This document shows positions 1 to 64,000 of a DNA stretch of 64,000 nucleotides, piece by piece. The DNA is taken from NCBI GenBank assembly GCA_964016885.1, contig OZ024741.1:320788001-320852000 (forward strand), in the 5' to 3' direction. The translations under genes were made by a program, and so were the position numbers. Source of the stretch: Eledone cirrhosa. Lineage: Eukaryota. Below the pieces are notes generated by a model. It ran no database searches. It was not told the DNA's origin and saw nothing but the letters and a program-made list of their open reading frames with translations. Numbering within the stretch: position 1 is the stretch's first letter; each line of letters begins with the position of its first letter.

Positions 1-116
1 GTTTCTTTCCCTCTCTTTATATTCAACTCCCCATCATCTTATTTCTCTCTCAACCCTAGTTCTCTTTCTCCTATCTCTTTCATATGTATCTCACTCTGTT
101 TCACCTCACTTCTCTC

Positions 117-195
<79 letters not shown>

Positions 196-226
196 GTGTG
201 TATATATATGTATATATATATCTATG

Positions 227-834
227 TCAGGTCACCAGTTGGTGCTACTGGTAACATGTATCCCAGTACAACCTGTCTCATGGTCGGGTCGTTGGCGACT
301 AAACTGGCAACCCCACCAAGGTTTATTGGTGAGGTGGGTGACTTTGGACATCCTGCAGGACTAAAAACAAAACCTGTCAAAGGGCAAAGGAGCTCTTAAG
401 AGTCAATGGCCATCCAAAATCACCGGGAGAGATGACCCCTTAGCCTTTGTCAAGGCAGAATTCTAGGAGAAGGAAAACTCTGATATAACACCTGCAACCC
501 TGATAGTATCCAATGATGTTGACTTGTTCTTCTTTTTGGTAAATATCATCTTGGTTAAGAGAGTGGGACTGGCTTTGTGCAGTGCCTTTGCTCACTATAA
601 AAGCTTCACGGCACAGGCATTGCTTTATATCTGGAGATCTCTCTGCACTTGTCGTCACATGAAACCATGGGCCCAGCACTATGTGCCAATAATTGTCACA
701 AGTATGGTGTTTGTACCAGAGTTGTCAAGTCGCTGGCTGGACTAAAAAGTCACACTCGTTCAGCGCATCGGTAGGGGTTCTCCTACATGGATATAGAGTA
801 GTGAGCGTACTCGAAAACGAGTTGGCAGCCACCA
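227..834 (+). mobile_element. Non-coding interspersed repeat in (TA)n, possibly an RTE-derived non-autonomous element
   Basis: A second partial copy lies at 42805-43192 with the same 3' end (GAGTTGGCAGCCACCA-(TA)n). Contains AGAAGGAAAACTCTGAT, reminiscent of RTE LINE 5' UTRs. Confidence 0.5.
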
Positions 835-1068
835 TATATATCTATATGTATATGTATGTATATGGGTATGAATTTTTTTCTCACGAGTCAGTTCTTCGTT
901 GCTACGGATCCCGGCCAAATTACCGGTCGCTGTCTTCATTTTGCAAAGCCCTTTAAACTGTATGCTATTACTCTGAGGTCCTATATCTTGTCGAGTGCTT
1001 GGCTGCACTGCTGAAAGCATTCGTTGGCTTAGCTGAGGCTCTGGCTTCGAATATGCTGCACCTCCATT

Positions 1069-1118
<50 letters not shown>

Positions 1119-1121
<3 letters not shown>

Positions 1122-1688
1122 GGAAAAGAATGAAACGAAATTTAATTTCTCACTCTTAGTACGGCTGATACTTAAATATCAGTATGTATGTATACGTACA
1201 TACATATATGTATACAGACGTACAGTAGTATGTATATATATATATATATACATACATCCACACATATATATATATGTACGTATGGGTTTACCGATTATTT
1301 ATTATAATGTTCGGTTTGTTTGTAAACAAACAACCCGAATTAAGCCGTACAGTGTTCGGCAACCGTCGTTGCCCTTTTGTTCAACACTGACAAAGGAACG
1401 ATGAACTAGTTTCAAGCTTATTTGCTATCGTCAGCATCGTATACCTTCCTGTCAGATGATTGAACGTTTGAAAGTATATACTTTCCTTATGCATATTAAC
1501 GGCTGAGCAGCCTAATTTGCATATCGAGTAAGTTAGTCGACCGGGCGTACCGAAAACGATAAATGGAAAAGAATGAAACGAAATTTCATTTCTCACTCTT
1601 AGTACGGCTGATACTTAAATATCAGTATGTATACGTAGATACATATATGTATACAGAGGTACAGTAGTATGTAAATATATACATACAT

Positions 1689-1722
<34 letters not shown>

Positions 1723-1910
1723 GTACGTATGGATTTACCGAACATTTATTATAAACGTTTAATCATCTGACAGGAAGGTATACGATTATAATAATTATAA
1801 TAAATGTTCGATAAACCCATACGTACATATATATATATCTGTGCATGTATGTATATATATACATAATACTGTACATCTGTATAAATATATGTATGTACGT
1901 ATACATACTG

Positions 1911-1912
<2 letters not shown>
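1119..1912 (-). mobile_element. Family A: partial-tandem plus inverted non-autonomous PLE/retrozyme-like element
   Basis: 1119-1305 is repeated at 1562-1754 (period ~443 bp). 1755-1912 consists of inverted pieces of the same unit. Flanked by (TA)n and contains a hammerhead fold. Confidence 0.65.
1398..1440 (-). ncRNA. Minimal type I hammerhead ribozyme (family A)
   Basis: Minus strand: ACGATG-CTGACGA-T AGC aaataa GCT T-GAAA-CTAG-TT-CATCGT. Perfect 6-bp stem I and palindromic stem III. Confidence 0.75.
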
Positions 1913-1942
<30 letters not shown>

Positions 1943-1944
1943 AA

Positions 1945-2046
1945 CGAAGGAGGGTTGGTAAGGAACCAGATGGACCATAACGCACCAAAGTACTCAATAC
2001 TTAGGGTAGTAGAGTGGGTAATAGGAAAATATTTAACATTTTCATA
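1945..2046 (-). mobile_element. Family B 3'-end fragment
   Basis: Near-identical to 22317-22400 (GGACCATAACGCACCAAAGTACTCAATACTTAGGGTAGTAGAGTGGG) and flanked by TA. Confidence 0.7.
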
Positions 2047-2175
2047 TATATATATACCCCCCCCCCCACACACACACACACTCTCAAAAGCGTGAACCTA
2101 ATAAACTAATATTTGTACTGCCTCTCTGTTTTTGTTCCTGTCTAAGATTTAGCTATATATATATATATATATATA

Positions 2176-3041
2176 CGAGATGTGTCAGAAAAGTTCCAGG
2201 ACTGATATCACAAAAGATTTATTTCAAACCCAAACTTCACACAAAGAGTTTTCTCCTTCAAAGTAATCCCCCTTAGCTCTCTGCAGCGATCAAACTTTTT
2301 TCTTCATAATTTTATATACATGTCCTCTGTTTCAGGTCGTCAAGCAATGAGCTCAGAGCAATGAACAAACTTGAAGTTTCTGGTACGGTTGGGGAAAACT
2401 CCGTCAGAAGCACTGGGATTGCTGCAGCAAGTGTATGGAGATGAGACGATGTCACGCTCACGTGTTTTTGAGTGGTGCAAGATGACCCCAGGAGCGGAAG
2501 GCCCTCAACAACCAGGACTGAGGTCAAGGTTGAGCGCGTCAGGCAGATGGTGCGTAGCGATCGTCGGCTGACTGTTCGACTGATGGCAAATGAGCTGGGC
2601 ATGAATCGGGACAGCGTCTGGAAGATTCTCACTGAAGATTTGGACATGGGGAAAGTCTGCGTGAAGATGGTGCCAAAACTGCTGAACGATGACCAGAAGG
2701 GTCGATGTATGCAAGTATGCCAGGACATCCTCGAGCGTCTTGAAAACGAACCAGACTTGCTAGGGACAGTCATCACCGGTGATGAGTCATGGATCTTCGA
2801 GTACGACCCGGAGGGAACCCGTTTTAAAGACGTGAACGACATCAAAAAGGCCGTGACGACGGAACTGCGGAGGATCCCGGAAGAATCCTTCCAGGAGTGC
2901 ATGCAAGCGTGGCAGAAAATGATGGAAAAGTGCATTAGACTCCAGGGGGATTACTTTGAAGGAGAAAACGCTTAGTGTGAAGTTTGGGTTTGAAATAAAT
3001 CTTTTGTGACATCAGTCCTGGAACTTTTCTGACACACCTCG
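2176..3041 (+). mobile_element. Mariner (Tc1/mariner) transposon, internally deleted
   Basis: ~97-bp TIRs (CGAGATGTGTCAGAAAAGTTCCAGG...CCTGGAACTTTTCTGACACACCTCG), TA on both sides, and transposase remnants. Confidence 0.95.
2346..2975 (+). pseudogene. Mariner transposase pseudogene
   Basis: HTH, RSGRP, (W/M)VPK-L, ITGDESW..YDPE and C-terminal GDYFE motifs. Early stop, frameshift near 2475, and a deletion at YDPE|GTRF that removes most of the DDD domain. Confidence 0.9.
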
Positions 3042-3069
3042 TATATATATATAGAGAGAGAGAGAGAGA

Positions 3070-3439
3070 GACTACAATAATCAAAGTTCAGTTTAAGTCA
3101 TTTATTTGCTTACAATTGTTTCCTCCAAACCGAGGTTTGGATTCTTCGTAGCAACTATTTACTGATCTATAACATACTTGACCTCCTTTTCAACCCAAGA
3201 GACACATAAAACATATGCGCATATTGATCAACAGTGGGGTGACATAAACTGAACTTTGATTAGTGTAATCTCTATATAACTGCTCTGTAAAACAACTGAT
3301 GTTATTACATTGAGCTATTTATCTTACTGGTAATAGGATAGTAATTAATGACTATCTTTCACTATTTAGGGTTTGTGTATATATAATATATTACCATTAA
3401 AGGTTTTATTGCATACATAACCATAAACAGTACCCTTAA

Positions 3440-3442
<3 letters not shown>
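3070..3442 (-). mobile_element. Short PLE-LTR-like repeat with internal inversion and degenerate hammerhead
   Basis: 3070-3100 is inverted at 3240-3272. Hammerhead-like fold at 3106-3154 on the minus strand. Confidence 0.45.
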
Positions 3443-3472
<30 letters not shown>

Positions 3473-3473
<1 letters not shown>

Positions 3474-3588
3474 GAGGTGTGTCAGAAAAGTTCCAGGACT
3501 GATGTCACAAAAGATTTATTTCAAACCCAAACTTCACATTAAGCGTTTTCTCCTTCAAAGTAATCCCCCTGGAGTCTAATGCACTTTT
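3473..3588 (-). mobile_element. Solo mariner 3' TIR fragment
   Basis: Reverse complement of ~2926-3041, starting at TA. Confidence 0.9.
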
Positions 3589-3631
3589 AGAATGCCGTTA
3601 GTTTCTTGTTAAAACAATCTCTATACCTCTC

Positions 3632-3704
<73 letters not shown>

Positions 3705-3785
3705 GCTCTTTCTTTTCTCTCCTTCTTTTCTCTCTTCCTTCTCTCTCTCGCTTTTCCTTCTCTCTTTCTCTCTCTTCTCTATCTT

Positions 3786-3854
<69 letters not shown>

Positions 3855-3994
3855 TTCTCTCTAGATACTTAGAAAACACATAGATATATATATAGAGATA
3901 GATAAATAGACAGTAATATCAAAACACTTGTTTTCTTGCAACGAGCAAATTTCCTTTATGTATCAATCAAAGCTTTGACAACGTTGTTCAGCTT

Positions 3995-4309
3995 GTTCTT
4001 ATTGTTGTTGCTGCTGTTGCTTTAACTCTATTTTTGTTTGTTGTTATAGCTGTTGCTGTTTTTGTAGTAATTGCTGGCATTGTTGTTGTTGCTGCTGTTA
4101 TTGCTATTATAGTAGTTACTATAGATGTTATTGCTGCTGCTGCTGCTGGTGTTCTTATTTGATATTGCTGATGTCGTCATTGTAGTTACTGTTAATGCAG
4201 CTGTTATTGCTGTTACAGTAGTTACTGTTGATGTTATTCTTGCTGTTGTTGTTTTTATTGCTGCTGTTGTTTCCGTGGCTGTAGTTACTGTTGATGTTGT
4301 TATTGCTGC

Positions 4310-4340
<31 letters not shown>

Positions 4341-4480
4341 ATTTTAGTTATTGTTGATGCTACTGCTGTTGCTTTTATTGTAGTTGCAATTGATGCTGAT
4401 GTTGTTGCTGTTGTTATCGCTGCTGTTGTTGTTGCTATTATTGCTGCTGTTGTTGCTGCTGTTGCAGTTAATAATAATAT
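3995..4480. repeat. (GTT/GCT)n degenerate trinucleotide low-complexity tract
   Basis: Direct inspection. Confidence 0.9.
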
Positions 4481-4719
4481 CATAAGTTCCCATTTCTGTT
4501 TTTTTTTTTTATGTATTATTGCTGTGTTCTTTTTATAACCGCTGCTGCAGATGCTGCCGTTGTTATTACTATGGCGATGAACAACTTAACAGAAAATGGT
4601 GGGCGATTGGATATTTTGGTGGACAAAAGAAGGTTTGTTCAGTATTAAGAAGGAGATATGCAAAGAACCTGTAGGAGAGACTTTGGTGTCCTTGGTTCTA
4701 GGGCCACCTCCCTACTCAC

Positions 4720-4825
4720 CACTATCGGCACAGAGTTGTCTACCGGCAGGTGTGAGCCTAACGAGCTGGAATGGATCTTCCAGCGCGTCTCTCTCACCAT
4801 CCTTCGGGGAAACGCCTTCCTCCAT
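4720..4825 (-). CDS. Candidate host coding exon (MEEGVSPKDGERDALEDPFQLVRLTPAGRQLCADS), unverified
   Basis: Unique GC-richer island. ATG at 4825, 35 open codons, then a consensus donor G|GTGAGT. No homology recognised. Confidence 0.25.
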
Positions 4826-5037
4826 TCTGTCCACTAAGGATGTTGGGCGGCCAGCATGTGAGTCCCTAATTGCTCATAATAGCGAGAGATAGGGGAGAGC
4901 GGGAGAGACGGAGGCCTTGACAGTGGTAGTTTGGTTCCTTTATGTTCGGACATGGTGAATGTTTCAGAAAAGAGAAACAAACAGGGAGATAAATGGTTAT
5001 AATGAACCAGTAACAAACTTTTATCGAACATTTAGAG

Positions 5038-5373
5038 CAGGGGTCCCCAACCCCCGGCCCGCAGGCCACATCCGGCCCGCGAAGGCCTTTATCCTGCCTG
5101 CGAGGGTTCTAAAAAGGGTAGTTTGCAATAAATTCGCACCCCATCTATCGATATTGCCGAATAAAACAATGTTTAAATGTATTTTTCTGCTTGGGACAGC
5201 TCTAAGTATCAATATTGAATTTTGTTTCAAATCTAACATAAGGGATAAATAAATGATTACTTATTTGTAGTATTAATTAGTATTAATTAAGTAGTATTAA
5301 TTACGCATCCGGCTCGCGGAGCCACCGCTGCATGGCTATCCGGCCCGCGGACGCAAAAGGTTGGGGACCCCTG
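5038..5373 (+). mobile_element. hAT (Charlie-like) MITE
   Basis: TIR CAGGGGTCCCCAAC/GTTGGGGACCCCTG, subterminal CGGCCCGC repeats, and 8-bp TSD ATTTAGAG/ATTTATAG. Confidence 0.92.
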
Positions 5374-5645
5374 ATTTATAGTATGGTTTTGAATATTTAC
5401 TATACAGGTGGAGAATGGAGATTTTTTTTCCATGTGAAAGTTGCCGATAACGCAAAAAAAGGGTTGGGAACCCCAACTATAGTTGATGTTATAGTTGTTA
5501 TTCACGTTATTGTCTTACAGAAGCAATTGTTCTTTATTTCTTCATTGTCAAAATGTAACCTAGTGTTCAATCTACGACCGCTACATACATATACGCATGC
5601 GCACAAATGTTCATACATATACGCATACTAGATATACATAAATAC

Positions 5646-5646
<1 letters not shown>

Positions 5647-5696
<50 letters not shown>

Positions 5697-6451
5697 TGAG
5701 GATGTATGAGTGTGTGTGTGTGAGTTTGAATCCCTAAGATTCGAGAAGCACACAACCAACTGTTTTCAAACTTCACACATGTAATACTTAAGTTTCAGGG
5801 AGTCTTCTGAACAAAAAGAAATTTCAAATTTTCAATGCCCTAGGGACTGCATTAGGCGATTTAGCGATCTCCCTCTATAATTCTTAGTCTTTCTCTTTTT
5901 AGATAGATACATATATATAACGTCGCGCCCTTATTTTTCAAACTTTACATGTGTATTACTTATGTTTCAGAGGGTGTTATGCACATAAAAGAATTCAACT
6001 TTTTCAGGTTTTTAGTGGTTTTTTGAAGCGTTACGTGAAACCGATTTCCTTGAAATTATTACTATGTATTAGTTAGTCTCTTCTTCATACCGTGAGCAAA
6101 GAAAATCCAACTTTTTTATGGCCTAGGGCCCGAATTAGGTGAAAAACTTCATCGTTTCAGCTTTTTATGGCTTTTTCGAGGCGTTAAGTCTAGCCGATTT
6201 TCCCGAAATTTCAAGGCATATTATGCACATAAAAAAAATTCATTTTCTTGATCCCCTAGGGCCGGCATTAGGTGAAAACCTGCATTTTTCCTGCTTCATC
6301 GAGGAAAATATTAAAGATTATCCAGCCATCAGAGTATTCGGTTTATTTTCTTTACATATTGTCCAGGCATGCAGTTTTTTCACGATAAGGTTTGTTGGCG
6401 GTCCGCGTTCCAAAATACCTTATCCCGTGCAACGCCGGGTACCACTGCTAG
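5647..6451 (+). mobile_element. Non-autonomous Helitron
   Basis: 5' TC(TA)nAAAA start, 3' hairpin CCCGTGCAACGCCGGG followed by CTAG|T, and internal repeats. A partial copy lies at 44700-44888. Confidence 0.8.
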
Positions 6452-7299
6452 TATATATATATAATTATCTATCATGTATACACGCACACACGCTTATACA
6501 CACAAACAGACACACACGTACATACATTACATACATATATAGATATATATATATAATGTATACGTTTGTGTGTGTACAAATGATAAATGAGTATAACTGA
6601 GTATGTATACACACACAAACATATATATATATATATATATATTATATACATACATATGTTTTTGTGTGTGTAGAAGTGATAAATGAGTATACATGAGTAT
6701 GTATGTATGTATATATATATACATACATAAACTTAACCATTCATCATCTACATATCTACACACACCATCATACACAAGCACGTACGCACACACACACACA
6801 CTCACGTTTGTTACAGCAACCACTATATAAAATCCCATTCCCTCCACATTAGCTTTCTCCTTCACCCTCCTCTAATGGTCAAAGCTGCACACATGGTCGA
6901 CAGTTACATTTATCAAACATTGCTTACAATCACATGTCACCCCTATTTTGTTTGTTTTTCTTCTTTTACCCCACATTTTCGTCAATGATGTCAGTGTACA
7001 CATTCAACAAGCAAATTAGCTGATAGATGTTTTCCGGCTGTTCTGTGTGAGTTGGTCTTCCGTTGGTCCTGGCGATGACTTTGCCAGTTGGTTCTACCAA
7101 CGAAACAGCTTTCTCATGATATTAACGTGCAAGTGGTTGACCATTCCACAGATACGCGTACCTTTAACCAAGGCCTATAAGAGGAGGGTCCATCCGGTAC
7201 TTTGTTCCGAGGCCCAAGAGTATAGAAGTCCCCCCAGTAACCAGTCTTTGCCTGCTTTGGGCCCCAAAGCGGCCTTGTACCTTCTTGCAAAATTTCTCT

Positions 7300-7506
7300 T
7301 GGAGACCCTACCTTTAACGTAATTCTCAAAGGAATTCAGCGTGACAGTGTGTGTGCCAAGGCTGGTTCTTTGAATTACAGAAAAACTCATTTTTGCCTGC
7401 TGAGTGGACTGGAGTGACGTGAAATAAAGTGACTTGCTCAAAGACAAAACAAGGAATTGAAGACAAGACTTTCGATTTTGATGCGAACACCCTAACTACT
7501 AAGCCA
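7300..7506 (-). mobile_element. Degenerate tRNA-derived SINE (family of 10657-10984)
   Basis: Shares ACGTGAAATAAAGTG-CTTGCT-AA and a tRNA-like head. Confidence 0.55.
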
Positions 7507-7915
7507 AGTGGTTTCGCACTTCCATTCTATATCACAATGCATTTCAAAAGTCAATTGGTTGGATTATGTATCATACATGCAGGACATATATAAAGTGCAA
7601 GCCCACAAAGCTGGTTATACGTCTGGGCCTAACGTGAAATGGGGTTCCCATTTCAAACAGCTCCTTAAATGTTTTAGTAATCAGCGCTAAAAACATATGG
7701 TATATGGATGGGTTACGTTCATGTTTACATGATGTATGAGCAAGTAACAGGGGAAAATAAAATAAAATGTGAGTTGAGTAGGCTACTTCTAATTCGTAGA
7801 CCCATTATTTAAAGAAAAATAGGTAAGGCTATTAACTCTCGATATAGGCTCCTTTTCGACATCGAACCCCCCCCCCCCCCCCCCCCCCCACCCCCACCAC
7901 CCACCACACACACAC

Positions 7916-7951
<36 letters not shown>

Positions 7952-9069
7952 TATATAAGCCGACCCCCCCCCGGTATGACTTGAACTTTGAGCACAGTGA
8001 GCCGGAATACATACCGAAACAATTTTTAACCCGACGCCCGGAAAACTCTGCCAATCCGCCGCCTTTAAACAACCAATTAGTTTCTTTTAAAAAAGGTCCG
8101 AACGCAAAGATTAAATCATGTGGTTCTAAAGACACCAAAGTCGAGAAAACTGTTGAACTTTCGGTACAGATTAGAGCCCTTCACATCATCCTCATAACTC
8201 ATGTTCTGGAAGATTTCGTGACTCGAGTCGACACTAGCTGTGGGACTCTTTCTAAACAAAGTCCGGCATCACAGACTGTCTAATAAAGCTCAACAGACGT
8301 CAATTAAACCGGACACCAGGATTAATTTATCAGCAACTTCTGCTACGATTTGAATCGCTTTGACTTCTATAAGCTTAAAGTGCTTCAACATCTTACCTTC
8401 GGAACTCGTTGTACTCCATCTGTCCCATCTTCGACGTGACATTTTTAAAATAAACCGGTAGGTAAGTGCTGTGCTGTGATTTGGAACTTTAAAGGCACAA
8501 AACGCCCCAACATCATTAATTGCGTCATCTACCTTAAATTATACAACGAATAACCCACCGCTGACAAAGATCGTCTGTAATACCGAATAGCAGTCAACCA
8601 CGTTTTACTGATACTCACAGCCACTAACCTTATAGTTCAAATGAGCGTCTACCACAAACCTAACAACTCCGAACACTTCATTTTGCTGCCTCCAATTGCC
8701 TCATCAAATCAATCTCCAGTTTTATTTGACCATATTATGCTCCCATGGTCGCTGCCCTCTCATTTTATATCCACAATACCATATCTTTCGCTTTTTCAAC
8801 ACTCTCTAACATTGTAAACGCCTCATCACTCCCTCTTCGGCATTATATCTTGTGACGATGGTCACTAAGTCCTTTAATGCTTTCTGTAACTTTACACCAC
8901 AGCCGAAAGAAGCACTCCCTTACAATTGTTCACCTGACTCAACTTAACACATTAAAATTATTCTCCTTCCTCACTGAGAGGCTATAAAGACCGAGATGAA
9001 TGCCATTTAGAATAGATTGTAGTTTACCTCGAGGATTAAATGTTCACTCAATACACTGGTCATAACTGT

Positions 9070-9295
9070 GAGGTATATGGTCATTACATCGACGAGCTTG
9101 GTAAGATCGTTAACGCTGCTGATAAAATACAATGTAGTATTTCCTTACGGCCCTCTATGTTCTGGTTTTCGATCGAAACGAGTTCAACTGTGCTATTCAT
9201 TTTTCGAGGTCGATATATGAAATACCAGTCAAGTAATGGGGTCGATACAATCGACTTTTCCGTTTCCCGCCTTGTGCATAAAGCAGAAAACATTG
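9070..9295 (+). mobile_element. Degenerate tRNA SINE (family of 13889-14110)
   Basis: TTCAT..TTCGAGGTCGAT..AAATACCAGT..GGGGTCGAT..AATCGAC..CTTGTGC.TAAAG.AGAAA. Confidence 0.6.
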
Positions 9296-10656
9296 TATTG
9301 ATGACTATTAGCGCCAGAATAAAAACTTGCTTCTTTCATTTCGTTCGTGACAATTTCTTTCCCACATTGACATTCTTCTCGAAAATCTAACGATAAACTG
9401 CCGCTTCTCATGTTTTCTCTGTTACAAACCAACAGAATCCTACACACACCAAATCCGACATCCCACTTTTCAATATTTCCCTCTTTCATGCTTCTGGTTT
9501 CGTATCTAAGGCAACCTTTATCTCCTATTCCACCTAGTTTGGAACTTCCACCTTCAATAGTACACGATGAATCTATTCACCACCAGCACCACAATTCTAC
9601 GTTGAGCTGTTTTTGCTGTCCAGTTGTACGACCATTTTGATTGCACATCAGCAAATCTGATTTACTACCTCGCTTGACATCGCTGTAATCCCTGGTATAA
9701 AGGTGTTACCGGTTTTCAGATAGATGATCACTTACACCCAATTCATTTTTCTTCATTTTTTTTTTTTTTTTACTTTTAGGCTCCATTATTCTGTCTTTCT
9801 ATAAATCAGTACTTATCATTGCCATCCAAATATATTTTTCTTCTTCTCCCTTTATCTTCTAATCTTTTTTTCTTTCCCATGTATTTGTATTGTGTTCCTC
9901 TTACTTCATTCGCCTTCCCTTCTCTTCACTCGCCAATTTGTTGTTTTTCTTTGTCTTAGGATTAGCTGGTGTAGATATTAACCAGATATCCCCCGTTCTC
10001 GTTTGCTACGTATATATATAAAGTATAGGTGACATGTCTTCTTATCGCACAAATCTATAGATATTAGATTCTTGCAAAGCAAATTATTTTAATTTAATTT
10101 AATTTAAACCAAGTGGGGTAAAACAAATAAAAGGTAAAAGCGAGCTTGTATTAACTTCACAGATAACGCCTTACCTATATGTATATAACTATATATATTC
10201 ACACACAGACTCAAACAAGTGCGTGCACACACATATACATACACACATACACACTCACAGAAATGCATATACCATATGTGTGTTTATGTGTTTTTGTGCC
10301 TGTGCGTGCGTGTGCATGTGTGTGTGTGTGTGGTGCAAGGTCAACAATAAAAATCAGTGAAAACATACACCGAGGACAATTACATACATGCACACACGTC
10401 TCTCTCTCTCTCTCTCTCTCGCACTCTCTCTCTCTCACTATTATGCATATATTTATAAAATATGAGGTAATAATATGAACAAAATATACCTTTTTTTTTC
10501 TTCAAAGTCCCGACTGCAGTTTCACCGATCCCTGTGCAACGTTGCGCACTATATATATATATATAGTGCAACGTTCTGCACTATATATATATATATAATG
10601 CAAGGTTCTACACTATATATATATATGTGTGTGGGTGTGTGTGTGAGGGCGGTGTA

Positions 10657-10984
10657 AAGGTAAAGACTCCTTTCGGTCACGAATGACCATGGGATTTGCA
10701 CCTAGAAAGTTCCCCTCCGAGGTACAAGTCCGGACAATGTTGTTTGTGGAAGACCAGTAGTCGCCCATGCATACCAGTCTCCCCTCTCCATGTCACTGAT
10801 GTTGTCCAAGGGAAAGGCGAAGGGGGAGGCCGATACAGCTTGACACCAGTGACATCGCAACTCATTTCTCAATAAACTGGAGCAACGTGAAATAAAGTGT
10901 CTTGCTAAAGAACACAAAGCACCATCCGGTCCGAGAATCGAACTCACAATCTCCCGATTGCAAGCTCAATGCTCGAACCACTAT
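10657..10984 (-). mobile_element. tRNA-derived SINE with CORE-like segment
   Basis: Minus strand: A box TAGTGGTT, B box GAGTTCGATTC, TGTGTTCTTTAGCAAGACACTT, and a (CCTTTA) tail. Confidence 0.75.
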
Positions 10985-11443
10985 AATAAATTTTGAATTA
11001 GACAGACGAAATATACGATCAATACAATTCTCTGTACTTATACAGTACAGGATTAACCGATATTGCTTGAATCTCCATATAGATATAGATATTCTGTATA
11101 TAAACATCTAAACATGTCAATTTTAGGTATTTCCTGTAGAAAGATATGATATCCTACCGCTATCGGTATCTCATCAGAGAATCTATACATCATTATCAAC
11201 AATTATATACCCGTTAATCATATATTTCTCGGTGGATGATCAATAATGTAGATATTATTTGTGAAGTTCTTGCGTTTGGTTGATTTGTGTTACCCCATTT
11301 ATATTTACAGCCCTGAGTGGTTTTCTACTCGCGTATGCAGACTGATTCATTTAGCTCTTCTAGCAATGGATGTGTAGATATGAATTCTAAAATATGTTTA
11401 CTGACTGCACTATTGTGCGCATCTAGTGCACGCTGGTAAAAAT

Positions 11444-11658
11444 AATTGTTTCTACTTTAGACACAAGGCCAGCAATTTGGGGGGAGGGGAAAATCGATTA
11501 AATCAACTCCAGTGACTGGTACTTTATTTTATCGACCCCGTAAGGATGAAAGGCAAAGCTAACCTCGGCATTTTTGAACTCAGAACATAACGGGTCAAAA
11601 CTCTATGCCGCTAAGCATGTTATCCGACGCTCTACTGATTCTGTCAATCCCCCGCCCC
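11444..11658 (-). mobile_element. tRNA-derived SINE with Meta-like central domain
   Basis: Reverse complement of the 13889-14110 family. Confidence 0.85.
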
Positions 11659-12011
11659 TACATTGGTAAAAATAATGAAAGTAGATTTCTTTTCAGCATA
11701 GTTGTTCTAATGCTCACCGAACCTTCACTAATACTTTGATTTGTTTTTCTTATGTAAGTTTCAGCGAGATTTGCACAATTGATCTAATCAGGCGCTTTAT
11801 AAGGTATACTGTATTACTTACTTTACAATTGATATGTGGGTTTGTGGTACATATTTCGCAACCATGTTTACGTGTGTCGTTCTCAAAGAGGCAAGCCTGA
11901 CTGACGATTTCTTTATAGGATCTACCTGTCTGTTCTATGGCTTTAATTTTGAGATTGTGCGTGATATTTATAAACATTACATTAGCTAATTTATTGTTAT
12001 CGTACAATGCT

Positions 12012-12478
12012 ATTTTATTATTATTATGAATTTTATATGTCCGTCATAGGTGTTATTTAACCGGAGAATTTGCTCTAATGAACATCAAGACTGCTACCTG
12101 CAGCATCGGATATTCAGTACGCATTGGAGAGTCCTTGCTGTTTCCGGTAAGCATGCCTTTTGAAGTGTTTCAAAAAAGAGGGGTTGGGCTAGTGTTCTCC
12201 AACAATCCTTGGAAACTCTTCGAGATACTACCTGGTGCTCCTATGACGATGGGGGCGACCTTGATCTCATAACAGTTCCAAATCCTTTTCAACTCTCACT
12301 TTAGAACTTGGTATCGGTTAATTTTCTCCTCCTTTCCTTGTACTCTTGTGTCAAGGGGGTAGACTAAATCTATAATCAAGCAAGATATTTTACCTTGTCA
12401 AAAACCACCAGGTTATGCATATTCTGTTCTAATTCTTTGTCTGTTCATATCCTGAAATCCCACAACACCTTCACAAAC
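12012..12478 (-). mobile_element. Decayed 3' end of Dong/R4-type LINE (REL endonuclease region)
   Basis: Homologous to 53950-54335, with a TAA-like tail at 12012-12027. Confidence 0.8.
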
Positions 12479-13888
12479 TTGCGATATTTCTGCTGTTGCT
12501 CGGACTTTTAACACTGCAATCAGGAGTGAAACCATCCGGCAACATAAACTGTGTGGGTTCTGTCTTTCTTAAGCCTATCTAGGTCTAAACAACAGCCAAT
12601 GGGAGATGGCCTCTGTACTTTTTCTCAAGCTGCTAGAAATAGCAGCTTATTTTCCTTCAAATCACACCATACTGTATTAAACATTTGTCAATAGTGTATT
12701 TTATATTAAAAGAGGAGATAATATGCAGATAGGGCCATAATTAGTTTACTGTCTACAAAGAATCATAGTAACGACATGCTTGCAAATGGGAAATATTTCA
12801 AACATTTAATGTAACTATATAAACTTACATGAATTATCTGGTTAACTTTTGAACCAAAGGTTAATATCACCGTGGTTTTATTTCATTTACATTGCTTCTT
12901 AAATAAAAGTTAAGCTAATTCTGATCCTCCCAGTACACATTATAGAAACTAGAATAACAATTCATAGAGGGTGCTGTTTTTTTCCCCTACTGTTATTAAT
13001 TTCGAATTAATAGAGAAGTAAAAACAGTTTTCTTTGTTTTGCTTTCTTCAGTAATTAATAAGATTATATGAAAATCCAGATTTAGAACCTTACATACATA
13101 CTTACCACTACATAGCCTGAACGCCCCGGAAGTTCTCACACCAGTAGTTTATCACTCAGACTCGTACCATAATTTCCTTGACCACATTTTAGTCTGTGAT
13201 GTCAATCTACTTCTGCAGACACGGGAAAAAGTCCAGTCAGCGACCTTCGTAATTCTGATCTATAAGGAACGAATATATGGTTCAGCATTCTATGGTTCTA
13301 TCTTCCCAATATCCTGCGCTTACTTTACATGTCATTCACATTTTTAAGTGTATGTATAATTGTCTTAAGTGCTACTTTTTTGTTGATGTCTATGTGCGTG
13401 TATGTGCGTGGGTGTGTGTGAGTATGTATGGATGGCTATAGCTTTTGTGTATATGCGTGTGATTTTGTCAGGTATGCTTATGTGTGTATATATGTAATAC
13501 TGCTCTGTGTCGATCCTTTATTCCTGAAGAGCTACATCTAATAAACCTTGGTTCAAAGTTATTTTGGGGTCAACCTTTTAATGAAAAGCTGAAACTTAAT
13601 ATAAACATCAACGTCTGCTGATGTAATTAATATAGAAACTAACTTTTCCGGGCGTGGTTAGGTGAGGTGTACCATTATACCGTAATATTATACTGTACCA
13701 TTAAATCTACTATTCCTAGGATATTCGCTAACTATATCATCGCTATCCCAATAATACAAGAGTGGACAGTATGAGAGAATGCTGACTGGCGTAAAGAAAC
13801 CCAGGCACAAGCCGCTTCGTGGTCCTAGCAGATAAAATGGAGTTGTGTCATTTTATGTGTGTATTTGTATATAATATTATTTACCACT

Positions 13889-14110
13889 GGCGGGCGGTGG
13901 ATTGGCAGTATCGGTAGAAAGTCGAACACCATGCTTTGCCGCATAGAGTTACGGTCCTTTACGGTCTGAGTTCAAATCCCACCGAGGTTAACTTTGCCTT
14001 TCATCCTTACGGGGTCGATAAAATAAAGCACCAGTAACGTACTGGGGTCGATTTAATCGACTCTCCCCTCCCCTCAAATTACTGGCCTTGTGCCTATACT
14101 AGAAATCATA
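13889..14110 (+). mobile_element. tRNA-derived SINE, full length, Meta-like central domain
   Basis: A box TGGCAGTATCGG, B box GAGTTCAAATCC, and GCCTTTCATCCTTACGGGGTCGATAAAAT. At least 8 copies in the window. Confidence 0.88.
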
Positions 14111-14855
14111 AATTTACCATTGTTAATGTATTCATATTTTCCCCCATTTCCTCTGCTTTCAAAATTAATAACATTCTATACAACTATATTGAAAGAGATA
14201 TATCAGTTTGTATAAATTAGTTAATGGATGTTTACATCTGTATGGATTGTTGTATTTCCTGGTGTGGTTATTCTTTGTTTCTTAATTCCACCTCTTATCA
14301 TTTCTATCCACCCAACACTACTTTAACTCACCGCAGTATTTCTGATTGAGGCACAAACGCCTTCTCTCAATCTCTAACTTTAGATTGCAGCTACTTTTAT
14401 TTACATAAATTATTATGTTTCCTTTATTTAACAAATTCCAATTAAATTATATTATGTTTGCAATAAACAAAGAAAGAAATTACATATATGAGCCAGATAG
14501 CAAGCCTCTAAGTAGTCTTTCTACTTGTTAAATATAGACAATGAATTGCTCCCAAATCACACTATACTGTATTTTAAAAAAAGAACACATAGGATGATAT
14601 AGCTACAGATATAGCCTAGTAAAGATACTGGGCTGATATGGTTGAAATGCCTCTGATCATAGTACTGTTCACTTGAAGTGGAGCAGGAGTCAAATAGCTA
14701 TTTCGGCGGCGCAATACACAGCATCACAACACAAACAATGAAATCACAGAAAAACACAATGTCATACTCCACACAACGCAATTCTGCACACAACAAAAAA
14801 TTCCATACAATGTAAGATAACATACAACGCCACACTTTTCTAAATAACGTAACAT

Positions 14856-15054
14856 AATTGTTTCTAATTTAGGCACTAGTGGATCAAATTTGAAAGAAGA
14901 GCAAAATTGATTAAATTAACCCCAATACTTGAATGCTATATATTTTATCAAACCCACATGGATGAAAGGCAAAGTTGACTTCAGCCGTATTTGAAGAGAG
15001 AATGTAAAGAACTTTTTTATCCTGTTCTCTACCGATTCTGCCAATTCACCGCCC
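14856..15054 (-). mobile_element. Degenerate SINE (13889 family)
   Basis: GGATGAAAGGCAAAGTT and ...CCAATTCACCGCCC. Confidence 0.75.
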
Positions 15055-15685
15055 TGTCACATAGCGCAACATAACACACAAGAACACAACACATCAGTTA
15101 ATACAACATACCAAAACCTTATCACATGACCATTCCCTCAATAAACAATGTTAATAAGACTACCTAAGACAGCACAAGACAACACACAATAGCAGTAATA
15201 CACATATCAAAATAATCCCGATATAACATACACAACAACACCAACAGCACATACAACCACAAGACCTTTCCATCACTAAAACTTGTTAATCAGACATTAT
15301 ATTTCCATTCTTGTCAAAACTGAAGTAAAAAACGAAACAAACAAAAAAAAAACAAAGACATCAAGAGATATTTTCACCTTAAGCGGTGATTCAGTTATCT
15401 TTTTTTTCTTTTTCTTTTCCTTTGACGTTATTGAAAATTGTTTTTTCTAGGCCCGAGTGAGGGTGGCATTGGGGGATGGGGTCAGGGTTCTATTGTCAGC
15501 TGTCAGCTTTTGGCAATTCTGTGTACGTGAAGGGTACTTAGAGAAAGAGGTATTTTTTCCCTTTTCTCATTTTATTCGTTTTCTAATATTTCTATTATAT
15601 TTTTCATGTCTTTTAGAAATCCTTAATATTCATTGACATCGTTTATTGTTGGGGCTGCTGGGAGCGAAAATGTGTTTCGTGCTAT

Positions 15686-16488
15686 TGGTTGTGGCAGTAG
15701 TAGCGGTGGTGGTAGTAGTGGTAGTAGTGGTAGTAGTTGTAGTGGTGGTGGTGGTGATGGTGGTGGTGGCAGTAGTAGTGGCGGTGGTGGTAGTAGTAGT
15801 GGTGTTGGTGGTGACAGTAGTAGTAACGGTGGTGGTAGTAGAGGTGGTGGTGGCGGTGGTGGTGTTGGTGGTTGTGGTGACAGGTGGTGGTGGTGGTGGT
15901 GGTGGTGGAGGTGTTGGTGGCTGTGGTGGCCGTGGTGGTGGTGGTGGTAGAAGTTGTGGTGGCGATAATGGTGGCGGTGGTGGTGGTAATGATGGTGGTA
16001 GTGATGGTGAAGGGGTTGTGTTGTTGGTATTCGCTGCATTGGTGGTGCTGGCTGCATTCGTTGTGATGGTGGTGGTTGTGGTGATGGTGGTGGTTGTGGT
16101 GGTGTGGAACTGTATAGGTGGTGTCAATGGTGTGTAGTTGAGTTGTTGGTGCTATTGGATACATGAGTGGTGTGGTGGTGGTCTCTAGTGCAAGTGGTGG
16201 CAGTGGATGGTGATGGTGGTGGTGGTGGTGATGGTGGTGGTCGTGGTGGTGGTTGTGGTGGTGTGGAACTGTATAGGTGGTGTCAATGGTGTGGAGTTGA
16301 GTTGTTGGTGCTATTGAATACATGAGTGGTGTGGTGGTGGTCTCTAGTGCAAGTGGTGGCAGTGGATGGAGATGATGGTGGTGGTGGTGATGGTGGTGGT
16401 GATGGTGGTGGTCGTGGTGGTGGTGGTGGGTGTAGTTGTGGTGGCAGTTTTAATCCTAATGGTGAAATTAATGGGAATAATGCCAGGG

Positions 16489-16536
<48 letters not shown>
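15686..16536. repeat. (GGT)n/(GAT)n low-complexity tract with ~160-bp tandem duplication
   Basis: 16101-16210 is repeated at 16260-16369. Confidence 0.9.
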
Positions 16537-16537
<1 letters not shown>

Positions 16538-16660
16538 GTAATTAAGGCCAAGGTTATTTATGAAGGTGCTACAGTCGATCGAATTAAACGCTGCCCTCTT
16601 TCTCAGTCTATAACAAACAAATCATTCACGAACCCCAACACACACACACTCACACACGCA

Positions 16661-16764
<104 letters not shown>

Positions 16765-17405
16765 TATATATATATAAGTTAAAACAATGAAATCAAAATT
16801 CAAGTCATTAGAAATATACTTCACTGCTTTACGATCGTTTCTAGGTGATAATAATAATACATCCTACGCATATTTCGTTATCGATCTATGTAGGGTTAGT
16901 TACAAAATATCAGATAAGGAATATATTTAGCTACATGTATATCATCAGCCGTTGTCAAAAGCAATGAAAATTTTATTCAAAATCAATAGTAAATTGAGTT
17001 CTATGACCTTATTTGGTGGTAGCTGAAGAACAAACCAATCAAATGGTTTTTTGCCATATGATGTTAAGATGAAATATAACTCACTTTAGTTGAGGTCATG
17101 ACCCTTTGAAAGGAATGGTTGAATGGTGTTAAAAATAAAATTACTATAAAGAATCTATGAGGAAAAAGGGATTGTTATATTGATAGTGGAATGTAGATGG
17201 TGGAGTTAAGTTTAAAAAGGAATGTAAAAATTAAATGTTGAGTTGTGTTGTATGGAGTTTTTAGGTGAATATAAATAAGTAAATATAAAATATACAGTGA
17301 TAACATGGATAAATATAGATAGGTAAAGTAATGGTCATAACTAGGATGGATAGTATATTAAAAGATGAAAATTATAATAAGATAATAAAATATAATAATA
17401 TAATA

Positions 17406-17581
17406 TAATTGTTTCTACTTTTGGCACAAGGCCAGCAATAACCCAGTGCATTACTGGTACTTTATTTTATCGACCCCGTAAGGATGAAAGGCAAAGTTAA
17501 CCTTGGCGGGTTTTGAACTCAGTTCGTAAAGGAACATAACTGTGCTGCAAAGCATGACTCTCTACCGATACTGGCAATCCA
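17406..17581 (-). mobile_element. SINE (13889 family, short subfamily)
   Basis: Sequence identity to the family and an (AAT)n tail. Confidence 0.85.
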
Positions 17582-17988
17582 ATATAATATAATGTAATAT
17601 AATATAGTACAGTATGGTACATTGTATATAGTATATTATAGCGTATGATGCATCATAAAATATAAAATAGTAAATATTTTCAAGTGTGTCTATGTATAAG
17701 TAATCAAACTCAGATAAATGCATGTTGACATATAGTCAAAACGCATACTTTTCTTAGATCTACATTCCACTATCAATATAACAATCCCTTTTTCCTCATA
17801 TGTTCTTTATAGTAATTCTATTTTTAACACCATTTAACCATTCCTTTCAAAGGGTCATGATCTCAACTAAAGTGAGTTATATTTCATCTTAACATCATAT
17901 GGCAAAACACCATTTGATTGGTTTGTTCTTCAAATAAGGTCCAAATAAGGTCATAGAACTCAATTTACTATTGATTTTGAATAAAATG

Positions 17989-18134
17989 TTCATTGCTTTT
18001 GACAACGGCTGATGATATACATGTAGGTAAATATATTCCTTATCTGATATTTTGTAACTAACCCTACATAGATCGATAACGAAATATGCATACGATGTAT
18101 TATTATCACCTAGAAACGATCGTAAAGCAGTGAA
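17989..18134 (+). ncRNA. Hammerhead variant (U3-A8 core, extended stem II); mirror copy at 16820-16968 (-)
   Basis: TTCATTGCTT-TTGACAA-[~107-nt stem II closed by GGCTGATGATATACAT/ATGTATTATTATCACC]-GAAA-CGATCG-TA-AAGCAGTGAA. Confidence 0.65.
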
Positions 18135-18323
18135 GTATATTTCTAATGACTTGAATTTTTATTTCATTGTTTTAACTTATATCATGACTCTGTTTTCCTT
18201 TTGATGTTTTATTGTTTTCCGGGATTTATTTTAACCTACAACATTTTCAACATATGGATTACATTGAGTTCGTCATGCAGACTAGACCCCACAACTAACC
18301 GTGGATATTTCTGTATATATATA

Positions 18324-18528
<205 letters not shown>

Positions 18529-18703
18529 ATGTGAATATGTATATATGTGAATATGTATATATGTGAATATGTATGTATGTGAATATAAGAATATATCTAT
18601 AAATATATATGTGTGTGTTTATATATATATGTGTGTGTGTTTATGTATATATATGTGTGTGTGTGTGTGTGTTTATATATATATATAAATGTATATGTGT
18701 GTG

Positions 18704-18790
<87 letters not shown>

Positions 18791-18926
18791 TAGAAAGTGA
18801 GGTTTTTTTTACAAATTGAAAAATAACCGAGGTGTCCTACACGAGTGAAAGTATAAAGAAAAAGAGATGAAATCGAAAATGCAACTGGAGTCTTATTTTT
18901 TTTTTAAATATATATATTTATTTGGT

Positions 18927-18968
18927 TCCTTTACCGGTTTCGCAGTTCTTCTGCTTTTCAAAAGTAGA
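18927..18968 (-). ncRNA. Minimal hammerhead variant (U3-A8 core)
   Basis: Minus strand: CTT-TTGAAAA-GCAG aagaa CTGC-GAAA-CCGG-TA-AAG, inside a ~200-bp insert between (TA)n tracts. Confidence 0.65.
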
Positions 18969-18987
18969 GTTGAGATGGAGGGTCTGT

Positions 18988-19057
<70 letters not shown>

Positions 19058-19060
<3 letters not shown>

Positions 19061-19250
19061 ATATTTGTACGTGTGTTATATAGTTATAGAGGTATGTATT
19101 TACACTGTAATTAATATTTTTAACTTTCGTGTGTCTACTCTGCCTTTCATAGGTTATAGATTCCATACACGGGTGGTTTTTCCCTGTTTTATTGACAGCG
19201 CACTGTATCTCCCTCTAGTGTATTACCTTTTCAACATATTGTATTTTATA
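19058..19250 (+). repeat. Interspersed repeat ending in (TA)n
   Basis: A second copy lies at ~40046-40225. Confidence 0.7.
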
Positions 19251-19316
19251 TATATATATATATAAAAATCAGGAAAAAAGAGTGACACGGTTTGCTATAC
19301 AAAAAAGGTTTTTAAT

Positions 19317-19435
19317 CTCATTGCTGACAATTGTTTCTCTGAACTGGTAGGTCTAGAGATCGCTATCCGCTTATTTTCACGTTGCTCGATCGCCAATACA
19401 AAGTTATAACCAGTCAGTTCATCGGAGCTTGTGAG
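19317..19435 (-). ncRNA. Hammerhead variant (U4C core, long stem II)
   Basis: Minus strand: CTCAcaaGCT-CCGATGA-ACTGACTGGT...ACCAGTTCAGA-GAAA-CAATTG-TC-AGCaaTGAG. Confidence 0.55.
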
Positions 19436-19546
19436 GAAACGCCTTGTTGAGTCAAACTTAGCCAAGCGTTGATATCATCCACTACCCGGAGTACCATAAC
19501 TGGACTACACCTAAGTGAACTACTTATAACAATAATTTGTTACCCC

Positions 19547-19610
<64 letters not shown>

Positions 19611-20056
19611 GTGTGTGTGTGTGTGTGTGTGGTGTAATTGAGATCGCTTTTCCGAAGTATAACGGAAGGAAACCAATGTCACTGCCACATTATTAGATAC
19701 GATACATACAAGGGTGAATTCTACAGGACTAGAAACGTTTCATACGATTAAAATCATCAGAGATATCATATGATGTTGGTCAAGTTGGATATATATCCAT
19801 TTTGTTGGAATAGAAAATTCTGTATCCCGTATAAATCTCTACCACACTACCATTCAATAGAAGCAGTTGTCTCAAACACCGTCTTCAAAGATTCATCTTC
19901 CTTCCATTCTACCCTAGTGAATTCTTCGTCTAAAACTCTGACTAATTGAACATTATACCTTCCTTTCTCATCTTTCTTCTTCTTCTTCTTCTTCTTCTTC
20001 TTCTTCTTCTTCTTCTTCTTCTTCTTCTTCTTCTTCTTCTTTGTAATTATTATTTA

Positions 20057-20188
20057 CAGTCTGAGTTCAAATCCCGCCGAGGTTAACTTTGCCTTTCATC
20101 CTTACGGGTCAATAAAATAAAGTACCAGTAATGTACTGGGTAATTGCTGGTCTTGTGCCTAAAGTAGAAACAATTATTATTATTATTA
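20057..20188 (+). mobile_element. 5'-truncated SINE (13889 family)
   Basis: Runs from the B box to a (TTA)n tail. Confidence 0.85.
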
Positions 20189-20209
20189 TCTATGTTGTTG
20201 AACCTCTCG

Positions 20210-21780
20210 AGACTTGTGCACATCGCTCCAGTAAGTTTGTTATTATTTCTTTTGTTACACGAAGTTATATACTGAGCATTTGTTACCGTTTCATAGACTT
20301 TTTTTTATCTGTAGCCATTGTGGGTTGAACTGTGGTTTATTTAGCAAACACCACCAACGTTTGTTTAAAAAAAAGAAAGATGTCGGACAAGGAATGTACC
20401 TCTGCTGAAAAAAAGAGCTAGTCAATGGAACAGCAAAATTGTAAAAAATCAAAAACAGCAGCAGAAGCAACAACAGAGCACAGGAAATGTATGAAACTAA
20501 TTTCCCGCTACTAAACATTGCAACACCACCATCAACATCATAAAAGAGAATAATGACAACAAACAGCAACTACAATGTTAACAAGGACACAGCCACTACG
20601 AACTCAGTATGAAGTAAAGATATTTAGAAAGAGATGGAGATTTTCAGCACCAGCACATTTCAACTAATAATGGTGTGATTGTTGCTAGGTGCCTATAAAA
20701 GTATTAGGGATGGATTTCCCAATGACGGGGTAGCCACTAATATAAAAGGAAACCCCACCAGATATGGAAGTCGAACCACCCGAACTCCAACAGCAACCGA
20801 AGGACAAGTAGCTCCCCTTTTTTCTTTTTTGATCAATCTGCCAACATGGCAATTATAATGAGCTATATAAATGTTCGAGGACTGGAGTCGTCTTCGAAGT
20901 AAGGTCGCTTGCGCAATGAGCTCAAGTCACTAGATATAGATGTGACTGCCGTCAGCGAGACCAGGATTTCTAGGAACGTCTAGCAATTTACTGTTTGTGG
21001 AGGACTGGAGCAGCATCTTGGACGCACGCTAACATTGTGTTGGAGTAGCAGATAGAAGTGTGGGGTGCAAAAGCCCCAAGAACCTGATCAAAAAGTTCTA
21101 ACTGTATGACAGATGCCGATTATATTTCCCGAATACGCCGGTGTGGACTAGAACCAATTGCATAGGGTCATAAAGATCGTATATAGATACATTTTTCATT
21201 AGATTACCAGATAGGGATTGCATAGGATGTCCTCAATTTAGAATGGTTGTAATTTCAGACAAAAATTCGTGATCTACGTGATCTATCTAGATGGAAAACG
21301 TAAGACTAGGTTACTGGAAGCTTAACGTGTCGTCCGCGGCGCGTAAAGTCCACAGCGACAGGTTTAACACTTTAGTTAAGCGAAAGTTGACAGGGTGAGT
21401 CGCCAACAACAGGTGGTGGTGTGCTCTCAGGATAGTGATCAGATAGCATATAGTAAAGAAGTGGGGATAGAAGAAATAAAAAGAGGATGGAGTTAGTAAC
21501 TAATTTAGAAGAGGTGTTTACGAATGGCATTGCAACCGACGTGCTAGCTGCGGGAATTGCACTAGACTATTTCATCAATGCGAAACATGAAGGTTGCATA
21601 TGTCAGAGTTTAAGTCGCCGCGTGCTCTAAGAAACGAGAGAACGACAGATGTTTGCTGCTTTTCGCTCGGACTTTGCACGGTGAGAGTGGCGGGTCGGTG
21701 ACCATTACAGTCTTCAGTTCCTACCGCGAGGACCTACCACGACTCATGCAGATTGATGCTGAGTGCAGCGCTAGAGCACT
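20210..21780 (+). mobile_element. Old decayed Tx1/L1-type LINE fragment
   Basis: 20858-21775 aligns by eye to the APE/linker region at 59206-60520 (INVRGL.., DVTAVSETRIS, GYWKLN). The 5' boundary is uncertain. Confidence 0.75.
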
Positions 21781-22187
21781 ATACCTTTCGACAGAAATGC
21801 AAAACAACGTTTGTTAACCAGTCCTACGCCTTCAGAAACATTGTGTATTTGTATTTGTATCTAACCTCCTCCACAAAATCCACACATTTGAGAGCTTTTC
21901 CTTATTAAGCGTCACATCGGATCTATGATATTATATCCAGACAGTTTATTAGTGCAGTTAATTAGAGCACTTGAGTTAACTCCGTCTTTATTGCCACGAA
22001 TTCCAGTCAAAGCTGCAAGCGTCAAACATTTGGCACTGCCACTTAATGGTAAAATTTGAGTCATCTTGAATAATTTGTTAGGAAGAGTTGTATATTCTAT
22101 TAAATAATTCATATGTATATATATAACTATGTGTGTATACACATACGCCCGCATACAGGCACACACACATACACACATCTCCCTCTC

Positions 22188-22238
<51 letters not shown>

Positions 22239-22259
22239 TATATATATATACATACATAT

Positions 22260-23963
<1,704 letters not shown>

Positions 23964-23966
<3 letters not shown>

Positions 23967-24165
23967 GATAACAAGTTACCGTTTTAGGTAATCTAGTTAG
24001 AGGTTGTGAGTACTCTGTACTATGGATAGTTTTAACATACGGCGTTGTTTGACTCAACAAGTGGTATCGTTAGTTAGGTAGCGAGTTTGCGAAAATTCCC
24101 ATGCATGTCATTCTTGGAGTAATAGCAGTGAAAGAGTGAAGAATAACATGTTATTCTTGACTCTT

Positions 24166-24170
<5 letters not shown>
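23964..24170 (-). mobile_element. Short TA-flanked insert ending in a hairpin
   Basis: Related to 19440-19548 (TTGTTGAGTCAAAC; TTGTTAYCCC end). Palindrome at 24127-24170. Confidence 0.5.
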
Positions 24171-24210
<40 letters not shown>

Positions 24211-24620
24211 TAAGTTGCTTTATTTTATTAATGTTTAAATTGAGACGTGGGAGGCTGGGGCTAGGTGCATTACCTCTATTAATCTTAATTCACTCAGAAA
24301 CGACGAAAGACCCCCAATGGTCCTTTTGGAGCACGAGGAACTAATGGTGAATATACTGTTCGCGGTTGCAGTGACTGCAAAAGCAACAGCAACAAAAATA
24401 TAATTTTCAACGAAAAGATAAAAAGTAAAATAGAAAACATAATATGTGTTAGCTTATTCCTATAGGTGCGAGAATACAAGTGAAAGCAGAAAAAGGTATT
24501 GGAGTGAGGTGAAAGATTTTACTGTATCAACCAGGTCAGTTGTATTTATGCTGGCACAAACGATTCAAGGGAGAAACACACACACACATGCACGTGCACA
24601 GACACACATACAGACACACG

Positions 24621-24655
<35 letters not shown>

Positions 24656-24981
24656 GTATTATGGTAAAGATATCCAATGTATAGAGCATCCCAAGTCTGT
24701 AGAAAGAGCCTTAATATAAATATTAATGCCAGTTACTACAACGACGCCATTCCAGTGACGTACGTTGCGTTGGACCGGAGGGCCAACTTGTTTAACCTGT
24801 GCTGATGGGAACGCACTGGAAAATCTTTACTCAAGAGGAAATTATTCTCCTGTGTGTTCCCATCAGCATGTTCCTCCATTTTCTTTTTGAACAAACATTT
24901 TCCAGTGCATTCCGGTGCGATATACTATATTATATACAATACACGGCAAACTGGCGTATACCTTCCTAGGTACTCAGATTT

Positions 24982-25074
<93 letters not shown>

Positions 25075-25747
25075 TAAAAACATACATACACAAAACACAA
25101 TGTTATCGAATTATAATATTTATATATAGTAAAACACTGCATAGTTAGAAAAATACATTTAAAGGCAAATGCAAATTTACTTACATTATAATTAGTAAAT
25201 CTAATAATAATTGTTTATGCTTTGTTTTACTAAATATAAATATTATCATAGCTCAACAATATTGTGTAAATGATGCTGTGTAAATTTGGGTTTTAGCTCT
25301 TAATATTCATTGAGCTTTTTTGTTATAATTGGATCGAACTAATTTATTTCAATCTATATTTTATATTTTCTGCTCGTTTAATTAGTTAATTTAGGTTGAG
25401 TTTTAATTTGAGGCGTTTGGTGTGCTATTTTTAGCTTTTCTCAGAATCTCAAGCCTTTTTAATGCTATGATGGAACTGGCTATTTTTTAGATCAAAGGGT
25501 GCATGTTTTTTTTATGAAGTGCTGTACGTTTTTTATTGTGATGTTAGTTATCTCCTTGACTTCGATACAAACACAAGTATATTCATTCGAATTCACTTGT
25601 ATAGGCTTATTTATCTATAAGACAATGCTTACTGGTGTCACACTTCAATAAAAATGCTCTGAAAATTTTGATTTTTGCTCTTAATGTTCATTTAGTCATT
25701 TTGTGTTATAATTGGATCGAGATAATTTATTTCGATTTATATTCTAT

Positions 25748-25798
<51 letters not shown>

Positions 25799-25853
25799 CC
25801 ACACACACACACACACGTATATTATATATATTTATATACTTACAGACATATAT

Positions 25854-25959
<106 letters not shown>

Positions 25960-27013
25960 ATATATATATATATATGTTTACATTAGTAAATATATTGATG
26001 TTCAAACAAGAGCTGAAATGTGCTTTACACAGTTAAATGTCTGTCAGCACGTGTGTGAGTTCGTATAAGTAGATTATATATTGATAATATGTGTGTATAA
26101 TGTGGACAGAATTTTCCTTATTGTTTCTATTTTTCTTTATTTCCAGTTATTTTTCTCTCTGTTACTTCTATGTTTTCATATTTTTTCTCACTGTTTTCAT
26201 CCTTTCCCACCAGACATTTCTTGTTTAGCCATTTGTCTGCCCATTAGCTTAAAGAAATGACTCACATTTTTAGCTTTCCCTTATGCAAGACTTTTTAACT
26301 CATGAAACCATTGGCTACACATTTATTATCGTGTGTGCGAATCACACCCAATTCTCCTTAAAAGGAGAATTAAAATATCCCGAAATTAGTGATCATACTT
26401 TAAGAATGATTTAAGCTCAGAATTCAGAAACCTGAATTATACTACATTCACTTCCATTCCATCGATCCATCGGCATTTTCCAAGCGCTCTGAATAAGGAG
26501 GAAAGTGTACAGTTTTATGAAACATTTTGAATTGTGTTTGCATGTTTTCTATTTTCTTTTGTTGGTAACTGATTTCTATGTTTGTTTTTGTCTCTTTATA
26601 TTTCTAGGTGATTTTCAAATGCTACCAAGTGTAGCGAATCTGACGTAACACGTCAAATGATACACGAAGTAGAGGGGCGATGAGAAATCATAAAACATTT
26701 ATCAGGAATACGTTTATGTTGAAGGGTTTGAAGAAGAGAAAGAAAATAGACCAAATATATTACATTTGGGAGACATTGTCTGCTTCGACTGTCGTATATA
26801 TGTGTTTGTATATGTCTATATGTTTATGCATGTGTGTGTTTGTATATGTCTATATATATATATGTGGGAGGGGGGATGTATGTGTACACGTGTGTTCAAT
26901 ACAAATAAACAATCAAGAAAGGACGAAATAAATAAGTGGTGGTGTGGAATATGACATAAAATAAAATCGTATTCTTTATTAAAGAATTCAAGTGATGACT
27001 GTGGACAATAATG

Positions 27014-27146
27014 TTCGGATCTAGCTGTCGAAACAGCCGGAGCTGAGCCGTCGGCGTCCTGACTCTTTTCCTATTACTCTACTACCCTAAGTATCGGGTA
27101 CTCTGGTGAGTTATGGTCCACCGGGTGTCTTACCACGCCTTCTCTG
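27014..27146 (+). mobile_element. Family B fragment
   Basis: GAAA-stem III-GTC followed by the family B 3' end. Confidence 0.7.
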
Positions 27147-27201
<55 letters not shown>

Positions 27202-27236
27202 ATGTATGTATATATATATGAATATATATATATATG

Positions 27237-27267
<31 letters not shown>

Positions 27268-27308
27268 GTTTTATATATATATATATATATCCATATATAT
27301 ATATATGC

Positions 27309-27387
<79 letters not shown>

Positions 27388-27388
27388 T

Positions 27389-27669
27389 AGTAATAATAAT
27401 AAATTTGAAGACTAAAATCCAAAGAGGGCTCGATAAGGATAAATATATATCAAATATATAAGAACCGTAGAGCAAATGTTTATTAAAATAACAGATTAAA
27501 GTTTAAGCAAAGAATCACTGCTTTCGCCCTTAACGGGATCTTCTGAAACTAACAAAGTCAATCTGTAAACGCACTGCGTTTACAGATTGACTTTGTTAGT
27601 TTCAGAAGATCCCGTTAAGGGCGAAAGCAGTGATTCTTTGCTTAAACTTTAATCTGTTATTTTAATAAA
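27389..27669. mobile_element. Family C palindromic insertion
   Basis: Essentially perfect ~95-bp arms centred at 27574, in (TA)n. Five copies of the family are in the window. Confidence 0.85.
27582..27657 (+). ncRNA. Hammerhead variant (U4A core; family C)
   Basis: ACAGATT..AGTTT-CAGAAGA-T CCC gttaa GGG C-GAAA-GCA gtgattctt TGC-TT-AAACT..AATCTGT. Confidence 0.65.
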
Positions 27670-28004
27670 TATATACATATATATATATATATTTGTATAT
27701 ATGTATATATGTATGTATATATATAGTAAAAACATCGGTGGATATGAGAAAGGAAAAAGGAAAACAGAGCTGAATCTGATATGAGAGTTGATATCTTATA
27801 GACGTAAATTAAGGATGGTATTTTGAGGGGGATCAGGATAATAACCACAGTTCAATGAAATACTCAATACATTGGTAAAGAATAAAGATATTTATTATAT
27901 ATGACTGTCTTCCACAGAAACTGTTTCATTCGTTTGATATCATCAGTACAATCCTAATGTTTCCTCCAAATAAACATTTCTAGTCTGTAGAAGCTATTTC
28001 TATA

Positions 28005-28035
<31 letters not shown>

Positions 28036-28041
28036 GAGAGA

Positions 28042-29246
28042 GAGAATTAGTACATCTACCAACATATGCGTACAGATGTACACTAATGCTAGCAAATATA
28101 TAAGTTATGTCATAGTACCTAGGTGGTTCTATGCAGGGGGATGCAGAACAATTATATGAAAGACGTAAAATAAGAACATTTTTAAAAATTAAAAATTAAC
28201 TTACTTACTAAAATTTTCACTCCAACTGATTAGTTTCTGTAATGGGATAAATATAGTTACGCAATGTAACTATCGGGAATTCATTACGTCATCAGGGAGT
28301 CTATTCTCAGCTAAGTTCCCAGGAAATGCGCGGACACTAGGGACTCATATAAAATAATAATTCAGTGGATGGAATAGCTAGCGAGGACTAAATTCCATAA
28401 CACTAAAAAATTTCACTGCCTCTGGTCAAGTGGCAGATTCTAAAGAATCAATTACGTGACACTGAGGTTAGTCAGTGCTATGGAATTTAGTCCTCGCTAG
28501 CTATTCCATCCACTGAATTATTATTTTTATATGAGTCCCTAGTGTCCGCGCATTGCCTGGGAACTTAGCTGAGAATAGACTCCCTGATGACGTAATGAAT
28601 TCTCGATAGTTACATTGGTAACTATATTTATCCCATTACAGAAACTAATTGGAGTGAAAATTTTAGTAAGTAAGTTAATTTTTAATTTTTAAAAATGTTC
28701 TTGTTTTACGTCTTTCATATAATTGTTCTGCATCCCCCTGCATAGAACCACCTAGGTACTATGACATAACTTATATATTTGCTAGCATTAGTGTACATCT
28801 GTAGGCATATGTTGGTAGATGTACTAATTCTCTATATTGATCTCCAAATTATTTATTTGTTGAGCAAACTTGCCAAATCCACTGCTAATTCATAGTAGCG
28901 GCAGTAGGCTCTTGTCATAATACCACCCCACTCCTACTGACTAACCTCAGTGTCACGTGATTGATTCTTTAGAATCTGCCACTTGACCAGAGGCAGTGAA
29001 CTTTTTCAGTGCTATGGAATTTAGTCTTCGCTAGCTATTCCATCCACTGAATTATTATTTTTATATGAGTCCCTAGTGTCCGCGCATTGCCTGGGAACTT
29101 AGCTGAGAATAGACTCCCTGATGACGTAATGAATTCTCGATAGTTACATTGGTAACTATATTTATCCCATTACAGAAACTAATTGGAGTGAAAATTTTAG
29201 TAAGTAAGTTAATTTTTAATTTTTTAAAATGTTCTTATTTTACGTC

Positions 29247-29251
<5 letters not shown>
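28042..29251. mobile_element. Family D-related retrozyme-like element: inverted segment plus tandem (~534-bp unit)
   Basis: 28042-28475 is inverted. The unit repeats at 28475 and 29009. Diverged relative of 22624-23889. Confidence 0.8.
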
Positions 29252-29279
<28 letters not shown>

Positions 29280-29305
29280 CTTCGTTTATTATAAATTATA
29301 GATAT

Positions 29306-29360
29306 ACTGCTATATATATTTCGGCGACAGCCACCATTGGTTGTGACCTCTTCAGGCAGT
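29306..29360 (-). ncRNA. Minimal type I hammerhead, canonical core
   Basis: Minus strand: ACTGC-CTGAAGA-GG...CC-GAAA-TATATA-TA-GCAGT, in a ~195-bp insert between (TA)n tracts. Confidence 0.7.
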
Positions 29361-29472
29361 CCAAATTGGTGTGGGAAAGACAGGTACACATGTTGTTGAA
29401 GTGTGTTTTACTCCGTTAATACATCGATATGTCCAGCTCCTGGTTGTGTTGTTATTCCTCTGAGGAACTGGA

Positions 29473-29511
<39 letters not shown>

Positions 29512-30277
29512 TGCTGATCTAACTAAACAATTGACCAATAATGGTGTAACCAGGCGGGTAACACTTAACGTCATATATGCCACGCATATATCAGATGGAG
29601 TCTCAATATTACGAAAAAGAAGAGAGACGGCATTACATATTCAACATCAGTTTATTTAAGTGCATCAATTCCGTTATGCACATTTCAAAGACATCAAAAT
29701 GTCATTATTCAACAATAATTCAATGCGTTACTCTAAAGACCCTTCAGAGGAACCCAATTTCGGCCGCTTGTAATCACGATCATATGCTTTCGGTCCTTAC
29801 GCAATGTATACACATATACACATATACACACCCTTATATTAACATACTTTTGCTCATAACTTCGTACTTGCATGCACACACACTCTTTTACTCACATATA
29901 CACACACATTTCTTCTTAGCTTCGTACGGACGTATAATAACACACACACACACACACATGCTTACGTTTTTACAAAACGCTTTTTTTTTTCCATTTCAGG
30001 TAGACGTGCTCCATCATCCACTTTTCTAAAAAATAAATCATACACAAAACGCCAGCTCCAACAGTTTTGCAAGAGATGTCAACATGAATAGACCTGTTAT
30101 TTTTATCTAAAGACATTTTTTTCCAATTCCAACCCACCCGTCCCCTCAATCTATCTTATTTCTCATTCTCTCTTCTGCTATATGAAGCGTTAACCTAGTA
30201 TATCCCTTCCATATACTGGTCCGATTGTGTTGTTATTTCTGTTTGCCTTTTACATACATATATATATATATATATAT

Positions 30278-30601
<324 letters not shown>

Positions 30602-30860
30602 GTCACGCGTGTATGTATATCATTGTTCGAGTGTGATATTGTATTCACTAAAGAGTGAACCCTCAATAGGTAAACATGGAGGTTTTTGTTTTATATTATG
30701 TAAAACACATGTCAACTGGCATATGCTTTCATAGATAATAGAGGCTTTCTGAAGTGACAATAATATCAGCTTGCTTTGGGAAATTCTGAGTACCTAGGAA
30801 GGTATATGACAGTTTGCTAGGCTTTTTTAATATAATATAATATTATATTATACATATATA

Positions 30861-31039
30861 TATTTAATTACATAATAAACAACACAATATAATTATTTCA
30901 TTACCAAAGGCTTCAGGAAACTAGACAATCCTTACATCATCTGATGAACGAGCCGGACGTTTCTGCGAGGATCGTCTAGTTTCCTGAAGCCTTTGGTCAT
31001 GAAATAATCATATTGTGTCGTATATTATGTAATTAAATA
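30861..31039. repeat. Inverted repeat (~70-bp arms) in TA-rich DNA
   Basis: TATTTAATTACATAAT..GGCTTCAGGAAACTAGAC / GTCTAGTTTCCTGAAGCC..ATTATGTAATTAAATA. Confidence 0.75.
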
Positions 31040-31142
31040 GCTCTCTTTTTTCCATTACTTTTTTTACGAAATAATTAACACATAATATATATATATATTA
31101 TGTATTAATTATTTCCGTATACTATGTGGTTAATTATTTCTA

Positions 31143-31181
<39 letters not shown>

Positions 31182-31350
31182 GAGAGAGAAGAGAGAGACA
31201 GTAGGAGATGGTGATGCATACATATATACACGTGCATCTCTGTGCGTAAATGAATAGATATATTTAGATATAAATGTTTCTTGGGTATAGGTATTGCTGT
31301 TAATGTTGTTGTGGTTGCTTGTATCGATTGATATTATTTAATTGTTGTTT

Positions 31351-31545
31351 GGGAGTGGATTGGCAGTATCAGTAGAGGGTCGGACGTCATGCTTTGACGC
31401 AAAGAGTTACGTCGCTTTACGATCTGAGTTCAAATCCCGCCGAGGTTTACTTTGCCTTTCATCCTTACGGGGGTCGATAAAATAAAGTACCAGTAATGTA
31501 CTGGGTAATTGCTGGCCTTGTGCCAAAAGTAGAAACAATTATTTA
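31351..31545 (+). mobile_element. SINE (13889 family)
   Basis: A and B boxes plus the central domain. Confidence 0.88.
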
Positions 31546-33608
31546 ATTGTTGTTTAGACCAAGCTCAGCTAGACCTCATTATAATAAATGGATTCCTCGC
31601 TGTGCAGTCTTTCTTGTTTTATCGATGCGGGAATCTAAGTCTATTTAATTTAATATGTGCTTTCTTTTTTTTTTTTCTTAAAACAGTTGCGTTTGAGTAG
31701 AGTAATATTTATCAACAATTTCATGGACTGCGTGGGGTATTTAGTCACGTCTATTTACATTCGAACTTCACGTCTCTCTATTATTTTTTCTGTAGTCGAT
31801 GACTTGTGTACAGTTTCTCTAGTGGTGATAATTTCAAGGAATGTTTTCCCTTCCTCTCGGGAGAGAAAGCACGTTTTGTGCATCAGGGAGAAGATTTTTT
31901 GCGTTTTTACCACAAAGTACATTTCTGTGTGGTTGAGATGTATGCAACATAGTGTTTGCATCTAAATCGCTGTTGTGGAGTTCTGTATTCATTTATTCTT
32001 GGGCTTCAGTTTGGTGTAGCTCTTGCATTTTTTTTTTCATTTTTGTGAAATCCTTTATACTGTTATTATATAGCATCGAATATGTATTGTGTAAGTTAAA
32101 TTATAGTATTGATAAGTATCTAGAATATGTGTTGTGAGTTGCGTTATAGTGTTAGTAGATGTTTGCCCCATATGTGTAGTGTGTACATTGTTCTGTAGTA
32201 TTGCCAGATGATTCTATAAAATATGCGTTGAGAGTGTTGTATAATACAACACTCTCAACGCATTGGGAGTTGAATGCTTTGAATATACACTATATAGAAA
32301 TTTGATGTTTTATAATCTTGGGAAATGAATGTATAGAAAGTATACTGTATGGATGTAATTGTGTAGAATAATTACAGCGTAGGTTGCCTTATTGTATCGG
32401 TTAGTGATTTTTAAGAATATGTGCTCTGTAAGATATGCTATTGTATAACGTTTTGACTGTAAACAATATGTGGGAGATGCTATAAATGTATTTCGAAATA
32501 CAAGGTGTATTTATAAAAATGGAATGTGAACGCTGTGATACAGAGTTCAATGTTCTTGCACGCAATGTATGCCACGCCAAGCATACTTTTAACGTATGTT
32601 AAGTTGTTGCTTGTTCTTTGGTTGTCGTTATGTAGCCCCTATTCAACCTTGACTAAGCAGACCGAAGATGAACTACATTACTCTAATGACCATTCTCGGT
32701 TTCACTTCCAGGCTACATTATCCAAATGTCTAGAACTTATTCATTATTGCACTTTAGCTCCTGCTGTCCCCAACGGATAAGATCTAAGATAAAATGAAAA
32801 TATTCTACCCGTGACTATTCCGTCATTTTCGCTGTCATAGAGCACCATGGAGCATATTCTCTAACGCGACCTTCCTTCTTTGAGACGTTGAGATGTGATA
32901 TCAGGAAGATTTCACTACTCTTTCTAGCAGATTAAACAACGACGCATGTATAGGCTCCTACATACGATTGGATGTTTCTACTTGTGTGTGGAAGGGAGAA
33001 GGGGTAGTAATATATTTTTTTATTATTTTTTAACTCCCTATAAACTTTTAGTTTATTGCCCTTGGAACATTTTATTTTGCCGGAATTATTTTATCCGCAC
33101 ATCAAAAAATTTAACTTCTAGCCTTTTATATTCTCTAATCAAAGACATAAATCTCTTTAATCACAGTAGCTTTGGTTATATAGCTTAACGTCACTATGTT
33201 TTTAATTATATTTTATTGCTATTTTTATCGGGTTATTTAAGAAATCACACATTATTGCTATTTTATAGCTTATCTTTCCAGACTGTCTCTGTTCTTTGTC
33301 ATTCTCTTATTTGTCTTATTTTTATTGATTCTGGCTTCTGTTATTACACAGATTGTTGCATAAATTAACTAAATATATATTTCACATATATTTGTGTCAC
33401 TCTTCCCATATTGAATTGTTTTATTATGTATGTAGATATGTACTCTTCTTGTTTATATTGAGAACTTTCATTTCTTATTTAGCAAATATCAGGCTTTAAC
33501 ATATTTTGTGAGGTAGATAAGATCGACTAGACCATTGAAGGTGCCCCCAGAATAAACGAGATTCGACGGCTGGTACCAGTGAAAGATGTGTAGTGATATA
33601 TATGTATA

Positions 33609-33680
<72 letters not shown>

Positions 33681-33694
33681 TATATATATGTATA

Positions 33695-33740
<46 letters not shown>

Positions 33741-34013
33741 TATATATATGTATATATATATACTATATATATGTATATACTATATATATATATATATATA
33801 AGTATTGAAGTTTCCGTTGAAAATTGAAAAGTCATAGGAGTGAAGAGTGCTCTATGTAAGTACCAGAGCAAAATTTAATGTATAATAAACAATATATATA
33901 TATATTTCACATTACACGCACTCATATGTGCATATATATATATATAAATATATATGCACATATGAGTGTATGTGAGTGTGTGTAATGTGAAATATATATA
34001 TATATATTTATAG

Positions 34014-34091
<78 letters not shown>

Positions 34092-34134
34092 ATATATATA
34101 TATATATGAATATATATGAATATATACACATACA

Positions 34135-34185
<51 letters not shown>

Positions 34186-34189
<4 letters not shown>

Positions 34190-34393
34190 ATAATAAATTT
34201 GAAGACTAAAATCCAAAGAGGCCTCGATAAGGATAAATATATATCAAATATATAAGAACCGTAGAGCAAATATTTATTAAAATAACAGATTATATTTTAA
34301 GCAAAGAATCGCTGCTTTCACTCTTAACGGGATCTTCAGAAGATCCTGTTAAGGGTGAAAGCAGCGATTCTTTGCTTAAACTTTAATCTGTTA

Positions 34394-34400
<7 letters not shown>
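34186..34400. mobile_element. Family C palindromic insertion
   Basis: Centre GATCTTC-A-GAAGATC (34338), flanked by (TA)n. Confidence 0.85.
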
Positions 34401-34466
<66 letters not shown>

Positions 34467-35464
34467 GTATGCTCTAATGTTTCTGACAATTCTCCATCAT
34501 CCTCTTCACTCGCCTACAGTAGCCTGGCAGCCACAATCCTTCTTCACCCCTCGTAAATTTCATAATTAGTGGCTGCCCTGTGGTCCGCTGAATAGTGTCG
34601 GCCATCTGTGAGATTTTAATCTTTGGGTAGAATTTGGAATGAGAACGCAAAGTGCCATAGCAGATGCCCTAATGCATCGTATTTGACCCTTTAACAATTA
34701 CTTCAATCCACCATCAATCCCGAAATAATTATGGCAGGCGGCATCGGGCTATCAGGACACAGAACCAGAATCAGTATGCAAGACATGTTGGCTTCCTAAA
34801 CTCTAACGTCTCCAATTTACCACTATATATGTATGTATGGACACATAACTCTTGGTGCAATCATAATGACGCTGTAGATAGGTACGGTGTTTCTTGGGCA
34901 TTTTGAACATGGTGGAACCCACTATTCTCCAGATTTAAATAGAGTGAATTTGTTCCAGAGAAAGAGAGAATAAAGAGGAAATGAGAAAAAAGATATGGAG
35001 GAAGAATCGACCTCAATACTGGACTAGCATTTTTTTATCGCCCTCTGAGAAGCAAAGTTGTCCTTAGCGGTATTTGAACTCAGCGAGCCGGCATGATTAT
35101 TGCAAAGCAGTCTATCCTTTAATCTAATGACTGCTAATTCTGTATTAATCAGTAAATATAAAATATCCATTAGGTTTTACTTCTCTTTCGTTATTTTTTC
35201 TCTCATTAAATTAACTAGCTTGCACTATTTAACTTGCTCTCTCACAACGGCATACATTCACCTCCGCCGAGGCGTGAATTTACACTTCATCAGTCACAGC
35301 CGAATAAATTAACTAACTGGTTTCTATTGGTGGAAAAACATAAATCTATTCAACCCCGGCTTCTACATATTTGTCGGACTGACACGAATTTAATAAGCTT
35401 TTATTATAATTGTCGTCGTCATTGAGTTATAAAGAACTATATTTTTAGGTTTACATTAAAAGGC

Positions 35465-35559
<95 letters not shown>

Positions 35560-36020
35560 TGTGTGTGTGTGTGTGTATGTGTGTGTGTAAGTATATGTAT
35601 GTATATTTAAATATATATATATGTGTGCATGTGTGTTTCTTTGTTTCTGTGTTTCGATTTACACATGTATATGCGTATACAAGTCGAAAATGAAGAAGAT
35701 AATGTTATTGATGATGATGAAGAGGAGGAAGTTGTTGATGATGTTGATGATTGTGATGATGGCCATCTTTAGGGTTGTAAAATTTGACATAATGCGATTA
35801 TTTGTACATTAGTCATACAGGATTACATGCACAAAATATACGCGTATTAGGAAGCTCCAACTGTTAAGGTTGTCTTTTTTTCCGGGTATGTTAATATTTA
35901 TTTATAAAACAAATCTGTATTTTATCTGATGAAAGCGCACCATAATTTGCCTTGGTTGCCCTTGAAATATGTATAATAAAATATATATGGTTTATAAATA
36001 TAGTTTCCATTTATTAATAT

Positions 36021-36089
<69 letters not shown>

Positions 36090-36125
36090 GTGTATATATA
36101 TATACACACGTATATATATATATTT

Positions 36126-36243
36126 GAAAAAAAGGAAAAGAAGACTTCACTCGTAGTGTTAAAAAATTTGATTTAATTTTATAATATTATAATATTATAA
36201 TATTATGAGTTGGTAGATCTAGTAAGTTCTTTGTTAATTTCGC
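36126..36243 (-). mobile_element. Family F 3'-end fragment abutting the PLE 5' end
   Basis: Reverse complement of ~42490-42620. Confidence 0.7.
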
Positions 36244-39200
36244 TGGCAAGGCGAAGTAAAGAACAAGTCATCCTCCAGCGAAAATTCCCGATTAAAGAAC
36301 CAAATGAAGAACCAAATGAAGAAACCAAAATAGGACAAAATCCACCAATCCAGAAAATTGAGACAGAAATCACTCTACTCCGTCGAAGAGTGCCAAAATT
36401 TAAAGAGAAATTCGAAAAATGTGACACCACACTTAGAGAAGAAATAAACAAAAGAAGCATCGGTAATATACGGGAAAACTCTTTGACCTTTGGAAGAATG
36501 ATACAACCAGAGAGGAACTGAAATCAAAGAAAATCTTGGAGTCAAGAACACAATGGCTACAAGAATATGAAAAAATATATGGGAAAGTCCAAATAAAATC
36601 CAAAAAACAAACCTATAAGAAACCTTCAAATTCGGGGATTAACAAAAACACAAGAAATGAAGAATTCTCACACAATAAGCAAACATCAACCGGAAATCGG
36701 AGAATCGCAAACACACAATTATACACAAACCAAATACTGAACACCAGAACCAGATACAACTACTATCAAAACCCCAAGAACAATTACCAGCGGCAAAATA
36801 AAAGGCATATGATGAACGAACGGAACAACAGAAGAACTAGACCCTCATATATCAACCACCAAAAAATACTACCGTTCAGAAAATTATCAACATGAAATGC
36901 CAGCGAACAGAACATTTCACCACAACAGAAACACCTCAAATGGGAATTATTTATTAGAACAAGGTGCCTCGCACCAAATGAAAGGAAAAAAGAAACACCA
37001 CCCTTCAAGTGGCACCCGACGAGAAAACTCCAAAGGAACCAAAAATAATCAACATATCAGCAAAAAAACTAACACAACAGGAAATAAAATTGCTAGAAAA
37101 TGGACTGAAATTCACACCCACTCCAAAAGCAGATCAAGCCGACCTTATAAAAGACACAGAAGATTTTTGTCAAAAATCACGTCTAGGAGAATTCTTCCAG
37201 GGTGTAGAATACGAGGAGGAATCACTAATAAGAAATAAAAAGAACTTCAGGCCTCCGTTAAATAGAGACAAACGCCCGGAGGATTACATAACCTACCTCC
37301 AACGATCGGCACAGTCAAATATTAGAGAGACGAAACACAAACGCAACATCCCTACAGACCAACTGCAAGCACTAAACAAACTACAAAAAGACTCCTCAAT
37401 AATCATAAAAGAAGCGGACAAAGGTGGAGCAATCATCATCATGGACAAAAACCACTACAAGGATATGGTCCTAGAACAGTTGAATAACGAGGACTTTTAC
37501 AGAAAAATCAGCAAAAACGAAGAAAGAAAATCGATGATTAAAGTAGGTAAACTGACGACCAAGTACGAAAACAACCTCACACTAAAGGAAATCAATTACC
37601 TAACCAACTTCGAAATGAAAATCAACAACTTCTATGGTTTACCGTAGATTCACAAATCCAGAGAAATCCAAAACAATATAAAAGGCAAAAATACATCATA
37701 TGTTGAAGTACCAAAACCGACAGATTTAAAATAACGCCCAATTGTTGCTGGTCCAGCCTCAAACACACAACGTCTAAGCAACCTATTAGACATCATACTG
37801 AAACCCTTATGTAAAAAAGTGCCAAGCTTCATCAGAGATGATATGGAATTCCTGAACTATATCCCCCAGAAAGTGCACCAAGAAACAATCTTAGTCATCT
37901 TTGACTTAACAAGCTTATATACTAACATCCCACATGACTTAGGAGTTGAAGCTGTTGATTTCTGGAATACAAAACACACAGACTACATTTCAGAGAGATT
38001 CCCCAAAAAATTTACTTTGGAAGGACTCAAACTAGTACTGGAGAACAACCACTTCCATTTTGATAACGAGCTAATAAAAGGAACGGCCATGGGTACCAAA
38101 GTGGCCCCAACATATGCAACACTCGTTATGAGCTACCTGGAGGCAAAATTACATTCCAAACTGCAGGAAACATTCAGTCATGACTTCGCCACCTACATTA
38201 ATCACAACTGGAAACGCTACCTAGACGACTGCTTCCACTTCTGGAATAGAATCCAAGAAGACCTGCAAAGATTCCATTCCATCGTAAACAATCTTCACGA
38301 AGAAATAAAATTCACCATGGAATGTAATAAAAAGGAACTACCGTTTCTGGATATCCTTGTCATTAATGAAGGGGAAAATATCAAAACAGACTTATTTTAC
38401 AAACCAACAGACACACACCAATACTTGAATTTCCGTTCAGCACACCCCATCACATACCAAAAGGAACATTCCTTTTAACATGGCAAGACGCATCTGCACC
38501 ATAGTAACACATCCCGCACTACAGGAAAAAAGATTATATGAATTAAAAGAGTTCCTTAAAAGACAAGAATATCCGGTGAACCTCATCAACACAGCTATCT
38601 CCAAAGCCCAAGACATCCCAGTGACAACCCTCAGAAAAACAAAGCCACAAAATAGAATGGAAAAATCAGTTATCCCTTTTGTCATCACTCACAATCTAAG
38701 GAACTTCAACATTGTAACAGCCGCCAAACAATATCTACCGATTCTCCAGCAGTCCCCTAAAATGAATGCACTCATAAAAGACGCACAAATTATATATAGT
38801 GGACGCCAAGCACCCAATCTAAAGAAACTGCTTACCAAGGCAAAATTTACGTCTAATAATGAAACAATGCAAGTTAAGAAATGCGAGAACCCTCGATGCG
38901 GAACTTGCGAACACATTGAAGAGGGTGGACAAATCTCCTTTAAAAACAACCAGTCTTTCACAGTTAATGCAAACATGAATTGCAAAACAAAAAACTTGAT
39001 TTACTGTGCAACCTGCCCACAATGTAAAGAATACTACATTGGTGAAACCGGAACGGGTCTACACGACAGAGTTCGAATACATAAACCACAAATTAGAGTC
39101 CCCTCTGTCAGAACCACCACATGCAGTGAACATTTCACAATTTTCTCCTTTAAGATATGGTCGGACAACGAACATTTCCGAAAATATAAAGAAGAATTCT

Positions 39201-39380
39201 TTATTAGAAAATACAAACCATTAATCAACACAAAAATGTGATATTCCATCTTCAAGTAACGGGATCCCCCCCCCCCTCCCGCCCTCTCTTTTCTTTAAAC
39301 AAATCTCATATTGAAAAAGAAAAATAGTTGATGGCACCCGTACTTTCAAACATTCGATCGCTGAAGAGAAGAAAAACCCT
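36243..39380 (+). mobile_element. Penelope-like retroelement (Neptune-type: RT, Cys linker, C-terminal GIY-YIG), decayed
   Basis: GLKFTPTP, ADKGG, FYGLP.IHK, D..SLYTNI, GTAMG...AP.YA, RYLDD, LPFLD, C-x4-C-x2-C linker and LIYC..C..C..YYIGET. Several stops and frameshifts. Confidence 0.93.
37009..39241 (+). pseudogene. PLE RT-GIY-YIG polyprotein pseudogene
   Basis: ORF pieces 37009-37647, 37819-38478 and 38480-39241. In-frame TAG (37647) and TAA (~37734), and a frameshift near 38447. Confidence 0.9.
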
Positions 39381-39588
39381 CAGAGGTACAATAACATTTC
39401 ATTAATTTCCTCTTCCTCACACCAATGTATATATGAACATAAACACTTGAGTAGATGAGTATGTGTGCATGTGTGTGTGTGTATATATATATATATATTT
39501 ATGTATGCACGTGCGTATGTGTGATATATATATATATGTGTGTGTATGTGTGGATATATATATATAATATATTTATATGTATGTATAT

Positions 39589-39649
<61 letters not shown>

Positions 39650-40642
39650 AATGAATAATAACAGGTAGACATCATAAAAAGGTAATTTATTCCGTGTGTT
39701 TTCAAGTGTTTCCACGGTGGTACTGCAGCCTAGTTATGCTACGTGCAAATTCACAAGTACTTGCAGAACTCAAATATCCAATGCTGTGACCACTGTTTCC
39801 TCAGAGCAGAACCTAATATATATATATATATGTGTGTGTGTATATATAAAGAAAATATAAGGATATATAAAATGTGTATATATGGAATATGTATGTGTAT
39901 GTATGTATATACATAGAATGTATGGAATATATATATGTATTAGATTCTCTTAGAGTTGTCTGGAATGTATAGTCTTGCACGCGATGATGAACCATAGGCT
40001 ATTCCATTTCACTCAACAACTCCCTGGCGAAACAGATCTCTTTGGATTTGTACGCGTGTGTTATATATTGAGGTGCGTATATACATTTTAATTTATATTT
40101 TTAATTATTGTGTTTCCCCTGCCTTCCATAGATTATAGACTCCATACACTGGTGGTTTTCCCTGTTTTATTGATGGCGCACTATCTCTCTCTAGTGTGTT
40201 ACCTTTTCAACATATTGTATTTTATATATGTATATATATGTATATGTATATATGTTTTATATATGTATATATATGTATATGTATATATGTATATATGTGT
40301 ATGTATATATATATGTGTGTATATGTGTGTGTATGTATGTATAATATATATATATGTGTGTGTGTATGGGAGATATATATGTATATATGTGTATATATAT
40401 AAATATGTGGGATATATATATGTATATAGGATATGTATAGTGTATATATAGGATGTATATGATATGTGTGGGATATATATGTGGTATATTTATAGGATAT
40501 ATATAGTGTGTATATAAAATGTATGTATGGTATATGTGTAAAATATATATATGGTGTGTGCATAGGATATATATATATATGTATGTAGAAAATATATATA
40601 TGTGTGCATGTGTTGTATATATATGTATGAAATATATGTATA

Positions 40643-41525
40643 CTAGCTGACCCGTCCGGCTGGCGCCCGGCTAGGTTTACCGGCATTTTATCTTTTCAGG
40701 AATCCCCCTCCACTCTAGTGCAAAGATACCGCACGCCCTCTCTGAAAGGGGGGGGGGTAACGTGCTCTGATGTTGGGTTTGAATAGTTTTTAGGATTCCC
40801 CAGTTCAACAGCCAGTACGTTAAAGATAAATGATAGTTACAACAATAAAGGCTGAACAGAGATCACATTTTTTAACAAACAATAATTTGTACAGCCATAA
40901 TGGAAATTCCAAGTAACAGAAAATATTTAAATTACATTATTAGAGCCTGAGAGCATACAATATTTTTTGTTCGGCCCTCCGGAGCAAAGATGAAGAGATT
41001 GTTTGGCGAGTTCACCCCCAGAGCATCCTACATACAATTGACCATGGGAGAATCGCTGATTTCGTAGCTCGCGGAGAAGCTCTGTAGACGTTGACCTCTG
41101 GACACTCCTGTCAGGAGCAGGTAAGCTGTAGTGACTTAGAGGCCTACCACCAATCTCCAGGACACTGTTTTCAAGACAAATGAGCGCATCATTGAAAACG
41201 ACATCTTATGTTACGTTTGGATTGTGTCTGCGTGTGCGGTGGAGGATGTCCTCAGCTAGACTTTCACGGTGGTTGTTCCACAATGCGAGAGGGCGGGCGA
41301 GATCGCAGTTGTGTAGCATAATAGCAAAACATTTTCGCAGCTGAGAAGGGACTTTAGCAGTTGCTGCTTCTTGCAAGGTGAAGTGCCAATGGCTGTCATC
41401 GTTTAAACATACCACGCATTTGGCAAGCCAAACGGTAAGTGGAACATTGATGGCCATTGATGGTTCTCAGATCTTGGAAAGACTGTGGTCCTCTAATCTC
41501 GAACAGTAACAATGACGATAAGCTG
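40643..41525 (-). mobile_element. Internally deleted Helitron 3' part with RepHel remnants
   Basis: LLFEIRGPQSFQDLRTING, TLQEA..PSQLR..FA, and Pif1 motif FSHGQLYV..S..TKNIV. 3' hairpin followed by CTAG|T at 40643. Confidence 0.9.
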
Positions 41526-41577
41526 TTGTGCTTTCGTGAAATAAATAGGTTTTGTTTTTGTGTACACGAATATATAT

Positions 41578-41866
41578 ATTAAAATAACAGATTAAAGTTT
41601 AAGCAAAGAATCGCTGCTTTCACCTTTAACGGGATCTTCTGAAAATAAAAAAATCAGTCTGTGGACGCAGAAGTAAATATTTCGAAAATTGTTATCTAAA
41701 GCAGATAGCTAGACATACAGACTAAGAAAAAGAAGGGAATGTTGTGCGACGTCATAAGAAAAAGTGAGGAATGACGTATAATCGGAAGTGTTGACATTTA
41801 AAATGTTAAAGAAGTGAATATTTAAATAATGTCTTTAATCTTTTAACAAAATTCAGTAGACAAAAA

Positions 41867-41868
<2 letters not shown>
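41578..41868 (-). mobile_element. Family C copy with longer upstream region
   Basis: Identity to 27482-27573 and the same CAGAAGA core. Confidence 0.8.
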
Positions 41869-41905
<37 letters not shown>

Positions 41906-41907
<2 letters not shown>

Positions 41908-42622
41908 GGGGTGAGGTAGGTTGCTTAACTAAACATCTGTACACCAACTATGCCTCTCAGATCCGGCCTGACTGGGCAATAGTAAAGTAGCACCCATAAA
42001 ATAGTAATGGAAAACAACCATCATACACCTCATTAAAACCCAGACACGCACCTAAATTCATCTTTGATATAGAAATTTGTAGAAGCTATTCTTTATAAAT
42101 TTGAGAGAGTTGATTCAGCTATAAGAAACGAATTTGAAAAACACCCTGCCATGATATACTCATGAAAGGTCAGCTCATGAAATAAAACCAGCAGGAGGGG
42201 ATGTTTACAACCACCTTCTCAAACACCCTTTTCTTGCAACCTCACCATTTTCTGAGTGTATATATGTGTGTGTGTGTGTGGTGTGTGTGTATGTATTCTT
42301 TAATTCCACCAAATCTTCATCATCATCAACACTCATTAACACCACACCCCACACCCCAGAGACATCCAAATCTCTCTTATATATAGTCACACATCTCAAC
42401 ACAACCTTATCTAAGTTTGACAATCGCCACAGACGAATGCGAGTAAGTTCTCCAACCAAAGTTAACCAGGAATCTTTCAAATTCTTCCCACCGAAGTTAA
42501 CAAAGGACTTACTAGATCTACCAATTCATAATATTATAATATTATAATATTATAATATTATAAAATTAAATCAAATTTTTTAACACTATAAGTGAAGTCA
42601 TTCTTTTCATTTTTTTAAAATA
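41906..42622 (+). mobile_element. Family F PLE-like 3' fragment with degenerate hammerhead
   Basis: TA-flanked, with a 3' end shared with 36126-36243. Fold at 42409-42517. Confidence 0.5.
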
Positions 42623-42653
42623 TACCTAACTGTACCAAGGATCTCAGACATTT

Positions 42654-42706
<53 letters not shown>

Positions 42707-42731
42707 CATGTACGAATATACGCACACACAA

Positions 42732-42795
<64 letters not shown>

Positions 42796-42804
42796 CCCCA
42801 TACT

Positions 42805-43192
42805 CTTTGTCAATGAAGAATTCTAGGAGACGGAAAACTCTGATATAACACCTGCAACCCTGATGGTATCCAATGATGTTGGCTTGTCCTGCTTTTTAGT
42901 AAATATCATATTGGTTAATAGAGCGGGACTGGCTTTGTGCAGTGCCTTTGCTCACTATAAAAGCTTCACGGCACAGGCATTGCTTTGTATCTGGAGATCT
43001 CTCTGCACTTGTCGTCACATTGTACCATGGGCCGGCCCAGCACTATGTGTCAATAATTGTCACAAGTGTAGTCACCAGAGTTTTCAAGTCGCTGGCTGGA
43101 CTAAAATGTCACACTCGTTGAGCGCATCGGTAGGGTTCTCCTACATGGATATAAAGTAGTGGCCGTACTCGAAAACGAGTTGGCAGCCACCA
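42805..43192 (+). mobile_element. 5'-truncated copy of the 227-834 repeat
   Basis: Direct similarity. Confidence 0.8.
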
Positions 43193-43199
43193 TATATAT

Positions 43200-43284
<85 letters not shown>

Positions 43285-43394
43285 ACATATATATATATAT
43301 ACATATATACATATATACATATACATGTATATATATACATATATACATATATACATATACATGTATATATATATATGTATACATATATATACAC

Positions 43395-43444
<50 letters not shown>

Positions 43445-43744
43445 CAGTACAGAGAAGTACGAAATACCTCGGCCTCGGGATGGTATCTACATTTTGTGCT
43501 TAGAGAAATAATTCGTCGTAGATTACCGGGTTTTTTTCCGTGCGAAGAAAATCAATAATTTATCGTGAAATAAATACTTTTGTTTATATTTTGTTATTGT
43601 TATTGTGTAGCAGAATGGCCCGGCGTTGCTTGGGATTTGCTGTAGGGTTCTTATATATTTGATATATATTTACCCTATCGAGCCTCGTGAAATAAATACA
43701 TTTGTTTATATTATGTTATTGTATATGCAAAAATATATGTACAC

Positions 43745-43818
<74 letters not shown>

Positions 43819-43822
<4 letters not shown>

Positions 43823-44109
43823 GATCGTAGCCTCTTCGCAGCAGCCCCGTTCCATTATTTATCAAACACTTCGGCAGCATGCAGAATCCGATCAAATACA
43901 CCGTCAACCGCACGTAATTAGTAGTAAAATTAAACTTAGAAGAAATGCGCACATTCCGTAATTATATCTCGGTATGTGCGCATTTCTTCTAAGTTTAATT
44001 TTACTACTAATTGTGTGTGGTTGACGGTATATTTGATCGGATTCTGCATGCTGCCGAAGTGTTTGATAAATAATGGAACGAGGCTGCCGCGAAGAGGCTA
44101 CGATCAATT
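43819..44109. repeat. Palindrome with ~140-bp arms and 11-bp spacer, starting at (TA)n
   Basis: 43819-43958 is the reverse complement of 43970-44109. Confidence 0.9.
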
Positions 44110-44357
44110 GTTTGTCAGAGATTTCCCCGTAAGAAAATTTATTCTTGAAGCTTGCTAGATTTGATTTTGTATATGGTTAATTATGCTAATTAGAAGAAGA
44201 AATAGTATATATTTTAATATCTGATTGATTCTATAGACATGATTTATGATATAATGCTCTGATTTTTTGATTTTAATTTATTAATTCTTCATTGAGCTTA
44301 AAAGTGAACAGTTGCAACATATATATATCTTTAATTTAATTTTATGTATATGATAAC

Positions 44358-44423
<66 letters not shown>

Positions 44424-44443
44424 TCATATACATATATATATAT

Positions 44444-44560
44444 ATTAAAATAACAGATTAAAGTTTAAGCAAAGAATCGCTGCTTTCACTCTTAACGGGA
44501 TCTTCTGAAACTAAAAACACCAATCTGTGAACGCAGAAGTAAATATTTCGAAAAACGTTA
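44444..44560 (-). mobile_element. Family C fragment
   Basis: Identity to 41578-41690. Confidence 0.8.
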
Positions 44561-44699
44561 CACACTATATATATACACACACTATATATATATATATATA
44601 TACACATACACACACACACAGCTACGTCATAATGTCGTAATGCAGACATATATTATAAGGGCACAACGTTATATCTATGATTCTATCTAAAAAGAGAAA

Positions 44700-44888
44700 G
44701 ACTAAGAGTTATAGAGAGAGATCGCTAAATCGCCTAACGCGGTCCCTAGGGCATTGAAAATTTGAATTTTCTTTGCTCAAAACACTCACAGGACCATAAG
44801 TATTGCACATGTAAAGTTTGAAAACAATCGGTTGGGTGGTTCTCGAGTTTTAGTGATCGGACAGACAGACATTCTCTGTTTTAGATAT
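44700..44888 (-). mobile_element. Helitron 5' fragment (family of 5647-6451)
   Basis: Reverse complement similarity to ~5690-5895. Confidence 0.75.
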
Positions 44889-46635
44889 GTGTGTGAGTAT
44901 GTGAATGTGTGTGTGTGTGTGTGTCTGTGTGTCTGTGTGTCTGTATGTGTGTGTGTGTGTCTGTGTGTGTATGTGTGTGTATGTGTGTGTATGTGTGTGT
45001 ATGTGCGTTTGTGTGTTAACGCTCGATCAGTCAAGTGTTCTTTGCATCTTTATACCTCTTAATATTGGCCTTCCACTCCACACTGTGTATACTCGTCCTT
45101 CAAACTTTGAATTAAATTACTCTGTACGCCTTTGTTTACTTTCTCTGTCCCTTTAAATTAATTCAAAAAATGTCATTTGACATTGGACTAACCAAGCAAC
45201 AAACACAAACGCTATTGTATATCAGATATAGCAAACTAACGTTTATAAAAATAGTAGAAGGATAACAGAAAAATATTGTTACAGGATCATTAAGACTTGA
45301 ACTATTTAAAATATATGATGAATCAATTTGAAAACATGAGAATTAACACACAAGCTCCAACTGAGCATATCAGTTTTAAACTAATATTAACTGGCTAAAC
45401 ATTATAGAAAATAGCGGGGAAATGTGAATTGTTCGGGTTGGGGATATATAGGGTCGTCAAGTATGAAATTTGTTGAAATTTGTTTCTGTTTCACAAATTT
45501 CTACAAATTTCATACTTGACGACCTAATATCATAGCGTTATTCGTCACTCTCGTAAGTCTTATTCAGTAAACGGCGATTAACTTCTTTATATAGTTGTAA
45601 ATACATGAGGCTGAATATATCGCTTAAACGTGGATGGCTTAAAAAGTTAAAGGACCGATCAAATATCTATAGCATTCGGATAGTAAAGGAATCAGCGAGT
45701 TTTCACATGTAGGCTGCATTGAAATTTCTAGTAGAGCTATGGGCGAGGATATTATAGAAAGTGGTAAATATCTAGTAAATTTATATTTCAATATCGATTA
45801 ATATTGGTTATTTAGCATCCTATTATCTTTCCATCTCAAACGGTGTAAGAAATGAACCAGCGTATAAAGTAGCGTATCATTGTATCACGTTGTCTATTTA
45901 GTAGAAGCAATACATATTTGAGACATGGAACGTAAACAATTGCTTGTTTATCATTTTCATATTCCTCCAGCAAAGAACGTCATCGCCAAATCTAGTCTGA
46001 CTCTTATATGAACATCTAACAGAAAATCTTATTACACAGGATTTGTTTACTTAGTGGTTTTCTGAAAATTTCTGCCCTGCTGTTAAGCCTTATAGTGAGA
46101 AGAAAAATGTTGAGCTCTAGGCAATTATACTTTAGGACAACGCTTCTGGTCATATTTCAAATCTCGATGAATCATAATGAATGGATAATAAATGTCTTTT
46201 CATTCTACCAAGCACTACTTCAATACGAGAGCCTATGTATCCATGATTTTTTAAGAAGAACTTTAACCCTTTAGCCTTTACATTACCCTATATAAACTAG
46301 TATATGTTCGTGGTAAAAGCTTTACCTCACATAATCATCTCACATAATATCGAATCTATGAAATTTTGATATTATTTATTTTGAGAACAATACCTTAACA
46401 TCAGTATGAGTGACCGGTTACAGCCGGTTTGAACAGAAAGAGGTGAGAGAATTCTGACCGGATACGGCTGGTTTAAATGCTGAAGGGTAAGACATTTGAT
46501 TACAAAAAGAGTTAATACATATCAGTACGTCGAAATTTTTCGGGATATCTGTACATCATATACGCAATAAAAAGAATACTGAAAATATCTGGGAAAAAAT
46601 CATACAGACATGTGTTTGGAAAATATAGTAAAGAG

Positions 46636-46931
46636 TGACCATAGAATATAGAATATATATATATATATATGACCATAGAATATAGAATATATATATGAAA
46701 AAAAAAAATAGCATTGTACAAATGAAGCGAGAAATGGGATTTGAAAAGGGTGATGCAGATGATATTCAAAATATATTATGGAACTGCAAGTGTCTAGTTC
46801 AAATATTGAGCTCTTGGTGCTTTTATAGCAATTATTAAGCCGGATTTTGTTTATTCAAGATTTAATTCCTTATACCGTATAATATATCCTTATTTTTCTT
46901 TTTGTTAATTGTGAAAGTACAAGGAGCTTGT

Positions 46932-46962
<31 letters not shown>

Positions 46963-47460
46963 CACACACACATACACATACACACACACACGTTCATTCA
47001 TGTTGCCATCTCTTGCAAAACTGTTGGTGCTGGCGTTTTGTGTATGATTTATTTTTTACGAAAGTGGATGATGGCGCGCGTCTACCTGAAATGGAAAAAA
47101 AAATGTTTTGTAAAAAGAGCTATACTTGAGCAGGTGTGTGTGTGCGGGGTGTGTGGGGGGGGGGGGACAAGCTCCTTGTATTTTCACAATTAACAAAAAG
47201 AAAAATAAGGATATATTATACGTTATAAGGAACTAAATCTTGAATAAACAAAATCCGGCTTAATAATTGCTATAAAAGCACCAAGAGCTCAATATTTGAA
47301 CTAGACACTTGCAGTTCCGTAATATATTTTGAATATCATCTGCATCACCCTTTTCAAATCCCATTTCTCGCCTCATTTGTACAATGCTATTTTTTTTCCA
47401 TATATATATTCTATATTCTATGGTCATATATATATATATATTCTATATTCTATGGTTATA
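46636..47460. repeat. Inverted repeat with ~295-bp arms and ~235-bp spacer
   Basis: 46636-46931 is the reverse complement of 47167-47460. Confidence 0.9.
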
Positions 47461-47470
47461 TATATATATA

Positions 47471-47680
47471 AGGAGGAAACTAAATCCATACAACTCGACA
47501 TAACCAGTTACTACTCTAATATCACCTATCCTACTCAACAAAGCCTTAATAGACGCATTAAAGTATACGGATCTTAGTCGGGACGAAATCAACCTTATAC
47601 TCCCTGCTAGGAAAACCATTATCAAATTCAATGAAGGACTATGGGCGCGGGCGGACTGACCCAGTAACTTTAACAAAAGT
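47471..47680 (+). pseudogene. PLE reverse transcriptase fragment (possibly Hydra clade)
   Basis: IQLDITSYYSNI /frameshift/ LLNKALIDALKYTDLSRDEINLILPARKTIIKFNEGLW resembles the FDI..FYPSI..LL.KAL...ARKSLLF...W pattern. Confidence 0.55.
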
Positions 47681-47926
47681 TGGTGGTTTATCTGATCAAC
47701 CAACTTTGTTAAATTGAATAATATATATATATTATTCAATTTGATGGATAAAAGGCCATGGTGCGCTACGGATCGATGTTCTGTTTTAAGTGCCGAAACA
47801 TCTAATATCTGTAGTAAATAGCTGACGAAGGGAAGCTTTTCTTCTCTTGTTTACGTCCCGATTACCTTCTAACACTTCGTTTTTAGTAATCACACAGCCT
47901 CGCCTCTGCCTCTTTACCTGTATTTA

Positions 47927-48505
<579 letters not shown>

Positions 48506-48965
48506 ATACTTTGGGAGGGTCATGTTGCCAATAAGAAACACACGCACCAGTTGCTTTCACTTCAATTTATTATATATTTATAAATTTATAAATTTACAAA
48601 TCTACAAACTTATAAATTTCTGGTTGGTTGGTTGGTTCCACAACCAGATAGTTGTTTATATATATAGTCATAGTCCTTTCGTCACACACTCTGTGACCTC
48701 TTCAGTGACTGGGGATTCCTTTCTTCGTTTCTGTGCCTTTTCTTTCTTCTATCCTACGCCATTTTGTTTCTGTGTGTGTGTTGTGTGCTCAGTTTGCGCA
48801 TGTGCCACATCCGGGTGTCTGTGTGTGTTTGTGTTCATTTTTCTATTTGTTTATTTATTTATTGTTGGTTGGTTGTTTGTTCTATGTGTGTGTGTGTTTT
48901 AATTTTGTGTGTCTTTTCAATTGTAAGTTGTTTGTTCTATGTGTGTGTGTGTTTTCATTTTGTCC

Positions 48966-49628
48966 TTAATTGTAAGTTGTGATGTTGCTGTTCCACTCAT
49001 ATTTTCTATTTAATTTTGGTTTTAATTCTTTTATGCTTACTGCCTCTGTAATTTGCCTAAACATTGCGTCTTTTCTGTGCGTGGATTCTATTTTTATTTC
49101 TATGCTCTCTAATCTACCCCTGTGTTCTATCTTAGCATGTTGGTAGAGCACAGATGATTCTTTATTATCTTGGAGGTCTCGCCAGTGTTCATTTATTCGT
49201 TCCCCTATACTACGAGCTGTCTCACCTATGTACACTATATTTGTGTTTCTACATTGTCCTTCAGTACATCTTATGCTATACACTACATTTCTAGTTTTAC
49301 AGTTAATATGGGGGCTTATTTTACAGGTTATACATTTCTTATCTATACATGAGGGTCTTTGGAACGGGTATGTCTTGCTAATAAGTGTTTTTACGGAGGT
49401 ACCAGGTCTTTCTACTATCTTAATATTGAGATTATGTTTATTTAGGGCCCTTCTAAATTTGTAGGCTAGTTCGCCTCTAGGGGTTGTATTGATGAACGTT
49501 ACACTCTGGTATTTATTGCTATTATACCATGAGTTTATTCTATTGGCCTTGTTCCTAGTTCTTTCTATTCTATTCCAAAATTTGCTCCTATACAAGGGGC
49601 AGGTCCCATTTATGTCATTATTTACCAT
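48966..49628 (-). CDS. PLE C-terminal fragment with GIY-YIG endonuclease (left arm)
   Basis: Open frame with C-x4-C-x2-C linker, NVVYSIRC..C....VYIGETARS..ER..EH, and RQITEAV.I...KP.LN. Confidence 0.8.
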   Translation of the reverse strand: MVNNDINGTCPLYRSKFWNRIERTRNKANRINSWYNSNKYQSVTFINTTPRGELAYKFRRALNKHNLNIKIVERPGTSVKTLISKTYPFQRPSCIDKKCITCKISPHINCKTRNVVYSIRCTEGQCRNTNIVYIGETARSIGERINEHWRDLQDNKESSVLYQHAKIEHRGRLESIEIKIESTHRKDAMFRQITEAVSIKELKPKLNRKYEWNSNITTYN

Positions 49629-49669
49629 TTTCTTTTTTTTTTTTTTTTTTCCCCATTTGGGAACCAAAA

Positions 49670-50332
49670 ATGGTAAATAATGACATAAATGGGACCTGCC
49701 CCTTGTATAGGAGCACATTTTGGAATAAAATAGAAAGAACTAGGAACAAGGCCAATAGAATAAACTCATGGTATGATAGCAATAAATACCAGAGTGTAAT
49801 GTTCATCAATACAACCCCTAGAGGCGAACTAGCTTACAAATTTAGTAGGGCCCTAAATAAACATAATCTCAATATTAAGATAGTAGAAAGACCTGGTACC
49901 TCCGTAAAAACACTTATTAGCAAGACATACCCGTTCCAAAGACCCTCATGTATAGATAAGAAATGTATAACCTGTAAAATAAGCCCCCATATTAACTGTA
50001 AAACTAGAAATGTAGTGTATAGCATAAGATGTACTGAAGGACAATGTAGAAACACAAATATAGTGTACATAGGTGAGACAGCTCGTAGTATAGGGGAACG
50101 AATAAATGAACACTGGCGAGACCTCCAAGATAATAAAGAATCATCTGTGCTCTACCAACATGCTAAGATAGAACACAGGGGTAGATTAGAGAGCATAGAA
50201 ATAAAAATAGAATCCACGCACAGAAAAGACGCAATGTTTAGGCAAATTACAGAGGCAGTAAGCATAAAAGAATTAAAACCAAAATTAAATAGAAAATATG
50301 AGTGGAACAGCAACATCACAACTTACAATTAA
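49670..50332 (+). CDS. PLE C-terminal fragment with GIY-YIG endonuclease (right arm)
   Basis: Same motifs, 220 open codons. This is a truncated transposon ORF; expression is unknown. Confidence 0.8.
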   Translation: MVNNDINGTCPLYRSTFWNKIERTRNKANRINSWYDSNKYQSVMFINTTPRGELAYKFSRALNKHNLNIKIVERPGTSVKTLISKTYPFQRPSCIDKKCITCKISPHINCKTRNVVYSIRCTEGQCRNTNIVYIGETARSIGERINEHWRDLQDNKESSVLYQHAKIEHRGRLESIEIKIESTHRKDAMFRQITEAVSIKELKPKLNRKYEWNSNITTYN

Positions 50333-50609
50333 GGACAAAATGAAAACACACACACACATAGAACAAACAACTTACAATTGAAAAGACACACAAAATTAAA
50401 ACACACACAGGACAAAATGAAAACACACACACACATAGAACAAACAACCAACCAACAATAAATAAATAAACAAATAGAAAAATGAACACAAACACACACA
50501 GACACCCGGATGTGGCACATGCGCAAACTGAGCACACAACACACACACAGAAACAAAATGGCGTAGGATAGAAGAAAGAAAAGGCACAGAAACGAAGAAA
50601 GGAATCCCC

Positions 50610-50654
50610 AGTCACTGAAGAGGTCACAGAGTGTGTGACGAAAGGACTATGACT
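50610..50654 (+). ncRNA. Minimal hammerhead in PLE pLTR; mirror copy at 48666-48710 (-)
   Basis: AGTCA-CTGAAGA-G-GTCACA gagtg TGTGAC-GAAA-GGAC-TA-TGACT. Confidence 0.7.
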
Positions 50655-50876
50655 ATATATATAAACAACTATCTGGTTGTGGAACCAACCAACCAACCAG
50701 AAATTTATAAGTTTGTAGATTTGTAAATTTATAAATTTATAAATATATAATAAATTGAAGTGAAAGCAACTGGTGCGTGTGTTTCTTATTGGCAACATGA
50801 CCCTCCCAAAGTATAACAATATCGGTTTCAACACACGATTTCAGATAAAGAATCTTGCTAAACAAATTCAGAAACG

Positions 50877-51005
<129 letters not shown>

Positions 51006-51354
51006 GATATATATTTCTTTGTGTTTTTTTCTTCGTCCATGGTGCCTTGTTTTTCTTCCCTAATAGCTATCCATTTTAGTTATTAATGCACTGTGGTGAA
51101 AAGTCTTGTCTTCAATGCATTCGAAACTTTCGTAATCCACAGAAAACAGCCCATGTACGCGAATTGTCCTTGTGTTTGTGTCTTCCGTGTTTTCACCCAC
51201 GTTTCTAAAATAAATTTTATTGGTAACTACACAGCTTCATTTATAATTCTACATACATATATACATACATACACAGGCACACACATACATACACACATAC
51301 ATCCATATATACATACATATATACATACATACATACATAATACATACATACATT

Positions 51355-52142
51355 TAACATCGAAGATGTCACCCATGTCATAAGCAGCTGTCCAAAGATG
51401 TCATCGCGGTACTATCTACCTATGAGGCATGATGTAGTGGCCAAAACACTGTACAATGCAGTTCGTAAAAAATATAGCCCCGATAATAAACACATTGAAA
51501 ACTACAGCAATGTGGAAGACATCCATGCACATAATATGAAAGAGTACTGGTGGAATGTTCCAGTAAAAACCCCAATAAAATGCAGGCATAACACCAGATA
51601 TTATGATATGGGACAGGGAGAAGAAAACATGCACATTAGTGGAAGTTAGCTACCCAGCAGATGCCAATATAATATCAAAGATTAGCGAAAAGGAGAATAT
51701 TTATGCAGAACTGATGAGAAACCTTCAGATTTATGCCTGTGACTATTGGGGCAGTGGGATATGTTAGTAACTGCCTCAATACAAATCTTGAGAAGCTGGG
51801 ATTCACAGGAACAGAAATAACACAACTAGTTAGGAAATTACAATTACAATCCGTTAATGGAACAGTAAAAATGTGTAAAACATTTCAAAAATATTGCATC
51901 TAATAACTGCATATACACATGTACAGATACTAAGCATATACACCTGCACACATATAACTCAAAACATCCACATCCACACATACAATAACATCCATATCTA
52001 CACATACAGACATGCAGACATATCTACCTAGTTGATGTTGTGTAAATTCCAATGAGAGTCTTGGGTCTATGCTAGAAACCGACTCTCTCTCTATTGGCAA
52101 ACATTTGTGAAATTATAAAACCAGAAGAACATACATACATAC
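51355..52142 (+). mobile_element. 3' fragment of an REL-endonuclease LINE (R4/Dong/NeSL-like) in (CATA)n
   Basis: HVISSC...RHD.VA, PDI.IWD....LVEVS.P, EKENIY. Frameshifted, with a CATACATACATAC tail and a (CATA)n 5' flank. Confidence 0.85.
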
Positions 52143-52144
52143 AA

Positions 52145-52274
<130 letters not shown>

Positions 52275-52577
52275 CTAGCTGAATTAATACCACCACATTA
52301 AATTTCTATTGCTTCCTTTATTTTACATGTTGAATAAAGAATTATTTTAAAGAATTTATGCAGAAGAATCAGAAAGTCCCTTATATTCAAACTAATTCTA
52401 TATTTCTTTCAATAATTAAAAGAAAATATCTGCATAAAAATGTTTTAGACAACGAGTTTTTTTTTTTATAGCGAAGTAAAAAAGTAGAGCACATTAACTT
52501 CGATTATCGAGGTATCGGTAAGTGTGTGTGTATGTGAATGCATGTATGGAGGTATCTATGTATTTATATGTGTGTGT

Positions 52578-52621
<44 letters not shown>

Positions 52622-52903
52622 ATGTGAATGCATGTATGAATGTATGTATGTATTTATATGTGTGTCTATATATATATGTGTATGTGTGTGTGTGTATGTG
52701 TGTATGTGTGTGTGTGATTGTGTATGAGTGAATATATTGAATAATACCCTTAGGGTTGCGTGTTGTTGCCGAACGTGAAGTAATTGTATTTCCTTTTGTT
52801 TAAAATAAACTTGTAATCAGTTTCAGGATGCTGTCGGGTGTTATTGTTGCAGTTAATTATGTGGTTATTGTTGTTATTGTTAATATTGTTGTTTTTGGCA
52901 CTT

Positions 52904-52977
<74 letters not shown>

Positions 52978-52993
52978 ACTACTACTACTGCTA

Positions 52994-53036
<43 letters not shown>

Positions 53037-53057
53037 TTTCTCTTCTTCTTTCACTTC

Positions 53058-53866
53058 TTATTATTATTATTATTATTATTATTGTTCTTTGAGCACGATC
53101 TTTTTCCTTGTCCAAAACCACCAGGTCAGGTCTATTGTGTTCCAGTTTCTTGTCCGTCTGTATCCTAAAACCCCACAGCACCTTCACCTGATCGTTTTCC
53201 ATCACCGACTCTGGCTTAGCTCATACCACTTCTCAGAATGTGGTAATTGTTTATTTTGCATAGGGGCCAGTGGATCACCCTGCCCATCACATCATGTCTC
53301 CAGCCCTTATAGTGAGTCTGGGCTAGGTGTTTACACTCGGATACAATGTGAGCCACAGTCTCCTCTCTCTCTCCACAGATCCTGCACAGTGGGCTAGCCT
53401 CCTCCTTGTAAATATGGTGTTTCAACCACTTCGTTTTGAGGGCCTGCTCTTGCGCAGCTATTAGCATTCCTTCTGTAGCCATTTTAAGGTCTCCTCTTTT
53501 CAACCAGTTCCATGTGTGTGGATCTCTGAATTCAGTTTTCTCAAAGAAGGTACTATGAAGGGATTTTTCATGAAGGCTGCTCTTTCTCCTTGTTGTTATT
53601 TCCTCCTTGGACATCCCCTGGTCTATTGTCCTCTCCTTCAGTACAATTCTGAGCATTGGCTCCCTACTTCCAGTCACGTATTTGTGTAGGTTGTTTTTCT
53701 CCATCTGAACACAGTCCTCTATGCTGATAAGACCTCTTCCACCTTCAGATCTCCTTAAGTAGAGTTTATCGACATCACTCCTTTTGTGGAACATGGTGTA
53801 GATAGTCAATAGCTTCCTAGTCTTCCTATCTATTTCTTTTTGTTCAGCAACATTCCATCTCAGAAT
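53058..53866 (-). mobile_element. Second, truncated and internally deleted Dong/R4-type copy in tandem
   Basis: Near-identical to ~54240-55015, joined directly to CTCAAAGAACAA(TAA)n. Confidence 0.9.
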
Positions 53867-53867
53867 T

Positions 53868-55047
53868 AATATTATTATTATTATTGTTCTTTGAGTCTCA
53901 GTCATTGATGTTATTTAACTGGAAAGTTTGTTGAAATGAATATCAAGCCACTACCTGCAGCCTCAGATATTCAGGACGTATCGGAGGGTTCTTGCTGTTC
54001 CCAGCAAGCATGCCTTTTGAAGCGTTCCAAAAAGCGTGGCGGGGCCAATTTTCTTTAACCATCCCTGGAAACTTTGTGAGATAGTACCTAATGCGCCTAT
54101 GACAATCGGGACCACTTTGACTTCATGGCAGTTCCAAATCCTTTTTACCTCCCACTTTAAGTCCTGGTATCGGTTAATTTTCTCCCTCTCATTCTCTTGC
54201 ACCCTCGTGTCGAATGTGCAGGCCACATCCACAATCAGGCACGATCTTTTTCCCTTGTCCAAAACCACCAGGTCAGGTCTATTGTGTTCCAGTTTCTTGT
54301 CCGTCTGTATCCTAAAATCCCACAGCACATTCACCTGATCGTTTTCCATCACCGACTCTGGCTTATGCTCATACCACTTCTCAGAATGTGGTAAATTGTT
54401 TACTTTGCATAGGTGCCAGTGGATCACCCTGCCCATCACATCATGTCTCCAGCCCTTATAGTGAGTCTGGGCTAGGTGTTTACACTCGGATACAATGTGA
54501 GCCACAGTCTCCTCTCTCTCTCCACAGATCCTGCACAGTGGGCTAGCCTCCTCCTTGTAAATATGGTGTTTCAACCACTTCGTTTTGAGGGCCTGCTCTT
54601 GCGCAGCTATTAGCATTCCTTCTGTAGCCATTTTAAGGTCTCCTCTTTTCAACCAGTTCCATGTGTGTGGATCTCTGAATTCAGTTTTCTCAAAGAAGGT
54701 ACTATGAAGGGATTTTTCATGAAGGCTGCTCTTTCTCCTTGTTGTTATTTCCTCCTTGGACATCCCCTGGTCTATTGTCCTCTCCTTCAGTACAATTCTG
54801 AGCATTGGCTCCTTACTATCAGTCACGTATTTGTGTAGGTTGTTTTTCTCCATCTGAACACAGTCCTCTATGCTGATAAGACCTTTTCCACCTTCAGATC
54901 TCCTTAAGTAGAGTCTATCGACTCACTCCTCTTGTGGAACATGTTGTAGATAGTCAATAGCTTCCTAGTCTTCTTATCCATTTCTTTTTGTTCAGCAACA
55001 TTCCATCTCAGAATTCCCGCACTGTACCTAATAATAGACACAACTCG
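53868..55047 (-). mobile_element. Dong/R4-type LINE 3' half (thumb, CCHC, REL endonuclease, 3' UTR, (TAA)n tail)
   Basis: GGRGL, CRIC...ETVAHIVSEC, RHD, RPDLVV..IVDVA, EK..RY.DL. Stop at 53963. Confidence 0.92.
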
Positions 55048-55071
55048 GGGAAAAAAAAAAAAAAAAAAAAA

Positions 55072-57567
55072 TAAGTGAGACATTCAAACATTACATTACA
55101 ATGAAACTTATGCTTATTCTTTTTAGTTTTTTTTTTTTGCCTATTTGTTTGTTTGTTTATTTATGTTCGTCTACAGCGTGATAGTGCCACATTAAAATCA
55201 CCGGGGGTGATGAAATCACCGGAGATGGTGAAATCACCGGTGGTTATGTAACCATACATTCACCAATCCTCGATAAGAGTGTTTAAATGTCGAACCTAAA
55301 CAGTTCGAATAACGGTGAAGTGGAGACTGGAATTTTATGTGACAGACTCTCACCCAGCAGGTGCTCTCTGTCTCAGCAGCAGGGACCTGGCTGTCAACCA
55401 AATACTGCTGGTGTCGGAGGAAGAAGAAGAAGAAGGAAAGGGACCAGAACCAACTGGACGAAAGAATTGAATAGAACTGTTATGCAATGTTACCTGAAGA
55501 GGAACCCCAAAGAGAAAGGCTATAGGAAACGGATGCATAACATCTGAAACGAGATTGGTCTATTTAAATTAGATGAACAAAAATTGGCCTGGCAGGCTCG
55601 GGTAATAAGAACTAATAATAAGCGAGCTGGAACTGGAGGAACTGAGCAGAGAGATTAGGTTGGAAATGGAGAGTGGCGTATGCCAGGCAAACGAGCCAGT
55701 GGGAAATGAAGGTGAAGAGGTTGAGAGAACGGAGGAACCATCCGAAGCAGACAATGATCTGAATGCTGAAATAAATAATACCTGGAACAAAGATACGGCC
55801 ATTGAGAAGATGTGGTTGATATCCTAAACTTAGTGGTAGATGAATTGAATAATCATAGTGGGAAACTATGAACCTAAGATTTGTAGACAAGAAAAAGTTA
55901 AAAGAAACAACAGCTGAGGTAAACAAAGTCATCCCATACCTTGAGGCGAGGAGCCTTCAGCAGTGAAACAATATCCTCAAAGCAACAGCAAATGCGGTGA
56001 GGAAATTACTTGGCATAAAATCGAGAGGAAACAACAAACAAAAAAGATCAGAACCTTGTAGAAGAAACGACTGAATGGTCAAATCAGGGAAATGAGAAAT
56101 GACATTGGAAAGCTTGAGTCACTACTGAATGGGACACTAAAAAATATAGACACTAAAAATAGACTGGAAATAAAGTACAAAACTAGGAGGAAAAAGCTAA
56201 ATATTATCATAGAGGAACTGAAGCAACGCATTGTAGCAAAGAGTACAAAAATTAGGCGATACGAGAGCAGAGTCAGTCAGTATAGACAGAACCGCATGTT
56301 TGACAACAACCAGAAGATGCTGTTTGTACAGCTTGAAGGGAAAGAAAGAGGCAACGACTTGATCCCTGAGGCGGAACAAACTAAGACATTCTGGAGAGGA
56401 ATATGGGAGCAGGATGTTAAACATAATGACCAGGCAGTGTGGATTGAGACAGTACAAAAGGATATTAGTGAACAGGCACACCAACAAACTGATTTGAGTA
56501 TCACAGTTGAAACTCTTAAAGGGCAGGCCAAAAAACTAACCAACTGGAAATCACCAGGCCCAGATAGTGTGCAGGGGTGTTGGATTAAAAATATAACATC
56601 CCTCCACCCGAAACTGACAACCATGTTCAATGACTGCTTGATGTCAGGTGAGGTACCAGAGTGGTTGACAAAAGATACCACAGTTCTGGTAATGAAAGAC
56701 CGAATCAAGGGTAATGATGTTACCAACTATAGACCTATCACATGTCTGTCCGTAATGTGGAAACTGTTGACAAGCATTATGTCTGAGGAAATCTACCATC
56801 ACCTCGACACAAACAACTTGTTACCGGACGAACAGAAAGGATGCCGAAAGAAGTCCCGTGGTACAAAGGACCAGTTACTTATTGATAAGATGGTAATGAG
56901 GAATTGCAAGAGGAGACACACTGGTCTTGCCATGGAATGGATAGACTACAAAAAGGCATTTGACATGATGCCTCATTCTTGGATCACCAAAAGCCTAGAG
57001 ATCTTCAAGGTGGCAGATAATATCAGACAGTTGTTGGGCAAAAGTATGAAGTCCTGGAAAACAGAGTTAACATCAGCTGGAGAATCCTTGGGAGGCGTGA
57101 AGATCAAGAGAGATATCTTCCAGGGAGATAGTCTGTCCCCTCTGTTGTTTGTCCTTGCCCTGATGCCCCTGACCATTATACTTCGAAAAGTGAGAGCAGG
57201 ATACAAGTTGGGAAAGGGAGATCTTACCATCAATCACCTTCTCTTCATGGACGATCTTAAGCTCTTCGGGAAGAGTGAGAAGGAGTTGGATGTGCTTGTT
57301 GACACTGTCCGTATTTTCAGCAGTGATATATGTATGCAATTTGGTATTAGTAAGTGTGAAGTCCTTGTGATGAAGAGGGGTAAATTGAGCAGAAGCAACG
57401 GAATCCAGGTACCAACAAGTGAGATGATAAAGGAAATTGACACTGAAGAAGGATACAAGTATTTGGGTGTTCTGGAGGCTGATGACATCAAGAACAAAAA
57501 AATGAAGGAATTGATAAGATCTAAATACATTCGGAAAGTAAGGAGCGTATTAAAATCACATCTGAAC

Positions 57568-57568
<1 letters not shown>
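55072..57568 (+). mobile_element. Dong/R4-type LINE 5' half (5' UTR, N-terminus, RT), inverted relative to its 3' half
   Basis: W.KELN..VM.CY N-terminus. RT motifs KSPGPD, NYRPITCL, EQKG, IDYKKAFD, IFQGDSLSP, LFMDDLKL, YKYLG. Ends at KSHLN, followed by (TTA)n. Confidence 0.92.
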
Positions 57569-57614
<46 letters not shown>

Positions 57615-57967
57615 GGGCGGTGGATTTGCAGTATCGGTAGAGAGAAGGACACCATGCTTTGAAGCATAGAGTTATGTCCCTTTATGATCTGAGTTCAAAC
57701 TGGGAGAGGACACTTGCCCTGGTGGTCAAGGTCACCGGCGCTTTTTGTAATGGGCTTTCTCCACGAATGTAGCTCGGAAGTATCCCCCGTATTGGGGAAT
57801 TTTTCATTGTTCTTTTTATTACAACCTCTGTTTTTTGTTTTGTTTTTACACCCAGAAATGCCCATTTGTACCGTCCTGTATTGTCCTGTACTGTCCTTAA
57901 TGTCTACTTTGTGTACATCCTTGTGGTTAATAAAGAAAGCATTATTATTATTATTATTATTATTATT
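57615..57967 (+). mobile_element. SINE tRNA head (57615-57699) fused to Tx1-type LINE 3' UTR (57701-57942) with (TTA)n tail
   Basis: The head matches 13891-13977 and the tail matches ~62617-62843. Confidence 0.8.
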
Positions 57968-60900
57968 GGCGACCTACGTAGTAAATCGTATCATCGTGAG
58001 CTCCGCAAAGGTTTGTTATTTTCAGTTATTTAAAATTGCCATTTATGGAAAATTTTTATTGTTAACTGTATATAAGTGCACATATATTGATTTCTGAAAA
58101 GGACACTCAAAAATATCGGGGCCTTGAGCCCAAAATTTAAACTTTTTATAATTATCAAACAAAAATTTTTTCTTTGAAAAATAATGGATGACTCAGATTC
58201 ACTCCTTCCTCACAATCCAACACCTCACACCGACACCACCATTATAAATATTTCTACGTTTGCCAACACTGGAATTGTAAGCAGTAGCAATATTTTAAAT
58301 TTGTCTCAGGCAGACGTTCATTTCCCGCCATTACCAATGACTACAGGTGTTAAAGCCGCCACCGCGACAACCACCACCCCCACCACTTCACAGCGACAGC
58401 AGAAACAAAAGAAAAAAATAAATTAACTCATGATATCGAAATGAATTCAACCAAAATGAACTCTTCCACACCGAACAGCACTGACGCCACCACCACCACA
58501 ACTGAAACTAAAATTAACAATAGCAAAAATAACGATAATAACAACATCAACAATGAAATTAAGAAAACTACCCTGAGTTTTGCCAGAGTAGCAAAAACGT
58601 GCGAAGCGATCCAGGTAACTCAGGAAGAATTAGACGAAGCCAAAGGAATGGTAAAGAAAGATGGGTACAGAGTCAGCCTCACTTAGCAAACAAGAAAGTT
58701 AAGACAGATATGCCACCATCCACACCAGCATCACCAACCCCATCACCACAAACACCAACACCATCAACATCATTAACCCCAACACCACCATCACCAACAC
58801 CACAAAAATCACCAAAAAGCGTAACAGAAACAAACCCACAACAAACGCAAATAAAACAAAACAACCAAAACGATACACACTACACAGCATCAAATTTGAA
58901 CAACAAGCAATTATTACACTACATGCAACACAACACCAGCATCACAGAAAAAGACTACACAACAACCTAAAAGTTCACACCACCTCCACACATACAAATC
59001 ACTCGCATCACACAGAAAACGTACACGACACTAAAACAAAAATTCCCCAAAGACATTGGAGACTTCCGACAAACACTCTCCAGGAGGATTTATAAAGACA
59101 TCCTTCCGGAGGAGGCCACAAGCTGTGAAGAGAATGGACACACCATCCTTCCTCTACGAGAAGTAAGGTAAGTGGTCTTTCCCATCTTTTCCACTCCATT
59201 TCAACATGACCTCATTCACAATAGGCAGCATAAATGCGCGTGGCTTGGGATCGTCATGGAAGCAGGGCCACCTGCTCAACGATCTCAGGTCACTAAACAT
59301 AGATGTAGTGGCCATCAGCGAGACCAGAATCTCCGAAGCACGGGCCTACGCACCGATCTTCGGCGGCTACGATGTGTACGCATCTCCCAGCCGTCCAGGA
59401 TCGGGGGGAGGAGTTGCTGTGCTTTTTCGGAGAGGTTTGGATCTCGCCATACGGGCCATCTTCCTGGAACCAGAGGGTAAGTTGGTGGTGCTAGACGTGA
59501 CCAGAGGAGACGGGCAAGCTTTCAGGCTAGTGGCCGTCTATGCCCTGACAGGAGTAAGGCGGCCTGATTTCTACCGGCGTCTGGAGACCTTTTTTGGAAC
59601 GTCCCGCTCTTTAGTGTTAGTGGGCAACTGGAACGGGATCTTAGATGCACGCTGGGACTGTGTGGGATTAGCGGATAGGGGAGGAGGGTGCAAGAGCCTC
59701 ACCAACCTGCTCAGGCATTTTGAACTGTCTGACAGGTACCGATTGGATTTCCCGAATGTGCCAATGTGGACTTGGACAAATCGCATAGGGTCATCCAGAT
59801 CATATCTAGATAGAGTATTTTGTAGGGAAATAGATAGGTCTAGCATAGGCTGTCCACAATTCAAGATAGTCAGCTACACGGACCACAAATTCGTGATCTG
59901 TGTGCTTGACTTAGATAGGCTTCATAGACGAGGGCCCGGCTACTGGAAGCTAAACGCGTCCTTACCAGCGCGCAAGGCCTACAGAGACTGGATTAGTGAA
60001 CTAGTTAAGCGGGCGTTGACGGGGGCCATCGTCAACAACAAGTGGTGGTTTGCTCTGAAAAGAGCGATTAGAATAGAGTCCATTAGGTTTAGTAAGGCTT
60101 TAGCAATAGAGAAAAATAGAGCAGAGGGAGAACTAGAGTTAGAAAATTAGACGAGGCGCTTAGCAAAGGCATCGCGACCGACGTACTTGCGGCGAAATTG
60201 GCCCTTGACCAATTCTTCAATGCAAAGCACGAAGGCTGCGTTGTCAGAGCTAGGGTGCGTGCTCTCAGACACGAGGGGACGAAAGCCGTTCAATGGGCCC
60301 GAGTGGCGGAGGCGCGTCATGGCAACAAAGCCACGATCCGGTCTTTGGTGGACCACGACGGGCGCATGCTACTCGATCCCGGGAAAATGTGTGAAGCTTT
60401 TCAGCGACACTTCGCTCAGCTGTTCGGGGGGCAGCGGTGGGCCGGGTCGAGGGATGGACTTTAGTGTCTACCTCGACGGACTGCCGCGGCTCTCGGCCAC
60501 TGAGGCGGAGTGTTGCGAAAAGCCGATAACAGCCGCTGAAGTACGGGAGGCAATGACTGGCTGCACAAGGGGTAAATCGCCTGGTTTGGATGGTCTGCCC
60601 TATGAAATTTACGTACAGATGCCAGACTTGTTCGGAGGCCTCTTGGCGGACGTCTACTGCAACTGGGAACAGAAGGGAGAATACCCAGCACTGTGAGCCG
60701 AGGAGCGGTGGCACTGCTGAGAAAAGATCCGAACAAGGGGGATAACATAGATAATTTCAGGCCCTTAACTCTGCTAAACACCGAGTTCAAGATTTTGGCC
60801 GAGGTGCTAGCAACGAGGTTGGCGCTTATCGTTGGTGGGCTGAGGAGAGAGGCGCAGACATGCGCCATTCCCGACAGATCCATCCACGACAACCTCCACC

Positions 60901-62841
60901 TCATGCGATACATCGTAGAGAGGGTAGCTAGGGAACCTGACACAGGTGGATCTTTGATCAATTTAGATCAGTCGAAAGCTTTCAATAGGGTCGACCATCG
61001 TTACCTAGCGGCAATCCTGAGGGCGGCTGGCTTTGGGCCCGTCTTCAGAGGCTGCATCGCTGCCATGCACAGCGACATCTGCTCTGTGGTGAGAGTGACG
61101 GTCACCTTTCGGATCCGTTCAACATCATTCGCTCGGTCCGCCAAGGATGTCCCCTCTCGTCCCTCTTGTACGTATTGACTCTCGAGCCATTATTGCACAA
61201 ACTGGAGACGTTGAGGGGCGTCCCGCGCGAACTAGGATGCGGAAGATCCGTGTCAGCATATGCGGACGATGTCACCGTAGTGGTGTCGAACGCCAAACAC
61301 ATCGAGGCGATCGGCACTACACTAAGAGAATACGAAGCGGTGACAGGAGCAATGATCAACCAGGAAAAGTCAGTGGGCCTGCAGCTCGGCACCTGGAGAG
61401 GCAGGTCCATGCCGTCCAACAGCGGTTAAATTGCTAGGGGTCTGGTTCGGTCCGGACCTCCAGACGGACAAAAACTGAGACGAGGTGACGAGCAGGGTGG
61501 CTTCTCTCACCCAGAAATGGGCCGAGAGGAAGCTATCCCTGAAAGGTCGAGCAGAGGTGGCTAACGCGTACATCGCGTCTGTCATCTGCTACCGCCTGAC
61601 CGTCATACCTTTTCCTAAGCCCCGCCTGACTGCTCTGGGACGTTTGCTCTTTCGCTTTTTGTGGAAGGGACGCACTCCGATGGTCAGGCGGTCCATCTGT
61701 TGTCAACACCCGCTACGTGGAGGGCTGGGCATGCCGTGGCTGATGATGCGCAGACACGCGCTCAGGCTACGACATCTCCACCTCTTCCTCGACGGTGATC
61801 AGGTGTGGTCGCGGTTTGCTAGACACGTTTTTCCCCAGCTCGTCTCCTTGACGGAGCTGCAGTCCTGGGTCAAACGAAGACCGAGAGGGAGCGCTTGGAG
61901 ACTGGAATGTCTTCAGGCGCTCACAGCTCTCGACCAATCGAGCAATGTGATCGGTGGAAACTCCACCTTGGCGTTCTATAGGGGATTAGTGGAGGGTAAG
62001 AGCGACGACGTACTTGGAGAAACTCTAGGCGTCGACGAAAATCAACTAGCCAATCTCTTCGGAAGGACTTTCGGGCTGGGGCCTATGGACAACTTCCAGA
62101 AATCCCTGGCCTGGCAGTGCTACCGGGGTGCTTTGCCAGTTCAGGATAAACTCTACAGGCATGGAGGTGCCGTCAGCCGGGCATGTCCGAGATGCGCACA
62201 GGGCGACGAAACCGTCCTGCACGCACTCGTCCAGTGTCCGAGCATTGCTGACTTGTGGGTTTATGTCGAACACCTGCTGTCACGTGTAGGACGGATCCAG
62301 CTATCAGCTTAGTCCATCGTGAGGATTGCCCCGCCCTCTTCCTTTAGCCGGGAAGGGCAGGCAGTTTTTATCTGTCTGGTGGCCATGGCGAAAGAGATAG
62401 TATGGTGGACACGTTTGAAAGGGCTGAAGACGAGCACTTACCTCTTCGGTGATGCACTGATTAACTTTTTCAAATTTCATTTGAAAAGGAAAATCAGGGT
62501 AGAGAGGGAAGTGCTCTCTTCCCAGCATTTTGTTGAAAGATGGGTGAGAGAAGCAAGTATGGCCCGAATGAATGGGCCTTCTCTGAGTATGTGTCTGTAA
62601 ATTAAAGGTGGAAAAGTGGGAGAGGGCACTTGCCCTGGTGGTCAGGGTAACTGTGGTCTTTTAATGGGCTTTCTCCACAAATGTCCCTCGGAAGTCTCCC
62701 CCCTATTGGGGAATTTTTCTTTGTTATTTTATTACATCCTCTGTTTTTTACACGCAGAAATGCCCATTTGTACCGTCCTGTATTGTCCTGCACTCTCCTT
62801 AATGTCTACTTTATGTAAACCCTTGTGGTTAATAAAGAAAA

Positions 62842-62887
<46 letters not shown>
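57968..62887 (+). mobile_element. Tx1/L1-clade LINE, frameshifted
   Basis: ORF1-like remnant, APE (SINARGL, SETR, LDR, TDH, GYWKLN), RT (KSPGLDG, FRPLTLLN, DQSKAF, RQGCP, AYADD), C-terminal CPRC..ET..H...C, AATAAA and (TTA)n. Confidence 0.9.
59206..62600 (+). pseudogene. Tx1-type ORF2 (APE-RT-zinc finger) pseudogene
   Basis: Consecutive ORF fragments in shifting frames. Confidence 0.9.
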
Positions 62888-63157
62888 GGTTTTGTTTCTG
62901 GTGAAGCTGTCATTGTAAGAAGAAGAAGGTGGGGTACAGCAACAATAGCATGAGGGTGAGAGAACAAAAAACAAAGAGATAGAGAGGGAGAGTGAGAGAT
63001 CAAATCGTATGATTTATTATGCCATCTGCTGTAAGGCTTAAATGGATGGCGGGGGGTGTTAAATTCATTTGGAGACGTGGTTTGATTAATGATGACTAAC
63101 TTCTAATTTTTTTCTTCTTCATAAAAACAAAAACCTATACTAGAATAAGTTATTTGT

Positions 63158-63229
<72 letters not shown>

Positions 63230-63780
63230 GTGTGAGTATGTATGTGTGTGTGAATGTATGTGTGTGTTGAGGTAGTTGAAAGAACGAGTGAAATGAAACA
63301 ACCCGGTAAATAGGATATTGTAGATATTTCGGGTTCAACACATATTTCTATGCTTAATACGTGGGCATTTTTCTAAATAGATAATCTTATCAATAGGGAA
63401 TTGAGAAATTCTTTAAATTGCCGGATAAAATTATTGTTGAATTCTTTCTTTCTTTATTTGTGCATCCTGATTGCAACTCCTATCAAAGTCCACTTTGTCT
63501 TGTATGTTCTGAGGCGATTCTTATGTGTTCTTCCCTTCTCCCTACTTCTTTCTCTTTCTCTCTCTCCCGATTCTCAGAATAGGATGTAGCAGACATGACA
63601 GTGTCGTATAAAACCAAGAATATAAAATACACGCAGGACGGCAACAAGAAACCATTCTTGAATTCTCTCACGAAATCTCCTTGACAACAAACACGGCACC
63701 TTTCAAAAGAAATCATCAGGAAAACATTTCCTGGTGATTTCTTTTGAATGAAACAGTAGAAGCCATTTATATATTAAATG

Positions 63781-63838
<58 letters not shown>

Positions 63839-63842
<4 letters not shown>

Positions 63843-64000
63843 ATAATAATAAATTTGAAGACTAAAATCGAAAGAGGGCTCGATAAGGATAAATATATAT
63901 CAAATATATACGAACCGTAGAGCAAATATTTATTAAAATAACAGATTAAAGTTTAAGCAAAGAATCGCTGCTTTCACCCTTAACGGGATCTTCTGAAACT
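63839..64000 (-). mobile_element. Family C copy running off the window end
   Basis: Near-identical to 27389-27550. Confidence 0.85.

Follow-up and report, generated by a model that had tools for sequence, protein, structure and literature searches.

Is a hammerhead-shaped motif that carries adenine at core position 4, where the canonical ribozyme has uridine, a natural variant of the hammerhead, or a set of decayed copies? The question is raised by positions 27582-27657 of a 64,000-nt stretch of the Eledone cirrhosa genome (hereafter the window), where sequence and pairing allow a complete type I hammerhead shape to be drawn on the plus strand. Its parts are as follows, all read from the sequence, with pairing and energies also considered for the whole motif.

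27582..27657, plus: hammerhead-shaped motif, with A4 at 27604
27603..27609, plus: core C3-A4-G5-A6-A7-G8-A9 (CAGAAGA, replacing CUGANGA)
27582-27590/27649-27657, plus: outer stem I, 9 bp
27591-27597, plus: 7-nt bulge of stem I
27598-27602/27644-27648, plus: inner stem I, 5 bp
27610/27622, plus: U10.1/C11.1 mismatch
Stem II, plus: 3 bp, CCC/GGG
27623-27626, plus: GAAA
Stem III, plus: 5 bp including one G-U, with a 7-nt loop
CUU site, plus: predicted cut after 27643

A4 is the sole base that departs from the canonical core; G8, G12 and all other core bases are intact. The canonical type I core is defined by U at position 4 (CUGANGA), which the family lacks, and the motif is a candidate natural hammerhead variant, not a canonical hammerhead.

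The original prediction described five loci in the window, all with A4, a stem III, a CUU site, a Y-Y pair at 10.1/11.1 and a bulged stem I. The CAGAAGA 7-mer is indeed present at all five; the window holds 14 copies of it, where shuffles give 5.6 ± 2.4. The copies are 5'-truncated ends of a transposable element, some of them inverted.

27575..27669, plus: right arm of a fold-back insertion, a 5'-truncated pLTR end that stops at the short 3' end and is followed by (TA)n
27391..27573, minus: left arm, with an identical motif at 27491-27566 (core 27545-27539), an 88-nt long tail and (TA)n flanks
34184..34406, both strands: fold-back copy with its inversion point inside the core (centre 34338)
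41572..41688, minus: old-subfamily stub, core 41641-41635, one mismatch each in stem II and inner stem I
43635..43684, plus: tail fragment of the A4 family, no motif
44438..44562, minus: old-subfamily stub, core 44507-44501, with a stem II mismatch
63841..64000, minus: long-tail copy, core 63995-63989

At 27.4 kb the DNA forms a perfect palindrome whose arms, 95 bp each, carry identical motifs (cores 27603 on the plus and 27545 on the minus strand), and the left arm is 97.8% identical to the full element at locus L041. The copy at 63841..64000 runs more than 500 bp past the window end and keeps the bulged stem I intact. All the listed features are present at 27582-27657, but at 34.3 kb neither arm has the 5' strand of stem I, and since this copy folds back within the core, reading CAGAAGA on the plus arm and CTGAAGA on the minus arm, it cannot vote on position 4. 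The five loci are copies of one transposon family and hence represent one evolutionary event, not five. Inversion junctions inside the core were seen in the window (34330-34346) and at L280 and L282, in a near-palindrome around position 4, and opposite-strand joints at the same core site also occur in contigs from sequencing runs. Several old stubs (window 44562, L048, L059, L068) have their 5' break in common, some 55 nt upstream of the core, a position seen in 7 of 151 copies; these stubs may mark a non-autonomous sub-lineage.

The host of the motif is an autonomous Penelope-like retrotransposon (PLE) of the Hydra clade, and the motif is the hammerhead in its terminal repeat, at the 3' end. 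At L041 the element has a repeat-ORF-repeat order with the two cores 3,259 bp apart, giving a 3.26-kb unit, and ends in (TA)n. Uninterrupted ORFs of 709 aa were found at L103 and L086, and a protein search listed many more frames of 713 codons; between the motif and the ATG downstream of it there are about 190 nt. The single ORF encodes a reverse transcriptase (RT) and, C-terminally, a GIY-YIG endonuclease, with YRDDG and AYIGLT motifs in the 709-aa ORFs. Aligned by eye with the published list, it contains RWR, SDKT, CNCRNRADC and CDLC..E..N..CKH and no CCHH, and the Hydra clade is described by RW[R/K], DKT, a CxCx5C linker, CxxC and CxH flanking conserved E and N, and no CCHH (PMC8557442). 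The clade was assigned by these motifs together with by-eye comparison with published Hydra proteins (PMC8557442); a Pfam scan of two element proteins named no RT or GIY-YIG domain. The protein has 567 relatives at E<=0.001, with 38-57% identity among the matches listed, and when the outside protein nearest to it (57% identical) served as query, with a stricter first look, all matches were 53-57% identical and had the frame lengths of the A4 family. Insertion into (TA)n, pseudo-LTRs, an inverted truncated partner and an optional tail are all present, and tandem and inverted truncated insertions are usual for Hydra-type PLEs (Craig et al. 2021, PMC8557442). Two 3' end points lie downstream of the motif, a short one and one with a long tail, the latter in 62 of 151 copies. 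The Nematis clade, our first guess, was dropped after comparison with the Hydra-clade motif list and Hydra proteins (PMC8557442). A Naiad element was rejected because the endonuclease is C-terminal, not N-terminal, to the RT, and a non-LTR retrozyme (a non-coding tandem repeat of ~170-400 nt) because what is copied here is a coding element of 3.26 kb, of which the copies are truncated ends.

Besides the single ORF with RT and GIY-YIG, the shared motifs and the (TA)n targets, the element resembles the Hydra clade as described in the available portions of PMC8557442 in its tandem or inverted truncated insertions and in a type I hammerhead near the 3' end with U-U or U-C at 10.1/11.1. It differs from that description in A4, where all 25 listed families have U, in G15.2-C16.2 instead of C-G, in the 7-nt loop III and 7-nt stem I bulge, and in its 3.26-kb unit, whereas the published elements are generally <3 kb. 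Since the hammerhead sequences are unlike, it is a different family from Hydra-1_Obim (PMC8557442).

A4 is a trait of this family and not the decay of single copies, as had been proposed. When A, T and C at position 4 were counted within an exact 21-mer over the 3.0-Gb genome, A4 occurred 23,051 times, U4 103 times and C4 58 times; since the same 21-mer shows a non-G base at the essential G5 in 462 cases, the U4 copies lie at the mutational background. Of 16,790 matches to a pattern that has its anchor outside the motif, the 100 listed all show A4 (read by eye), and all 151 copies collected without selection on the core carry A4. The family thus has at least 23,051 copies, but "young" describes it only in part: a young subfamily exists, and A4 is common to four successive subfamilies, sorted by six diagnostic columns and ~11% apart. 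U4 and C4 copies are spread over several subfamilies without forming a clade. An ancestral U4 subfamily was rejected, because of the 30 U4 loci taken, 11 of them without a copy long enough to align, the 19 aligned copies fell into the old (11), mid (1) and young (2) subfamilies or were unclassified (5), and the 8 U4 tips among 80 tree tips form no clade. No position-4 variant appeared among the matches listed from contigs of four sequencing runs, two organisms being represented by only 3 and 7 contigs, and we draw no conclusion from this. Nor did an A4 sister family emerge among the matches listed: a Hydra-type A4 pattern had 3,080 matches against 1,084 for the control, and the 100 listed, judged by eye, resemble mutants of the A4 family and of canonical families, RT coding sequence or chance matches.

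Compared with related sequences, only A4 is unusual; the Y-Y pair, CUU and a closed stem III are ordinary for this group of elements. A Y-Y pair is present as described, but the pair of the family is U-U, with U-C in 1 of the 151 unselected copies and U at 11.1 in the other 150, and the C at 27622 is a local variant. The bases C3, G5, A6, G8, A9, G12, A13 and A14, the pair A15.1-U16.1 and the NUH site are the majority bases, each in >=98% of the 151 copies, and the cleavage-site triplet of the family is CUU. In File S2 of PMC8557442, ctga stands in 26 of 26 Hydra rows, that is, in 25 of 25 families, and a Y-Y pair in 15 of 25 (U-U in 14, U-C in one), both counted by eye; U10.1-U11.1 is the best-tolerated mismatch (PMC3088659). 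Among the loci examined and in the window, all other hammerhead families that pass our descriptor have U4. One of them, in the same genome, has a canonical CUGAAGA core with U-U and CUU, 6,028 exact matches and U4 in 100 of the 100 listed; its copies (L203-L227, G000 C1) have a loopless palindromic stem III and often form inverted pairs ~100 bp apart.

The fold energies of seven sequences had z-scores of -1.15 to +0.37 relative to shuffles, that is, no extra stability. All pairs of the three-helix form can form with stem I open, in a target fold 1.9-2.1 kcal/mol above the minimum, and inner stem I has a predicted probability of 0.07-0.13 in intact copies. A competing hairpin is predicted between the stem I bulge and the core, and pairing of A14 with U17 is possible; the hairpin is not specific to A4, since a similar one is found in natural U4 copies. 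The Rfam hammerhead models had no match in the window or in L041, and they miss this architecture, because the canonical-core Hydra-type loci L203 and L159 are also unmatched. The assignment to hammerheads is thus made from the core bases, the pairing and the genomic context, fold energies and Rfam giving it no support.

The history of the subfamilies suggests that the motif is under constraint. Between the oldest and the youngest subfamily, 45 of 413 upstream columns differ (three of them diagnostic columns, and one 4-nt deletion counted as four), whereas none of 63 differs from the core to the short end (-7 to +55; binomial P 0.0007 at the upstream rate), although this interval was drawn after seeing the data and the far-upstream sample of old copies is small (>=5 copies per column). 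In the region of the 5' strand of stem I 3 of 22 columns differ, all of them unpaired (-22, -12 and -8), and in the tail 1 of 92. Within the young subfamily, upstream DNA likewise varies more (404/22,980) than the motif (23/3,784), and in old copies old-type upstream DNA is joined to the same motif. These figures make it very improbable that a dead motif merely hitchhiked in one source element and was kept by chance or by homogenisation of element ends, even though one lineage of ~11% divergence was sampled, the conserved interval was chosen afterwards, and copies mutate neutrally after insertion, with 83 of 3,322 pair cells (22 pairs × 151 copies) broken. What is conserved is another matter. 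Stem covariation, which the original prediction had proposed as a test, fails within the family: among the same 3,322 cells there was no two-sided compensatory change, in a family that is maybe too shallow for one, and 109 double mutants and chance matches contained no compensated stem II subfamily. Since the stems are no better preserved than loops II and III, and most of the tail is conserved as well, the constraint acts on the sequence and need not be catalytic. GCTC...GAGC hairpins lie a few bases past each 3' end point, at L041:1999-2044 (38-nt loop) and L041:2086-2103 (8-nt loop), with one in the window at 27428-27473 on the minus strand; they may explain the conservation of the tail.

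In the A4 family 5' ends do not pile up at the cut site: of 39 ORF-bearing alignments 20 run through the upstream cut site, none begins there and 19 start further downstream (one of these abuts a locus edge, another an N gap), and the 30 stub junctions start over +39 to +50, with 2 at +41. The read-through in 20 of 39 implies that the templates were uncut, or re-joined, at the upstream site. The Anolis Poseidon element is similar in having two 3' ends past the hammerhead and copies made from RNA with an uncut motif, but it belongs to another PLE clade, and its motif has a canonical core and overlaps the ORF start (Frangieh et al. 2024, PMC11167929). In that system the canonical hammerhead cleaved only when its protein was present, and insertion mainly used uncut RNA as template (PMC11167929).

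We consider it somewhat probable (about 0.55) that the A4 motif is an attenuated, possibly protein-assisted self-cleaving ribozyme kept by selection. U4 is likely ancestral and would have changed once to A4, in the source element of the family, as U4 is found in 25 of 25 Hydra families and in all other families examined. The change would lower the cutting rate. Reverse transcription probably starts downstream of the motif, so that inheritance of the motif would need uncut or re-joined RNA; a slow cutter may then be tolerated or even favoured, because only such RNA passes the motif on and slow cutting would cost little. Occasional cutting could still produce unit-length RNA from tandem transcripts. 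Substitutions of U4, studied by Ruffner et al. in 1990, reportedly leave measurable residual activity in minimal hammerheads. Several results speak against an active ribozyme: the low activity of CUGA-turn mutants in another hammerhead (PMC9901934), the lack of two-sided stem changes, loops and tail as conserved as the stems, the low predicted probability of inner stem I and the lack of a 5'-end pile-up at the cut site.

Reduced yet biologically tolerated activity is a published pattern among natural core variants (PMC3088659, PMC7151607): the viroid U4C hammerhead is slow in vitro and sufficient in the viroid (PMC3088659), and A6C is functional with Mn2+ (Naghdi et al. 2020, PMC7151607). Like U4C, U3-A8, A6C and U15.1-A16.1 (Perreault et al. 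2011, PMC3088659; PMC7151607), the A4 motif departs from the core once and is complete otherwise; unlike those variants, this candidate is U4A, a purine and not U4C, and is fixed in tens of thousands of retroelement copies. The U3-A8 minimal hammerheads of the Schistosoma PLE Cercyon also combine a family-level core change with a PLE terminal repeat, but there the change is a compensated pair and stem III is of the minimal dimer type, whereas A4 has no visible partner change and stem III is closed (Cervera and De la Pena 2014, PMC4209133).

Less probable, though the most serious alternative to an attenuated ribozyme, is that the ribozyme is catalytically dead and that its sequence persists because it gives the RT-endonuclease a signal for binding or folding, or belongs to an internal promoter, next to the starts of reverse transcription. 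Conservation at the sequence level, including loops and tail and without covariation, would agree with this, as would the lack of a cutting footprint in the DNA. Catalytic mutants of a PLE hammerhead had no effect on insertion in vitro (PMC11167929), and Naiad PLEs, which lack canonical hammerheads, attain high copy numbers (PMC8557442). On the other hand, a canonical core is kept in all listed published Hydra families (PMC8557442), and here every catalytic base except U4 is canonical, a weak argument, as only ~1 change is expected among ~11 positions at 11% divergence.

Efficient cleavage is unlikely in either of two forms. In the first, the uridine turn would be rebuilt with a purine and the RT-endonuclease of the element would switch the motif on from an off-fold between bulge and core; if true, this would be the first U4A hammerhead found to work, and a protein-gated ribozyme would time the cutting of retroelement RNA. 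In the second, which we find a little more doubtful still, A4 would be compensated by A7, the U-U pair, docking of the stem I bulge on loop II or a protein, and the motif would cleave about as well as canonical Hydra hammerheads. The success of the family (23,051 copies or more, where one canonical-core comparator has 6,028) and the U4 revertants that never expanded could be read in its favour. U at 1.7 and A at the 3' end of loop II, which we take to be the type I tertiary contact pair, are also both present. But copy number is no measure of ribozyme rate, A7 and U-U are not specific, as another family of this genome combines both with U4, and when all mutants of a different hammerhead were scanned, those with one or two changes in the CUGA turn had low activity and were unrescued by second changes, except the C3-G8 swap (PMC9901934).

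The family offers a natural test between "slow cutting is enough" and "cutting is not needed" in PLE hammerheads, because it grew to more than 23,000 copies with a core substitution that is known to slow other hammerheads and has otherwise left the motif unaltered. If the A4 motif cleaves well, the core consensus and all searches based on CUGANGA are too narrow. The surprise is limited, since this type of element, the Y-Y pair and the existence of core variants were known before; the family-wide U4A core is real and appears to add a further form to the motif. Full-text searches returned no natural U4A or CAGANGA-type core, although Figures 5 and S6/S7 of PMC3088659 could show one; literature searches on PLE hammerheads and cephalopods gave no relevant hits, and there is no U4A in the available portions of PMC13725137, PMC7229834, PMC11014351, PMC6765202, PMC6155905 and bioRxiv 10.64898/2026.07.22.740005.

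Other hammerhead-like motifs occur in the window and elsewhere. Canonical CTGAAGA motifs with a stem II of 5-6 bp lie at 48705 (minus) and 50615 (plus), in both arms of a large fold-back element (inverted repeat 48498-50822) whose family is also found in L017, L039 and L064. Further U4 motifs or remnants, from at least three other families, are at 1434, 27946, 63719 and 29355 (all minus) and 35926 (plus), those at 1434 and 27946 having the Hydra-type U-U or Y-Y at 10.1/11.1. The segment 54000-62000 is GC-richer, apparently protein-coding and retroelement-like. At G000:C1:53356631-53369063, seven tandem A4 copies of another Hydra-type motif lie within 13 kb, with three more elsewhere among the 100 matches listed; this array is probably a locally duplicated mutant of a family that has U4 in the loci examined.
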